Position numbers and translations under genes: made by a program | Notes under the pieces: model-generated | Seen by the model: only the letters and a program-made list of their open reading frames with translations | Told to the model about the DNA's origin: nothing | The model's database searches: none | Source of the DNA: Candidatus Obscuribacteraceae bacterium | GTDB lineage: Bacteria > Cyanobacteriota > Vampirovibrionia > Obscuribacterales > Obscuribacteraceae | DNA: 64,000 bases | NCBI GenBank assembly: GCA_044226015.1 | Contig: JBGAHS010000001.1 | Coordinates: 160,001-224,000 of the forward strand | Direction: 5' to 3' | Shown here: in pieces, positions 1 through 64,000 of the stretch | Numbering within the stretch: the first letter of the stretch is position 1 | How the letters are laid out: the number at the start of each line of letters is the position of its first letter

Positions 1-273
1 GTAGCTCGGCGTGATTTGCAAGTCTTCTCGGTTGATCAAGATAAGCATGTCGCAGTGAGTGACTTCTCTCACGTGAACTTGATGTCTTGCGACCCGATAT
101 TGCACCAGATAAGAACGTCACCAGTAGATCAAGACAAAAAGCTATACGGCAAGCTAGAAAAAATGGCTGCTGTCATAACTACTGTTCACGATCGAACTCG
201 TGCACCCTATGTGGTTCCTTATGAACCGATTACGGCGGCACGTGTGGCATCGAAGAGCAAGCCCGAAATCTAG
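1..273 (+). CDS. 3' end of a hypothetical protein starting before the window
   Basis: Frame is open from base 1 (VARRDLQVFSVD...) to TAG at 271-273 and is followed by a terminator hairpin. Confidence 0.6.
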   Translation, partial: VARRDLQVFSVDQDKHVAVSDFSHVNLMSCDPILHQIRTSPVDQDKKLYGKLEKMAAVITTVHDRTRAPYVVPYEPITAARVASKSKPEI

Positions 274-292
274 TTGAATAAACTAGCGAAGA

Positions 293-331
293 GAAGAAGA
301 GGACAGATTTCGTTTCTGTCCTCTTTTTCTT
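293..331. terminator. Probable bidirectional intrinsic terminator
   Basis: Stem AAGAGGACAGA (297-307)/TCTGTCCTCTT (315-325), purine/A-rich before and T-rich after, between convergent genes. Confidence 0.75.
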
Positions 332-343
332 AACGGCTCAGAA

Positions 344-400
344 GTCGCCAGGATGGCGGCGCTCCCAGGCTTTAGGCTGCCAGGATGGCAGTGCCCAGGC
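344..400. repeat. Two copies of a REP-like palindromic unit (GYYGCCA-GGA-TGGCRGY...CCCAGGC)
   Basis: gtcgccaggatggcggcgctcccaggc and gctgccaggatggcagtgcccaggc in the convergent intergenic gap. Confidence 0.5.
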
Positions 401-401
401 A

Positions 402-1754
402 TTAGAATCCGTCGCTAGCGCGTTCTTTCTTAACAGGCACTACGGGAGGAGCAGACTCCACCGGTGTAGGAATCGTCTCGACATCGTCTTTGTGCTTTTT
501 CTTCTTCTCTTTCTTTTCAGGCTTGTCGTCCTTCGCTTCGTCTTTCTCGCGTTTTGTTTTGCTGCCGGAATCGGACGATGTTTCAATATTTCTTTGAGAG
601 CGAGGCTCAGCAGGTGATGAGCTTCGGATTCTATACCCTCCGCGACCGCCGCCACTGCCACCGCCATTGCTGGTGTCGTCCTGTCCATAACCGCTTTCTA
701 CTGGCTGTGATGGCTGACCGCCAGTCTCTTGCCCGATATTGCCCGACTCCGAACCAGATGATGAGCTTGAACGAATTTTGTAACCGCTGGCTCTAGGAGA
801 ACTCTGTCCTGGTTGCTCGTCTGGAGAGGTTTGATTTTGCTGTGCCATCACGGATGGTGCGCTATATCGTGGCGGAAGCATTAAGTATGCAGGCGCTTGC
901 TTGTAAAGCCAGCGAACGGTCGCTTTGTCAGAATTAGACAAGTATTTTGCAATGCCGTTCACACACATCAAGTCATCATTGTATGGACTGTGCTCTTTTA
1001 TTCCCAAGGCATGGCCGAATTCATGAGCTATTCTCGCTTGCAGCTTCTCAAACTCTGGAAGTGCTACAACCTCAATAATTACGGGAGTTCCATGAACAGG
1101 TTTGCCGTGTTGTGCTTCCGCTTGATGCACTTGATTTGCGTCATACAAAATTGCAACGGTATTGCCGCCGGTGCTCACCCCTCCAGCAGACTCATCGCCT
1201 GTCAATCTGTCTGCCCAAAAAAGCAATATGTTAGCCTGTGTGGGGTCGTCGACAAACTGGAATGAGAACAATCCCTCATTCTGGAATTCTCGCCATTGCT
1301 CTATGCCTTGAATAGCAGCCTGGTTCATGTCAGGAGTCCACGCTGCGCACTGCTGGAGACCTGCAATTGCGTTCCGGTCCTGGTTTAGCATGTTATAGAC
1401 TTCTTGCGGTCTTTGCGCGTTGATTGTTTGAATGGGCTCTTCAATCAATTTTTTGCCTGGGCTGATCCATACCTTTAACGGCATGAATCTGCCTTCCCAG
1501 TGCACTAGCTTGTGTCCCAATTTGGGTTCGCCGGGGTCGTAGATTTGCACCGAAGAGTTCTTTGGACGATAAGCTCCATCTTGTAAACTCACACCAGCAG
1601 CGGGTCCTGGCTGAGCACCATTTCCAAAGTGATTATTGAAGTTAGCGCGAGGTAAAGCGCGAGTTTGCGCTAGCGCAAATTGAGGCGAGACGACAGAATT
1701 AAGGAATATAACTGTTGAGATTAACAGTTGAAGATTGCTATCATTTGCAGCCAT
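402..1754 (-). CDS. Secreted matrixin/M10-like zinc metalloprotease with disordered C-terminal tail
   Basis: Signal peptide; HEFGHALGIKEH (HExxHxxGxxH) plus Met-turn DLM; S/G/K-rich tail. Confidence 0.85.
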   Translation of the reverse strand: MAANDSNLQLLISTVIFLNSVVSPQFALAQTRALPRANFNNHFGNGAQPGPAAGVSLQDGAYRPKNSSVQIYDPGEPKLGHKLVHWEGRFMPLKVWISPGKKLIEEPIQTINAQRPQEVYNMLNQDRNAIAGLQQCAAWTPDMNQAAIQGIEQWREFQNEGLFSFQFVDDPTQANILLFWADRLTGDESAGGVSTGGNTVAILYDANQVHQAEAQHGKPVHGTPVIIEVVALPEFEKLQARIAHEFGHALGIKEHSPYNDDLMCVNGIAKYLSNSDKATVRWLYKQAPAYLMLPPRYSAPSVMAQQNQTSPDEQPGQSSPRASGYKIRSSSSSGSESGNIGQETGGQPSQPVESGYGQDDTSNGGGSGGGRGGYRIRSSSPAEPRSQRNIETSSDSGSKTKREKDEAKDDKPEKKEKKKKHKDDVETIPTPVESAPPVVPVKKERASDGF

Positions 1755-1878
1755 AATTAAAGAGAACTAAGTTGAGTGAGGTGGGGCTTGTCAGGTGACC
1801 ATCCTATTCATTGTATCCATACCCAGCATCTTAGTTGTTTTCGCTGTCGTTTTTGGCTGATCTGGAGCATATAATTTA

Positions 1879-2598
1879 ATGTTGCTTGAACTTACCACCC
1901 CGACAATTGAAAGAGAAAGGTTGAAATTGCCCCAGGAGGGATATCAAAGTCTCAGCAAGATCGTGGCAAACGTCATTGCTGATTTGATTAAGGAAAAGCC
2001 CGATGTCTGCCTAGGTTTGCCGACTGGTAGAACGCCCCTTGCTTGCTACAACTATCTTACTGAGATGTCCAGCGACGGTGCAGTCGACTGGAGTCGGGTT
2101 CAGTGCTTCGGTTTGGACGAGTATGTCGATGCCGCCGAACAGCATTCTTTCAGAAAATTTTTGAAAGACAATTTGTATCAGCATACAAATGTATCTAAAG
2201 AGAACCTACACAACCCGATGTTTTGCGATAACTACGATGAGCAAATCGCATCGCTGGGCGGGCTTGACCTCTGCGTTTTGGGGCTAGGTCGAAACGGACA
2301 TATTGCATTTAATGAACCTGGTACCCCGCGCAGCAGTTGGACGCACTCTGTAGTTTTGAGTGAATCGACGCGGCAGGCAAACGCTGAATTCTTTCTGGGC
2401 GGCAAAATTCCGACCCGCGCTGTCACGATGGGGCTGAGTACAATTCTCTCGAGTAAGAGAATTATTTTGATGGTTTCGGGTGATTCCAAGAAATCGATTT
2501 TGACAAAAGCAATGCGTGGACCTGTCACAAGCGAAGTGCCTGCCTCGTTTTTGCAAGAACATGAGAATGTCATGGTTCTGGCTGACTTCGATTACTAA
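1879..2598 (+). CDS. nagB: Glucosamine-6-phosphate deaminase
   Basis: LGLPTGRTP, FGLDEY, LGLGRNGHIAFNEPG, VPASFLQEH motifs. Confidence 0.92.
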   Translation: MLLELTTPTIERERLKLPQEGYQSLSKIVANVIADLIKEKPDVCLGLPTGRTPLACYNYLTEMSSDGAVDWSRVQCFGLDEYVDAAEQHSFRKFLKDNLYQHTNVSKENLHNPMFCDNYDEQIASLGGLDLCVLGLGRNGHIAFNEPGTPRSSWTHSVVLSESTRQANAEFFLGGKIPTRAVTMGLSTILSSKRIILMVSGDSKKSILTKAMRGPVTSEVPASFLQEHENVMVLADFDY

Positions 2599-2643
2599 AC
2601 TTAGTTAGCCCGACTGCTATCTTCTTGATCACCGCTATTTGCA

Positions 2644-3615
2644 GTGAGACAATATGTCCTTGCTGATTTAGTAATGAGTAAGATGAGCAGGGCAGCTAAG
2701 TTCGCCAGAAAATTTTTCGTGGGTTTCATCTGCGTTGCGCAAATTTCGGCAATTGCGATGCCTGCTTTTGCTGAAAGCAATTTGGCGATTCGTCCGGCTC
2801 GTCCACTATTGGGACAAATTCTCAACGTTTCACAGCTTCCTCCTTCAGATCGTGAGCTCGCCGAAGAACTCGAGATTTGGGACATGCTAGTCGAGCTGTA
2901 CGACGCTGAACATCCGCCGACGCCCGCAAGGCGAGAAGTCTTGAGGGCAAAAATTCACGAAACAATCGTTGAGAGTTATCTCGATGTTGCCAGTGTTCAA
3001 GCTGAAGCCAATCGTGAGGCTGGCTTGCTGGATGCGTTGCGTGATAGTGCCCTCGACAAGCGTGACCGCAGTGTAGATCGAAATAATGCGGCTAACTTTA
3101 TTGCATCGGGAACCTTGAATACGGTGGGTTCAGTGCTTGGATTTACAAATGCGATTCCGCCATTTCCTGGTAACTTGAACCAGATGCTTTCCGGTGTTGT
3201 GTCAACTTCGATGTCAACCTACGCGATGAAGCAGAGTGCGGGCGGCAAAACAATAGGACTCGGTAAACCGACTTTGCTTGCAGAGTTGTTTGGGCGCCCA
3301 ACCGATGAGCGTACAGTTTTTCCAGAGAGTGTCTGGAGGTTTTTGCATGGGCATTCGCTCGACCATCAGGACAGGAGTCGAGCCCAGGTTTTAGAAGACT
3401 ATTGGATTGATAAAAAGCACCTGGAAAAACATGGCAGTCGGCGAGAGCAGTTGAAGCTTGATATCGTATGTGGTGTGCCCATGAAAAAGAAAGTGGTCAG
3501 CATTGATGATATGAATGATCAGATTCATATGATTAACGATATCGGTTCAACAGTTGCACGAATGGCGCACCATCTGCGTGACCTTATCTGCTTAATTGAC
3601 ACTGACGTTATTTAG
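2644..3615 (+). CDS. Hypothetical exported protein
   Basis: 323-aa ORF with signal-peptide-like N-terminus (..PAFA); no recognised family; start uncertain. Confidence 0.7.
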   Translation: MRQYVLADLVMSKMSRAAKFARKFFVGFICVAQISAIAMPAFAESNLAIRPARPLLGQILNVSQLPPSDRELAEELEIWDMLVELYDAEHPPTPARREVLRAKIHETIVESYLDVASVQAEANREAGLLDALRDSALDKRDRSVDRNNAANFIASGTLNTVGSVLGFTNAIPPFPGNLNQMLSGVVSTSMSTYAMKQSAGGKTIGLGKPTLLAELFGRPTDERTVFPESVWRFLHGHSLDHQDRSRAQVLEDYWIDKKHLEKHGSRREQLKLDIVCGVPMKKKVVSIDDMNDQIHMINDIGSTVARMAHHLRDLICLIDTDVI

Positions 3616-3725
3616 TTTTTTTTGAAAATGTAGCAATCCTTTCTGCTCAATTTTTTGAAAGCAGTTCCGATTTGTTCCAAACTCAGTTTTGGAAATATTC
3701 CGACCATGTGTTTCAGTATTTCCAG

Positions 3726-5183
3726 TTACTTTTTTTCTTCGTCGGTATGCGGTTTGACTGCTAGCGCAAGAAAGCCGGCCAGAGCCAGAGATGCGGCCAG
3801 TGCAGCCAGCGAGAACTTGAAGTCGGAATTGAAGTGCTTTATGAAGCCAACGATTGAGGGACCAGCGAATCCACCTAGATTTCCCACGGAATTGATGAGT
3901 CCGATGCCTGCGGCGGCTGCTTCTTCATTCAAGTATGATGTAGGCATTGCCCAGAATGGACCAACAGTTCCCCAGATGCCAAATGCAGTAATGCTCAAGC
4001 ACGCTAATGCGAGAATGGGGTCTTTGAAAAATCCACATGCTAACAAGCCGAATGCTGCGAGTATCGCAGACGCGAATACATGCCAACGACGTTCTTGTTT
4101 TTTGTCTGAATGCATCGCGACAAAGACCATGCCCAATCCCTGAAATACGGCAGGTATAGCCGAAAGCAGCGCTGCGGTGGAGTCTTCGCCAGATTCATTG
4201 TGTGCGCTTACCGCTTGAGTTGCTGCGCTTGCAACTGCAGAGTGCTCTTCGAAGTTCTTTATGATTTGTGGCAGCCATAGTTGAAAACCGTACATACCGA
4301 GAGCAAGCAAAAAGTAGAGTAAGGCTAGATGCCAGACTCGACCGCTAGTAAATACATTCTGTTTTGCAGTTTTGGTGTTTGCTTTTGAATCAAGTTCTGT
4401 GACTTCCGATGGCTCAGCAGATTCACTTGGGTTAGCTTCTTCAGTGTGCTGCCACACAGTTCGCTTTTGCTCAGAAATTTTGTTCAGAAGCCAATTTTTT
4501 TCATCGTCTTTCAGCCATTTGCATTCATGCGGACCGTCAAGCAACACGAAATAAACGATTAGTCCCAGGAAAATTGCTGGCGTTCCTGTGATGATGAAAA
4601 GCCATTTCCACCCTGGAAGACCCATTACTCCGTGCATCAGCAGTACCCGCGAACTCACCAAGCCGCCGACAACTCCAGCTAGAGGTATTGCGGTCATAAA
4701 TCGAGCTACCGCTTTTGCGTGTTCTCTTTTTGGAAACCAAAATGTCAAATATAAAATCATGCCGGGAAAAAATCCGGCTTCTGCAACACCGAGCAAAAAT
4801 CGCATTGCGTAAAACCAGTAAACATCTTTCACCATGCACATGGAGGCTGAGATGCCGCCCCAGATAACCATGATGACAGCTATCCACTTTCGTGCGCCTA
4901 GCCTTTTCACCATGATATTGCTCGGAACTCCGAACAAGAAATATCCAATGAAAAACGCGCCTGCTCCGAGTCCAAAAACGCCCTCGTCAAATCCGAGGTC
5001 TCTGTTCATTTGCAAACCCGCAAATGAAACATTGATGCGGTCCAAGTATGCCACCACATATAGCAGCAGCATAAATGGAATTATTTTCCAACTGACCTTG
5101 TCTAGAACGTATGCATACTTGCTATCAAATGCCGCTTTCTCAGCGTCATCTTGTGGTGCACTTTGTTCAGGTGTTTGTGTCAA
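3726..5183 (-). CDS. MFS transporter, anion:cation symporter type
   Basis: YLDRINVSFA, RFLLGVAEAGFFPG, GLINSVGNLGGF motifs; about 12 TM segments. Confidence 0.92.
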   Translation of the reverse strand: MTQTPEQSAPQDDAEKAAFDSKYAYVLDKVSWKIIPFMLLLYVVAYLDRINVSFAGLQMNRDLGFDEGVFGLGAGAFFIGYFLFGVPSNIMVKRLGARKWIAVIMVIWGGISASMCMVKDVYWFYAMRFLLGVAEAGFFPGMILYLTFWFPKREHAKAVARFMTAIPLAGVVGGLVSSRVLLMHGVMGLPGWKWLFIITGTPAIFLGLIVYFVLLDGPHECKWLKDDEKNWLLNKISEQKRTVWQHTEEANPSESAEPSEVTELDSKANTKTAKQNVFTSGRVWHLALLYFLLALGMYGFQLWLPQIIKNFEEHSAVASAATQAVSAHNESGEDSTAALLSAIPAVFQGLGMVFVAMHSDKKQERRWHVFASAILAAFGLLACGFFKDPILALACLSITAFGIWGTVGPFWAMPTSYLNEEAAAAGIGLINSVGNLGGFAGPSIVGFIKHFNSDFKFSLAALAASLALAGFLALAVKPHTDEEKK

Positions 5184-5880
5184 AACAATTCTCGATTGCT
5201 CGAATTGACTCCACTTTGAATAAGAGGTCGTCTGCTTCTTCTGCTCGCCCTGTTTTTGCTAGAACATGAGCATAGTTTTCGAGGCACATTGCTGTTTTTG
5301 CATGCTCTAAACCAAGCACTGAAATCCAGATATCTAGAGCGCTTAGAAAAAGATTTTCGGCACGTTCCAGATGACCATTTTGAGCATAAACCCATCCTAG
5401 ATGGTTCAAACTCTCAGCAATTGCGGAATCGAAAGGTTCCAGCACACATAGTCTAATAAATAGAGAACGCTTTAGTAAAGACTCGGCAACGTCGAACTTG
5501 TCTCTGTCGTGATACAAGGCGGCGAGGGAGTCGAGCACGGTGGCTAAAAATGCGTCCTCGGGGCGGCACTCAGATTCATAAATATCGAGGCAGCGTTCAT
5601 ACTCTAGCTTTGCGGCGGCGAATTCTTCCCGCTCAAAGTAACTCAAGCCTATATAGTAGAAGAGCTGAGTGATTGTTTCATCTTGAGGGTCAACTGAAAC
5701 TCCGCGTATTGCAAGTGCCTTGCGGAAAGAAGTTTCAGCTGTTTCGGCGTCGCCTGCTTCGAGCTGTTTCAAACCCAGCGAAACCCAAGCATCGGCGACT
5801 GCAAGGTGGTCTGAGCCCAGAAGCTCAGTTAGTCGAAAAACGTTTTCTTTTAGAGCTTGCTCTTCAGTGCCAGAAATCAT
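5167..5880 (-). CDS. Tetratricopeptide repeat protein
   Basis: Kinesin-light-chain-type TPRs (SLNHLGWVY...AENLF...ALDI). Confidence 0.85.
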   Translation of the reverse strand: MISGTEEQALKENVFRLTELLGSDHLAVADAWVSLGLKQLEAGDAETAETSFRKALAIRGVSVDPQDETITQLFYYIGLSYFEREEFAAAKLEYERCLDIYESECRPEDAFLATVLDSLAALYHDRDKFDVAESLLKRSLFIRLCVLEPFDSAIAESLNHLGWVYAQNGHLERAENLFLSALDIWISVLGLEHAKTAMCLENYAHVLAKTGRAEEADDLLFKVESIRAIENCFDTNT

Positions 5881-6030
5881 TTTGCCTCACTGAAATAGTT
5901 CTTATTCCAGTGTAGCAGTTAAAGCCATATGCGGCGAATCTTGTCAGGGGGAATGTGCCAAAACCTATAATTCATAACCCATGGCGCGTTTCAGGTTGTA
6001 TTGACAATATACAGCTCTACGAGTCCGAAT

Positions 6031-6372
6031 TTAGTGCAATGTGGGTGGGTCTTGCAGCACAGGCGGGTGCTTCGCTGTTGAGCGTGGCGGCTTGTAGGGG
6101 GCAGGATTTAGCGCATCGGCTTCTGCGCGATTTTCCATCTGGTGAACGATTTGCGAAAGGCTAATATTCAAACCGTTGCAGATGAACCAGAGAGCGCCCA
6201 ATGTTAGATTGCGAATGCCGCGTTCAACATCGCTAACGTAGGTTCTATGCAGTCCAGATTTGTCAGCCAGCTCTTCCTGAGACATGCCCAGAGAAACCCG
6301 ACGTTCGCGGATTACTCTGCCGAGTGCCTCGAAGGTTGGTTCTAATTCTTTCTTCAGTACGGTTGATTCCAT
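6031..6372 (-). CDS. XRE-family HTH transcriptional regulator
   Basis: LGMSQEELADKSGLHRTYVSDVERGIRNLTL; GGAGG ribosome-binding site upstream. Confidence 0.9.
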   Translation of the reverse strand: MESTVLKKELEPTFEALGRVIRERRVSLGMSQEELADKSGLHRTYVSDVERGIRNLTLGALWFICNGLNISLSQIVHQMENRAEADALNPAPYKPPRSTAKHPPVLQDPPTLH

Positions 6373-6510
6373 CCGTCCTCCATTCCGTGCAAGCTCCAGT
6401 TCAAACCGGATTGCAATAAAGCTAAAGCTGATTCCGTGCCCGGAATACTTTTCAGACCATACTACCGCGACAGTCTTTCATATATCTTTCAAGGCGCAAA
6501 GCCCTGTGGC

Positions 6511-7704
6511 TCAAATGCCTTGAACTTCTACACCAAGAATTCTGTCCTGTGGCGTGATGCGTTGCACTGCTTCCATGCCGCTGAGTACACCACCAAATAC
6601 GGTGTATTTATTGTCAAGTCGTGGTTGCGGACCCAGAGTTATGTAAAACTGGCTGCTGGCTGAGTTCATATCGTTTCCGAATCTAGCCATAGCGACAACA
6701 CCAGCGGCATTGTGCTTTAGCAACTGGTGTAACTCTAGCGGTATATTTCGGACCTTTGAATCTCCTGGAGGAATGTAACCTCCCGTGCCGTCCCCTTTGG
6801 GGCAGCCCGTTTGAATTACGAATCCTGGAACGACTCGATGCCAGCTCAAATTGGTGTAAAAGCCTTTCTGCGCTAGTTCAAGAAAGTTGGCGACCGTTTG
6901 CGGAGCATACTTTCGGAACAATCGAACTTTAATGGGTCCCTTTGTTGTTTGAATAATCGCAACTGGGTCAGGTTTTTGTTGGGCAGCTGCGGCCTTGGCG
7001 GCTTCTTCCGCCGCTTTGCGCTTGCACATGGGACAATCTTTCTCGCCGTTTGTCGAGGGTCCAGCGAGCCCGTCTGCACTGAGCTGCGGGTTTCCATCAT
7101 GATCATGGTGGATCTGAGCCTCCCCCGCACCGCCCTGTCCGGGCATTTGCAAGACGGGGTTGCCTTGAGATGGTGTCATGCCAGGCTGGGACGGATAGCC
7201 CTGTGATGGTGTCATGCCAGGTTGGGAGGGATAGCCCTGTGATGGTGCCATTCCAGGCTGTCCCGCATAACCCTGCGATGGTGCCATTCCAGGCTGTCCG
7301 CCCATCGATTGTGCAGCCATGACTTTGTTCATGAGCCCCTGCGTGTACGCATTCACATCGCCACCGCCTGCTTGTCCTGGCGGGGCTGCGCCGTCAAATG
7401 GCCATCCTGACGGAACAAAAGGTTGTATTGGTGGACCCGATTGTGCTGCCATACCCTGTCCCGGCATCTGCCCAGGCATGACTTGTGCGCCCGGCATTCC
7501 CTGTGGGCCTTGCATTCCCGGGGTTGTCTGGGCGGGCGGCGGGGTCGATGTTGCGCGAGGCATGCTCGGTGCGCCCGGCATGGGAAGCACTACTTCTGGC
7601 GGAAGAAGGTCTGGGTCGGCCGGGCTTTGAGCCACGGCTCCTTGCGGGGCGGAAATGCTTATAAATAAGGCAAGTAGTAAGTTGGCTTTTGTGGTCTTTG
7701 TCAT
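6511..7704 (-). CDS. Exported cyclophilin-type peptidyl-prolyl isomerase with long P/Q/G-rich linker
   Basis: C-terminal WHRVVPGFVIQTG, VAMAR, SSQFYI, YTVFG motifs; start moved to MTKTTK, which gives a signal peptide. Confidence 0.88.
   Translation of the reverse strand: MTKTTKANLLLALFISISAPQGAVAQSPADPDLLPPEVVLPMPGAPSMPRATSTPPPAQTTPGMQGPQGMPGAQVMPGQMPGQGMAAQSGPPIQPFVPSGWPFDGAAPPGQAGGGDVNAYTQGLMNKVMAAQSMGGQPGMAPSQGYAGQPGMAPSQGYPSQPGMTPSQGYPSQPGMTPSQGNPVLQMPGQGGAGEAQIHHDHDGNPQLSADGLAGPSTNGEKDCPMCKRKAAEEAAKAAAAQQKPDPVAIIQTTKGPIKVRLFRKYAPQTVANFLELAQKGFYTNLSWHRVVPGFVIQTGCPKGDGTGGYIPPGDSKVRNIPLELHQLLKHNAAGVVAMARFGNDMNSASSQFYITLGPQPRLDNKYTVFGGVLSGMEAVQRITPQDRILGVEVQGI
7160..7300 (-). repeat. In-frame 36-bp tandem repeat x4 (QPGM[AT]PSQGY..)
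   Basis: Visible in both DNA and protein. Confidence 0.8.
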
Positions 7705-8033
7705 GATCGACTTTCGAGCGAATGTTCCTTCACAAATAACATAATTCGATGCAGCTCGCAATGAAAAGTATGGGGGAAGTCCCATTTGTGAACTTGGGAG
7801 CAGCATTACTGTCAGGTCTCGATCACAAATATGCTTTGATTTTGACACTACATTCAGTGGCGTCTCGTGGCGAGCTGCATGATTGTGCAGTTACATACTG
7901 CGAATCATCACAGCGCCGCTTTTGCTTGTCTAGCCTCGATTTTAGGGTGTTCCAGTATTAATAAAATTCCAGTTTGCGACTAGATGGGGATTTTACGGCT
8001 AGGCGTAATTCGGTCTGCCATTTACCTTGAACT

Positions 8034-8927
8034 TTGTTGCGGGGGGGAAATGTGATGGATAACGTTTGCAAACCACTAAATGTCTTGGACTGGAACGGGT
8101 TTGACATGGTGCGCGAGAATACGGATTGCTCTGCGTATACAACAGCACGAAAGATGTATGACGAGGTTTCGAACAGCACAGTTCTCGTGGAGACAGGCAA
8201 TGATGCGTATCCGCGCAGCCCGAGCTCAGCGCATGTAGGCACCGGCTTTTTTGTAAACAATGGCGATGAGATAGTAACCAATTCGCATGTTGCTGCTATT
8301 GATGATTACGTTGATGTGTTCACTAATGATGGGCGACACTTCCATGCAAAAATTGAAAAGCTTGACACTGAAAATGATCTAGCCTTGTTGAAAGTAGAAG
8401 GTATTGAGCCCGATCCTAAGCGAGCTTTAAAGCCGGGTTCAAGCAAAAATCTTGCGAAGTCAGACGAGGTTATTTCGTTTGGACGTCCGGATGGCTACCC
8501 TGAGACTGTTGCCTCTCCCGGGGTGTTCATCAACAGGGATGAATTAGGAAAGCTGGTTACGGACAAGTCTCGTTTTCCAGATTTGAAGAAAATGATTGAG
8601 CTTGGGCAAACAACGACTGACCCAGTTTTGTCCAGGGAAATTTCGAACTACCTTCAGTCAGAGCGTCTGCATATGCGTATGAATATTCACCATGCCAACA
8701 GTGGTTCGCCATTGCTTGACGCCAATGGCAACTTAGATGGAGTTGTTGCCAATCGTATCAGTGCTGCGCATGCACTTGTGATACCGGCGGAGAAAGTCAA
8801 AGACTTACTGGAAAAGCCGGAAAGCAAATTTAAGTACGAGTATTCTACGGATGCTGCTGGTAACAATAAGCTGCTCGGCATTAAGAGGCTGGATGGAAGC
8901 GACACGCCTCCTGTTGTTTTGAAATAG
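8034..8927 (+). CDS. Trypsin-like (S1) serine protease
   Basis: GTGFF, VTNSHV (His), DLALL (Asp), ANSGSPL (Ser); no signal peptide; start may be the ATG at 8055. Confidence 0.85.
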   Translation: MLRGGNVMDNVCKPLNVLDWNGFDMVRENTDCSAYTTARKMYDEVSNSTVLVETGNDAYPRSPSSAHVGTGFFVNNGDEIVTNSHVAAIDDYVDVFTNDGRHFHAKIEKLDTENDLALLKVEGIEPDPKRALKPGSSKNLAKSDEVISFGRPDGYPETVASPGVFINRDELGKLVTDKSRFPDLKKMIELGQTTTDPVLSREISNYLQSERLHMRMNIHHANSGSPLLDANGNLDGVVANRISAAHALVIPAEKVKDLLEKPESKFKYEYSTDAAGNNKLLGIKRLDGSDTPPVVLK

Positions 8928-9056
8928 ACTAGTTTGGTAGAAACCTTACTTGAAAGAATTACAAGTTGATGCAAAAGTCGAAATTTCGACTTAATCTTTG
9001 CCATTAGTGGTAAAAGTAGAATATCAACATCGTATAAGACAAGAAAGGAGCAGGGA

Positions 9057-10490
9057 ATGCTTCTTAGCATTAGCACGACTCATCGTCCGGCTACGGACCT
9101 TGGATTTCTTCTACTAAAAAATCCAAACAATCTAAATAGTTTTGAACTCAGCTTTGGGAAGGCTCATGTTTTCTTTCCCGAGGCAAGTGACGAAATTTGT
9201 ACAGCTTGCCTTCTTCTTGATGTGGACAGCGTAACGCTGGTTCGCGGAAAGGGGCAGCAAGACGGAATTGAGCAATATGTGAATGACCGACCATATGTGG
9301 CGTCATCATTTATGAGTGTTGCGATAGCACAGGTCTTTGGTACCGCTCTTGGTGGCAGAACGAAACATAAGCCTGAGCTTGTGGATGTTCCTATTCCGCT
9401 TAAGGCCTCTATCAGTGCTCTGCCCTGTCGCGGGGGTGAGGCGCTATTAAAGAGCCTCTTTGAGCCGCTAGGTTACGAGATTTCGGCCCAGCGCTTGCCG
9501 CTCGACGAGAAGTTTCCTGAGTGGGGCGAGAGCCGCTACTATGCACTTGAACTTACTCAAACTCTGCCTTTGAAAGATCTGTTAAAACACCTGTATGTGC
9601 TTATTCCTGTTCTTGATGACGAGAAGCACTATTTTGTGGGTCAAGAAGAGGTTGATAAGCTTTTGCGTCATGGTGGCAGCTGGCTTGCAACTCACCCTGC
9701 AAAAGAGTTGATAAGCAAGCGCTATCTAAATCATAAATACAGTTTGGCGCAACTCGCCTTAAACCAGCTTGCTGAGCAAGGGGAAGACTGCTCTGAGGAA
9801 CAAGTTGAGCAGAACAATCAGGAAGAAGAAGTTGAAAAACCCTTGAGTCTAAATGAACAACGCATTCAAAGTATATTGAATTGCTTATTGGAGAATTCCG
9901 TGCGCAGCGTAATTGATATGGGCTGCGGGGAAGGGCGCTATCTAAAGGCTTTGCTCGAGCAAAAAGAATTCGACAAAGTTGCAGGAGTCGATGTGTCTCC
10001 TCGAGTGCTCGAACGCGCCGCAGACCGACTGCGCCTTGACCGCATGCCTGAACGGAAACGCGAGCGGCTTAATTTGTTTCAAGGCTCGTTAGTTTATAAG
10101 GATGATCGGCTTAGCGATTATGACGCAGCTATTTGCGTAGAGGTAATCGAGCACATGGACTTGCCGCGTTTACCCTCATTTGAAAAGATGCTGTTTCAAT
10201 ACAGTCGTCCGAAAATTGCGATAGTTACAACGCCGAATGTCGAATACAACGCAAAGTTTGAAACATTACCGGCTGGCAAAATGCGTCATGCTGACCATCG
10301 ATTTGAATGGACCCGCGCAGAATTCGAGTCGTGGGCAAGTCGAGTGGCGAGTACCTTTGGATATTCGGTTAGCTTTAATACGATCGGTCCGGTTGACGAG
10401 CTTTTGGGGGCGCCCACGCAAATGGCGGTGTTCAAAATTTTGAGTGAGGAAGAGCTTCTTGAAGCAGTCTCAGAAAGGAGGGCAAAATGA
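9057..10490 (+). CDS. hen1: 3'-terminal RNA ribose 2'-O-methyltransferase Hen1
   Basis: N-terminal MLLSISTTHRPATDLGFLL..YVNDRPY ligase-activating domain; DMGCGEG, EVIEH and RHADHRFEW methyltransferase motifs. Confidence 0.95.
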   Translation: MLLSISTTHRPATDLGFLLLKNPNNLNSFELSFGKAHVFFPEASDEICTACLLLDVDSVTLVRGKGQQDGIEQYVNDRPYVASSFMSVAIAQVFGTALGGRTKHKPELVDVPIPLKASISALPCRGGEALLKSLFEPLGYEISAQRLPLDEKFPEWGESRYYALELTQTLPLKDLLKHLYVLIPVLDDEKHYFVGQEEVDKLLRHGGSWLATHPAKELISKRYLNHKYSLAQLALNQLAEQGEDCSEEQVEQNNQEEEVEKPLSLNEQRIQSILNCLLENSVRSVIDMGCGEGRYLKALLEQKEFDKVAGVDVSPRVLERAADRLRLDRMPERKRERLNLFQGSLVYKDDRLSDYDAAICVEVIEHMDLPRLPSFEKMLFQYSRPKIAIVTTPNVEYNAKFETLPAGKMRHADHRFEWTRAEFESWASRVASTFGYSVSFNTIGPVDELLGAPTQMAVFKILSEEELLEAVSERRAK

Positions 10491-13048
10491 AAATTGAATT
10501 GCCAGAACTTTCACTGGTCGTTTTGATTGGCTGTTCTGGAAGCGGAAAGTCAACCTTTGGAAAGAAGCACTTCAAGGGCAGCGAAGTTGTTTCGTCTGAC
10601 TTTTGCAGATACATGGTGGCTGATGATGAGAACGATCAGTCTGCATCTCGACCTGCTTTTGAGTTGCTCCACTATATTGTGGGCAAGCGTCTCGATGCTG
10701 GCAGATTGACTGTTATTGACGCCACCAGTGTTCAAGCTGAAGACCGCAAGCAACTTATCGAGCTTGCAAAAGCGCACAATTGCCTGCCAATTGCCATTGT
10801 ATTCAATATTGACGAGGAAGTCTGTCAGCAGAGAAACTTACAACGTCCCGACAGAAATTTTGGACCGCATGTAATCAGGCGCCAAAATAAACTGCTGCAG
10901 CGGTCTTTTAGAGGCATCAGAAAAGAAGGTTTCAATAGAACTTTCATTTTTAATTCGCCTGAGGAAGTTGAGCAGGCTGAGCTTGTACGGACTCCGCTCT
11001 GGAACAATAAAAAAACTGAGCACGGACCTTTCGATATCATCGGCGATATACACGGATGTTTCGATGAGACTATATTGTTGTTGGAGAAGTTGGGTTACAA
11101 GCTTAGCAACGATGAGTCAGACCCACTTCGGTATAATGCCAGTCATCCAGATGGTCGCTGCGTAGTTTTCGTCGGAGACCTGGTTGATAGAGGTCCGAAA
11201 ACGCCAGATGTGTTGCGTCTTGTGATGAATATGGTGAATACAGGAAACGCGCTATGCGTTGCTGGCAATCACGACGTGAAGTTGATGCGCAAGCTGTCTG
11301 GTAAGAACGTGAATATGACTCATGGATTGCTTGAGTCATGGCAGCAACTTGAGTCTGAAACTGATGAGTTCAAGTCTACTGCTTGTAAGTTTTTAGATGC
11401 GTTGATCAGTCACTATGTTTTCGATGATGGTAACCTGGTTGTTGCTCACGCCGGTCTAAAAGAAGCATTTCAGGGGCGCAGCTCAGGGCGAGTTCGTGAG
11501 TTTTGTCTTTATGGTGAAACCACAGGTGAAACTGACGAATATGGTTTGCCTGTTCGATATAACTGGGCAGCCGATTATCGTGGACGGGCAATAGTTGTTT
11601 ATGGACACACTCCTGTTCCCAGTGCGGCTTGGGTGAATAATACAATTTGCCTCGACACTGGTTGCGTATTTGGTGGCGAGCTGACGGCGCTGCGCTACCC
11701 TGAAAGAGAATTGGTTTCGGTTCCTGCGGCTCGCATGTATTATGAGCCAATGCGCCCTCTGGCTCATGTCGAGTCAGGTCCGCACGGCTACCGTACAGAA
11801 GATGATATGCTCAGCATCAATGATGTTTGCGGCAAAAAAATCATAAACACGCGCTTACAAAAATCGGTTACAGTGCGCGAGCAAAATGCTGCCGCTGCGC
11901 TTGAAGTGATGAGCCGATTTGCCATTAACCCGCGTTGGTTAGTCTATCTGCCTCCAACAATGTCTCCCTGCGGCACATCAAAGGTGCCCGGTTTTCTAGA
12001 GCGTCCCGAGGAAGCCCTAGATTACTACGTGCAGATGGGACAGAGTCGCATTATCTGTGAAGAGAAGCATATGGGTTCTCGCGCAATAGTAGTTGTATGC
12101 AAGGACGAAGCCAGCGCCCAAAAACGATTTGGAGTCGCTGATGAGGGCATTGGTGTTTGTTATACACGAACGGGTCGGCAATTCTTTTCTGATGAGAAGC
12201 TCGCTCAGCAGTTTCTCACTAGAATTCGCGACGCTGCCAATGAGTCGGGCTTTTGGGAAGAGTTTCAGACCGATTGGATGCTTCTTGATTGTGAGCTGAT
12301 GCCCTGGTCAATGAAAGCCCAAGAGCTGATTCGCAGGCAATACGCTTCGACTGGTGCAGCTGCTAGCAGGTCAATGATTGACGCTCAATCAGCCTTAGCA
12401 AAGGCTGGCAGCCGTGGCGTGCAGTTGGCAGACTTGCAAGATTCTTTCCGTGCGCGAACCGCTATGGTCGAGAAGTATGTGAATGCTTATAGAAGGTATT
12501 GCTGGAATGTGGATTCGCTCAGCGATGTGAAACTTGCACCGTTCCATCTTTTAGCGACCGAGGGTGTCGCGCATACGGACAAACCGCACATATGGCACCT
12601 TTCAGCTATCGCGAAATTGGCGCGTGCGGAGGGGGAGGAGATGATTATCTCGACGCCGTTTCGCGAAATTGATCTTTTGTCCTCAGACTCTGTAATTGAG
12701 GTTATTCGCTGGTGGGAGGGGCTCACCGCTGGTGGTGGCGAGGGTATGGTTGTAAAACCCTATGAATTTGTTGCGCATGGTCCGAAAGGTTATTTGCAGC
12801 CTGCCGTAAAGTGTCGTGGTAGCGAGTACTTGCGCATAATTTATGGTCCCGAATACGATGATGAAAGGTATCTAGAGCGCTTGCGCCATCGCGGGTTGTC
12901 TACAAAGAGATCTCTTGCGATGCGAGAGTTCTCGCTGGGTGTGGAAGCTGTTGAGCGGTTCGTTTTGCGAGAGCCTTTGTATCGCGTACATGAGTGTGTG
13001 TTTGCAGTTCTTGCAATGGAAAGCGAGCCCGTCGACCCGCGTTTGTAG
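10487..13048 (+). CDS. pnkp: Polynucleotide kinase-phosphatase-ligase Pnkp
   Basis: Kinase GCSGSGKST; phosphoesterase GDIHG/GDLVDRG/GNHD; ligase EEKHMGSR, EGMVVKP, VKCRG; ends VDPRL; ATGA overlap with hen1. Confidence 0.95.
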   Translation: MKIELPELSLVVLIGCSGSGKSTFGKKHFKGSEVVSSDFCRYMVADDENDQSASRPAFELLHYIVGKRLDAGRLTVIDATSVQAEDRKQLIELAKAHNCLPIAIVFNIDEEVCQQRNLQRPDRNFGPHVIRRQNKLLQRSFRGIRKEGFNRTFIFNSPEEVEQAELVRTPLWNNKKTEHGPFDIIGDIHGCFDETILLLEKLGYKLSNDESDPLRYNASHPDGRCVVFVGDLVDRGPKTPDVLRLVMNMVNTGNALCVAGNHDVKLMRKLSGKNVNMTHGLLESWQQLESETDEFKSTACKFLDALISHYVFDDGNLVVAHAGLKEAFQGRSSGRVREFCLYGETTGETDEYGLPVRYNWAADYRGRAIVVYGHTPVPSAAWVNNTICLDTGCVFGGELTALRYPERELVSVPAARMYYEPMRPLAHVESGPHGYRTEDDMLSINDVCGKKIINTRLQKSVTVREQNAAAALEVMSRFAINPRWLVYLPPTMSPCGTSKVPGFLERPEEALDYYVQMGQSRIICEEKHMGSRAIVVVCKDEASAQKRFGVADEGIGVCYTRTGRQFFSDEKLAQQFLTRIRDAANESGFWEEFQTDWMLLDCELMPWSMKAQELIRRQYASTGAAASRSMIDAQSALAKAGSRGVQLADLQDSFRARTAMVEKYVNAYRRYCWNVDSLSDVKLAPFHLLATEGVAHTDKPHIWHLSAIAKLARAEGEEMIISTPFREIDLLSSDSVIEVIRWWEGLTAGGGEGMVVKPYEFVAHGPKGYLQPAVKCRGSEYLRIIYGPEYDDERYLERLRHRGLSTKRSLAMREFSLGVEAVERFVLREPLYRVHECVFAVLAMESEPVDPRL

Positions 13049-13125
13049 GGCGCGAAGATATTTTTGAAAACTGCAACGGTACCGGTGGAGTTCTCTGGTT
13101 TTTCTGGTTTTTCTGCTTTTTCAAA

Positions 13126-14085
13126 TCACCACGCGCGCTGGCGAAGCTGCGGGGAATGTGGGTCGGTAACCGGAATGGCTGTCTGCCATCCAATGCCATT
13201 CATGTGTCCGAGGCGGACGTGATCATGATGGCTCAGCCTCTGTGGGCGATAGCTGCCGATGACGGACTTCACTGCATTCTCGAGTTCATACTTGCTTGCG
13301 CCAGGTCCAAGTTGCACCCTGGCTGTGGCTTCTGTGCCAAATAGATTAGGTTCCACAAAAACGTAACCAGAGGAGATATTCGCGCCCCTAACCGTCTTCA
13401 AGTCGTTTGCGCTTGCGCTACTGTAGACCATTTTTCCGATGAATTGGTCTGACCAGGCCACTGGTGCCAGAGCCTGCGACAGGCGTTGCCGCTCTGCTTC
13501 TGTACGTCCCACCACTATTGCCAGTGGTCGTTTATCGCAAGCGGCGACGTCGATAGCCAATCGAAGCGTATCAACTGCGGGAAGTGCGTCTGGCTGAGCG
13601 CCTCTGCCAGCGCTAACATAATGTCTGGAAATATCGTTCATCGCCCGCGCCATGTCGGCCGAGTCGCGAAAAACGTGTATTGGGCTGCGTCCGCCCAATA
13701 GTATTGGTCTTGCCCATGGGTCAAGAATAGCGAATACAGTGTTCTCTAGCGGTGCATCAGGTCTCCATAATTGCTTCAAAACTTGGGCTTCGCTTTCGCT
13801 TTCATACGTCATCATCCGCACGCAGACGAAGTTTCTGGAAGCATTTATCACATCAGTTTGCGTCAGGAACCTCCCGTCCGTGTCTTGCTTGCCTGGTCAC
13901 CACATGCCAGGTACGCCGCCGCATTGCGGTGCGGCTGCCATAAGTAGAATTGGTTTACCGGTTTTGGCTGCTTGTTCCTGGGCTTGCTTCCAGGTTGGAA
14001 TCCAGCCAATGCCCTCGCTCGCCTCTGCGGCTGAGCAGCAAAACAAGAACATGACACACAGGAACTGCAGGACTTTGACTCTCAT
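13126..14085 (-). CDS. Probable selenoprotein: exported thioredoxin-fold protein, 319 aa, in-frame UGA (13897-13899) read as Sec
   Basis: ORFs 13897-14085 and 13126-13851 share a frame and only one TGA separates them: ..GKPILLMAAAPQCGGVPGMW-U-PGKQDTDGRFLTQTDVINASRNFVCVR..; AGAGGTGG RBS before 14085. Confidence 0.7.
13864..13876 (-). promoter_or_regulatory. Candidate bacterial SECIS apical hairpin
   Basis: CGGGA-GGU-UCCUG starting 21 nt after the UGA, with a G-containing loop. Confidence 0.45.
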
Positions 14086-14357
14086 AGGTCGCCACCTCTG
14101 ATTACTTCTCTAACCAGTATAGGAATTCATTGTGGATTAAAAATGGAGGATTTGGTCGCCCAAAGTCGGCTTGAGCATTAAACCCGCTACGTAGTTTCCC
14201 ATTCAGTGCTAAACTATCAGACGCTGGGCGATCCCCAAGATGATGTAAAATTCAGCTTTTCGGGGAGATCCGCCGGGAACATTTTCGGTGGGAAGAACAC
14301 CATTGTATACAGTGCACTGTGCATTTAAGATTCAGCCATCAGTTAGAGATTCCCGCG

Positions 14358-14648
14358 ATGAACTTACCAAATAACCCCTGGAGCGAATATAAAAGCCAGA
14401 ACCCGGCCAGTGCGGCAAGCATCAAGAACCTGTTTTTTCGGGCATGCTTTGTTGTAATCACTATCGGGTTCACGATTTACGCTTTGAAGTGCGTGCCGTT
14501 CCAGAGCACTTCGATTGGCGCAACTCCCACAATCATCGCTCCGGAAGTTCGCAATGCCTCTGCTGATGAGCTTTCGAAATTGCCTTTTGCATCACACATT
14601 TCACTTACCAAGAAAAAAATCGCTGCCAGCCATCCCAGCGGAAGTTAG
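14358..14648 (+). CDS. Small hypothetical membrane protein
   Basis: One hydrophobic segment (LFFRACFVVITIGFTIYAL); start uncertain. Confidence 0.5.
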   Translation: MNLPNNPWSEYKSQNPASAASIKNLFFRACFVVITIGFTIYALKCVPFQSTSIGATPTIIAPEVRNASADELSKLPFASHISLTKKKIAASHPSGS

Positions 14649-14765
14649 TCTAAGATTACCTGACCATCTGCCTGGAAAAACGTGTACCAGTCTTATAGCA
14701 AGCCTTTTGCTGAGGTTTGTACTGAGTCGTCTAAAGCAGCGCTTACTCATTCTTGAGTTCTTTAG

Positions 14766-15911
14766 TCAAACCGCGCGATTATCTATCTTGGTACTTTTTC
14801 CGGTCGGTGACCACATTATCAAGCCCGTAATTGCCATGATGAGTGGGGCAAATCCAATGAAACACCAGATGATTTTTGATGCCACTCCCGCGAAACTTCC
14901 GAAGTGAATGCGTGGAAGCCAAACCATAAAGATATCACCAGTGGTGCGTGACTCAGGGCGTACTACAGCAACAGCTCTCTTTGCTTCCAAATCAATGTCG
15001 ACTTCGGTCGCATCAACTTTGTCGTTGCTATTTGTATTTGTCAGCCAGAATTTGACCAGCGAATCTTTCTTGCCAGGAAGCGCAACCCTGCTCAATCGCT
15101 GCCCGGGGCACTGGCGCATTGACAGTTCAGCTGCTGCATCGATTAACTCTAATTCGTCTGAGCTGGAACTTGCCAGCGCGAGCGATTCATTCGTCAAATT
15201 GCTAGTGCTGGTTCTTGTCTTATCGATTTCTGAAATGACAGTTGATACCGGCAAAAATAAATTGACTATCTTCTCAAGTTCGTGATGAAAGCCGAAGCTA
15301 TAAGCGCTGATGCCCCATGTCAGAAACATGGGCAGCAAGATCGCACCAAGTTTCTGATGCAAACTCCAGCTCACGACGCGTCTGCTTCCCGTGTTTTTCA
15401 TTCTGAAGACGTGCAAGCAATAGGACGCTCCTCTTAAGAAAAGCGAGATTCCGGTAATTGAAAGCACAATGAAAGTAATTCCGCCGAACGCGTTGACCTT
15501 TCGTCCAGTAGTGCCATTTAGCAAATTGAAATGTAGTTCTTGCAAGAATTTGAGCACTGAATTCTCGTGCGCTACACCTATGACAGCACCTGAGCCCGGC
15601 TCTACATTTACGTGTGTGCTTGAACCTTCGCCTTTCTTCGCGAAAATCATTACAGGTTTGTGAGGCGTGAGCGGCAAAATAATTCCTGTGATTCTGTACT
15701 CTGGAAATTTTTCGCGCACGTTGCGAATCAGTTCAGAGAGTTTCGCTGAGTTAGAATAATCAGCTGCAACTGGCGGCTTGTTGAGTAGTTCTTCAAGTTC
15801 GTCTCGGAAAACCAAACTTACGCCAGTAATGCTCATCATGCAGAAATAAAGACTGGCAATTACTCCAATCCAGCGATGCAGAGAGGTCAATAGTGCTCGA
15901 TATCGAATCAA
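14766..15911 (-). CDS. PepSY-associated TM helix domain protein
   Basis: LHRWIG..SITG, LHFNLL, LHQKLG, IHFGSFAG..ITG conserved His/TM pattern. Confidence 0.88.
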   Translation of the reverse strand: MIRYRALLTSLHRWIGVIASLYFCMMSITGVSLVFRDELEELLNKPPVAADYSNSAKLSELIRNVREKFPEYRITGIILPLTPHKPVMIFAKKGEGSSTHVNVEPGSGAVIGVAHENSVLKFLQELHFNLLNGTTGRKVNAFGGITFIVLSITGISLFLRGASYCLHVFRMKNTGSRRVVSWSLHQKLGAILLPMFLTWGISAYSFGFHHELEKIVNLFLPVSTVISEIDKTRTSTSNLTNESLALASSSSDELELIDAAAELSMRQCPGQRLSRVALPGKKDSLVKFWLTNTNSNDKVDATEVDIDLEAKRAVAVVRPESRTTGDIFMVWLPRIHFGSFAGVASKIIWCFIGFAPLIMAITGLIMWSPTGKSTKIDNRAV

Positions 15912-16014
15912 CTTAAAATCCTACGTTCCTTCAAAGCAAGGTTTGGGAACTCATGCTAGCACAAGCTCGATTTTTAACTGCATAGCTAGAGAATCGAGGT
16001 TTCGCTTTTTGTGC

Positions 16015-16767
16015 TCAGTAAGTGCGATTAATGATGGTGGTGCTGCTGCCGTCAGGATTTTGTTGAGTGGCAGAGGTATTCGGGCCGGGTGCTCGTATGA
16101 TGACCGGCTGTCCGTTTGGCGCATTAAGAATGACTGGTGACGCATCGCTGTAATCAACAGACCCGTTGGGGCCCTGCATGGAATAGCCGCTTCCGTAAGC
16201 TCCGGGGTAGCCAAAGCCGGGCATTCCGTAGTTATTTGTTGTGTTTCGCTGAAACCCGCCGAAGGGTGTGTTCACGCCAAAGGAAGAATTTGTTCTGATG
16301 TTTTGCATGCCGCTGTTCACCCATAAAGGTGGGCTACCGCTTAATGGTGTCTGCTGCGGTGAAGCTCCGCCAGCCGGCGTCTGAGCCGACCTAGCTGTGG
16401 CTTCCGGAGCATCTGCTGTAGTGTCTTTCGGAGCTTGTTTCAGGAAAACGCCAGGTTGCATCGAGAACGGCGAGTCGTTGGAAAGCACTCTCGGTTTGCG
16501 CGACTTTGCTAATTTCGCTGCCTCCGCGGTGAACTCTGTAGAGTCCTTGCCCTGTGCCTGGTAAAGCACTGCCAGATTGTTGTATGCGGCTTCAAGTGTC
16601 GTACTGTCTGTCTCTTCTGCCAAAACCTGGCGATAGAGCTTTTCGGCACGCTGGTAGTCTCCGGCTCTATAAGCCTTGATACCCTCGCTGTTTAAATCGG
16701 CAGCCAGTGCTGACGCAGAGGACACTAATGCGACTACTGCAAGCGATAGGTAATTTCTCTTGTTCAT
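16015..16767 (-). CDS. Exported TPR-containing protein
   Basis: Signal peptide (..SALA), TPR (AYNNLAVLYQAQG), G/N/P-rich tail; GGAG RBS before 16767. Confidence 0.75.
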   Translation of the reverse strand: MNKRNYLSLAVVALVSSASALAADLNSEGIKAYRAGDYQRAEKLYRQVLAEETDSTTLEAAYNNLAVLYQAQGKDSTEFTAEAAKLAKSRKPRVLSNDSPFSMQPGVFLKQAPKDTTADAPEATARSAQTPAGGASPQQTPLSGSPPLWVNSGMQNIRTNSSFGVNTPFGGFQRNTTNNYGMPGFGYPGAYGSGYSMQGPNGSVDYSDASPVILNAPNGQPVIIRAPGPNTSATQQNPDGSSTTIINRTY

Positions 16768-16912
16768 AGATGCTCCGTTTGATTTTTCCATTTTCCATCA
16801 ACGCGTCGTCTTGAGCAAGAGCTGAGCTAGACTTCTAACTTATTCTGATAGTCTGTGTAGCCGTCAACGATGGTACGGATGAACAATTCGGGGGGCGCTA
16901 ATGCTTTGCGGT

Positions 16913-17989
16913 TTAGTCTTCGTCCATATATTCGCGAAGTCTGCGGCTGCGATTTGGATGACGCAATTTTCGCAGGGCTTTGGACTCGATCTGGCGAATG
17001 CGTTCGCGCGTCACGCCGAACAGCTGTCCCACTTCTTCAAGTGTGCGTTGTCTGCCATCGTCGAGTCCGAAGCGAAGGCGAAGCACATCTCTTTCACGCG
17101 GTGATAGACCAGCCATAACTTCGATGATGTCATCGCGCAAGAGGTCCTGAGTTACATTGGTTGATGGAGTAGCTGCGTTACTATCTTCAATGAAATCGCC
17201 CAGCTTGCTGTCTTCTTCTTTCCCTACTGGAGTTTCTAGCGAGACTGGTTCTTGTGCAACTTTCACGATTTCGCGAAGCTTGTGCAGCGAAATTTCCATT
17301 GCTGAGGCAATTTCTTCCTCTGTTGGTTTTCGTCCTTTATCTTGCGCGAGCTTGCGGGTAATCTTTTTGAGTTTGTTGATTGTTTCAACCATGTGCACCG
17401 GAATTCTAATGGTGCGTGCCTGGTCTGCGATGGCTCTTGTGATTGCCTGGCGAATCCACCATGTTGCATACGTGCTGAACTTAAAGCCGCGCGAATGGTC
17501 GAACTTTTCGGCAGCTCTGATGAGACCCAGATTTCCTTCTTGAATCAAATCAAGAAAGAGCATTCCTCTGCCAACGTATTTTTTTGCGATTGATACCACA
17601 AGTCTCAAGTTCGCTTGCGTCAACTTTCGTTTTGCAATTGCGCCTTCAGCACCGCCTGCTTCAATCTTTCTTGCGAGCTCAATTTCCTGCTGCGCTGTGA
17701 GAAGTGGAATTTTTCCAATTTCGCGAAGGTACATTCTGACCGGGTCGTCTGAAGAGAGTCCCGCGGTTGCTTGTTTCGCGAATTCGTTAGGGTCTTCTTC
17801 TACGCGCGCATCGTCATCGTCAATGAAAAAGTCTATGTCATCAGTTCTCGATGCTCGTACATTGTTGCCACCAAGATCGGATTCTTCATCATCCATGATT
17901 TCATCAAGATCGGCAGATTTTGATTTGTCATTTTCGTCATCAGAACTAAGGCTGTCTGCAAAGTCTTCTCGTTCTTTTCCTTTATTCAC
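16913..17989 (-). CDS. rpoD: Primary RNA polymerase sigma-70 factor
   Basis: [47 protein letters not shown]; directly downstream of dnaG. Confidence 0.96.
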
Positions 17990-19890
17990 GACTTAGTCTC
18001 CAACAGAAGGGCATCCAATCTCTCTCTCAAACTTCTCAATTCTGCGTCTGGCGTTCCTAAAAGCTTTGCTTCGATTTGCTTCATTTGAAGAATCTTCTGC
18101 GATATGACTTCTTCTTCTCGTTCATCGGGGCTTTGACGCAACTTCAATCTCAATTCGCTCATACCTCGGGAAAGTCTCTCTTTAATAAGACGAGACTCGC
18201 ACTCGATAAGAATAACGTGAATTGGAGATTTTTGCTGCTTCACTTCCTCAGCTTTTGCGGCAAGATCCCACAGTCGCTTGCTCGCTTCGAGGTCGGGTGA
18301 AAGCTTGTTCTGCAGTTTCTGCCAGAACTCATCACTGTTTGCATATTCACCGATGTCCTCGATGGCTTCCTTGATGCGCTGAGAAACAGGGTCTATCATG
18401 CGCTCGTCTTTTAGTTTTTCTCGCAGCCTCGAGTAATCATCACTGGAAATCAAGTAAATCGCCAACAAAGATAGCTCTGCTTCCGAGCCACCCTCTTTGG
18501 GCATGTTTTTCGGAATTGCTGGCGCTTTTGGTCTGTCTGCTTCCGGTGAGCCCAGGCGTTGCTGCCTTCTAAATTGAGTTACATCTGACAGCAACTCTTC
18601 TTCGCGCAGACCTAATTTCATTGCCCATTGACGAACGTATTCTCCGCGAGCAACATTGTTTTTGATGTTCGCGAGAATAGGCAATAAGGCTTTGGATGCT
18701 TCAATTCTGCCATTATGCGAATTGAGATCAACCGAAGCCGCTGCCTTGTCGAGTTGATAGTCTATGAGCAGCGGTGCATTCTCAATGCAATGCTCGAATC
18801 CTTTAGGACCTGCGTTAGGATCTGATGAACGCAGTGACTCGTCCGGATCTTTCCCACCTGGCACACGAATCACGCGCATTTCGATGCCGATGCCTTCGGC
18901 AATCTGATTCAGCGTTTCCATGCCGCGGTTTACTGCCGCTTCGCCGGCATTGTCTGAGTCAAAGCAGAGATAGACGCGCTTGCCTTCTGTGAAACGAACA
19001 AGTAGTTTGCCCTGGCGTTCTGTTAATGCTGTCCCTAAAGTAGCAACTGTATTTTTGAAACCATAGAGATGCGGAGTAATCGCATCGAAATAACCCTCAA
19101 CCACGATGACCGCATCTTTCTGTCTGATGTGATCTTTCGCCTGGTATAGCCCGAAGAGATTCTCACCTTTTATGTAGATTGGAGTTTCGGGAGAGTTGAT
19201 GTACTTTACGTTGTCGTCAGGGCTTAAAGCTCTGCCACCAAATGCGATGACTCTGCCTTGCACATCTTGAATCGGAATCATCAATCTGTTGCGGAAAAGA
19301 TCGTAAAAATGATTTGTCTCTTGTTTGCGGCGAACAAGCCCAGCTTCAAACAATGTTTCGTGACTAACTTTGTTTGCATCAGCAAGGTACGTCAAAAGAC
19401 CATCCCACGCCATCGGCGCGTAGCCTAATTTGAAACTAGCAATTGTTTCGTCGTCTATTCCACGTTTGTGCAAATAGTCGCGAGCAAACTGCCCTTCTTT
19501 TTCATCGAGCAATAAGCGTTGATAGAATTCGGCTGCTTGCTGGTAAAGCATAAGCATTGTACTGCGCTTATCGTATGCATTCTGATCTTCCTGTGACTCG
19601 ATAAGCTGCACGCCGTATTTCTGGGCTAACTCTTTCACGGACTCAATGAATCCAATCTTTTTTGTTTTCTGTATAAACGCAAATACGTCGCCGCCCTCGT
19701 TGCAACCGAAGCACTTGAAGATGCCACGCTCTGGGTTGACAAAGAATGAAGGTGATTTTTCGTTGTGAAAAGGGCAGAGTCCCTTGTAATGCTTGCCAGC
19801 GCGCTTTAATACAACGAGTTCGGAGACTATGTCTACGATTTTCGCCCTGTTGCGTACTTCAGCAATGACTTCTGTGGTGACACTTTTCAC
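17986..19890 (-). CDS. dnaG: DNA primase
   Basis: [15 protein letters not shown] zinc finger, [21 protein letters not shown] Toprim, KDPD. Confidence 0.97.
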
Positions 19891-20101
19891 GGTCTGTATC
19901 CAACTGATATCTTGCGCTTATATCCCGGGCGAGCGGGAGAAGCTTGTCTCCAGCTGCCTGTTTGTTTGAGCTATAGTTTGGCACAAATCTAGTGATTGGT
20001 TGTTAAAAGCAAGCGATAGTGGGCGCTGCCAAGTGGCGCTAGGGCGACCAGAAACGATATGATTTCGGAGCAGTTTCGACCACGCTGGAAAGTTTGGAAT
20101 A

Positions 20102-21682
20102 ATGTTCTTTAAATTCTTTGCAAAAGAATATTCACCTTTGCGCTTACAGTCTGCGACTGCTGCGGTTTGTCTGCTGATTTTGTCCATGAATGGCGGCAAT
20201 CTCTCAGCTTTAGCAGAACAAGCAGAGAAGCATCAGGCTGAAGAAGTTCACGAAAAGTCCGGTTCACCTGCTGAAAGCTCAGAAATTGACAAGGCGAAAA
20301 GCAGGAAGAAGTCGGGAAAAGATGGTAGCGCCAAAGAATCTGCTGGCGATGTGGCTGCTAGAGAGAAGAAACGAAGCAAAGACCACGACAAGGAGCAATC
20401 TGAGCAGCCATCTAAAGCGAATGACAAAGAACAGCCGCTGCCGCAGCGTGTTTATCATCAAGCCTGGGAGCTGATCAAGAAGTCTTTCTATCTTCCTGAG
20501 TATAACGACCAGAAGTGGGATCGTTGGGAACACAAGTACGACAACTTGCTGAAAACAGATGAAGATGAGCAAAAGGCAATCGACACCATGTTGGCGAGTT
20601 TGGGTGATAAATACACGAGATATCTGAACAAAGCTGCATTTGAGGATGAGACGACTAGCATCAAGGGGGCGATTGGTGGCATTGGCGTGCAGATCGCCTA
20701 CGACCAGAATGGAGAGCTAGTAGTTCTCGCTGCGCTGGAAGGAACTCCCGCAGGCAAGGCTGGTGTGCAAGCCAACGATAGAATCGAGCTGATTAACGGC
20801 GAGCCCACCAAGGGGCTGACGGTGCAGCAAGCCTCGTCCAAGTTGCGAGGTGAAATTGGCACAGATGTTGTTATAAAAGTTCTGCGCAACAAAGTGCCTT
20901 TGGAATTCAAATTGACGCGTGATGAAATTGTTTTGCGGTCTGTGCAGAATGTGGAAATGTTGAATTCTGATATCGGCTATATTCGCCTTAGTACCTTTCT
21001 TTCATCGCGTGCTGGACGTGAAGTGCAAGAAGCTCTTGTGCAGCTGACTCCGGCGCGGGGAATAATTCTTGACCTTCGAGAAAATCCAGGTGGTTTGGTA
21101 TCAAATGCTATCGACATCTGTAGCTTGTTCATTAGGGCAGGCGTTGTTGTTTCTACGGTCGATAGAAACGGGCACTCCGGCGATGCACGTGTTAATGGGC
21201 GGTTCATCAGCAATCAGCCGCTTGTTGTTTTGTTGGATCAAAACACCGCGAGCGCAGCAGAAATTACCAGTGGTGCACTGAAAGATACTGGACGTGCTTT
21301 GCTTGTGGGTGCGAAACGAAGTTTTGGTAAAGGGCTCGTGCAGTCTGTAACCCGTATGGAGGACGGTTCTGGGGTTAATTGCACAATCGCAAAATATGTT
21401 ACGCCGAATGGCGTCGACATCAACAAAAAAGGAATTGAGCCTGATTATATTGTTGAGTTGGACAACAACGATTACAAAGAGGGACGTGGTCCATGGTGGC
21501 GCTACCCCGGAAAGGACAATACTAAGCCGACTCCGCGTGATACCAAGGATATTCAGCTAAAGAAAGCACTTGAGGTTATTGAGCAGAAAGTCAAATCTGA
21601 GGCGCCGCAGTACGAGTTGAAACTTCAACCGGAAGAGAAAAATTATGAGCTCAAGCTTCAGGTGCCATTCGGCGGTCGCTAG
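20102..21682 (+). CDS. S41 family carboxyl-terminal processing protease with PDZ domain
   Basis: GIGVQI (PDZ), LDLRENPGG, TASAAEI, FGKGLVQ, KGIEPD. Confidence 0.92.
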   Translation: MFFKFFAKEYSPLRLQSATAAVCLLILSMNGGNLSALAEQAEKHQAEEVHEKSGSPAESSEIDKAKSRKKSGKDGSAKESAGDVAAREKKRSKDHDKEQSEQPSKANDKEQPLPQRVYHQAWELIKKSFYLPEYNDQKWDRWEHKYDNLLKTDEDEQKAIDTMLASLGDKYTRYLNKAAFEDETTSIKGAIGGIGVQIAYDQNGELVVLAALEGTPAGKAGVQANDRIELINGEPTKGLTVQQASSKLRGEIGTDVVIKVLRNKVPLEFKLTRDEIVLRSVQNVEMLNSDIGYIRLSTFLSSRAGREVQEALVQLTPARGIILDLRENPGGLVSNAIDICSLFIRAGVVVSTVDRNGHSGDARVNGRFISNQPLVVLLDQNTASAAEITSGALKDTGRALLVGAKRSFGKGLVQSVTRMEDGSGVNCTIAKYVTPNGVDINKKGIEPDYIVELDNNDYKEGRGPWWRYPGKDNTKPTPRDTKDIQLKKALEVIEQKVKSEAPQYELKLQPEEKNYELKLQVPFGGR

Positions 21683-21696
21683 TTCTGGAGTGAAGG

Positions 21697-23256
21697 CTAC
21701 CAGATATCGCCTTTCTCTTTCTTCTTGCCCTTGCCTTTGCCCTTATTCAGGTCAAGTCCGCTGATCATATCCTGGCTAATAGCAGCTTCAATTGATTTGC
21801 GTTTCTCTTCTGGAATTTGCGCTGCAATTCCATCTGCGCGCGTCAGAAGATCCTCATAAGCACCTTGCTGTGCACCCTGCAAAATCAAGCAGTTGCCCAG
21901 GTTGCGCAGTGCAGCAACCAGCGAGGGGTTTTTAGGACCGAGGGTCTTTTCTCTGATTGAAAGTTCTCTTCTAAGCAGATTTTCTGCTTTCTTATATTCA
22001 GCTTGTGAAACGAAAATTTCAGCCATTCCGTGGATGTTAGCGATCATATCCATGGGGTTTTGACCATCTAATTTCTCTTGAATCGCAAGCGACTTGTTGA
22101 AAGCATCAAGCGCATCCTGATTCTTTCCTTGTCGAGAAAGTCGATAACCAAGATTTGAATAGGTTATCGCTACTTGCATATTCGAATTGCCAAAGAGCTT
22201 TTGGTAGATTGCCAGAGCTTTTCTCGATAGTGTCTCCGCTTCTGCATACTTTCCCTCTGCGAAGTATGTCGTGCCGAGTTGTTCGGCGCAGATTGCTGTT
22301 GCCAATTTGTCTGGAGCTTTCTTTTCGAAGATGCCTATGGCGCTCTCTAAAAGTGGTGTCGCCTTTGCAGCTTTGTGTTCGCGCATGTAAAAAGATGCCA
22401 GGTCAGTCATGCATTGAGCTGCTTCGGGGCTATCAGTTCCGAGTTTGCTCTGGAACATTTTGATCGCGAGCTGTTCCTCAGCTTCTACTTCTTTTGGTTT
22501 GTTCATTCGTTGATAAAGCAGAGCGATATTTGCATGAACGGTGGCTTCGTCAGCTGATTCTGGTTTGTTCTTTTTCACGAGCGCGAGAGTCTTGCGGTAA
22601 AGTTCAAGTGCATCTTCGTACTGCTCTTTTGTTTTGTATAGCGACGCAAGCTTGCTCATTACCGCGGCTAGTTCAGCTTCGTTCTTTGCTATTTCTGCTC
22701 GGGCGATAACCTGTTTGTACATTGCTTCTGCTTCAGGATGTCTTTTCTGTGCGCGATACAAATCTGCAAGCACAAGGCAGACTTGAGTTCTGTTAGCATC
22801 AGAGTTTCCTTGTGACGCTTCCATCTTCAGTGTGTCTTTCAAAAGTTTTTCGCCTGCAGCAAATTTTCCTTCCTGCAGCGCTTTAAGCCCATCGTTGTAA
22901 TTTTTTGCGAACGATGGCGCTGCGGCAGAGCTAGCTGGCTTTGGATCTGTGGCGGTGGCTGATTTCGGATCTGCTGACTTTGAATCCGCGGGTGCGCTGG
23001 ATTTTGGATCTGCGGGTGCGCTGGATTTTGAATCCGCAGGTGCAGCAGAGTTTGCATCGGCCAAATAGTTTCGTCCCATAGCCCTCTGCTGACTATGCGT
23101 ATCATTTTTCGAGCTCTGCTGACTCAGAGCGGATTTAGGCTCTGTTGCTTTTGCCTCGCTCTTGCCAAAGTCTTCGCCGAGAGCTGGGCTATTTGTAAGA
23201 CTCAAAAATGCCGTAGCTATTGAGGCTAGCACTTGGATACGCCAGAAGTTCAACAT
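21697..23256 (-). CDS. Exported TPR protein
   Basis: Signal peptide, D[SP]KSSAPA repeat linker, multiple TPRs. Confidence 0.85.
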   Translation of the reverse strand: MLNFWRIQVLASIATAFLSLTNSPALGEDFGKSEAKATEPKSALSQQSSKNDTHSQQRAMGRNYLADANSAAPADSKSSAPADPKSSAPADSKSADPKSATATDPKPASSAAAPSFAKNYNDGLKALQEGKFAAGEKLLKDTLKMEASQGNSDANRTQVCLVLADLYRAQKRHPEAEAMYKQVIARAEIAKNEAELAAVMSKLASLYKTKEQYEDALELYRKTLALVKKNKPESADEATVHANIALLYQRMNKPKEVEAEEQLAIKMFQSKLGTDSPEAAQCMTDLASFYMREHKAAKATPLLESAIGIFEKKAPDKLATAICAEQLGTTYFAEGKYAEAETLSRKALAIYQKLFGNSNMQVAITYSNLGYRLSRQGKNQDALDAFNKSLAIQEKLDGQNPMDMIANIHGMAEIFVSQAEYKKAENLLRRELSIREKTLGPKNPSLVAALRNLGNCLILQGAQQGAYEDLLTRADGIAAQIPEEKRKSIEAAISQDMISGLDLNKGKGKGKKKEKGDIW

Positions 23257-23480
23257 TATCTAATCTCGCTCGCAATCTTATGTATGTTGGAGAGTTTGGG
23301 GCTAGTATGTGAGCAATTTTCGGCCAAGTTCTAATCATTTGTATTAGCAACTGGCCATCTGACGGGGAATCACTAAGTAGTAAGCATCAGTTCTGTATGG
23401 ACCCATTGAGTTCTTCGCATCTGATAGATCCGCTTCATCATAGGTAACCAGACGTAATCCCAGCCTCAGGAACTAGAGAA

Positions 23481-24902
23481 ATGAAAACACTTATCAAGAA
23501 TGGACGCATTGTAACCGCTGTAGATGACTATCGTGCAGACATTCTCGTTGAGGATGAAACTATTACGATGATCGGCGCGAAACTTGATGTTCAGGCTGAC
23601 AAGGTAATTGATGCAAATGATAAGCTCGTTATTCCTGGAGGCATCGACCCACATACTCACATGGACATGCCTTTTGGCGGCACTACATCGGCTGATGATT
23701 TCTTGACTGGAACAAGAGCTGCTGCGCACGGTGGCACAACAACGATTATCGACTTCGCAATTCAAAGCAAAGGCGAGTCGATGTTGAAAGCGCTTGAAGT
23801 ATGGCACGAGAAAGCCGCAGGGAAGGCGGCGATCGATTATGCGTTCCACATGATTGTCACCGACCTTTCTCCAAAAGATCATGTGCCTGAGATGCGTCAA
23901 CTAATGAAGCACGAAGGTGTGCTCAGCTTCAAGCTGTTCATGGCTTATCCTGGAGTTCTTCTTGCCGATGACGCCACCATATTCCGCGCAATGACGGTGG
24001 CTGGTGAAGAAGGCGGGCTAATTTGCATGCATGCAGAAAATGGCATTGTTATCAATGAGATTGTTGCCAAAGCGCTAGCTGAAGGTAAGACGGCTCCCAA
24101 ATACCATGCTTTGACTCGACCAACAAAGGCTGAAGCTGAAGGTGTCTATCGCTCAATTTGCCTTGCAGAAATGGCTGGCACGCCGGTGTACATTGTTCAC
24201 CTTAGTTGCTATGACGCATTGCGCAAGGTGAAGGAAGCAAGAGATGAAGGCATTCCAGTGTTTGCGGAAACCTGTCCTCAATACCTTTTCCTCGATCATA
24301 GTCATTATGAGCAAGAAGGCTTCGAGGGCGCGAAATATGTTATGACGCCAGCACTTCGCGAAAAATGGAATCAAGACGAACTCTGGATTGGTCTGCGGAT
24401 GAACGATTTGCAGCTGGTGGCAACTGACCATTGTCCGTTCTGTTTCAAGGACCAAAAACAGCTCGGCAAGGACGATTTCAGCAAAATTCCTAACGGCGGA
24501 CCTGGTGTAGAAAATCGCATGAGCCTCATTTATAACGGTGGCGTGGCGCAAAATCGTATCTCTCTTAATCGATTTGTTGAGATAACTTCAACTGCGGCTG
24601 CAAAGATTTTTGGACTATTTCCGAAGAAAGGAACCATTGCTGTAGGCTCGGATGCAGACATCGTTATCTTTAATCCGAATAAAAAGATGACAATAAGTGC
24701 CAAGACACATCACATGAACGTAGACTACAATTGCTACGAGGGAATGGAAGTAACTGGCGTTACCGAAACAGTTCTCAGCCGAGGCAGAGTTGTCATCGAG
24801 GATGGCAAGTATCTAGGAAAACCAGGAGATGGTAAATTCCTGAAGCGCAGCAACATTCAGCAAGCTCTGAGACCGTTGCAATCAACAGGGCGCAGACAGT
24901 AG
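23481..24902 (+). CDS. hydA: Dihydropyrimidinase (D-hydantoinase)
   Basis: PGGIDPHTH, SFKLFMAY, HAENG, ETCPQYL, TDHCPF, KIPNG motifs. Confidence 0.95.
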   Translation: MKTLIKNGRIVTAVDDYRADILVEDETITMIGAKLDVQADKVIDANDKLVIPGGIDPHTHMDMPFGGTTSADDFLTGTRAAAHGGTTTIIDFAIQSKGESMLKALEVWHEKAAGKAAIDYAFHMIVTDLSPKDHVPEMRQLMKHEGVLSFKLFMAYPGVLLADDATIFRAMTVAGEEGGLICMHAENGIVINEIVAKALAEGKTAPKYHALTRPTKAEAEGVYRSICLAEMAGTPVYIVHLSCYDALRKVKEARDEGIPVFAETCPQYLFLDHSHYEQEGFEGAKYVMTPALREKWNQDELWIGLRMNDLQLVATDHCPFCFKDQKQLGKDDFSKIPNGGPGVENRMSLIYNGGVAQNRISLNRFVEITSTAAAKIFGLFPKKGTIAVGSDADIVIFNPNKKMTISAKTHHMNVDYNCYEGMEVTGVTETVLSRGRVVIEDGKYLGKPGDGKFLKRSNIQQALRPLQSTGRRQ

Positions 24903-24945
24903 GCAACAGGTGAAAGCGGGAATCAAGGGAATCCGAGGGGAAATC

Positions 24946-25869
24946 ATGTCATCAAAGATCACTGTAAACACAGCTTTCAAGAGCCTGATCACTGAAGAGC
25001 GCAACAAGAGAACAATGAATCTCGACACGCTCAGCACGGAAGATCTTGTTCGTACAGTTCAAAGTGAAGACATCGAGGTCGCCAAAGCTGTTAGCGAGTG
25101 TGTTCCTTCAATCGCGTTGGCTGTTGAGCTTATTGCAGAGCAACTTTCGCAAGGTGGAAGGCTAATTTATTTTGGAGCAGGAACAAGCGGTCGCCTCGGT
25201 GTTCTCGATGCGACCGAATGCACTCCAACATTCGGTGTTGAGGCGCACATGGTGCAAGCTTGGATTGCTGGCGGCAAAGAAGCAATGTTCACCTCGTTTG
25301 AAAACGCTGAAGATTCCTACGAAATGGGTGAGGAAGATGCGCAACGTGCAAACGTTAGCGATAAGGATGTAATCATAGGCATTTCCGCAAGTGGCAGAAC
25401 CCCTTATGTTTTGGGAGCAATGAAGACATCGAAAGAGCGCGGCGCCAAAGTAGTAGCGGTAATAAACAATCCTCTCTCTGCGATGGCATCAATGGCTGAT
25501 GTGAGCATCGCTGCTGTCGTCGGTCCTGAAGCTATCACTGGTTCCACCAGAATGAAAGCTGGCACTGCTCAGAAAATGATCTTGAATCTTTTGTCGACGA
25601 CCGCAATGGTCAAGCTGGGTAAGGTTTACGAAAACCTGATGGTTGACTTGAAGCCAACAAACGATAAGTTGAGAGAGCGTGCTCTTTCCATCATCTGCAC
25701 GGTTTGCGATGTTCAAAGACCGATTGCTGAAGGTGCTCTCGTTGCTTCTAACAACAAAGTGAAGACTGCAATTTTGATGATCAAGCGTAAGTTGGGTCGC
25801 GCTCAAGCTGAAGAGTTGCTCGTGAAGTGCAAGCATTCGCTGCGTCTGGCTTTAGACCAGCAAAAGTAA
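24946..25869 (+). CDS. murQ: N-acetylmuramic acid 6-phosphate etherase
   Basis: GAGTSGRLGVLDA.EC.PTFG, SASGRTPYV, GSTRMKAGTAQK. Confidence 0.95.
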   Translation: MSSKITVNTAFKSLITEERNKRTMNLDTLSTEDLVRTVQSEDIEVAKAVSECVPSIALAVELIAEQLSQGGRLIYFGAGTSGRLGVLDATECTPTFGVEAHMVQAWIAGGKEAMFTSFENAEDSYEMGEEDAQRANVSDKDVIIGISASGRTPYVLGAMKTSKERGAKVVAVINNPLSAMASMADVSIAAVVGPEAITGSTRMKAGTAQKMILNLLSTTAMVKLGKVYENLMVDLKPTNDKLRERALSIICTVCDVQRPIAEGALVASNNKVKTAILMIKRKLGRAQAEELLVKCKHSLRLALDQQK

Positions 25870-25914
25870 GTTCGACAATTGTGCTATATTGACCAGGTCA
25901 AAGTAGAGGTGCTT

Positions 25915-26742
25915 ATGAAATCTGCAGCCTGGTTGTCTGTGCCATTGTGTTTATTGATCTTGCAGGCGTGTTCGCCACAGCAAGGAAAATTGGCGCCGAC
26001 GGACAATAGTGCACAGACTACTAGCTCGACTGATACAGCTTCGAGTCAGCAAGCCGCTGGTGATGCTAACCCACAGGCTGCGCAAGGTGGTGCACCCGAT
26101 GCGTCTGGAGCTCCAAAGGGCAACCCTGCCGGAGCACCGCCATCCCCACCAGGCAGCGAGCCGACTAAAGAGCAGCTTTCAGCAATGCCAAAATCACAGC
26201 GCTTGTTTGAGGCATCTAAAGCTGCATTGAAGCGCAATGATGTAAAAGGATGCTTTGAGATTTTAGACAATGCGGTTCTTGCTGCTAAGGACGAGCACAA
26301 CATTGCTGCTGTAATTTTGTGCCGTGAGACTCAGGCTAAAATTCGTGCGGCTGAGCACAAAAACAAAGAAGCCATCGATATTCTGGAAAAGACCTTGAAG
26401 GAGTACGACAAGCCTGGGCTGGATGAGAATACATCCATGCGCATGGACACTCCAAAGGGTTTGCTGGCGAATTTGAAGGCTGTGGTTGATGGACCTGCTT
26501 CCGCAGAACCAATGTATGTGAAAGGGCTTGAAATAGCCAAAAAGCAGAAGCCTGTGAATCATGCTCGTGTTGCTTTCTGGTTGAATAATTGCGCTGAGTT
26601 CTATCACTTCAAGAAAGATGATAAGAAGGCGAATGAATATTCCAAGCAGTTCAAAGCTGAGATGGACATCTTGCAAGCGCAGCAGCCTGGACAGGGCATG
26701 CCACCTCAAACTGCACAAAAGCCAAGCAAAGGCAGCCATTAG
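25915..26742 (+). CDS. Hypothetical lipoprotein with helical repeats
   Basis: Lipobox LQAC after a hydrophobic stretch; GAGG RBS. Confidence 0.75.
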   Translation: MKSAAWLSVPLCLLILQACSPQQGKLAPTDNSAQTTSSTDTASSQQAAGDANPQAAQGGAPDASGAPKGNPAGAPPSPPGSEPTKEQLSAMPKSQRLFEASKAALKRNDVKGCFEILDNAVLAAKDEHNIAAVILCRETQAKIRAAEHKNKEAIDILEKTLKEYDKPGLDENTSMRMDTPKGLLANLKAVVDGPASAEPMYVKGLEIAKKQKPVNHARVAFWLNNCAEFYHFKKDDKKANEYSKQFKAEMDILQAQQPGQGMPPQTAQKPSKGSH

Positions 26743-26764
26743 TTTTCGTTTGCCGTGGTGATAG

Positions 26765-27379
26765 ATGTCTGCTGAGGAACTGATTCAAGCACACATCAAT
26801 GCTTTAAAGAAATGCACGCTCTGTCCTAAGATGATTGGACCGGTGATTTCACATCGTCCAGTAATCAGCAAAATTTACTTGTGTGGGCAAGCACCAGGCG
26901 GAAGGGAAGGAGCGTTGGGCAGACCGTTTGCTTGGACTGCGGGCAAGACGCTTTTTCGATGGCTTGCTAGTGCTGGAGCCGATGAAGAGACATTTCGTTC
27001 TCGTGCTTATATCGGCGCAGTTTGCCGCTGTTTTCCAGGAAGAAACAAAGCTGGTGGTGACAGGGTGCCTGCAGCTGACGAGATTGCGAATTGCTCGCGA
27101 TGGATGAAAGCAGAGTTTGAGATTCTAAAGCCTGAGCTCGTGATACCGGTTGGAAAACTAGCCATTGAGCTGTTTTTGCCGAAGCAGAAACTGACTGATG
27201 CGGTGGGTAATACTTTTCGTAGAGAGCTATATGGCACCACATTCGATATCATTCCCCTTCCGCATCCATCTGGTGCTTCATCGTGGTTTAAGATTGAGCC
27301 CGGGAAGTCTCTAACTGCCAAAGCTTTAGCGCTGATTGCTGAGCACCCAGTGTGGCTAGAAACTTTTGGGAAGGTGTAG
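26765..27379 (+). CDS. Uracil-DNA glycosylase superfamily protein (family 4-like)
   Basis: CxxC, GQAPG, PF..AG.TL, RCFPG, LPHPSG motifs. Confidence 0.9.
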   Translation: MSAEELIQAHINALKKCTLCPKMIGPVISHRPVISKIYLCGQAPGGREGALGRPFAWTAGKTLFRWLASAGADEETFRSRAYIGAVCRCFPGRNKAGGDRVPAADEIANCSRWMKAEFEILKPELVIPVGKLAIELFLPKQKLTDAVGNTFRRELYGTTFDIIPLPHPSGASSWFKIEPGKSLTAKALALIAEHPVWLETFGKV

Positions 27380-27650
27380 CTGCATCCAGGATCCTGCGGC
27401 AAGTTTTGGGAAGGTGTAGCTGCGTCCAGGATCCTGCGGCAAATTCGGGAAGGTGCAGCTGCATTCAGGATCCTGCGGCAAATTCGGGAAGGTGCAGCTG
27501 CATTCAGGATCCGGCGGCAAGTTTTGGGAAGATGCAGCTGCATTCAGGATCCGGCGGCAGGTTTTGGGAAGGTCTAGCTGCGTCCAGGAGCCTGCGGCAA
27601 GTTTTGGGAAGAAGTGGGAGCATCCAAAGCTTCCGGAAACTTTTGGGAGA
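27364..27650 (+). repeat. Tandem array of about 6.5 copies of a 39-40-bp unit (TTTTGGGAAGGTGYAGCTGCRTYCAGGATCCKGCGGCAAR)
   Basis: Head-to-tail copies without spacers; first copy overlaps the UDG stop codon. Confidence 0.9.
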
Positions 27651-27717
27651 ATAAAGCCGCACTCAAGGTCTGTAAGGCGTTGAAACGTAGATGCTGTTAA
27701 CTTCAGTCTGCGGAACC

Positions 27718-27743
27718 TCATGACAAGAGCTTTCTTGTCATGA
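27718..27743. other. 11-bp inverted repeat (possible terminator or operator)
   Basis: TCATGACAAGA-gctt-TCTTGTCATGA. Confidence 0.5.
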
Positions 27744-28036
27744 AAGTCTCGCTTCAGTTTTTTTTCCGTGCAAAATCTCTGTAAAAAACCAAATGGGTTT
27801 CTCTTGAAAATAATGCTCGCAATAGCCTTGAAACCTTTTGTATGGGGACGGTTTGGGCATTATTTGGCAATTTGTAAGCTTAAACGTTCATCTATGGAGT
27901 AGATTGCCAAGGACCTAAAATACAGGGCGATATAGCAAGGACGGTTGGCTTTTACGCTAGCCTGTATCGGTTGATGTCACTGTCCTCTCCATAAGTTGGA
28001 AGGCAGCTTTACTAAAAGAATTTTGGGAGACGATAT

Positions 28037-28591
28037 ATGCGAATTCGCTCAATCGGTGTTGTCAGCATGATTGCTGCCTTGGCGCTCATAGGTGGCGCAG
28101 ACGCTGCACAAGCCAAATCAGGAAGACATGCGCACTGCAAGGCAGGAAAGCATGTTTGTCATAGCAGCCATTGTTGCAAGGCTGACAACAGTGCTGCATC
28201 AATTTTGTCCAAGAAAGGCAATTTCAAGACCGAGCTAGCAATGGCTAAGCAAGCTGGTCTCTGCAATTCTATTTGTGGAAAGAAGGGTTCTTACACCTGG
28301 TTTGCTCCTACAGATGAAGCTTATGCCAAGCTTGGAAAAGCGAAGCTGGAAGATTTGAAGAAAGACCCGAAGAAATTGGTCCACTACCACATGGTCAATC
28401 GCAAAGTAATGGCAGGCGACCTCAAAGCTCCTGGTTCACTCGTGACCCTGGAAGGCGAATCGCTTATGAGCAACGTCAACAATGGCAAAGGCGAAGTTGA
28501 TGGTTGCCTTATCATTGAACAAGACATCCCATGTGCTAACGGTGTGATCCACATTCTCGATGAAGTGCCGGTTCCAGAGCGCGGAAAATAA
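28037..28591 (+). CDS. Fasciclin (FAS1) domain protein
   Basis: Signal peptide; TWFAPTDEAY and NGVIHILDEV motifs. Confidence 0.9.
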   Translation: MRIRSIGVVSMIAALALIGGADAAQAKSGRHAHCKAGKHVCHSSHCCKADNSAASILSKKGNFKTELAMAKQAGLCNSICGKKGSYTWFAPTDEAYAKLGKAKLEDLKKDPKKLVHYHMVNRKVMAGDLKAPGSLVTLEGESLMSNVNNGKGEVDGCLIIEQDIPCANGVIHILDEVPVPERGK

Positions 28592-28634
28592 TTTTCCGAC
28601 GAATTCAACAAATCTAATAGGTAGGGGCAGTGCG

Positions 28635-30005
28635 ATGCGTTGCCCCTACCTCGCGTTGGTGAGCGCGTTTGCAATTTCGGTGTTGTTGACCAGCGCTGGC
28701 TCTGCACAAATGAGTGAGTATGACGCCAGGGTGCGAGCGACTCAGCTGTATAACGAGTCGATTGGATTAATCAATGATGGAAATGTCCAACGTGCCGAAC
28801 CCAAGCTGGCTGAAGCCTATCGTTTGTGTCCAAACGATGCAAATATATTGAATAACTACGGTCTTGTTTTGATGAAGCTGGGCAAACTTCCAGAGGCAAG
28901 AGGTGCTCTAGAGCGTGCGTTTTCCATTAACCCACGATTTGATGCGATCAGTCTGAACCTGGGGCTTGTTTGTGAAAATCAGGGTGACCTTGCTACGGCT
29001 AAGAAATACTTGGTGAACTATGTTGCAATAGCGACAGATCGCAACCAGGCTGAGAAAATGCGCGATCACATCAATATCATTGATCGTACTCTTGCTCGTG
29101 GTGGTGGCGCTGGCGGTGTCAATTCAGAGGACTACCTAGGGCAAATGCAACCGGAACAAATGCATCCCTGGCCTAAAGAGAGAATGCCATTGAAAGTTTT
29201 TGTTGCTTCAGGCGAAGGCATCGAAGGCTACAAAGAGAGTTATGGGCAAGATGTTGAGAATGCTCTTGCAAGTTTTGAACAAGAACTAAAAGGACTGGTC
29301 AGCTTTCAACGGGTCAAAGCTGAAGAGGGTGCTGATATCACATTTAAGTGGACGCATGACACGCAAAATGCCTTACTTAAAGCGGAAGGCGGCGATTGTA
29401 AGTACACCGCCAATGGTGCTGGCATGACTCATGCAAACATTCAGATTTTGACTATCGACCCATCTCGCTCTGACAGGCTGAATGATTTCAAAGTGAGTTG
29501 GGTTGCCTTGCATGAGATTGGACATGCCCTCGGAATTGCAGCACACAGCAATTCACCTGATGACATAATGTATTTCACGGCTCCGATGAAGAATGCATTT
29601 TCAAATCTCAGCTCGCGTGACATAAAAACTTTAACGAGGCTTTACTCCGAAAAGCTTCCCGACACCTGGTTGTCTTTGAACGAAGAGGCAATAAGGGCGA
29701 TCAAAACCAAAGACTACGAAACTGCTGCTGTCAAACTGGAAGCTGCAATCAAGCTAAATCCAACGCAAAAAGTTCTACAGAGCAATATGGTTCTGGTGCA
29801 AGCCCGGCTTTGCGAAAGTCTTCTAAATCAAAACAAAAACGAAGAAGCAGCAGCGCACTTCATTAAGGCTCTGGACATGGAGATGATTGAGCGAGACGAG
29901 AATTTCAAGTGGCTGCTTTCAAATTATGCAGAATGCCTTCATCGTCTCGGTAGAGACTCCGAAGTTGATGCTATGTACAAGAAATACGGTAGTAGCAGCA
30001 AATAA
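28635..30005 (+). CDS. Exported TPR + matrixin-like zinc metalloprotease
   Basis: Signal peptide from ATG 28635, TPRs, HEIGHALGIAAH, DDIMY Met-turn. Confidence 0.88.
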   Translation: MRCPYLALVSAFAISVLLTSAGSAQMSEYDARVRATQLYNESIGLINDGNVQRAEPKLAEAYRLCPNDANILNNYGLVLMKLGKLPEARGALERAFSINPRFDAISLNLGLVCENQGDLATAKKYLVNYVAIATDRNQAEKMRDHINIIDRTLARGGGAGGVNSEDYLGQMQPEQMHPWPKERMPLKVFVASGEGIEGYKESYGQDVENALASFEQELKGLVSFQRVKAEEGADITFKWTHDTQNALLKAEGGDCKYTANGAGMTHANIQILTIDPSRSDRLNDFKVSWVALHEIGHALGIAAHSNSPDDIMYFTAPMKNAFSNLSSRDIKTLTRLYSEKLPDTWLSLNEEAIRAIKTKDYETAAVKLEAAIKLNPTQKVLQSNMVLVQARLCESLLNQNKNEEAAAHFIKALDMEMIERDENFKWLLSNYAECLHRLGRDSEVDAMYKKYGSSSK

Positions 30006-30065
30006 CACTTTGGAAAGCGGCCATCTTCTGGCGGAATCTTGTTCAATCGAGTGTGGTGCTATTTC

Positions 30066-30269
30066 TTAATAGACTCTATGTCGGCAGAGTGCGCAGAATG
30101 CTTTCAACCCATTGGGTTGGTAGTAACGTATTTCCGCCCAATTGCGGTTGTAGACCATGTAGAGCTTATCGTCAGCTTTTCCGCGATATGCAATGTGAAC
30201 CATTTCCGAGCAACATGGCACAGTTACTTCTTCTGTTTCCTCTTTTGTTTCTTTGTCGTTATCTGCCAT
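30066..30269 (-). CDS. Small hypothetical protein, possible zinc ribbon
   Basis: 67 aa; PCC..H and CALC; co-oriented 29 bp after the kinase gene. Confidence 0.6.
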   Translation of the reverse strand: MADNDKETKEETEEVTVPCCSEMVHIAYRGKADDKLYMVYNRNWAEIRYYQPNGLKAFCALCRHRVY

Positions 30270-30298
30270 AGTCTTCTCTTGTGCTTTCTATCTTGATC

Positions 30299-31783
30299 TT
30301 AACCGAGTAATTTCACAGGCAAATGAATGATGAAGGTCGAGCCCTGTCCGAGCTGCGAATCAACGTTCACTGTGCCATGATGGCGATTGATGATTTCGCG
30401 GGTAATGGCGAGACCGAGTCCAGTCCCACCAGCTCCAGAGCGACTTCTGGCTTTGTCTGCTCTGTAGAAACGATCAAAAATATGTGGCAAGTCTTTTGGA
30501 TCAATTCCAGTTCCTGTATCTGCAATCTTTATTTCAACAAGCGTTGCATCTACTTTAGAGACATAAGCAGTTACCTTTCCGTTTGACGGAGTGTGGTTCA
30601 CCGCATTTGTTAGCAAGTTGATAATCGCTCGCTGCAATTGAATTGCATTTCCAACTACAACCAGATCTTCTGTGCAATTCTCTACATTCAAGTGCACGCC
30701 TTTGCGCTCTGCTAGCGATCTCACCTGGTCTACTGCTTCTCGTATAGTTTCAGCAATGTGAACTTCGGCACTCCATTGCAGCTGAGTGTTTGCGTCGAGC
30801 TGTGCTACATCCAATAGGTCGCGCAGTAAGCTCGTCTGTCGCTCAACAAGATTTTCAAGCGAACGTAAAAACTTATGGCGAAGTTCGGGGTCTTCAGCAG
30901 CGCCGGCTTGAAGGGCTTCCACGACTGAGCCGATCGCCATTGTAGGTGTCTTTAATTCATGGCTGGCGTTAGCAATAAAATCCTGTTTGAGCTTTTCTTC
31001 TTGTCGAAGTCTTGCGATCATCTTGTTAAATGAGTCAACAAGTTCACCAATCTCATCGCTTCTTGATGAAGGCACAAAAGCCGTTATGTCGCCAGAATTG
31101 GCTACATACTCAGATTGCGCACTCATGTGTTTGATTGGCAATGTCACGCGCTTTGCCAACCAAATACTGATAATTGCTGTGACTACCAGAGTTGCAACAA
31201 TTATCTGAAGGAAGAAAATCAAATCTGAGTTTAGTCGTTCTTTCAGCTTGGTTAGCTCGACTCCAAGCCTGATGACGCCCAGAGTCTCTCCCGGTGATGA
31301 CCTCACAGGATAAGCAAAGAAGAGCCAGTCTTGTTTTTTTGCGCGACCAGTGCGGCGTTCATCAAAAACAACTATTCCAGAAAGTGCTTCGTTGATTTCT
31401 GGTTTGTTCGATATATTTTCGCCCGCACTATTTTTTTCCGCGCTGGGATCGATAGATGTTGATTCAGCCAAAACGTGTCCGCTCTTGTTCACAACCGTGA
31501 TGCGTACATGCAATCTGCTGGCATGTCGATCAACTGCAGCCTGAATGCGTCTTGTTGCTTGAGGCGAGTCAAGTGCAAGGTCGTTATCAATTTCCAAGCC
31601 CAAATGCATAGCTCCGACTTCAAGAGCATTGCGTTGGTTACTCATTGATTCAGATTTAATTGTGAACATCGCCCAAAATGTCACGACTGCTAAAGCGAAG
31701 GCCGTGACAAGTAGGTAAGTGCTCAAAAGCTGGTTGGCCAGAGACTTTGTGAACCAGTTATAGCATTTCTGAAGTAAGCCCAT
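30299..31783 (-). CDS. Membrane sensor histidine kinase (HAMP-HisKA-HATPase)
   Basis: Two TM segments, DEIGEL HAMP, ASHELKTP H-box, NLLTNA, DTGTGI, GTGLGL. Confidence 0.95.
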   Translation of the reverse strand: MGLLQKCYNWFTKSLANQLLSTYLLVTAFALAVVTFWAMFTIKSESMSNQRNALEVGAMHLGLEIDNDLALDSPQATRRIQAAVDRHASRLHVRITVVNKSGHVLAESTSIDPSAEKNSAGENISNKPEINEALSGIVVFDERRTGRAKKQDWLFFAYPVRSSPGETLGVIRLGVELTKLKERLNSDLIFFLQIIVATLVVTAIISIWLAKRVTLPIKHMSAQSEYVANSGDITAFVPSSRSDEIGELVDSFNKMIARLRQEEKLKQDFIANASHELKTPTMAIGSVVEALQAGAAEDPELRHKFLRSLENLVERQTSLLRDLLDVAQLDANTQLQWSAEVHIAETIREAVDQVRSLAERKGVHLNVENCTEDLVVVGNAIQLQRAIINLLTNAVNHTPSNGKVTAYVSKVDATLVEIKIADTGTGIDPKDLPHIFDRFYRADKARSRSGAGGTGLGLAITREIINRHHGTVNVDSQLGQGSTFIIHLPVKLLG

Positions 31784-31938
31784 GAGAACCGGATATATCG
31801 CAGGTTGTGTACACAGCCTTAAAACTATTGGAGAAATGTGATTTCTAACCCTACAGGTATCTATAATGTCATATCACCTGGCACAAAATCCATTTCATGT
31901 GTCAGAGTGGGAATCAAATTGAGGGAGGTTCCTTCCAA

Positions 31939-32262
31939 ATGTCCAGCGTTCTCAGTGTGACCGACAACACTTTTGAGCAAGAAGTTCTCAAAGCTGAACT
32001 CCCTGTTCTAGTAGATTTTTGGGCTCCATGGTGCGGTCCTTGTAAGGCCGTTGCTCCTGTTGTAGAAGACCTTTCAAAGGAATACGACGGACGACTCAAA
32101 GTAGTTAAGCTCAACACGGACGAAAACCCGAAGACAGCTCAGGCATACTCCATCAAGGGTATTCCAAGCTTGTTCTTGTTTAAAGCCGGTGTTGTAGTTG
32201 AGCAAGTAGTTGGAGCTGTTCCAAAAGCAACTCTCGCTACAGCCGTCAACAAACATCTTTAA
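31939..32262 (+). CDS. trxA: Thioredoxin
   Basis: DFWAPWCGPC; GGAGG RBS before ATG 31939. Confidence 0.95.
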   Translation: MSSVLSVTDNTFEQEVLKAELPVLVDFWAPWCGPCKAVAPVVEDLSKEYDGRLKVVKLNTDENPKTAQAYSIKGIPSLFLFKAGVVVEQVVGAVPKATLATAVNKHL

Positions 32263-32486
32263 ATCGTAGTACTGCACGACAGTTAAAACGAGTTGGATGA
32301 CGCCCCGCTATGCGGGGCTGATTGCTTTGTTAAATTTTCTATTGCTGAACCCCGTGACCAAAGCGATTTGAGTCATAGGGTTTTGCCTGTATTACATCCG
32401 GGAAACTTCTTGGGTTTTACTATGGACAATTGGATGCGATTCAGGGTATTTCTTGAATAGGTGAGAAACTTGGAGCAATCGCCAAC

Positions 32487-32981
32487 GTGTTTAAAGAGCT
32501 GCTTATTTCATTTCTAGTGTGCCTGGTGATAGGCGCTATCATCAATGGTGCGAATCTTACTCCTCCCGCACCTAGCACCACGACTGAGCCAGCTGCTGAG
32601 CCGAGCGCGGTTGGGACTTCTCCTGAAGAGGAGAGCACCGAGACTTCCGCAGATAAGGCGCTCGACTCAAGTGATGCTAGCTTTGACCAAGATGTATTGA
32701 AGTCAGAAGTGCCGGTGCTGGTGGACTTTGGCGCCAGCTGGTGTGTGCCTTGCAAGAATATGGCTCCGATCATTGACAAGCTCGCGAAAGACTACTCGGG
32801 TCGGGTCAAGTTCGTGAAAATCGATGTGGAAAAGAATCCTGTCGTTCGCGACAAATATCAAATTCAGTCGCTTCCGACCTTTGTGGTGTTTCGTAGCGGG
32901 CAGAAAATGAAAGCCTACAGCGGTCAAATGCCACAAGAAATGCTCGCCGGAGTCATCGACAGTCAGTTGGGCATTCAATAG
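32487..32981 (+). CDS. Membrane-anchored thioredoxin
   Basis: N-terminal TM segment, P/E/S/T linker, DFGASWCVPC. Confidence 0.88.
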   Translation: MFKELLISFLVCLVIGAIINGANLTPPAPSTTTEPAAEPSAVGTSPEEESTETSADKALDSSDASFDQDVLKSEVPVLVDFGASWCVPCKNMAPIIDKLAKDYSGRVKFVKIDVEKNPVVRDKYQIQSLPTFVVFRSGQKMKAYSGQMPQEMLAGVIDSQLGIQ

Positions 32982-33035
32982 TTCGCCACTAAAGCATCAG
33001 AGTTCTGCTATTAGCCAGCTCCCGGGATGGGTTTT

Positions 33036-33128
33036 ATGGCTCGCTTCCAGGCGGGTTGTGTGGATCGGTGTCGGCGGATCGTGCGGCTCGCTTGCAGGTG
33101 GTTTGTGCGGCTCGAGTCCAGGCGGGTT
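33036..33128 (+). repeat. Three degenerate copies of an about 25-bp unit (GGCTCGCTTCCAGGCGGGTT..)
   Basis: ggctcgcttccaggcgggtt / ggctcgcttgcaggtggttt / ggctcgagtccaggcgggtt. Confidence 0.55.
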
Positions 33129-33482
33129 ACCGCTGTATGCTGGTATCGTTCAAGTAACTGGATTGACCCTGCCGCTGGCAGAGTTCTAGATGCGTTCAAT
33201 TGTCTGCTCAAAATTTGGAGAACGAATGCGTCTGTGACAAGTATCGGGACAAGAGCACACTAACCAGTGGACCTTTTATGGGCATTGTAAAGCGCTTTCA
33301 AGCGTGGGTGGAACATTGCTCTGGACGAGTCGTCAGCTCAAAAATCCGTTGGTAACTGGAACTGCCTATTGTTAGAGGGGTAAATACTAGGAAAGAAATG
33401 GCATTAATAGATGCGACTTTTCGTGAGTTTCAGTTAAAATATCCTTTAACGGCAGTCGAGCCGCTTTTTATGGACACGTGCG

Positions 33483-33767
33483 ATGAAAGAGTTTGCGATC
33501 TCTGTTTTCGTTATTCTGGTCTTGAGCTGTATTTTCAACAGCGTAGCTATGTGGATGGGTATTCTTCCTGAGATGCCTCCTTACCCATACGGCTCGACGA
33601 TTACTGACGTGAAATCGTCAGCACCTTCATTCGGATGCAAGCGCGATGATTTTTGCTATCCGGAGATGAATCTTACAAACGGAAAAAGGGCTACTAACTA
33701 CATAACGGATATTACCGAAACTGGAGATAGAAGCAGTGCCGAGTTTCCATTCGGTGCAAACAACTAG
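33483..33767 (+). CDS. Small membrane-anchored hypothetical protein
   Basis: 94 aa with N-terminal TM segment; 21 bp upstream of the AAA protease gene. Confidence 0.55.
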   Translation: MKEFAISVFVILVLSCIFNSVAMWMGILPEMPPYPYGSTITDVKSSAPSFGCKRDDFCYPEMNLTNGKRATNYITDITETGDRSSAEFPFGANN

Positions 33768-33788
33768 TGTTTGAGGAGCTAGAACCAT

Positions 33789-36700
33789 ATGTTAAAGACC
33801 TGGGTTAAATGGACGATACTCACTATTTGGGTGCTTGTCCTACTCTTCACCGCTTCGATGTGGAACCCGTTCACATCATTCCAAGCGCTACTGAAGTACT
33901 CAGTTGTATCGGTAATTGCTAGTGCCATATTTGGTGCCCTGGTCATTTTGATTCAGTGGTACTTATTGCTGGCAATCATATTTCCGCTGCCACCGCGAGC
34001 CGATTCTAAGGCTCCTAAGGGGTTTTGGAAGAGCGCGATGCCGTGGATGTTCAAAGATCCACCCATCAATCCTAAAGCTCCTAAAACACTCAGCGAACTT
34101 GTTGGCAATGACCAGGCAAAAATCGAGATACGTGAAGTTATCGATATGCTGGCAGTGCCAGATAGATACACCGCATCTGGTGCCGAAGTTCCGAAAGGAA
34201 TGTTATTTGTCGGACCACCCGGTGTTGGTAAAACACTCTTCGCAAGAGCGATTGCCAATGAGGTTGGCGTTCCTTTCTATGTGGTAGAAGGTTCCTCTCT
34301 AAGCGGCTTGATCATGGGCTTGGGTGTGCTTAAGATGAAGACCCTGTTCTCCAAACTTCGCAAACATGAGAAAGCAATTCTTTTTATCGATGAAATCGAC
34401 TCAATCGGCAATGCTCGCGGGCAAGACCGCGGCGGCGGCGGAATCGCTGACATGAATATGACTTTGAATACATTGCTCACTGAGATGGATGGATTCAAAG
34501 CAAGCAATTGCATGATCATTGGTGCTACCAACAATGACGCTACACTCGACCCCGCCTTGATGCGAGCTGGTCGTATGGACCGCAAAATATACTTCCAACT
34601 TCCAACTCCGGAAGAGAGAGTTGAAATCCTCAAATACTATTTGAAGAAGGTGAAAGTAGCTAGCGAAAGTATTGACTTCGAAGAAATGGCGAAGATGACC
34701 ACAAACTTTTCGCCCGCAGAAATTGCAATTCTGGTTAACGAAGCTGCTTTGATCGGACAGCGTCCTAATGGACCGGGACATGTCGATATGGCAACACTTG
34801 AGCAGGCTCTTGATCGCGTTCAGTTTGGTGCTAGCCGAACTCTCGTTGGTTCTGGCATTGAAGTGGGCACTACAGATTCACGAGTCAGGCTTAGTGACGT
34901 AATGGGAATTGATGACGTTAAGAAGGACATCGAAGAAGTCGTCGATTTCTTGAAGCATGGTGACGAACTGCGCAAGATTGGCGCCAAGATTCCAAAAGGC
35001 ATCATGCTGATTGGTCCACCAGGTGTTGGTAAGACTATGTTGGCTAAAGCGATGGCCAATGAGGCGAACGTTCAGTTCTTTGGACTCTCTGCAAGTTATT
35101 TCGTTAGCGCTTTCGCTGGAGAGGGTGCAGCGAGGCTTCGGGCCTTGTACGCGCAGGCACGCAAGAGCCCAGCAGCCATCATCTTTATTGACGAGATTGA
35201 CGCTATTTCAGGTACCGTTGACGAGACTGGCTCGCACAGAACAAGTACATTGAACCAGTTGTTAATTGAGCTTGACGGGATTTCGCGAAGCAACGTTATA
35301 ACAATTGGTGCAACCAACAATGAGACGAGCTTGGACCCTGCATTTTTGCGATCTGGAAGATTTGACCGCAAATGCTACGTTGGTTTGCCAGACGCGGAAG
35401 CTCGAAAGAAGATCATTGAGAAATACCTCAAAGATATTAAGATTCAAGCTGAGCCAGATTTGCAAAAGCTTGCTCAGCTTTGCGCGAATTTCTCTGGTGC
35501 TGACATCGCAGCTGCAGTTAACGAAGCCGCTATTGCCGCTGTGAGAGCAGGAAAGACTCATGTCGAGGAGTCAGATCTCGAAGCCGCTATCGAACGTGTT
35601 TCAGTGACCGCTGGACACAAGATGAACACCTATGGAATGAATCTGGCTAGAGTTCCTGATCTCGGAGTCAAGCTTGACGATATAAAAGGTATGGATGAGG
35701 CCAAGGCAGAAGCCACTGAGGTTGTGCTGATGCTGAAACACGCCGATAAGATTCGAGAAGCTGGATTGAAGTATCCGAAAGGTGTTCTGCTAGTTGGGGC
35801 ACCTGGAACAGGGAAAACGATGCTTGCCAAAGCTATCGCTAACGAGGCTGGCGTTCCGTTTTATGCGCTTAGTGGTGGCGATTTCCAGTCTATGTGGGCT
35901 GGTGTTGGTGCCAATCGAGTGCGAACTATTTATGAGCAGGCTCGTCGTAGCGGAAAGCCTGCGATTGTCTTTATTGACGAAATCGATGCGATTGGCGGAC
36001 AGCGAGGACGTGATCTGGGTGGTGGTGCTATTCAGGATTCCAACAAAACTTTGAATCAGTTTCTTGTGGAGTTGGATGGTTTCGGAAAACACAAGGTGCT
36101 TACAATTGGGGCTACCAATCACGCTTCTATGCTAGACCCCGCCTTGCTCAGACCGGGAAGGTTCGATCGAAGAATAGATGTTCCTCTTCCGAATCTTGAA
36201 GGGCGTGAGGCAATTATCAAGCATTACCTAAAGGCGATGAAGGTCACAGAAAAAGTAAGTGCCCTTGAGATAGCACGCATGACTACTTGGATGTCTGGTG
36301 CAGAACTTGCATCAATCGTAAATGAAGCAGGACTGATTGCTATTCGAAATGGACGTGAAACTATAAATCCTATCGATTTGATCCAAGCCATTCAGCGCCA
36401 GAGCTTCGGAATGTCTTATAGCCGACAGGTGATCATTGAAGAACTAAGGGCGACTGCTCTGCATGAAGCTGGTCACGCAATCATTGCCTACTACAGAAAT
36501 CAACGCCAGCGTATCCAAGTTCTAACAATCGTACCTAGTGGTGGCGCATTAGGTTACTTGTGGAGAGTGGATAAGGAAGAGCGTCATAGCAAATTCAAGA
36601 AGGACTACCTGATTGATATTGAAATCGGGCTAGGCGGCATGATTGCTGAGCGAATGTTCTACGGCGAAAACACTTCGGGGGTTATGAGTGATCTTGAGAA

Positions 36701-37181
36701 AGTAGGAATGATCGCTCGAAGAATGGTCACCTCATTTGGTATGGGGGCGTTTAACCATAACGTTGATAGTGCTTTTGCTGACAGTCCTTTCACGGGGTCA
36801 ATTCATGTTCCTATTAAGCCTTCTGATGAGAGTCTGCGAGAAGTGGAAATGCAGGTCAATCAAATAGTTGAAGCCTGCAGAGCTAATACTGAGCGTTTGC
36901 TTCAGTCTAAGCGCCGTGAGCTCGAATTAATTGCCGACGCGCTCTTGGAAAAGGAAACCCTCTATTACATGGATGTCGTCAACATTCTTGAACCAGAGCG
37001 TTCAGAAGTCGACATAATCAAGGAAATCGAAGCACTGTCTGAGCGCAAGCTTGTGGGTGCTTCTCCAGCGCTCGGCTTACATGGCTTCCTTGGAATTGGA
37101 ACCGGCTCCGGCTCCGGAAACGGTAATGGTGCTTCCGGAACTGTATCGAACCAAGATCGCGATGAGGACCAACAAGTCTAA
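33789..37181 (+). CDS. FtsH-like membrane zinc protease with three tandem AAA+ modules
   Basis: Two TM segments; Walker A GPPGVGKT x2 and GAPGTGKT; three FIDEID Walker B; three SRH motifs (LDPA..R.GR.DR); M41 HEAGH..SDL. Confidence 0.9.
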   Translation: MLKTWVKWTILTIWVLVLLFTASMWNPFTSFQALLKYSVVSVIASAIFGALVILIQWYLLLAIIFPLPPRADSKAPKGFWKSAMPWMFKDPPINPKAPKTLSELVGNDQAKIEIREVIDMLAVPDRYTASGAEVPKGMLFVGPPGVGKTLFARAIANEVGVPFYVVEGSSLSGLIMGLGVLKMKTLFSKLRKHEKAILFIDEIDSIGNARGQDRGGGGIADMNMTLNTLLTEMDGFKASNCMIIGATNNDATLDPALMRAGRMDRKIYFQLPTPEERVEILKYYLKKVKVASESIDFEEMAKMTTNFSPAEIAILVNEAALIGQRPNGPGHVDMATLEQALDRVQFGASRTLVGSGIEVGTTDSRVRLSDVMGIDDVKKDIEEVVDFLKHGDELRKIGAKIPKGIMLIGPPGVGKTMLAKAMANEANVQFFGLSASYFVSAFAGEGAARLRALYAQARKSPAAIIFIDEIDAISGTVDETGSHRTSTLNQLLIELDGISRSNVITIGATNNETSLDPAFLRSGRFDRKCYVGLPDAEARKKIIEKYLKDIKIQAEPDLQKLAQLCANFSGADIAAAVNEAAIAAVRAGKTHVEESDLEAAIERVSVTAGHKMNTYGMNLARVPDLGVKLDDIKGMDEAKAEATEVVLMLKHADKIREAGLKYPKGVLLVGAPGTGKTMLAKAIANEAGVPFYALSGGDFQSMWAGVGANRVRTIYEQARRSGKPAIVFIDEIDAIGGQRGRDLGGGAIQDSNKTLNQFLVELDGFGKHKVLTIGATNHASMLDPALLRPGRFDRRIDVPLPNLEGREAIIKHYLKAMKVTEKVSALEIARMTTWMSGAELASIVNEAGLIAIRNGRETINPIDLIQAIQRQSFGMSYSRQVIIEELRATALHEAGHAIIAYYRNQRQRIQVLTIVPSGGALGYLWRVDKEERHSKFKKDYLIDIEIGLGGMIAERMFYGENTSGVMSDLEKVGMIARRMVTSFGMGAFNHNVDSAFADSPFTGSIHVPIKPSDESLREVEMQVNQIVEACRANTERLLQSKRRELELIADALLEKETLYYMDVVNILEPERSEVDIIKEIEALSERKLVGASPALGLHGFLGIGTGSGSGNGNGASGTVSNQDRDEDQQV

Positions 37182-37212
37182 GCCGTCTTGCGCTAAGCAA
37201 TTAACACAACAA

Positions 37213-37250
37213 GAAAGCCCTGCACTAGTAAACAAAGGTGTGGGGCTTTC
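37213..37250 (+). terminator. Possible terminator hairpin between convergent genes
   Basis: GAAAGCCCTGCAC/GTGTGGGGCTTTC stem with two G-U pairs; overlaps the 3' end of the next gene; no clear U-tract. Confidence 0.4.
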
Positions 37251-38214
37251 CATCTTTGCCGATGTAGCCACGAAACATTCCCGGAGAGTTGAAAGGCATT
37301 GCAAAATTTCCTTTCTTGTCGAGGCAAATGAGACCACCCTCTCCGTGGTCTGGTGCGGAGAGTACACCATGAATTATCGAATCAGCTGCCTTCTGTAAGG
37401 GAACGTGCCCGTATTTGACGCGAGCAGCCAGGTCACTCGCGACGTTATACCTGATAAACCATTCTCCGTGACCAGTACAAGATACTGCGCAGCTGCTGTT
37501 GTCGGCAAATGTACCAGCACCAATAACTGGGCTGTCACCGACCCGTCCCCATTTCTTGTTGCTCAACCCGCCTGTAGATGTGCCCGCGGCGAGGTTGCCG
37601 CTTTTATCGAGAACGACAGCTCCAACTGTTCCGAGTCTGTGATCATGCGGCAAAGCCGATTTTTTTTGCGGCTGGGGATGTAATTTCTCTTGCAACTCAT
37701 CCCAACGTTTTTTAGTCCAGAAGTATTTTTGGTCTACGATCTCAAGCTTTTGCTCGCGAGCAAATTCATCAGCGCCAGCGCCGACTAGCATCACATGTGG
37801 TGACTTACGCATGACTGCGATGGCAGCACTTATTGGATTCTTGATGACGGTTGTTCCTGCTACTGAACCTGCTTCTCTCGTTTTGCCATCCATTATCGCG
37901 GCATCTAGTTCGTTTTTTTCGGCGTGGCTAAACACAGCTCCTTTTCCAGCATTGAATAAAGGGCAATCTTCCAGGCTTTTCACCGCGACCTCAACTACAT
38001 TGACTGCTTCGCTGCCTTTCTTCCATTCTTCATATGCAGCTACTAGCGCCGCTTCTAATCCTTTGTGATAGGCTTCCTGATCATTCTTGCTCATTCCCGG
38101 GTCTACCCCAGCACCACCGTGAATCACAATGACTGGAGAATCTGCAGCTCTTGCAGAACCAAATGCTGCAAGGCTGATGAGCGATGATAATAGAATTGCG
38201 GATACAAATTTCAC
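37225..38214 (-). CDS. Isoaspartyl peptidase/L-asparaginase (Ntn hydrolase), exported
   Basis: IHGGAG, LEDCPLFNAG, GTVGAV, TSTGG, GRVGDSP, TGHGE; GTG start gives a signal peptide. Confidence 0.93.
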   Translation of the reverse strand: MKFVSAILLSSLISLAAFGSARAADSPVIVIHGGAGVDPGMSKNDQEAYHKGLEAALVAAYEEWKKGSEAVNVVEVAVKSLEDCPLFNAGKGAVFSHAEKNELDAAIMDGKTREAGSVAGTTVIKNPISAAIAVMRKSPHVMLVGAGADEFAREQKLEIVDQKYFWTKKRWDELQEKLHPQPQKKSALPHDHRLGTVGAVVLDKSGNLAAGTSTGGLSNKKWGRVGDSPVIGAGTFADNSSCAVSCTGHGEWFIRYNVASDLAARVKYGHVPLQKAADSIIHGVLSAPDHGEGGLICLDKKGNFAMPFNSPGMFRGYIGKDGKPHTFVY

Positions 38215-38536
38215 GGCTGCACCTGGATAATGATTAACGCTGAGCACAAACAACTTGTGCCGGAATCGAGTCAATGCAGCATATCAACACTCACTGCAAC
38301 AGGCTTTAAAGTTCCTTTAGAACTGGTTTACGGCTACTAAGTTTCTGGTCGGAGGTTTGTGATTTCTTCTGAGCAGAATCTAAATGTGCTTTTGCAAGTT
38401 CAACTTTGCAGATTCTCTATACTCATTTCCACTTGAACATGGAGCCCATTCCTGCGGATCCGGTTGAGCCTGCTACCAGTAAGTATGGGGATCACCTTGA
38501 ACATGGAGAGTAAGAATTCAAAAGGAAAAGGGAGTA

Positions 38537-41041
38537 CTATTTCGTTTTAAGATCTGGTTTGTTCAGTTCGTAACTGTCGGTAATTTGTTTGAGTTCATCG
38601 AATCTCTTCTCATGTTCCAGAAATTCGGCACAAATTCTTATTGGATCTTTGGACAAAACGAACTTGCTAGAAGCGGCCTTGTATCTTTTCAGCAAATCGG
38701 TGAAGACGAAGTCTGCAACTGCCATTCTTTGTTTCTTGCACAATGCCGTTGCAAGTTCGGATTCCTCGGAAATAAACGAAGGCGTATTTGGGCATAGCTT
38801 CAGGTCTTGCTTATTCAAGAATGTTTTGAGTTCGGTTTCGAGTGCGCTTAGCTCGTTTTTCCTTCTAGCTCCCTTATACATAGAGACAACCGCAAGGCGC
38901 ATTTTTAAGTAAGAAAGCATCGCCGATGGCTTTTCAATGGATTTTAGCGCTGCTTGTTTTAACTCAACCAGAGCGGCTTCTGTTTCTTTAATTTTGCCCA
39001 TGCCTGACAAGTTTCCGCACTTATATTCAAGTAATTTGAAACGCTGGTCTGCATTTGCAATTCCTATAGATAGTGCTTCTTCTACAGAGTCCTCACTTTT
39101 CCTGTATTCGCCCATGGAGTAGTAAATGGCTACCAGATTTTTCAATGCATTAAAATATGGCTTTTGATCAGCCATGTCTCGAGCTTTTTCTTTTGTCAAC
39201 TTCAAAATCATTACAGCTGTATCTTTCTCTCCACCCATTTCAAAGTCATCGGCGGCTTCAATGCAGGCATACTGTTGCTCAGTTTTACTCAGGCTATGCT
39301 CAGTAAGAACCTGGCGAAAGCGATCTATGTATGATCTGTTCTTTCTGTTATAGAGTTGCGCTTCTAATCGAAATAGTCGTGGGAGTATAGACGATTCTTT
39401 AACTGTTCGAAATTCACTTGTTCTCAGTGCCAGCATTGATTTCAACAATTGTTGTTCTTCTTTATAACGCTGAGCAGTGTCTAGCGCGTTCATAAGGGAA
39501 AGTCCTGTTTCGTAGGTCTCATCGGCGCTCGGTCTCTGTTTAGTCTGAATCTTCCACAGTTTTGAAAGGGTTTCTATTTCTGCATTCGTGTCCTCAAGTC
39601 GATGTTGAATTTCGGCTATGATTTTTCCATACTTCAAGAATTTGCGCTCATCGTCATTGCTCAAGTTTCTATAAATGCTTTCGGCTTCTTTGAATTCCTG
39701 CGTGTTCTTATCAGAAGTTTTGTGCGCAATATCCTGTTGTATGATGCCGATATTGTATAAATAGAGTGCTCGAGCCTTCAAATCTTGCTCATTGCTAAGC
39801 AATTTTCTCAGCAATGCGAGTTTCTCTTTGTTTGGCTTGTCTTTTAGCCGTTCGTCTTTGATCTTATAGAAAAAAGTAGTCGCAGTCGGAGCTGATTTTC
39901 GTTTGATTTCCTCTGCATTTTGTCTCTGGGATTCATTGAAAAAAAATAGCGAGGCAATGATTCCAATTAGCGCGAGGCTGCTTGCTGCAATTGCCATCAG
40001 CTTAGAAGCTCTAGCTTTCTTGGTTTGCTCCGTGGGTTTAAGGTCCGCGAGACTCAAATTTTCGAGTTCTGCTTTTATTTCGTTCATGCTTGCAGGTCTG
40101 CTGGTAGGCTCTTTCTGCATGCAACGAAGTATCAATGATTCTAATTTCAGGGGCGCATAAGGTACTGATTCTTTGGATTCGTTAGCATGTTTTGCAATAA
40201 GCGCGAACTGGTTCTCAGCTTGAAATGGTAGTTCGCCGCTGATTGCGTGATACATCAAGCAGCCGAAGGAATAGATTTCGGATGAGGGTGCTAAGGGCTG
40301 GCTCTTGCATTGCTCAGGGCTTATGTAGGGTAAGCTGCCGATGATATTGCCTGTTTTCGTAAGCCCTTGTGACTCATCAGCCTGTCGCACCAGACCGAAG
40401 TCAATCAGTTTGCATGATCGACTCTCTTGGGGGGTTGTATCGCTTCCGTCTGCGCCACCTGCTGCAGCACCAGCTATCATGATATTGCCTGGTTTCAAAT
40501 CTCGATGCAGTATATTTCGTGCGTGCAGGTATGCCATTGCGTCTGCGACTTGAATGAAGAGTTGGCATGCCTGTTGTGCTTGAATGCGAGAGTGCTTTTG
40601 TATGAGTTCTTCTAGTGAGTTACCGTCAATCAGCTCCATTGCGATGTATGGAAGTCCGTCTTTGGTAAATCCCGAACCGTAAATCTTAGCTATATGCGGG
40701 TGATCGATCTGACTCAGCGTTTTCATCTCTAATTCGAATCGTTTCAAATGGGTTGCATCCACAAAGCGATCGCCGTGGAGAACTTTGAGTGCAACCAGAT
40801 TCTCAAGTAAAGTATGCCGTGCTTTGTATACTGTGGCAGTGGCTCCTGAAGCCAGTTTTTCTATTATCTCATAGCGTTGATCGGCGTCCTCCGGAAGCGC
40901 TGCTTGCTTGCTTTCGGGAGAGGTATTCTGAGTGCTCGCGAAGACTTCATTTTCGGTTGCGGAAGTCTTATCTTGGCTGCTTACGCTGGAAGCGCCTTCA
41001 ATTTCGCGAGAATTTTCTTTATTGCTCTCGTGTGTTTCCAA
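38537..41041 (-). CDS. Hanks-type Ser/Thr protein kinase with TM segment and helical/TPR-like C-terminus
   Basis: VALK, HRDLKPGN, DFG, YISPE; one TM segment. Confidence 0.92.
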   Translation of the reverse strand: METHESNKENSREIEGASSVSSQDKTSATENEVFASTQNTSPESKQAALPEDADQRYEIIEKLASGATATVYKARHTLLENLVALKVLHGDRFVDATHLKRFELEMKTLSQIDHPHIAKIYGSGFTKDGLPYIAMELIDGNSLEELIQKHSRIQAQQACQLFIQVADAMAYLHARNILHRDLKPGNIMIAGAAAGGADGSDTTPQESRSCKLIDFGLVRQADESQGLTKTGNIIGSLPYISPEQCKSQPLAPSSEIYSFGCLMYHAISGELPFQAENQFALIAKHANESKESVPYAPLKLESLILRCMQKEPTSRPASMNEIKAELENLSLADLKPTEQTKKARASKLMAIAASSLALIGIIASLFFFNESQRQNAEEIKRKSAPTATTFFYKIKDERLKDKPNKEKLALLRKLLSNEQDLKARALYLYNIGIIQQDIAHKTSDKNTQEFKEAESIYRNLSNDDERKFLKYGKIIAEIQHRLEDTNAEIETLSKLWKIQTKQRPSADETYETGLSLMNALDTAQRYKEEQQLLKSMLALRTSEFRTVKESSILPRLFRLEAQLYNRKNRSYIDRFRQVLTEHSLSKTEQQYACIEAADDFEMGGEKDTAVMILKLTKEKARDMADQKPYFNALKNLVAIYYSMGEYRKSEDSVEEALSIGIANADQRFKLLEYKCGNLSGMGKIKETEAALVELKQAALKSIEKPSAMLSYLKMRLAVVSMYKGARRKNELSALETELKTFLNKQDLKLCPNTPSFISEESELATALCKKQRMAVADFVFTDLLKRYKAASSKFVLSKDPIRICAEFLEHEKRFDELKQITDSYELNKPDLKTK

Positions 41042-41451
41042 CTCGACTCCGGCATTCGATTCATTAGATGGTATACCAGAAGCTAGCGGAACATAAACGG
41101 TGATTGTGGCGCAAGAGCTCTACAGCATGGTCGTTTTTTTTATTGCCATTATTTGTCTGAGGGTCCGTATTCGCAGATTTTGGGATTAGCCAGCCTCACC
41201 GATTAGGAAAGTTCGATTTAGCAGCGCTGAGCCTTTTGAGAAGCTGATATGCATCTTTCGTCGGCGAGCATTCGCGCGGAAAATGTGACACAGGCGAGTG
41301 GCGGAAAGGTATAGTCGATTGGAAAATGTGTGATTATGAGTGCGTTAGCAGCGTCTTTAGAGACGATTTGTCGGAAGCTGTAACTAGCCATGAGTACTAG
41401 GACCTGCTGCGATGATGCCCAAGATCTGCGATTATGATCACGAGCTGCGTT

Positions 41452-43017
41452 TTATGGATTGAACGCGATCAGGAATGTGGATAGAAAGTTAAACCCGACG
41501 TGCGTAATTATCGTCGTGGTGGTGTTTGTATAGCGGCGAATTATGCACATCAATGTTGACCAGCCAAAAACTTGTAGTATCAGCAGTGGTGCATGAGCAA
41601 ATTGTCCGTGCAGAACTCCGTGCATGAAAGCCGCCGGTAAAATTCCAAATACGGGCTGTAACGCGCCTCTTATAAGCGTCTCTTCGCCCAACCCTGCGCA
41701 GAGTCCCGTAGCTGAGGCAAGAATCAATGCTGGACCAGGAGATGTGCCACCAGTAAATGTTCCTTCGTTATAGTGTGAAAGTTTGTCTGCGTAATTTAAG
41801 CCTTCCTGAGAGTGCGTGTAGAACGACCAGAGCCAGTCGTATGCGAAGGTTACGAAGATGCCAACGACTCCAATTAGAACCTGTGTCCATGTGGGTTTTA
41901 CCAAGCCAAGTCGGCGGAGTACTTCCATTGGTTTTCTTGTAAGGAAAATACCAGTTCCGCAAACTGAGAGAAAAATGAGTCCTAAGAAGTTATAGGAAAA
42001 AAGTTGATCCATCGTTACTGGCATGGGAATTGAGATTGCCGGCATTCCGAAGCCAGCTATTTCAATGTGCGTGAGCAAGAATGCCATGCAAGTTATGTAG
42101 ATCCAAAGTCCGTTCATGTGCGGAATTGAGTCAGCCATGAAAATTCTTTCTGCAAAAAACGACTTTATGAAACTGACTTTTTCCATCTTTGGTGCAGTTT
42201 CTTCCAGTGTTGCATCCAGTGGTGTACTTGCAGATGCTTGTGCTGATCTTGATTCTGCTGCGCTGGGACCCTGTTCATCTCTTAGCTCAAAGTCAGCTTG
42301 CTCTGCTGTTGCTGCTTCTGCGTTGCGTTTTGCGGAGTCTGGGTCGGATGAGTCTGTCACAGCAGATTCTGTAGTAGCGGATTCTGTTGTGTTTGATTCT
42401 GTTGTGGTGGATTCTGCAGCAGTTGTTGAGTCGGAGGGAGTTGAAGCTTCGCTGTTCGCTGCTGTGTCTGCCTCTGATTTGTCTGTTTCTGAACTTGCTT
42501 CAGCGGCTGCTTTCGCCGGCGAGGAGTCTTGTGTGGATTCTGCTGTCTTGCCAGAGCTAGCCGAATCTTCAGCTGACCCGGTCGTTGCAGCCCCGGTGGA
42601 AGTGGAAGCCGGTGACGACGCTGGAGCCATAGCCGGGGTTCTGGAAAGCCCGGCCAGGCTGGTGACTGGGTAGAGTTGCTTTTTTACAGGAACTGGTTGA
42701 ATCAATTTGCCGCAGGCAGCCACAAGAAATCGACCTGCCATCAGTTGATTGAAGAAAGTGAGTAGATAGGAAAGGAATTCCCTACCAGGACGGAAGAGCA
42801 GTAAGCCGGTCAACGAGACGGTGAGGAGCAGGATGCTGTAGTTGAATGGATTCTCTAAATAACTGTTCGGATCTGCGAGAAGAGTGATTCCTTCGCCGAT
42901 CAAGAACAGTACATATGTGACTCGGAGCACCCACTCCATCCAGGTTTGCCTGGATGCGCCGTGTGCCATCATCCCTAGAATGCAGCAAGCGATTATGGCT
43001 ATAAGGTCGTCAGACAC
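41452..43017 (-). CDS. CPBP (Abi/CAAX) family intramembrane glutamic protease
   Basis: GEETLIRG, HGVLH, THVGFN motifs; long S/T/A/E-rich insertion. Confidence 0.85.
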   Translation of the reverse strand: MSDDLIAIIACCILGMMAHGASRQTWMEWVLRVTYVLFLIGEGITLLADPNSYLENPFNYSILLLTVSLTGLLLFRPGREFLSYLLTFFNQLMAGRFLVAACGKLIQPVPVKKQLYPVTSLAGLSRTPAMAPASSPASTSTGAATTGSAEDSASSGKTAESTQDSSPAKAAAEASSETDKSEADTAANSEASTPSDSTTAAESTTTESNTTESATTESAVTDSSDPDSAKRNAEAATAEQADFELRDEQGPSAAESRSAQASASTPLDATLEETAPKMEKVSFIKSFFAERIFMADSIPHMNGLWIYITCMAFLLTHIEIAGFGMPAISIPMPVTMDQLFSYNFLGLIFLSVCGTGIFLTRKPMEVLRRLGLVKPTWTQVLIGVVGIFVTFAYDWLWSFYTHSQEGLNYADKLSHYNEGTFTGGTSPGPALILASATGLCAGLGEETLIRGALQPVFGILPAAFMHGVLHGQFAHAPLLILQVFGWSTLMCIIRRYTNTTTTIITHVGFNFLSTFLIAFNP

Positions 43018-43201
43018 CGGAAAATCCTTTGGTTCAGGTAAGAATTAACATTAATCAGACAATATTAATCTGACTTCGTTGTGTTATTATAATTGTCAAG
43101 AACTAACTGGGTACATGGTATTTATCATAGAACTTTAGCTGGTATTAAGCCAACCTGGTTACTAGAAGTCACGAAGAAATCAAATGGAGGTTTACACTAA
43201 T

Positions 43202-43423
43202 ATGCGTCTGAAAAGCCTGCTGAGTGCAGCAGTCATCGCAGGAGCCTTCGGCGTCACGGTAACAGCCGCGCTCGCTCAGCCGCTCCTTGTGGGTCCGACA
43301 AGTGCCCCGATGTTGCCGAAAGCATTTGCCATTCCAATATCTGGAGCACAAGTTCAAACAAAAGTTCTGGCTACATACCGCCAAGTCAGGTCATTCTGGC
43401 TATCGAGAGCAATCGTTAGGTAG
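43202..43423 (+). CDS. Small exported hypothetical protein
   Basis: GGAGG RBS, signal peptide (..AALA), followed by a terminator. Confidence 0.65.
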   Translation: MRLKSLLSAAVIAGAFGVTVTAALAQPLLVGPTSAPMLPKAFAIPISGAQVQTKVLATYRQVRSFWLSRAIVR

Positions 43424-43457
43424 TAGCAGTCTACAATTTTTGCTTCGGACTTCTACT

Positions 43458-43493
43458 GGAGGGGTCAGCTCAGGCTGATCCCTCCTCCTTTTT
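43458..43493 (+). terminator. Intrinsic terminator
   Basis: GGAGGGGTCAGC-tcag-GCTGATCCCTCC followed by a T-tract. Confidence 0.75.
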
Positions 43494-43522
43494 GGACCTT
43501 GAGTCCAGCGCTTTCAGGTTTA

Positions 43523-43611
43523 GATCCTGTCGGGATTCGGATCCTCTAAGGCACTGGGATTTTGTCTGGACTTGGGCTCCTGTCGGGCATTGGGATCCGC
43601 TCGGGCATTGG
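43523..43611. repeat. About five degenerate 17-18-bp tandem units (GATCCTGTCGGGCATTGG-like)
   Basis: gatcctgtcgggattcg / gatcctctaaggcactgg / gattttgtctggacttgg / gctcctgtcgggcattgg / gatccgctcgggcattgg. Confidence 0.55.
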
Positions 43612-43686
43612 CCGTCTAAAAAGAGAAGCTGAGCATGTACAGGCTGGCTTTGCTTCCAGTCCGGCGGCTAATCGCGCCGACAGCTA

Positions 43687-43968
43687 CTACTTCGAAATGC
43701 GAACGATGATTTCGTCAGAACCCGCTAGATTGAGTCTTTCACGAGCCAATCTTTCGATGCCAGAGTTTGAACGGTAGCTGCTGAGCCCTTCGCGCAGCTC
43801 TTTGTTCACTTCTTGAGCCTGCGTATGACCCGACTTCAGTGCCAGGGTTTGCTTGTGCAGATAGAACTGGTGATGGACGCTGCTGTATATCGACTTGCAG
43901 GCGTGGAAGATAGCCAGGCAAGTCACCAGCATTATTGCGCATTCACGAATTACTTTCTTCTTGTTCAT
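43687..43968 (-). CDS. Septum formation initiator (FtsB/DivIC-like) protein
   Basis: TM segment, coiled coil, IERLARERLNL..DE motif. Confidence 0.75.
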   Translation of the reverse strand: MNKKKVIRECAIMLVTCLAIFHACKSIYSSVHHQFYLHKQTLALKSGHTQAQEVNKELREGLSSYRSNSGIERLARERLNLAGSDEIIVRISK

Positions 43969-44031
43969 ACTCGAATAGCATACTAGCTGTTGCTAAGCGT
44001 TCTGTCTATGTTTTTCGTTTAAGCGCTCGCC

Positions 44032-45477
44032 TTAGTGGACAGCAAGCATCCTGGCGCCAATGTTCTGTAGAAGATCATCAATGGTTTTATCGAATTCCGA
44101 TTTCAGTGCATCAACTCGTTCTGAAGTAGGCGCTTCGAAGTAGAATCGAGTCAATGGTTCTGTGCCACTGGGTCTTACTAGAATCCAGCTGCCATCATCA
44201 AGATAATATTTGAAGCCGTCGAGTCGACCAATCTTCTCCACTCGGCTGCCAGCGATTTTCGCAAATGGTTCGGCATTCAATTTCTCTACGAAGTTCTTTT
44301 GCCCTTCGGTTGTTAGGCGCAAGTCGCGCCGTCTGTATGCGAATTCCGCGCCGGTTTGTGCCACCAATTCGTCCCAGATTTGCGACAGCGATTTCTTTTC
44401 GTATGCGAGCATTTCTGTGAGAAGCAGGTTGCATAAGATTCCATCTTTTTCTGGAATGTGTCCTTTCACTGAGCAGCCGCCGGATTCTTCGCCGCCGATC
44501 AATATATCTTTCTCTTGCATCAATGCGCTTATGTACTTGAATCCTACTGGTGTTTCAAATATTTCCAGGTCATATGACTTGGCTAAGCGATCCATAAAAT
44601 GAGTTGTTGCAACTGTTTTGACGATAGCACCCGATGCAGCACGATTTTTCAGCATGTGCATCGTGAGAAGGGCTAACAATTGGTTAGGAGATACGTATAC
44701 TCCCTTATCGTCGATAACGGCGAACCGGTCAGCATCTCCATCGGTAGCTAAGCCAACGTGCAATTTTTCGTCAACGACCAGTTTGCTCAGGTCCTTCAAA
44801 TACTGTGCTTTTGGTTCGGGCATGCCGCCGCCAAAGAGCGGGTCGCGCCAGTTGTGTAGGACTTTTGTTTCTACTCCGTGCTTTTGCAAAAGCATATCGA
44901 GGTAATCTCTGCTTGTGCTGTACAAGCATTCAACGCCTACTCTGATGCCAGATTTCGCTATTCTTTCGAAATCTATCATCTCTTCTATTGCCGCTACATA
45001 TGGTGCCTTTGGGCAAAATGTTGGAACGTCGATAGAATGTACGTCTATTTCATAAGGCATGTCGGAGAGGTGCGAGACGATGCGTTCGGTAATGTCATTA
45101 GTGGCTGGTCCAGCGTGTTCCGTGATGTACTTAATGCCGCAATATTCAGGTGGGTTGTGGCTGGCAGTTAATTGAATCGCGCCAACTGTTTTTTCCATGA
45201 TGGTGGCATATGCGATTACTGGGGTTGGCACGTCTCTGTCGGCAACCTTCGCTGGTATTCCCATAGAGATGAATACTTGAGCTGCTCGTTTTGCAAAAGC
45301 ATCTGCCTGAAATCTGGTGTCATAACCGACAAGAATTGGAGAGCGAGTGCCGTTCTTGTGGTAGTTCTCGATGATATATTGCCCGATAGCGTAAGCAACC
45401 TTTTCAACGTTGGCGAATGTGAAGTCTTCCGCAATTACGGCTCTCCAGCCATCCGTACCGAATGTGATTTGCGACAT
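44032..45477 (-). CDS. Phosphoglucomutase/phosphomannomutase family protein
   Basis: FGTDGWR, TASHNP, DGDADR, GGEESG, RPSGTEP. Confidence 0.95.
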   Translation of the reverse strand: MSQITFGTDGWRAVIAEDFTFANVEKVAYAIGQYIIENYHKNGTRSPILVGYDTRFQADAFAKRAAQVFISMGIPAKVADRDVPTPVIAYATIMEKTVGAIQLTASHNPPEYCGIKYITEHAGPATNDITERIVSHLSDMPYEIDVHSIDVPTFCPKAPYVAAIEEMIDFERIAKSGIRVGVECLYSTSRDYLDMLLQKHGVETKVLHNWRDPLFGGGMPEPKAQYLKDLSKLVVDEKLHVGLATDGDADRFAVIDDKGVYVSPNQLLALLTMHMLKNRAASGAIVKTVATTHFMDRLAKSYDLEIFETPVGFKYISALMQEKDILIGGEESGGCSVKGHIPEKDGILCNLLLTEMLAYEKKSLSQIWDELVAQTGAEFAYRRRDLRLTTEGQKNFVEKLNAEPFAKIAGSRVEKIGRLDGFKYYLDDGSWILVRPSGTEPLTRFYFEAPTSERVDALKSEFDKTIDDLLQNIGARMLAVH

Positions 45478-45545
45478 TTTAGGGCAATTCCTCCGTTGAG
45501 TTTCATCAATCCGCCAACCATGGCAGTAATAATAACCGTTTCGCT

Positions 45546-46661
45546 TTATACCTTGCAAATTTGTGTCTTATTAAGATTACTTTCTTGAACAGCAGAAGCC
45601 GCTTCTGCTGCAATCGGCGGCAGGGCTATCTTGTTTTTTTTCTGATTACAACCGCAAAGGTTGCGCAGCGAGTTCCATGCAGTTTCAGCCTGTCGCTCTA
45701 TGCCCCAGCTCTTGTGTATTGGTATTGTGCAGGGTGCCTTCGCTACGGTGGGCTGAAGATCTCTCAATTCTTGTTCGGAGTTGAACTGAATCAAGCTGCC
45801 ATCTCTGCCATAAAAGCGATATGTGATGTTTCGCCAGTCGCCTCTCCTGGAGTTGTCTGACGTGTATGTGGTTGCCATCCTGAAGCCGTCGTGAGTAAAG
45901 GCTGCTGTGATATACCTGCTGCCTTCGGCATCGAAGAGTCGGCGTCTTTCCAGATGTATCTGCTCAACTAAATCGAGACAAAAGAACTGATTATCCTTTG
46001 TGTAGAGGTAGAAACGTCCCCACGGATCAACTGACATGCTGTCGCCAATCGCGCGGACGCGTCCTTGTGTGTCGCGCACAGTTACCGAGTTTCCAGTCTT
46101 GCTGGCTACGCTGTGTAGCTCACCGCTGGCTGTGATACGAAGATATTCACAAAGCTCGTTATTCTTATCGTAATGAAGAACTATGCATTCGCCAGAGCGG
46201 GCGTAAACTGCCTTCACTCGACCGAGTGCATCTTTGCTGATGATGCTTCCGTTATCGAAAGTTTCTTCTCTTGTTCCATTGTCCAGCTTTGCGATTTGCA
46301 CGACTTTTGCGCTTCGCATTGGCAGTTCGAAATCCAATTTGTGGACAATTTCATTCGTCTGAATTTCTTCGTCTGGTAGAGAGGGCTCTGGCTCGATCGG
46401 CGAGAAATCAATTAGCTCTGATTCATCAAGCAACTCGTCTGCAAGTTCCGCAAGAAAGTTGGCTTCGTTCTCATCTTCAGGTGAAAAATCGATAATTCCA
46501 GCCAGAAGTTTGCTTCGATTTTGTTCATTTTTGCAAACCGAAATGGCTAAATCGCGCGAGCATATCCTGGAGATAAACTCGTGCCTTGTGTGTTTGGGAC
46601 TCGTATTGAGCACCATCTCGCCCGCCCAGGAAACTTTGCCTAACCCAGCCAAACGTGGCAA
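45546..46661 (-). CDS. Hypothetical protein
   Basis: 371-aa ORF; acidic N-terminal part and short D..GR beta-hairpin-like repeats; start uncertain. Confidence 0.65.
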   Translation of the reverse strand: MPRLAGLGKVSWAGEMVLNTSPKHTRHEFISRICSRDLAISVCKNEQNRSKLLAGIIDFSPEDENEANFLAELADELLDESELIDFSPIEPEPSLPDEEIQTNEIVHKLDFELPMRSAKVVQIAKLDNGTREETFDNGSIISKDALGRVKAVYARSGECIVLHYDKNNELCEYLRITASGELHSVASKTGNSVTVRDTQGRVRAIGDSMSVDPWGRFYLYTKDNQFFCLDLVEQIHLERRRLFDAEGSRYITAAFTHDGFRMATTYTSDNSRRGDWRNITYRFYGRDGSLIQFNSEQELRDLQPTVAKAPCTIPIHKSWGIERQAETAWNSLRNLCGCNQKKNKIALPPIAAEAASAVQESNLNKTQICKV

Positions 46662-46702
46662 AGCCCCAGTAGATATTACTGCAAGTCGCCTCAGGCTACT
46701 AT

Positions 46703-48475
46703 TTAAGTTTCCATAGGGTTTTTGACTTCGGTCTCGAGCCAGCCTCTGACTTGAAGAGACTCCGCCATTCTCAGACCAGAGGTTCTTTCGTCATACATGG
46801 CGACCTGGAATTGCGCCATGGTTATTTTGTTTCTTGCAAGCAAATCTTGTGCAAGGCGCAGTGAAGCTAATTCATTTCGCGTTGCGTAACCTGCATTAAT
46901 GCAGAGTTGCTCTGGCGAGATGTTCGGTGCCAGTTGCATCTGTGCTTTTAGAGCTTGCACTTCTAGTTTTGAGATCAGGTGTGCCGACTCCATCAAGCGA
47001 ATGACGCCGGGCAATTCTATGACCGCCTCTGGCTTTCTGAGTTGTGCCTCGTCAAAGACGAAGGCATGTTTTTTCTCTGTACCTTGGGTGCGGCGATGCT
47101 CTGGCTTGTGGTCGGGACGCGCGGTCTCTGGTTTAGGCGAAGCGAGGTCAGCTGGCACGCTTGGTGGCTTGTTGGCTGCAGCCTCGGCCCAGTCAGCGAT
47201 GTTGGAAGGCAATGGTGGAGGTGGTGGCACTACTGTTTGCGCCGGCAACTGAGGCGCTGGTGGCACATTGACCTGATTTGGTAATGGTGGCACAGGTGGT
47301 ACCACTGTTCCGCTTGTGCTTGCCGCATTTTGCTTAGGCAATGGTGGCGGTGGTGGTACTACTGTTTGCCCTGGCAATGGCGGAGGTGGTGGCACCTGCA
47401 CCTGGTTAGGCAGCGGCGGGGGAGGAGGAACCTGTACTTGATTTGGAAGTGTCGGAGGTGGTGGCACCTGCACCTGGTTAGGCAGAGGAGGCGGAGGCGG
47501 TACCTGCACCTGGCTGGGGCGTTCAGTTTCAAGTGTCTCTTGTGCAGAAGTTCCTTGTGCCACTGGCTGTGGTGGCGCTTCTGGCGCTACAAAAGCGCTC
47601 GGCTCCGAGTTAGCGTTTGGCACTTCAAAGTTTGGTGTTTGTTGCTGCGCCAGTGCTGCCTGAGCTGCTGGGTCTTGATACTCATACTCTGGTGCCGGTA
47701 CTTGTGCCGATGGGTCGTACTCATAAGTCGGAACTTGAACGGCGGGTAGCTCTTGAGTGTCGGCAGGATCGTGGTAACGTGGAGTTGCAGCAGCTTGTCC
47801 CTGTCCATCAGAACCCGTCTGTGCATTCGCCTGTGCTTGTTCTGCTTCGTTCGCTTGAGCTTCGTATTGTGCCTGAGCTGCGGCGTATTGTGCCTGGGCT
47901 GCTGCAGGGTCGAACTCGTATTCCTGTGTTTCTTGAGTCTCTTCGGAAGCTGAAGCTGCGGTTTCGTATTCTTGCGTTTCTTGCGAGGCTTGAGCAGCAG
48001 GCTCTGGCGCAGCAGGTTGACCCTGTTCCTCGCCTTGTTCAACATATTCTTCTTCGTAATCTTCTTCGTCTTGGCTTTCGTACAGCCATCGACGGGCAAC
48101 AACTAAGTCGTGGCTCAGTCGCAAGCGCGGCTTTCGCAAAACGAACCCTGCATTGAGCATTGAGTTGTAGTATTGCCTGTGATCTTTGGCGTTGTAGTCA
48201 CGCAGAAACTGCCTAACGGCTCGCAGATACGCGACCACGATGCCATTGAGTCCCGCACCCGGTCTTACAGCTATTAGTTCGTAGTAGTTTGCTTTGTTGC
48301 TGCCATCGCCTTCTTCCGGTGGCGGCAAAAGGTCCGGAAAAAGGTGTGACAGTTCGCGGATTGATGTAAATGCACCAACCTTATCTTTCCTGACCCAACT
48401 TTGCCTGAGCGCAGCGCAGAGAACCTGGCATTCCAGCTCTACTCTGTTGACCGCACCCGCTCCCTTACCCTGCAT
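46703..48475 (-). CDS. Hypothetical protein: degenerate J-domain-like N-terminus, Pro-rich linker, helical C-terminal domain
   Basis: NYYELI..AY with no HPD; PNQVQVPPPPPL repeats; C-terminal L..AG..T-type repeats. Confidence 0.75.
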   Translation of the reverse strand: MQGKGAGAVNRVELECQVLCAALRQSWVRKDKVGAFTSIRELSHLFPDLLPPPEEGDGSNKANYYELIAVRPGAGLNGIVVAYLRAVRQFLRDYNAKDHRQYYNSMLNAGFVLRKPRLRLSHDLVVARRWLYESQDEEDYEEEYVEQGEEQGQPAAPEPAAQASQETQEYETAASASEETQETQEYEFDPAAAQAQYAAAQAQYEAQANEAEQAQANAQTGSDGQGQAAATPRYHDPADTQELPAVQVPTYEYDPSAQVPAPEYEYQDPAAQAALAQQQTPNFEVPNANSEPSAFVAPEAPPQPVAQGTSAQETLETERPSQVQVPPPPPLPNQVQVPPPPTLPNQVQVPPPPPLPNQVQVPPPPPLPGQTVVPPPPPLPKQNAASTSGTVVPPVPPLPNQVNVPPAPQLPAQTVVPPPPPLPSNIADWAEAAANKPPSVPADLASPKPETARPDHKPEHRRTQGTEKKHAFVFDEAQLRKPEAVIELPGVIRLMESAHLISKLEVQALKAQMQLAPNISPEQLCINAGYATRNELASLRLAQDLLARNKITMAQFQVAMYDERTSGLRMAESLQVRGWLETEVKNPMET

Positions 48476-48529
48476 CTACGAACCTCTTCCCCTAAAAATT
48501 TCATGCCTCAGACCGACCCAAACATAACT

Positions 48530-48931
48530 TCAGGAAGGCTTGTGCAATTTAAAAATCATCTCGGTCTCGCCAATTTGAATAATGTCACCCGAGTGCAGCA
48601 ATTCACGCTTGTCTACCAGCTCACCGTTTAAGCGCGTTCCGTTGGTGGAACCCAGGTCTTCAAGGAAGAAATCGTCACCCTCGTAGGTGACCCAGGCGTG
48701 GTAGCGTGAAGCGTGCCTGTCATCGTTGAGAACTATTTGGTTAGATGGGTCTCGTCCGATGCGAACCCACCTGACTTCAACTGGAAAAACTTGAGAACCA
48801 AGGGATATTTCGGCAAGTACTTTTTCGAGCTTGTCATCTGAGTCAGGCTTTTTAAAGCACGACATACAGTAACCGACCTCATCTGAGATAGGCTCACCAC
48901 AGCAAGAGCAGTTTTCTGCTGCTTCTTTCAT
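48530..48931 (-). CDS. Zinc-ribbon + FHA domain protein
   Basis: CSCC..CMSC; IGR, SRYHA, DLGSTNGT FHA motifs. Confidence 0.9.
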   Translation of the reverse strand: MKEAAENCSCCGEPISDEVGYCMSCFKKPDSDDKLEKVLAEISLGSQVFPVEVRWVRIGRDPSNQIVLNDDRHASRYHAWVTYEGDDFFLEDLGSTNGTRLNGELVDKRELLHSGDIIQIGETEMIFKLHKPS

Positions 48932-49374
48932 AGTGAAGGGCTTCCTTTTCCTGACAATTCAAGCTATCAAAGAAAATTATAGAGTGCTCTTCATGTACCT
49001 ACAAGACGGGTGAAATGCAATGCAGTTCTGAGTTTGGAAATCTCAGGTCAAATTAGTCAAATTTGCTGCTTCGCAAATCGTCATTTTGGATAAAAGGGGA
49101 GGCTTTCGGAGAAGGCAAGAGCCATTTGCTGCTGTTGGGGGGATCTATTAGGCTCGACGTCGTTACTCTTGCTCGGATAGCGTGGCGCCAAACTGGGCGT
49201 TGAAATTTGCTGAGGATAGGATATGACCTCCTAACAACCGTGTGCAGTGCTGTACAGGGCTGTATCCCGAGTGCAACTACCGGCGGACTGCAACGAGAAG
49301 CAAAGTAAAGTATCGGAACTCCGTCCGCTGATTTGGGCTTCATGATGTTGTGCATCAGTTGTTGGGCTTGTCGG

Positions 49375-49556
49375 AACCGCAGGAATGAGCTGGACCTTGA
49401 CGAATTAGCTGGACCCGCAGGAATGAGCTGGACCCGCGGGAATGAGCTGGACCCGGATGAACGAGCTGGACCCGCGGGAATGAGCTGGACCTGCACGAAT
49501 GAGCTGGGCCTGCACGAATGGGCTGGACCTGGACCCGAGCTGGACCCGCATGAATT
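49375..49556. repeat. About nine tandem copies of a 19-bp unit (GAATGAGCTGGACCCGCRG)
   Basis: Direct head-to-tail copies downstream of the 49618-49953 gene. Confidence 0.88.
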
Positions 49557-49617
49557 TAGTGAGTTTGTACCGCCCGCTGCGGAAAAGCGAAGCAGGTTAG
49601 ACTTGAGGCATCGGTCG

Positions 49618-49953
49618 TTAGAACGCCAATGCTGGCTCTACAACTTGAGGCGCTGCAGCAGCAGGCACTTCGTCTTTCTTCTTGACTTGGTAGCAGCCTA
49701 CACAGTAGACGGGCCTGTAGCCTTTGGGGCGAAACGGAACGCGAGTTGGGCATCCGCAATCAGCACAGCTAACTTCTGATGTTCTATTGAGATCATCGCC
49801 ATTGCGTTGAACACGCATAACTAGACGACAGTTGGGGCAGCGTTTTGGTTCGTTTTTCAAACCTTTTTGCAAGAAGAACTCTTGCTCGCCAATGGAGAAT
49901 ACAAAGGGTTGGTTGCAATCACGGCAATTCAGAATTTTTTCGTCGAGTGACAT
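49618..49953 (-). CDS. Zinc-ribbon protein (zf-trcl + CxxC-x17-CxxC)
   Basis: CRDC..FSIGEQEFF..NEPKRCPNCR; CADC..VPFRP..PVYC..C. Confidence 0.9.
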   Translation of the reverse strand: MSLDEKILNCRDCNQPFVFSIGEQEFFLQKGLKNEPKRCPNCRLVMRVQRNGDDLNRTSEVSCADCGCPTRVPFRPKGYRPVYCVGCYQVKKKDEVPAAAAPQVVEPALAF

Positions 49954-50308
49954 TGCGCTTGATACCTGGTGAACGATGAAGTGAGTTTATTTCGACGGCT
50001 GCCCGCTGTCGACATTTAGGGTCATGCTAGCACACAATTAGTAAATATGAAAGATGTCTTTGCTATAGCTTCGGGAAATCTTATACAAATCTATTGATTC
50101 CCCCATCACTCAAATGAGGTAACCCGGAATTCTCCAATTTGAATGTTGTCAGTAATTCGATAACTTACAGAAGAGGCATTCGTTTTATTGCTTTTGGAAC
50201 TGTCCAAAGTAAAAGCGGTAGCTAGTTATCAAATTAGCTTCACGACTTAAATCAAATTCCAAGAGTTTATTCTTATGCCAGTGCGTACTCCACTATGCAG
50301 GAATTGCG

Positions 50309-52954
50309 ATGACAGAAGAGCCGATAGTCAAAGATGTAAAACGGGCAATGATGCCGTCAGTCTGGATAATGTTCTGGTCTTGTGTGATTTTTTCGTCGGG
50401 TCTTTTCATTCTGCTCTTGACCCAGAGCAAGACACTTTTGACTTCAATTACATCGGTAGGCTTCTCTTTGTCGGGTGGATTGCTGCTGATCTTTGCAACA
50501 CTTGGACTGGTCAGTCTTTTCAAACGAAAGAATGTAAGCGAGCAGGTGATCGGAGCCTTAAAGGATGACACGGCTGCTTTAGAGTCCAGGCAAGGTTCCG
50601 CGTTTTGGATCGCCTTTGCTGCGGCGTTGGGCTTGTTTTTGGAACTCATGATCGTTCGTATGCATGGAAACTCTGTGCAACTGTTTGCTTACTATAAAAA
50701 CGTTAGTTTGATGTCCTGCTTTCTAGGATTGGGTATTGGATACTCGCTGGAAAAATCACGTCCGTTGACGCTTGCGTTTTTCTTACCTCTTATTTCCTTG
50801 CAGCTTTTATTTCTCAACATCATGCGTTGGTCTGACTTGAGCTATTTGCTGCGAAATCCAACTCATGAGCAGGCCACTTTTGAAATCTATATGGCTTCCA
50901 CGGCAGCTGATTTTATGATTTCGCTGGGATTCATAGTCACAGTTTTCGTTTTTAACACAATCGCGTTTATTCCGTTGGGTCAACTTGCTTCTCAGCTCAT
51001 GAGCAAGAAATCTTCCTTATATTGTTATTCATGGAACTTGATTGGAAGTCTCGGTGGCGTCGCTCTTTTTGCGATTCTCTCATTCTTGTGGATGCCGCCC
51101 GCCATTTGGATGGCAATCGCAGCTGCAGGAGTACTTCTATTCTTGCGCCGAGAACGCTCATTGCTACCTTCCGTTTTTGCTTCTGTCTTTGCTGTTGGAT
51201 TGCTGGCAATGCCGGTTAGATCTTTTCTGTTCCAGCCACTGAAGTACGACATATATTCGCCCTATCAGGTTCTTACTGTTAATCTCGATCATTCGTGGCC
51301 GAAGATTTTGGCTAACAATACCTGGTTGCAGCAGATTGTCAATTTGAAACCGGAGATGGTGAGAACCTATCCCGATCAGCTTGGTCCTATTGCAGCAGCC
51401 TATGGGCTCCCATACAGGTATAAGCCAGCCCCGGACAACGTTCTAATTGTAGGTAGCGGCACTGGAAATGATATTGCCGCTGCCATCAGGGGTGGTGCTA
51501 AAGATGTAGATGCGGTCGAAATCGATCCAGGTATCATTCAAATCGGAAGTTCGATGCATCCCGAGCATCCGTATGCTAGACCACAAGTGCACATTATCAA
51601 TGATGATGCGCGCCACTATATTCGGCACTGCAAGAAGCGTTACGACCTCATTATTTACGGCTATCTAGACTCTACTAGCACACTTACTGCTAATTCTGGT
51701 GGAGTGCGAATGGACAGTTATGTCTGGACAGAGGAGGGCTTCAAAGAAGCTCGCGCCTTATTAAAGCCGGATGGAATGGTTTGTTGTACAGTTTGTATTC
51801 TTCCAGAACTCACTCACAAAGTTTTTCGCATGCTGCAAGAAGCTTTTGATGGACAAACTCCAATCGTTTATAACACCATCTGGGATTCTGGTTTTACTTT
51901 CATATTAGGAAACAAGCAAATTAAAGCACTGCCCGATAGTGATTTAAGTGGTGCCTCTTCACTTGCAAGCTTTCGAGAAGATGGAGGAAGCATCAAACTA
52001 GCTGAGACCGCCGCAGATAAACCTGTGAATTCCGCAGATAAACCTGTGAATTCCGCAGATAAACCTGTGAATTCCGCAGATAAACCTGTCAATTCCACAG
52101 ATAAACCTGCAAACTCCACAGACAAACTTGCAAATTCTAATGGAGCTGGACAGTCTTCTGTACAAACAAAATATGTTGTGCCTTTTAAGGATTTGACGCC
52201 AAGTTATATTGCTGATAAATCGCCTGTCGACATAGCAACAGACGACTGGCCATTTTTATGGATGTTCAAGCGTTCCTATCCACTTACATACGCGGCCGTG
52301 ATCGGTTTGTTGACAGTTATCTCGGTTTTTCTCGTAAAAAGATTTTTGCCGGCTAAGAGTGAGTCATCCCCAGGCGCGGCGACCTTTTCTTGGCCGTGTT
52401 TCTTCTTAGGGGCAGGGTTTATGTTGGTGGAAACCAAAGGAATTACCGAACTTGCTCTAGTTTGGGGAAGTACTTGGTTTGTTACAAGTATTGTGGTGGC
52501 AGCAGTAATTATTCTTGCATTCTTGGCGAATATGATTGTCTCCAAAACAGAGAAAACCCCAACAACTCTAAGTTACCTATGTTTGTTTTTGACACTTGCT
52601 GGCGGATTTGCTCTTTCTTACTTTCATGTTGACTTCAAAGCTCTTGGAGCCGACCTTGAGCGCATAGTAATGACTATATTACTTACTTTGCCGCTCTTCT
52701 TCTCTGGATTTGCTTTTTCATCTGAGCTGAAAAAATCTGGAGCAATAGGTGTTGCGCTGTCCTCAAACCTTCTCGGTGGCATGCTTGGTGGTTTTGTGGA
52801 ATACAACTCGCTTTTCTTTGGCTACAGGTCGTTGTATATCTTCGCCCTGTTGATGTACGTGTGCGCCATGATTTCCTCAGTCAAGCAAAAGCCGCAAATT
52901 AGTTCGACTGCTCCCGAAGCTACCAGTGATGAAACATCGGTGCCGTCGAATTAA
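50309..52954 (+). CDS. Polytopic membrane protein with spermidine-synthase-like SAM-binding domain
   Basis: Many TM segments flanking VLIVGSGTGND..AVEID, DDAR and ATDDWPF. Confidence 0.85.
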   Translation: MTEEPIVKDVKRAMMPSVWIMFWSCVIFSSGLFILLLTQSKTLLTSITSVGFSLSGGLLLIFATLGLVSLFKRKNVSEQVIGALKDDTAALESRQGSAFWIAFAAALGLFLELMIVRMHGNSVQLFAYYKNVSLMSCFLGLGIGYSLEKSRPLTLAFFLPLISLQLLFLNIMRWSDLSYLLRNPTHEQATFEIYMASTAADFMISLGFIVTVFVFNTIAFIPLGQLASQLMSKKSSLYCYSWNLIGSLGGVALFAILSFLWMPPAIWMAIAAAGVLLFLRRERSLLPSVFASVFAVGLLAMPVRSFLFQPLKYDIYSPYQVLTVNLDHSWPKILANNTWLQQIVNLKPEMVRTYPDQLGPIAAAYGLPYRYKPAPDNVLIVGSGTGNDIAAAIRGGAKDVDAVEIDPGIIQIGSSMHPEHPYARPQVHIINDDARHYIRHCKKRYDLIIYGYLDSTSTLTANSGGVRMDSYVWTEEGFKEARALLKPDGMVCCTVCILPELTHKVFRMLQEAFDGQTPIVYNTIWDSGFTFILGNKQIKALPDSDLSGASSLASFREDGGSIKLAETAADKPVNSADKPVNSADKPVNSADKPVNSTDKPANSTDKLANSNGAGQSSVQTKYVVPFKDLTPSYIADKSPVDIATDDWPFLWMFKRSYPLTYAAVIGLLTVISVFLVKRFLPAKSESSPGAATFSWPCFFLGAGFMLVETKGITELALVWGSTWFVTSIVVAAVIILAFLANMIVSKTEKTPTTLSYLCLFLTLAGGFALSYFHVDFKALGADLERIVMTILLTLPLFFSGFAFSSELKKSGAIGVALSSNLLGGMLGGFVEYNSLFFGYRSLYIFALLMYVCAMISSVKQKPQISSTAPEATSDETSVPSN
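52011..52136 (+). repeat. In-frame 21-bp tandem repeat x6 (ADKPVNS)
   Basis: ccgcagataaacctgtgaatt, three perfect and three diverging copies. Confidence 0.9.
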
Positions 52955-53189
52955 CTGCGATCATGCGGACAAAAAACGTCTATCCAATACTTGAGAAATT
53001 GAGTTTGATTTCTCTATGTAAGCCAGCTTTCTAGGTTTTTAAGGAAAATAGAAGACTCAAGCGAACTGAGCAAAAATATAAACGATCGGATGTCAGTGCC
53101 TTAAAAGAAGATGCAATTGCATTTTTGATTGAACTTTTTTGTCAATAATTACGTTTATAGAAGTACGAGATCCGATCAGAGGTTTTTCT

Positions 53190-54188
53190 ATGAGTAAGGA
53201 ACCTAGCTCCTTTGCGCTTCTATATCCTGAGTTCAATAAGCAATTTCCCGATGACATAGCTTGTGTTGATTATCTTTTTGAGGAAGGCTGGAACAAAGAT
53301 AAGCCTTGTTCTTTCTGTGGTTCTTTGGAGTTGTCTGAAACTACGTCGTTTAGAGTACGAGAGTGTAAGTCCTGTGGAGCGGAGAACTGGATTTTTGCTG
53401 GTACCTTTCTCGAGAGAATCAGGCGAATTCGGGCCTGGTTTGCGGGACTTTGGTTCAGTAAAATGGGAGTGAGATTCTCTTGTAGTGAGTTTGCTCGATA
53501 TTTAGGTGTAAGTCCCGACACTGCAGAGCGCATTTCTAAAACAATTGCCCTTAACTTGCTCGACCTGATGGACTTTTTGCCAACGGTTTCCTCAGCAGAG
53601 TTTATGGAAATATTTGCTCGTAGAAGTACTGAGACACCAGCAAGAGAACATCCAAGAGTTGAACAAGATGAAATTGAAGCATCATCTCTCTTACCGGAGG
53701 TTTCGGAACAGGCTGATTTCGTGAATGATTCAAATGCACTCAGCGAACAGGAAAAATGTGTACTTGATCAGCTTGAGCTCGAACGATTCTCTACCATAGA
53801 TACCCTTGTTGAGCTAACACAATTGGATTTCTCTGATCTGGTTCAGATTGTTTCTTTGCTTGAAATCAAAGGTTTTATTGAGTCAAGTATGGGACAGCAA
53901 TTTAGATTGTGCAAAAAGAAAAGAGTTGCTTCAGGAAATCTGTCGGACTCCAGTCAATCAGTTGTTCTTGGCTTTATGGGCGATGTGAAACGCGTACCTC
54001 AAAGAATTAGCCGAAAATATGTCCAGTTGCATCTTGCCCTTTATTGGTCGGCTACTCAACGAGATGTTTGGGACAAGCACGATTTAATTTTCAGAATATT
54101 GGACAAAGAATCTGCCAGCAGAAAAGAGCTTCGCGACTATATTTCACCTCAACAAGTTCGAATTCCGATTGATTCCTTGGCTATTTGA
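53190..54188 (+). CDS. IS1595-transposase-derived protein (Zn ribbon + HTH + winged helix, no DDE core evident)
   Basis: FPDDIACVDYL..W..CSFCGS..CKSC..AGT..FARYLGVS..TA; DprA-like wHTH; ISRKYVQLHL tail. Confidence 0.65.
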   Translation: MSKEPSSFALLYPEFNKQFPDDIACVDYLFEEGWNKDKPCSFCGSLELSETTSFRVRECKSCGAENWIFAGTFLERIRRIRAWFAGLWFSKMGVRFSCSEFARYLGVSPDTAERISKTIALNLLDLMDFLPTVSSAEFMEIFARRSTETPAREHPRVEQDEIEASSLLPEVSEQADFVNDSNALSEQEKCVLDQLELERFSTIDTLVELTQLDFSDLVQIVSLLEIKGFIESSMGQQFRLCKKKRVASGNLSDSSQSVVLGFMGDVKRVPQRISRKYVQLHLALYWSATQRDVWDKHDLIFRILDKESASRKELRDYISPQQVRIPIDSLAI

Positions 54189-54265
54189 TGATTTGACCTT
54201 GAAACAATCCATTGTGCGCAAGGGAAGTATTGCTTCTTATTTGCGGACGCGAGTACATTTTTTGA

Positions 54266-54320
54266 TTTCGTAGGCAAACGAACACTGCCTCATAGAGGCA
54301 GTGTTCATTTGCCTACGAAA
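54266..54320. repeat. 26-bp-arm palindrome with one mismatch
   Basis: TTTCGTAGGCAAACGAACACTGCCTC-ata-GAGGCAGTGTTCATTTGCCTACGAAA. Confidence 0.85.
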
Positions 54321-54408
54321 CTATGTTTTTCCTGATTTTCTTACTTCGTTTTTAAGCCTAATGTTTGAAAACTAAATCGTTAACGATCTAGTTTTGGACT
54401 AGGAGGGG

Positions 54409-56301
54409 TCAGCAATGACAAGAACCGCAACCATCACAACCGCTGCACCCATCACAACCCCCGCATCCATCACATCCACCCGCGCAATCCCCACAACCAT
54501 GGCATCCACCCCCACAATCACCACAAGAGCCACAGCAGTCGGCTGACGAGCAAGCCTCGCAGCCGCAGCTCTCGCAACATGAGGTAGCCGGAAAGCAATG
54601 GTGAACATCTGTGCCACACGGGTTTATCTCACAACTACAGCAATTACTATCGCCTGCACAGTCAAAGCAATTAAGGCAGTCGCAGAAGCTATCATCACAG
54701 CAAATACCTCGATTCTTGCTGCCTTCCATCTCCCTCATGCGATCAGTTCTGCGTTTTCGTTTGCTAGGGCTTCGCCCCCCGTCGTATTCACCATCCTCTA
54801 CAAGCTCTGTGGAATCCTCTTGCTTACCAGGTTCGGCAAATGGGCTCTTTGGTTTTCTTTCGCGATTTCGGTCAGGGGCGTTGTTTCTCTGGAGAATGAT
54901 CTCAGCGAAGCTCACCTCAGCGGAACGGTGGTATTGCATACGGTGGCGTAGTGCCATGTTGCTTATCTCTCGTAGCAAGGTGCCCCATGCAATTAGGCTA
55001 AATGGGAGGGTTAGGCATTCGGCTTCCGAATTCGCCTGCTTTGATAATGAGGGAAATAGGTAAATGGTGAACCAGAGAAGGACGTACGAAAGCCCGAAGC
55101 GAGCAGAGGGATTCTCAAGCAGGCGATTTAACTCGCTTTCCACCTGCGCTATTCTGTTTTGCCAGTCCGCTGAAACACGCTCTTTTGCAGACGACTTGAA
55201 CTCTTTGTTTTTCTCAGAGCTGCATCCCGCCGCTGGGCTACTTAATTTGCGGCGGAGATTTTGTGCGAGACGCTTGGAAAAATCTCGATATTTTTCCTCT
55301 GACAGGCTTAGCGTTTTGAGCGAATTCAGTGCAATCTTATAGTTCGCCAAGATGAAGTCTCTGATTATTGCTTTCGCTTTTTGTTCGTTGAGCGACCTTT
55401 TCGCAATCAGTAAGTTGATCGGGTTAAATGCCCCACTCTTTTTGTCTTTTTGTATGTCATCGAGGGCGTCAAGACTGTAAATCATCTTGCCAAAAGCTTC
55501 TCCAAACATTGAAAGCTGTTTGCAATCTTCCTTGCTTCCGCAAAAATATGTTCCTCCTTGTTGAAATACTGATTTTGTGATTTCTGCAGTGGAAAACGCG
55601 CATCCTTCGAGAAACTCTTTGTTCGATAGATTTGTCAAATCTCTTTCGAGTTCAAACTCCATTTGACTTTGTTGGGTAGAAAGCTGAACGTACAATGGCA
55701 ACGGAAAGCCACGCTGCTCCAATCTATTGCTCGCCTCCACCATTGATGGCGCAAAAATGGATTCTACGCCCTTCCAAAATCGTTTTTGTTGAGAGCGTGA
55801 ATCTTGAATTTTGTCATCAATGTGTAATGCCGTTAGAACGATGTGGAGATCGGCCGCAAGCTGCAATTCTAGAGGGATCTTTCGATTCAATTCGTCAGAT
55901 GGGGGCGTGTCGAAGCAGTTGAAAGAGCGAAAAGATAAAGAGGGTGTACATGTTTCGTTCTTTTGGAGGTTCTCGATTGATTCGTTTGAGGCTTTCGCTG
56001 CATCATTTACTAACGCCGCTATGTAATCGGCGCATGTGGTTGTACCAGCAGAAAGTGTTTCCGCGTTTACTTGATCATGATCGGCTGGAACATGTTGCCT
56101 ATCTGCTCTTTCGTTTTTGCCTGGGGAGGTCAATGCTGACAGCAGTTCAGCATAGAAGACCAAATCATTATTTAGCAGGAAGCGTGGCATTTGTCCGTAT
56201 AGACTTCCTATGGTTTTGCAGGTTCCGCAATAAAAAAAACGTCTCTCTTCTTTTTGCGCTGTTGTTAGCTGGCATTGGGACAAATTCATCAGACCAAACA
56301 T
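54409..56301 (-). CDS. DUF5685-like protein with Cys-rich C-terminal tail
   Basis: MFG..YCGTC..G..YG..R..L..D N-terminus; DDKIQD and LDALDD..KD..G.FNP; 31 Cys in the last about 100 aa. Confidence 0.8.
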   Translation of the reverse strand: MFGLMNLSQCQLTTAQKEERRFFYCGTCKTIGSLYGQMPRFLLNNDLVFYAELLSALTSPGKNERADRQHVPADHDQVNAETLSAGTTTCADYIAALVNDAAKASNESIENLQKNETCTPSLSFRSFNCFDTPPSDELNRKIPLELQLAADLHIVLTALHIDDKIQDSRSQQKRFWKGVESIFAPSMVEASNRLEQRGFPLPLYVQLSTQQSQMEFELERDLTNLSNKEFLEGCAFSTAEITKSVFQQGGTYFCGSKEDCKQLSMFGEAFGKMIYSLDALDDIQKDKKSGAFNPINLLIAKRSLNEQKAKAIIRDFILANYKIALNSLKTLSLSEEKYRDFSKRLAQNLRRKLSSPAAGCSSEKNKEFKSSAKERVSADWQNRIAQVESELNRLLENPSARFGLSYVLLWFTIYLFPSLSKQANSEAECLTLPFSLIAWGTLLREISNMALRHRMQYHRSAEVSFAEIILQRNNAPDRNRERKPKSPFAEPGKQEDSTELVEDGEYDGGRSPSKRKRRTDRMREMEGSKNRGICCDDSFCDCLNCFDCAGDSNCCSCEINPCGTDVHHCFPATSCCESCGCEACSSADCCGSCGDCGGGCHGCGDCAGGCDGCGGCDGCSGCDGCGSCHC

Positions 56302-56595
56302 CTAGCTTGCAAACTCCTTTTAATAGCTGTCATCGAGAAAATAGCCATGCAACAACCAAGATTAGAATGGGTTAATTCTAATTGAGATTTGGAAAAGCTC
56401 TTCTATTGAAACAATTTCTTCAACAATTTCTTCTGAGAATAGGTTTGCTGAGAAAACACAATTTTTTGGTTGTAGTGCTTTGTTATTTGGTGGACGATCA
56501 GCAGGAGTCTACGAACAGAGTGGGTGTTCGCAATTAAATGTGAGTTGATGAGTAAGCAACGCAATGCTCTTGAAGTCGGAGCTATGCCAGAGTCT

Positions 56596-57582
56596 CTATC
56601 TTGTGATAGGTTTGCGGTCTTTCGAGCGAGAATAGACACCACTGCTCAAGTCAGCAGGCTGCCCGCAAAAATGTGCTGCCGCAGCCACCATAGCAGCGTT
56701 GTCTGTACAGTATTTCATTTTTGGATAATAGACAGGAACGGGAGATTGGTCATCAAACTTAGCTCGCAAGGTTTTGTTTGCCGCAACACCGCCAGCTAGC
56801 ACTATATATGGTGCCGCAAACTCTTCTTGTGCTTTCAGTGTTTTTTTTACCAGCACTCGGGTGACGGCCTCTTGAAACGATGCTGCAATATCTGCAATTG
56901 GCAGAGTTCCTTCGAGCTTTTGCACTGTTCGTAAAACTGAAGTTTTCAGTCCGCTGAAGCTGAAGTTATATCCGGATACGACGCCCTCGGGGAAAGCGAA
57001 CGCGTCTTTGTTTCCGGACTGAGCTAATCTGTCTATTTCTGCACCACCTGGATACGGGAGTCCGAGTAATCGAGCCACTTTGTCATAGGCTTCCCCGGCT
57101 GCATCATCGAGGGTTTTTCCCAATACCTCTGCTTCAGTGTAGTCTTTGAAATAGACAATTTGACTATGTCCACCGCTTACCAGCAAAGCTATAAAAGGTG
57201 GTTTCAAATCTGTTTCAAGAAAATTTGCTGCTACGTGAGCCAATAGATGATCTACTGCTATCAGCGGTTTTTCGAAAGTCCACGCTAAAGATTTTGCTGC
57301 AAGCAGCCCAGTCAGAAGTGTGCCTATCAGACCTGGACCCGCCGTGTAGGCGATTGCGTCCAGTTCTTCAAAACTAAGCTTTGCTTGGAGCATCGCTTCA
57401 TCGATAACTTGATTAATTGTTTCCAGATGCTGCCGAGCTGCAACTTCAGGGACGACTCCCCCAAAAACTTTGTGAGTCTCAACCTGTGACAAGAGACAGC
57501 TTGAAAGAACCTCCCTCCCATCTCTGACTACAGCTGCTGCCGTTTCGTCACAACTACTTTCGATACCAAGATAAACAGGCAT
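56596..57582 (-). CDS. tsaD: tRNA N6-threonylcarbamoyltransferase
   Basis: LGIESSCDET, GGVVPEVAARQH, HLLAH, VSGGH, DDAAGEAYDK, FSFSGLKT, CTDNAAM. Confidence 0.97.
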   Translation of the reverse strand: MPVYLGIESSCDETAAAVVRDGREVLSSCLLSQVETHKVFGGVVPEVAARQHLETINQVIDEAMLQAKLSFEELDAIAYTAGPGLIGTLLTGLLAAKSLAWTFEKPLIAVDHLLAHVAANFLETDLKPPFIALLVSGGHSQIVYFKDYTEAEVLGKTLDDAAGEAYDKVARLLGLPYPGGAEIDRLAQSGNKDAFAFPEGVVSGYNFSFSGLKTSVLRTVQKLEGTLPIADIAASFQEAVTRVLVKKTLKAQEEFAAPYIVLAGGVAANKTLRAKFDDQSPVPVYYPKMKYCTDNAAMVAAAAHFCGQPADLSSGVYSRSKDRKPITR

Positions 57583-57757
57583 TTGCACTCCTCTGGGTGA
57601 CTTTAGTTTAGCTAATTTCCCGTTTCTAGAAGCTTTTCGAACATTTCTTTGTTCATCTTCCGAATTAATCTGTCATGTCGACGAGAAGTTGCTTTTTTGT
57701 CTTTCGCTTTTTGTGAAGAATGGGCTAAATGCTTTTCTGACGTGCCTCTTCTGTGGT

Positions 57758-57786
57758 TTGACAGCTATACTTCAGGAGGGTAGGAT
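57758..57786 (+). promoter_or_regulatory. Sigma70 promoter P1
   Basis: TTGACA-17 bp-TAGGAT. Confidence 0.6.
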
Positions 57787-57792
57787 CAAAGC

Positions 57793-57895
57793 ATCCGGCT
57801 AATTTTGAGCCCCCTGGGGTTAAAAGTGTACTGACCTGGAATTCAAAGCTTCATGGTCTGAAGCTGTAAAATCCAGTAAATTAGCCAGAAAAACA
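57793..57895 (+). ncRNA. Candidate structured small RNA or 5' leader
   Basis: Starts at the expected +1 of P1; closing stem GGCTAATTT/AAATTAGCC enclosing CTGGA/TCCAG and AGCTTCA/TGAAGCT stems. Confidence 0.35.
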
Positions 57896-57907
57896 GATGA
57901 AATCAAG

Positions 57908-57936
57908 TTGACAAGCGGGGTGCGCTGGAGTACGAT
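57908..57936 (+). promoter_or_regulatory. Sigma70 promoter P2
   Basis: TTGACA-17 bp-TACGAT. Confidence 0.6.
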
Positions 57937-58012
57937 CCACCTATCTGTAAAGACAGAACTTACTACCAGTGCGAATCGAATATTCAGTGACCGACCAATT
58001 CAGAGGTTCCAG

Positions 58013-58594
58013 ATGAAAAAGAGTATATTGCTCAGTGCAAGCCTCATAAGCATGGTCTTTTGCTCTGTGCCAGTCATGGCCCAGATGCCTGGAGATCAAG
58101 GTGCCCTCAACTCAGGGGCCTCCCCTGGTACACAGGGTGGCTACGGTCACAGCAGCTGGAGATTCACTGAGACCCCATGGGACTACCAGCAAGTGGACAG
58201 TCCAGGACATGCGGGGATCGCTCCGCAAGGATGGGCGAATACAACCCTTCCGCAGGGCGCTGGCTCACCGAATGGACCGAAACTCTTCGGAACTAGTGGC
58301 AAGAACGCTGGACCATTCGGTCAAAGTGGTGCAGCCACTGCAGCTCCCTTCCAAGGAACCTACTTTGCTCCCGGCAGCTTTGCTCTCCGGCAGCAAGGAC
58401 GTTTCACCTTGCCACCTACGGAGTTGACCAGCATCATTCGAGATTCGGGCATGAGCTTCTCAACCTACGGTGACGAAGGAACAAACGGACCTCCGCCTCT
58501 CAGCGATTTCACCACAATCGATGGTGGGCTCAGTGACCAGATGACTACTGGACACCAGAGTGATGCTCCTTCAGCTTGGGGATATCCCCAGTAA
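58013..58594 (+). CDS. Exported Gly/Pro-rich hypothetical protein
   Basis: GAGG RBS, MKKSILL..VMA signal peptide, conserved-looking YGDEGT.GPPP..F and TTGH.S..PSAW tail. Confidence 0.8.
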   Translation: MKKSILLSASLISMVFCSVPVMAQMPGDQGALNSGASPGTQGGYGHSSWRFTETPWDYQQVDSPGHAGIAPQGWANTTLPQGAGSPNGPKLFGTSGKNAGPFGQSGAATAAPFQGTYFAPGSFALRQQGRFTLPPTELTSIIRDSGMSFSTYGDEGTNGPPPLSDFTTIDGGLSDQMTTGHQSDAPSAWGYPQ

Positions 58595-58612
58595 CCTGTA
58601 ACTACAATATTG

Positions 58613-58650
58613 ATGAAAGGCTCGGCATCATATAGCTGAGCCTTTTCATT
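58613..58650 (+). terminator. Intrinsic terminator
   Basis: AAAGGCTCGGC-atcatata-GCTGAGCCTTT followed by a T-rich tract. Confidence 0.7.
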
Positions 58651-58900
58651 TTGAGCGCCTGGTATATCGGTGTGCGTTTTTGTTTCGGCACATCGCTGAG
58701 CATTTTATTTTGAGCAGCCGGTTTAGCTGAGCTCGTCGCATCGCTGAGCGTTTTTTGTTTCGGGCATATAGCTGAGCGCTAATTTTGAGCCTTCTTATTT
58801 TGAGCGCCTGGCATATCGGTGAGCGTTTTGTTTCGGGCATATAGCTGAGCCTTTTATTTGAGCAGCCGGTATAGCTGAGCGGGTTTATTTTGGGCAGCAG
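58630..58900 (+). repeat. Degenerate array of terminator-3'-arm-like units (..GCTGAGC + T-tract), including an about 90-bp duplication
   Basis: Recurrent tatagctgagc/atcgctgagc; 58641-58732 resembles 58790-58880. Confidence 0.75.
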
Positions 58901-59000
58901 GCTGACTACCAAACGGTTGTTGAACTGTTCGTGAGAGTGCATTTCGAAAGTCTGAGACTGCTTCAATAGTTCCATACCCATTGAACGAGAGGATACGAAA

Positions 59001-59351
59001 ATGAGCCACAACGAAGAAAGAGCCAAGAAGGCAGAGGACGAAAAAACGGCGGGTATAGCCGGAGCAGGAGCAGGCGTTCTTGCTGGTGCGCAGGTAGGCA
59101 CCGTCATTCTTCCTATTCCGGTGGTAGGTACCTTCACCGGTGCTTTAGTTGGTGGCATGATCGGCAGCAAAATTGGCAAGAAAGTTGGTGGCACTCTCAT
59201 GGAAAAATGGAATAGTTGCACGAACGACAAAAGTTACGCGCAGCAATCTGAACTGACCAGGGAGTTGGAGAGACTCGCTAAACTGAAAGAGCAGGGTGTC
59301 TTGAGCGAAGATGAGTTCAAGGCTGCTAAGGCTAAATTGCTCGGGTTTTAG
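59001..59351 (+). CDS. Glycine-zipper + SHOCT domain protein
   Basis: GxxxG repeats; ELERLAKLKEQGVLSEDEFKAAKAKLL. Confidence 0.85.
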   Translation: MSHNEERAKKAEDEKTAGIAGAGAGVLAGAQVGTVILPIPVVGTFTGALVGGMIGSKIGKKVGGTLMEKWNSCTNDKSYAQQSELTRELERLAKLKEQGVLSEDEFKAAKAKLLGF

Positions 59352-59728
59352 TTGGAATAGCGGATTTTGCAATTGAAACGTTGCGGATTCGGATGCGCTT
59401 GCGCATTATCCGAATTGCAGCACAAGTTGCGCACACTGATACAGATTTTCCTGCCTCTGAGATCATTGCTAGATATTCTCCATCCACTACAAAAAACCTC
59501 TATTCTCCACGTGAAACGCTCTATGGTCTCCTCATCTGACCGTACATCGACACTTTTTCTCCAAGTCATTGCGTACCATATGTGCCTCCGTCAATAAACT
59601 TTCGCGCAGAGATGCAGGCTGTACGTTTGCGTTTGCTGACTCACGACTTTCATTGAATTCAGGCATTTGAAATTTCCTTATCACCAACAAAATTATTTTG
59701 AATCTTGGAGAGTGAGATCCCCGTGAAA

Positions 59729-60223
59729 TTAGATGCGATCAGTTTGAAGAGTTTTAGAATCACGGATCCATCTCGTAGCCATCGCTTCGGCTGCCAGCAA
59801 AACTGAGTTGTATTCCTCATTTTTTTTGAAACTCTGCCAACGCGCTCGCGCAAGTTCTGGTTCTGCTATCAGAGCCATTGCGAGGCGCACGGCTGCCCAC
59901 TCTTTGTGGATCTGCGCAGTGCCTACTATTTCTTGCTCAAGTGTCTTTTCAGCTGCGGCTTCCATCGCGATGGCTCGGCATTCGGCTCCAGCCGCGTAAG
60001 CTGGACACTCCACTTTGGATTCATGTTCAACCCCATGATGTACAACCGCGAGAAAAGTCCCGCCCTCAGGCTCCACGAGTGCAACCCCATGTGCAGCCCC
60101 AGGCGCCTGATTCTCCGCACTAAATTCCATCACGATGAGCGGCAAATCTGCCTCGGACTCCGTCTCGCTGGAATGTGCGAATGGACCCGCTATTAGAGTG
60201 CGCTTCTTTGATTGAGTTTCCAT
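59729..60223 (-). CDS. Hypothetical protein
   Basis: About 164-aa ORF with protein-like composition; no family recognised. Confidence 0.6.
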   Translation of the reverse strand: METQSKKRTLIAGPFAHSSETESEADLPLIVMEFSAENQAPGAAHGVALVEPEGGTFLAVVHHGVEHESKVECPAYAAGAECRAIAMEAAAEKTLEQEIVGTAQIHKEWAAVRLAMALIAEPELARARWQSFKKNEEYNSVLLAAEAMATRWIRDSKTLQTDRI

Positions 60224-60362
60224 ACCCAGGAACCTGCTATTACCCACTAATCAGAATGTCATAAATGAGGTGATTTCTCTGTGAAAAAGAAGCTAGATCG
60301 CAAGCGCTAGATCAAGGGATAATAAGTACCCCAGAACTATATGAGAACTACACGAGGTTGTT

Positions 60363-60749
60363 ATGCTACAAGTTGTTGAAACCGACAAAGCTCCAAAAGC
60401 TGTTGGACCATACTCCCAGGCGATAATCGCCAACGGATTTATTTTTGTTTCCGGGCAAATTTCTATCGACCCGGCCACCGGCGATTTGAATACAGGCAGC
60501 ACCGCTGAGCAAACTAAGCAGGTTTTGAGAAACTTGTCCGGAGTACTCGAAAGCCAGGGCTCCTCATTGCAAGATGTGGTCAAGACAACGGTTTTCTTGA
60601 AGAGTATGAATGACTTTCAAGAAATGAATGAGGTGTACGCACAATTTTTCAGCACGGTTAAGCCGGCGCGCGCTACTGTCGAGGTTTCTCGCTTGCCCAA
60701 AGATGTATCTGTTGAAATTGAAGCCATCGCTCTCCACAAGAAAGGCTAA
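60363..60749 (+). CDS. ridA: RidA family reactive intermediate/imine deaminase
   Basis: [36 protein letters not shown]. Confidence 0.93.
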
Positions 60750-60918
60750 ACCTACAGCTGACTAAGAAGGCTGATCAAGAACGCTGGTAGGCTAAACTAA
60801 GCCGCCCGGGCTAAGCAGAGTAAGAAAACTAAGCTCACCAAGAAAAGCTCCTCAGCAACATCACCCTTGGTGGACATCTAACAAATGATCTTTCTTTGCA
60901 GCTTAGCAAAAGTGGTGG

Positions 60919-60978
60919 GAAACCAAAATAGATCCCCATCTGCTGCGTGAAACCAAAATAGATCCCCATCTGCTGCGT
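60919..60978. repeat. Perfect 30-bp tandem duplication
   Basis: GAAACCAAAATAGATCCCCATCTGCTGCGT x2. Confidence 0.9.
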
Positions 60979-61016
60979 GGAATAATTCGTATAGCCCTGA
61001 CTCGGTGGATTACTGA

Positions 61017-61583
61017 TTGCTCGAAATCCCTGGCATTGTGATGAGACTGGCGGCGCTTGCAGTAGTTGCTGCCGCGACAATCACCGACTTGCGCAGCCGC
61101 AAGATTCCAAACAAACTCACGTTTCCAGCTGCGGCTGTCGGAATCTTGATGCATACGATATATTTTGCGACATGGGCAAACGCTGACGACATCTTCTTGT
61201 ACATGTTAGCCGGGTTCCTGTCTGGAATTTCAGGCTGGATATTCGGCGTCTTCGTCATGAGTTTTATCAAACTGTTCTTGCGACAGATGGGACACGGTGA
61301 CACTAAGCTTGTTGCTGCCGTCGGGACCTTTGTAGGACCTTGGTTGCTTATACTGGTATTGATGTTTTACTTCTTATCGTTCGGATTTTTCACGATGTTT
61401 CGCTTGCTGTCGGCGGTCTCGTGGTGGCAGCTGCTCGGCGGCGTTCAACTGCAAAATCTAAATATGGATGAGTTCAATAAAAGGCGCAAAGAAACAATCC
61501 CCGTCGCCCCATTCATCGCGTTAGGAACTCTCGTGGCAGTAATTTTAGAGAATCCACTCCTGGAAATTTGGAAACTGGATTAG
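61017..61583 (+). CDS. A24 family prepilin peptidase (CpaA/TadV-like)
   Basis: TDLRSRKIPN, MGHGDTKL, PVAPFI; next to tad genes. Confidence 0.88.
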   Translation: MLEIPGIVMRLAALAVVAAATITDLRSRKIPNKLTFPAAAVGILMHTIYFATWANADDIFLYMLAGFLSGISGWIFGVFVMSFIKLFLRQMGHGDTKLVAAVGTFVGPWLLILVLMFYFLSFGFFTMFRLLSAVSWWQLLGGVQLQNLNMDEFNKRRKETIPVAPFIALGTLVAVILENPLLEIWKLD

Positions 61584-61604
61584 GACTAGAACCGAGTTTG
61601 CTTT

Positions 61605-61772
61605 GCTATCAAGGACGCTAAAGTACTTACATAAAATACGACGCTTAAAGTGCTTAGCTATAAAGGACGCTCAAGTGCTTAGCTAAAATAGGACGCTAAA
61701 GTAGCATAAAATAGGACGCTAAAGTAGCATAAAATAGGACGCCTCAAACAACTTAGCTAAAATACGTCGCTT
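61605..61772. repeat. About seven 23-27-bp tandem units (..TAAAATAGGACGCTAAAGT..)
   Basis: Fills the convergent gap; last unit overlaps the DUF192 stop codon. Confidence 0.85.
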
Positions 61773-62074
61773 TCCATTTGGTCACCTTCGCTAGTCTTGG
61801 TATCGGATATGGTGCCAGGTGGCAGCTCGACACATGAGTGCGCTTTTGAATATAGCTTTGAGATGCCCCCTGGCTGAATGCTCTCACAAAGCCCCACAAC
61901 CATCCCTTGTTTATCCATAAAGACAACATCGATGGCATACTTCATGCCAAACATGTGAATCTGCGAGCACGGCACAATATAAAGCCCATCGCCAGGCTCT
62001 AGCGATGGCGTTTTCAGCAATCCAACAAGTCTCGCTACAAACGAGTCAGCAACAACTGCCTTATCGGCAAGCAT
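61757..62074 (-). CDS. DUF192 family protein
   Basis: ADSF.ARL.GL, IHMFGM.YAIDVVF.D, VELP.G; start may lie slightly upstream. Confidence 0.85.
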   Translation of the reverse strand: MLADKAVVADSFVARLVGLLKTPSLEPGDGLYIVPCSQIHMFGMKYAIDVVFMDKQGMVVGLCESIQPGGISKLYSKAHSCVELPPGTISDTKTSEGDQMESDVF

Positions 62075-62115
62075 CGTGCCTTTCGTCTTGTTGCGAAAGT
62101 AGGTAATTTTGCTAA

Positions 62116-63045
62116 CTATTTACCAGTACCGAAGACAGGCCCGAGAGCCTGCATGATAGTGATAACTGCTGGACCCAACATAGGACAAAGAATCAAAGGC
62201 ATTACGAATAACATGATTACTGGAACCATCTTAACCGGTGTTTTGGACGCTTCTTCTTCTTTCTTTCTCTTAAGTTTGTCGCGCAATGCGATAGCTTGCT
62301 GCTTCAATGGATAACTGATGTCAGAACCCTTCGATTCCGCTGAAATCAGTGCGCTAGACATGGAGGAAATGTCTTCTACACCGCAACGATCGCCCATATC
62401 TTTCAGTGCGTTTGGAACTGACTTCGCGAATACACGCACGTCGTGAATCAATTGCTCAAGCTCCGAAGCGATATTCGGACATGTATCTTTTACTTCCTTC
62501 TGAACTTTGTCGATACACATCAAAAGACCAAGACCCGCTTGAGCGCAAACGATGAGTAGGTCAATAACAGTTGGAAGCTCGAGAAGAATAAGGTTCTGTC
62601 TTTTCTTCACTTTGGAAGAAAGGAAGAAGTTAGGCATGGTCCATGCGACCACAGCCGCTCCAACCATAGCGAGAACTTTGATCAAAATGTCCATTCCTGG
62701 ATTGAATATAACCAGGAAGTCGATGATGCCTACAGCTGCAGTCTTCACACCGATGAAGGTTGCGAGGTGTGCGGGCGTCCTGTAGTCCGCGTGAATCAGG
62801 AGAACTCTCGTTCTCTCATCAGCCACTTGCGGAAAGGTTGTTAGCACCATTTCCCCAAGCGCTTTCAACGCATTATTGATGGCAGAATCTTTTTGCTTTT
62901 GAACTTCAGCAGGTTCGTCGTTCTTCTTGCGCGGGCGAACTCGAACCCCATACTGATCGTAGTTCATCTGGGCGATGGGCAGGTAAAGTGCCAGCAATCC
63001 TAAAAGGACTGCCCCAAATGTCATCATTGCACCCATCATTTCCAT
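62116..63045 (-). CDS. tadC: Tad pilus assembly protein, T2SS F family
   Basis: ELP..IDLL..C..AGL; EE.A.K.PVKM; follows tadB. Confidence 0.85.
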   Translation of the reverse strand: MEMMGAMMTFGAVLLGLLALYLPIAQMNYDQYGVRVRPRKKNDEPAEVQKQKDSAINNALKALGEMVLTTFPQVADERTRVLLIHADYRTPAHLATFIGVKTAAVGIIDFLVIFNPGMDILIKVLAMVGAAVVAWTMPNFFLSSKVKKRQNLILLELPTVIDLLIVCAQAGLGLLMCIDKVQKEVKDTCPNIASELEQLIHDVRVFAKSVPNALKDMGDRCGVEDISSMSSALISAESKGSDISYPLKQQAIALRDKLKRKKEEEASKTPVKMVPVIMLFVMPLILCPMLGPAVITIMQALGPVFGTGK

Positions 63046-63051
63046 GTCGCA

Positions 63052-63987
63052 CTAAACCTCGAACGTGGTCATCTTAACTAGAATGTAAGCGCCAATTGCT
63101 TCCCAGATCATCATTCCGATGAATACGATACGAGCAATTGGATGGTTCAAAAATGGCGTAATGTAACCTGGAGCCATAACGTACGTCATCGCGGTGATGA
63201 AGTACGGCAAGCTTCCGATAAAGAGTGCCGTCATCTTACCTTGTGCAGTAAGCGAGTTCATGAAGTCTCTAAGACGGAATCTTTCACGGATAGCTTCAGC
63301 GATTGTTGCTACTACGTCAGCCAAATTAGCACCTACGTCCTGGCTGATGAAGATTGCCTGGGTCAAAAGTCTGAAGTCAGCTGTTCTAATTCTGGTGCCC
63401 ATTTCTGCGAGAACATCGCGGAATGGCTTGCCGAGCTGAAGTGAAACTAGCGCTCGTTTGAATTCACCACGAATCGGTTCTGGTGCAGTTTCAGAAAGAA
63501 GCTTGAAGCACTCAACGACAGGCGAGCCTGCTCTGAGTGTAGAGGTCATTGTTTCAAGCACCTGTGGAAGTTGCGCCGTGAGCTTCTTTTGTCGCTCGCC
63601 AGCTTGCCACTTCACATACTGAACGAAACCAAAAGAGCCTAAAGCCGGTCCGAAAATGATTGCAAATGGTGCTAGAACTGGGGCCTGCCAGACGCATAGC
63701 CCAAACATTCCGACAGCGGTTCCAACTGCCGCCATAATCCAGTTTGTCTTCATCTTTTCATACTGGGCTTCAAGACCAGCCTGAGAAAGCAAACGACCAA
63801 GAAAATCGTCGCGTTCGATTCTGAAGATATCTACCGATTCTGGCTTTGCAGCATCTCGCGCTTCCATACGCTTGCGCTGTTTGTCCAGACGCGTTAACTG
63901 TTCAGTGTGGGGCGTTCTTCCCATCAACCAGCCATAGGCCAGAAGACCTGCAATGAATATTGGTGCGAACACCATTAGTCCATCCAC
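63052..63987 (-). CDS. tadB: Tad pilus assembly protein, T2SS F family
   Basis: QLP..LE.....LRAG, PEPI..EF, GANLA.V..IRER..L...TAQG. Confidence 0.88.
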   Translation of the reverse strand: MDGLMVFAPIFIAGLLAYGWLMGRTPHTEQLTRLDKQRKRMEARDAAKPESVDIFRIERDDFLGRLLSQAGLEAQYEKMKTNWIMAAVGTAVGMFGLCVWQAPVLAPFAIIFGPALGSFGFVQYVKWQAGERQKKLTAQLPQVLETMTSTLRAGSPVVECFKLLSETAPEPIRGEFKRALVSLQLGKPFRDVLAEMGTRIRTADFRLLTQAIFISQDVGANLADVVATIAEAIRERFRLRDFMNSLTAQGKMTALFIGSLPYFITAMTYVMAPGYITPFLNHPIARIVFIGMMIWEAIGAYILVKMTTFEV

Positions 63988-64000
63988 TGGAATTCCGAGA

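Follow-up and report, generated by a model that had tools for sequence, protein, structure and literature searches.

A predicted exported selenoprotein family of the thioredoxin fold, with an invariant cysteine ahead of the UGA-encoded residue, in Obscuribacterales-like bacteria

Background

Selenoproteins most commonly have a thioredoxin fold, and new selenoprotein families turn up regularly. The locus considered here raises the question of whether two adjacent open reading frames in the genome of Candidatus Obscuribacteraceae bacterium form a single gene of this kind, interrupted by a UGA codon that is read as selenocysteine (Sec). The frames lie in a 64,000-nucleotide stretch of contig JBGAHS010000001.1, called the window below; an earlier note on this DNA had joined them across a TGA and proposed an exported oxidoreductase with Sec at its active site. 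The proposal is supported by the residue column of homologues, by a hairpin locked at the level of codons and by the Sec machinery of the genome, and on these sequence-based grounds we infer that UGA63 is almost certainly decoded as selenocysteine, with selenium incorporated at this position. Our fuller reading, to which we assign a probability of roughly 0.6, is that the gene would encode an exported selenol redox enzyme of two thioredoxin domains, recoded at UGA63 and working through a cycle between Sec63 and Cys55.

A single frame with one internal UGA

The gene occupies positions 13126..14085 of the window on the reverse strand and reads as one frame of 319 codons followed by a terminal TGA, with a sole internal stop, TGA63 (13897..13899, reverse strand). 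The 62-aa frame (14085-13897) and the 241-aa frame (13851-13126) share this frame with the TGA alone between them, and the read-through translation, which runs K-P-I-L-L-M-A-A-A-P-Q-C55-G-G-V-P-G-M-W-U63-P-G-K66 around the codon, agrees with the one given earlier. TGA63 is covered without difference by the contigs of three of four runs, while the fourth run ends short of it; because contigs of three studies carry the same codon, TGA63 is not an assembly error.

The good ribosome-binding site that had been claimed for the 5' frame was recovered as a Shine-Dalgarno-like AGAGGTGG, 6 nt ahead of the ATG (14092..14099, reverse strand); no sigma-70-like promoter was found for the gene, and no RNA data set was listed as carrying it, a result without bearing on expression. 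The first start of the 3' frame is a GTG, as had been described, and it is not the only one, there being in-frame ATGs at codons 91-92. The fragment stored as public protein P0002 is 229 aa long, which fits a start at these ATGs.

The UGA column in homologues

Matches to the gene were found in 10 of 61 related genomes, nine of them (that of the window included) full length. All nine full-length copies have one TGA at column 63, at 52–70% identity among the relatives, and the possibility that the halves might occur elsewhere as independent genes in other frames was answered by an in-frame arrangement in eight of eight full-length relatives. A larger set of 92 loci was made up of these nine, three from a homologue search and the best 80 of 344 confirmed stretches from a metagenome scan; it includes near-duplicates and comprises 73 distinct 54-nt stretches. 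Down to 36% identity, column 63 is TGA in 91 of the 92 loci, TGC in one (L110) and TAA or TAG in none, a ratio biased towards Sec forms because the loci were ranked by likeness to the window protein. Protein searches retrieved a further view of the column: among 195 proteins, 120 hold the whole motif, with Cys in 119 and Leu in one (P0122), and the aligned proteins without the whole motif are mostly pieces that begin after column 63. TAA, TAG or a non-Cys residue such as Trp had been named as the signs of a nonsense mutation; what the column holds is TGA or Cys, with no TAA, TAG or Trp and a single Leu in 120 proteins.

These counts bear directly on the reading in which the locus comprises two independent genes or is a pseudogene disrupted by a nonsense mutation. 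That reading can draw on the public databases, where the 3' half is stored as a separate protein for many members, just as the earlier note had expected standard annotation to split the gene. It is hardly credible given that the stop falls inside one thioredoxin domain, between the first strand and the active-site helix, that TAA and TAG are absent from all 92 loci, and that full-length Cys forms exist. Taken as Sec-type genes, the 344 metagenome stretches would represent a widespread selenoprotein family that annotation splits in two.

The closest named homologues belong to Candidatus Obscuribacterales and Melainabacteria. Cys forms with names are few and come from Planctomycetota, and the nearest Atlas clusters of one Cys homologue (P0063) are mostly Planctomycetota as well. 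Among 401 genomes sampled from the phylum no further full-length copy was found; this search gave only two Trx7 proteins, both with a canonical CxxC.

Several single members deserve mention. P0122, which is full length, has its Leu at the Sec column, possibly through a one-base change from TGA, and L064 and L086 have a second stop within the match. The tenth related genome has a 5'-broken remnant (L031, G009:C18:42296-45502) that matches query residues 77-146 only, in a genome with SelA and tRNA-Sec; L031 was excluded from the codon count as a fragment that does not extend to column 63.

A conserved hairpin downstream of the UGA

A predicted SECIS hairpin with apical AGGUU lies inside the coding sequence (13862..13878, reverse strand), as judged from pairing, covariation and codon locking across the family. 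The hairpin begins at the 21st nucleotide past the UGA, where the earlier note had placed it (CGGGA-GGU-UCCUG, 13876-13864); its loop begins with G, the UGA-to-loop spacing is 25 nt, and the apical loops seen in the family are AGUUU, AGGUU and AGUUA. The bacterial SECIS consensus model, as set out in PMC13188914, has an apical G and a loop 16-37 nt past the UGA, with both of which the window hairpin agrees. The energy of the window hairpin is -5.7 kcal/mol as a local stem and -8.5 kcal/mol over 60 nt, to be compared with the rule of -7.5 or lower in the bSECIS model, and places it among the weakest of the family (mean -10.7 kcal/mol, range -15.4 to -5.5). Folded alone it is not above chance: z lies at 0.25 to 0.88, and 111 and 162 out of 200 shuffled sequences fold equally well. 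Its reality rests on conservation across the family, not on its own energy.

That conservation is pronounced. Five stem pairs are kept in at least 71 of the 72 distinct Sec-type sequences, in which codon usage is locked along the stem. AGG is the only codon used for Arg at +8 (49 of 49) and at +9 (14 of 14), Ser at +9 is always AGT (58 of 58), Phe at +10 is TTC with one exception (58 of 59), and Leu at +11 is mostly CTG (65 of 71). The flanking Pro, Gly and Val codons use all four endings on both sides of the stem, and the single TGC gene has no stem. Eleven close sequences share a stem of eight pairs that is 91% paired, and its covariation score of 0.255 was reached by none of 500 shuffles (slid pairings gave 0.02-0.12), a score that kinship among these related sequences can inflate. 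The codon locking is the stronger evidence for an RNA signal of the two.

The arrangement is like fdhF-type recoding in E. coli in having an in-frame UGA, a stem within the ORF, a G in the small apical loop and selABCD in the genome; it differs in the loop (AGGUU/AGUUU/AGUUA) and in a window hairpin that, taken as a local stem, is weaker than the energy rule of the model. When the family loop motif was scanned over the 325,547 TGA sites of the genome, 51 matches were obtained, by inspection mostly chance. Ranked first and second are a gene resembling SelW, over the cut-off of TIGR02174, and one resembling ArsC, over the cut-off of NF041106. Both belong to known families and have the same hairpin class as the window gene, the first being of CxxU type with its TGA at G000:C1:284037 (reverse strand; L118) and the second of UxxC type with its TGA at G000:C11:321099 (reverse strand; L119).

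Selenocysteine machinery

The absence of Sec machinery had been named as grounds for giving up the proposal. SelA, SelB, SelD and tRNA-Sec (selC) are all present in the genome, each over its curated cut-off, and the tRNA has the anticodon UCA. SelA and tRNA-Sec accompany the gene in eight of eight relatives that have it in full, and SelA is found in 33 of the 61 genomes searched, 27 of the 36 from the same family. The SelA matches document Sec use in relatives of Cyanobacteria, a group which a 2022 review (PMC9312934), in a listing that concerned ~600 early genomes, has as being without the Sec trait.

The machinery is also what bears on a further alternative, that a changed genetic code or a suppressor leads to UGA being read as Cys or Trp. 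In its favour, the Cys homologues indicate that sulfur is sufficient in some lineages. However, TGA is an ordinary stop elsewhere in the genome: the window gene itself ends in TGA, and of all nine full-length copies examined three have this terminal codon. The tRNA-Sec is the only UCA tRNA found, W62 is encoded by TGG in 74 of 74 cases, and the hairpin goes with the TGA state, all of which makes a code change very improbable.

The four machinery genes are scattered and form no single operon (selA at G000:C3:259385, selB at C11:827067, selD at C9:631362 and selC at C11:1300243). There is no stop inside the SelD match, nor inside the matches of four molybdopterin-family genes of the genome.

Two predicted thioredoxin domains

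The protein begins with a predicted signal peptide (residues 1-22, ending in A-E-A; 14020..14085, reverse strand), recognised from its hydrophobic N-terminal stretch. Of the 75 loci that could be scored, 71 have a hydrophobic leader, the other 17 of the 92 having too little upstream sequence or no ATG, and these observations favour the export signal that had been claimed; the protein is thus predicted to be exported.

An AF2 model of the mature chain, built with 83 sequences, has a pLDDT of 94 and predicts two tandem thioredoxin domains. The first is of Trx7/DsbH/DsbD-gamma type (residues ~23-163; 13597..14019, reverse strand): model residues 1-141 match DsbH (2ju5) with Z 11.7 and rmsd 2.8 over 117 aligned residues, and DsbD-gamma (1vrs) with Z 10.9 and rmsd 2.8 over 110. 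PF13899 matches weakly in 24 of 24 members (17.2 bits for the window protein, cut-off 27), and a sequence search of the PDB gave nothing significant (best E 0.043). The Thioredoxin_7-type fold recognised in the earlier note is thereby upheld by the model, while the second thioredoxin domain had been missed. This domain (residues ~167-278; 13252..13587, reverse strand) is without a redox motif, and model residues 145-256 match thioredoxins with Z 8.6-8.8 and rmsd 2.8-3.0 over ~100 aligned residues. We do not claim a domain duplication, because no homology between the two domains was detected at the sequence level. The chain ends in a helix and a conserved G-x-x-W-x-T-x-x-P-V-T-D-P tail (13129..13251, reverse strand), as seen in the model and from conservation. 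A single-sequence model of the Cys homologue P0063 reached a pLDDT of 37.

The architecture varies around this core, as seen in L058, L063, L083, L086, P0122, P0123 and P0168: in some family members an extra helical or EF-hand-like domain follows the signal peptide and precedes the thioredoxin domain, and many have Gly/Pro-rich C-terminal tails.

The active site

In the alignment to the two canonical CxxC Trx7 proteins of the phylum (L116 and L117), W-U-P-G-K-Q-x-x-D is matched to W-C-G-Y-C-R-K-M-D, preceded by a gap of eight residues; one alignment moves the W across the gap, and the Cys falls on U63 in every alignment. Sec63 is therefore aligned to the first, attacking Cys of CxxC, and the active-site helix of the model begins at P64. 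The earlier description of the motif as C-x7-U in place of CxxU holds for the spacing; its frame of reference does not, Sec being at the first CxxC position (U-P-G-K) and C55 coming from an inserted loop. The insert is evident from the same alignment, and in the model it forms a GG turn flanked by two short strands. Cys55 (13921..13923, reverse strand), a candidate resolving Cys, is Cys in 94 of 94 distinct sequences. The C/U-x-x-C motif of Thioredoxin_7/DsbH-like oxidoreductases is replaced by U-P-G-K, with Lys66 (13888..13890, reverse strand) at the second CxxC cysteine position in 93 of 94. A cis-proline is typical of dithiol-disulfide oxidoreductases and is missing from this family: the position before strand 3 is Thr in 90 of 94 and Ser in four. 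This residue, Thr116, was identified by sequence register against the G-F-P-T of L116 and L117 and follows Asn115, which is invariant in 94 of 94 (Asn115-Thr116, 13738..13743, reverse strand). Also invariant in all 94 are Cys88 on strand 2 (13822..13824, reverse strand) and P53, G60, W62, P64, R90, Y94, E95, E99 and R133, whereas C183 is kept in only 55.

In the mechanism that we propose, SelB and tRNA-Sec, directed by the hairpin 3' of UGA63, would insert Sec, and the chain would be exported to perform selenol redox work in the cell envelope. Sec63, placed where the active-site helix begins, very probably acts as the nucleophile. It would attack a substrate with oxidised sulfur, either a disulfide or a sulfenic acid, on an envelope protein or small molecule, and Lys66, in place of the second Cys, would help to hold Sec63 as the selenolate. 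Cys55 on the inserted hairpin would then resolve the intermediate into a Se-S bond to be recycled by an envelope reductant. Domain 2 would be non-catalytic and bind a substrate or partner, in the manner of the a-b pair of protein disulfide isomerases. We assign Cys55 its role because it is invariant in Sec and Cys forms and the helix Cys is lost, and we favour this assignment by a little over even odds. Counter-evidence comes from the missing cis-proline and from a sister family, described below, that has Sec at the same position and no C55 equivalent, so that a related fold manages without C55. With Cys versions available in nature, tests of the mechanism need no selenium recoding.

The invariance of Cys55 and Cys88 in an exported protein could alternatively reflect a structural disulfide. 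In one such reading, the protein would be a real selenoprotein of single-selenol type, reducing peroxides or sulfoxides like glutathione peroxidases or 1-Cys peroxiredoxins, with an outside thiol as the resolving agent and C55 in a structural role, for example bonded to C88. Glutathione peroxidases also have Sec at the first position, with a catalytic Asn in the corresponding loop. The Lys in place of the second CxxC Cys, the Thr in place of cis-Pro, the invariant Asn directly before Thr116 and the sister family, with a C88 equivalent and no C55, are all in keeping with such an enzyme. Against it, the top structural matches are DsbH, DsbD-gamma and Trx7 proteins, not peroxidases, the UxxT motif is absent (UxxK is found), and no GPx family appeared in Pfam or NCBIfam scans; the retention of C88 where C55 is absent moreover argues against an obligate C55-C88 bond. 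We regard this single-selenol chemistry as unlikely, if worth serious consideration.

Loss of the cis-proline has a second possible meaning, this residue being the one that guards thioredoxin sites against metal binding. C55 and Sec63 of a real selenoprotein might then form, in the envelope, a binding site for soft metals or metalloids (Hg, As, Cu) without redox cycling, and there is precedent in the metal-binding roles through Cys or Sec that were proposed for other exported families in bioRxiv 10.1101/2022.07.06.499078. The position of Sec, exactly on that of the thioredoxin nucleophile, and the neighbourhood comparison, in which no metal-resistance or transport gene came out as conserved, speak against metal binding, and we consider it unlikely, more so than the single-selenol chemistry, yet a live alternative. 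A redox cycle between Sec63 and Cys55 is the reading that we retain; it would extend the rules of thioredoxin-fold chemistry to a site with Sec first, Lys for the second Cys and a candidate resolving Cys in a loop.

Comparison with known families

No NCBIfam cut-off was approached by any of 83 aligned members (best E 2e-4; the scores available are 16-20 bits, for cut-offs of 300-350). The Trx7/PDZ (seleno)protein family NF041199 is similar in its Trx7-type N-terminal domain with Sec and matches weakly in 15 of the 83 members (residues 27-93 of the window protein, 15.9 bits, cut-off 300). It differs in its second domain, which is PDZ in NF041199 and a thioredoxin fold in the window protein (Pfam scans found no PDZ in this protein or in members), and in its motif, given as CxxU in Table 1 of PMC13188914, as opposed to U-P-G-K with a Cys in an upstream insert. 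NF041382 and NF041383 (VPGUxxT) are likewise Trx7-like selenoproteins without CxxC and with V-P-G shortly ahead of Sec; weak matches occur in 3 and 4 of the 83 members, the best at 17.3 bits against a cut-off of 350. In the window motif, C-x2-V-P-G-x-W-U-P-G-K, two residues separate G from U and Lys stands at +3, unlike V-P-G-U-x-x-T.

With DsbH (2ju5), DsbD-gamma (1vrs) and PF13899 the window protein has in common the fold of domain 1, an export signal and W-x-nucleophile at the helix start, and it departs from them in having no second helix Cys and no cis-Pro, a Cys-bearing 8-residue insert, Sec and a second thioredoxin domain. The top Foldseek hits (E ~1e-5), PDI a-b fragments, ERp44 and QSOX1 Trx1-Trx2, are similar in that a catalytic thioredoxin domain is followed by a non-catalytic one; the arrangement of the domains differs (TM ~0.27, rmsd 15-19) at 7-14% identity, so that the likeness is an analogy of architecture only.

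Table 1 of PMC13188914, which covers 119 families (2026), has neither a C-x7-U motif nor a UxxK family of thioredoxin fold, a full-text literature search on the motif and on the taxa together with selenocysteine gave nothing on the family, and no matching sequence was found in four supplement files of the GOS study (PMC2398784). The planctomycete candidates in Table S9 of PMC4807772 are identified solely through their IMG ids; they include three split genes, two labelled 'thioredoxin' and one 'hypothetical', and these three may be members of the present family. The literature consulted further included PMC12013277, PMC5029168, PMC13745706, PMC1976440 and the BSepDB paper (PMC13326102). The family is absent from the catalogues compared (NCBIfam and Table 1 of PMC13188914); the chance that it is listed elsewhere, for example in CDD, PANTHER or BSepDB, is about one in four.

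Probable sister selenoprotein genes and evolution

The family profile also found two paralogous genes in the same genome, each of which combines a signal peptide and a Trx7-like start with a TGA at the same structural position. They lie at G000:C6:197102-198133 (reverse strand; L120, L122) and G000:C8:156740-157837 (reverse strand; L121), with the in-frame TGA in H-M-L-G-x-x-x-G-K-T-U-S-A-G-N. A search with one of the two gave matches to this sister family in 31 of the 61 genomes, often in several copies; in 25 of 25 loci examined the codon is TGA and the equivalent of C88 is Cys, and a conserved hairpin is present that is unlike that of the window family, with the loop CGUGUC. These paralogues are probably a second uncatalogued selenoprotein family. 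A third type of exported Trx7-like gene (L147; G000:C8:472403-473521, forward strand) has Q-M-L-G-R-L-D-Q-E-F-C-U-T-N, a hairpin with the loop CGUGUU and no more than a weak match to VPGUxxT, at 15.8 bits for a cut-off of 275. None of these three sister Trx7-like TGA genes reaches an NCBIfam cut-off.

A FastTree tree was computed from 81 rows, out of 105 before a 90% redundancy filter, with the Sec/Cys column masked and no outgroup. Cys forms occur in it at two places held apart by well-supported branches, a 14-row clade and P0123. P0123 is the sister of the Sec-type L058, with a support of 99, and is surrounded by further Sec rows; its sequence probably records a Sec-to-Cys change. Such changes are called rare in bacteria in PMC13188914, and P0123 would put a probable reversion of this kind on record. 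The direction of change in the 14-row clade depends on the position of the root, and outgroup rooting of the family tree placed no root, the branches being saturated.

As a tentative synthesis, held at somewhat less than even odds, the family may represent a new design of thioredoxin active site, C-x7-U-x2-K without a cis-Pro, whose resolving Cys has left the helix and now lies on an inserted hairpin. The family would belong to a larger radiation, so far uncatalogued, of exported selenoproteins of Trx7-like type, with three families and four genes in this genome. These proteins would be the chief users of the Sec machinery in non-photosynthetic cyanobacteria of the Obscuribacterales-like kind; Sec would be the ancestral state, and Cys would have replaced it on two occasions.

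Genomic neighbourhood

Comparison of the neighbourhoods of the 92 loci revealed no family-wide partner gene that would point to a substrate or an electron donor; the largest groups, named by eye, are sulfatase-like (15), low-complexity ORFs (15) and kinase-like ORFs (9). In the window, a gene pair for a Hen1 methyltransferase and the RNA-repair protein Pnkp (9057-13048, forward strand) is convergent with the selenoprotein gene. This pair, which is not a conserved neighbour, and an upstream PepSY-TM gene were considered and rejected as parts of the selenoprotein system.

Just beyond the stop of the gene lies a 45-60 nt intergenic repeat (window 13047-13106), where depth is high. The repeat gives 63 BLAST hits across the genome, and many of these are arranged head to tail, spaced 51-70 nt apart. 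Elsewhere in the genome, G000:C10:356333-358584 holds a dense array of 18 tRNA genes, like those on mobile elements.
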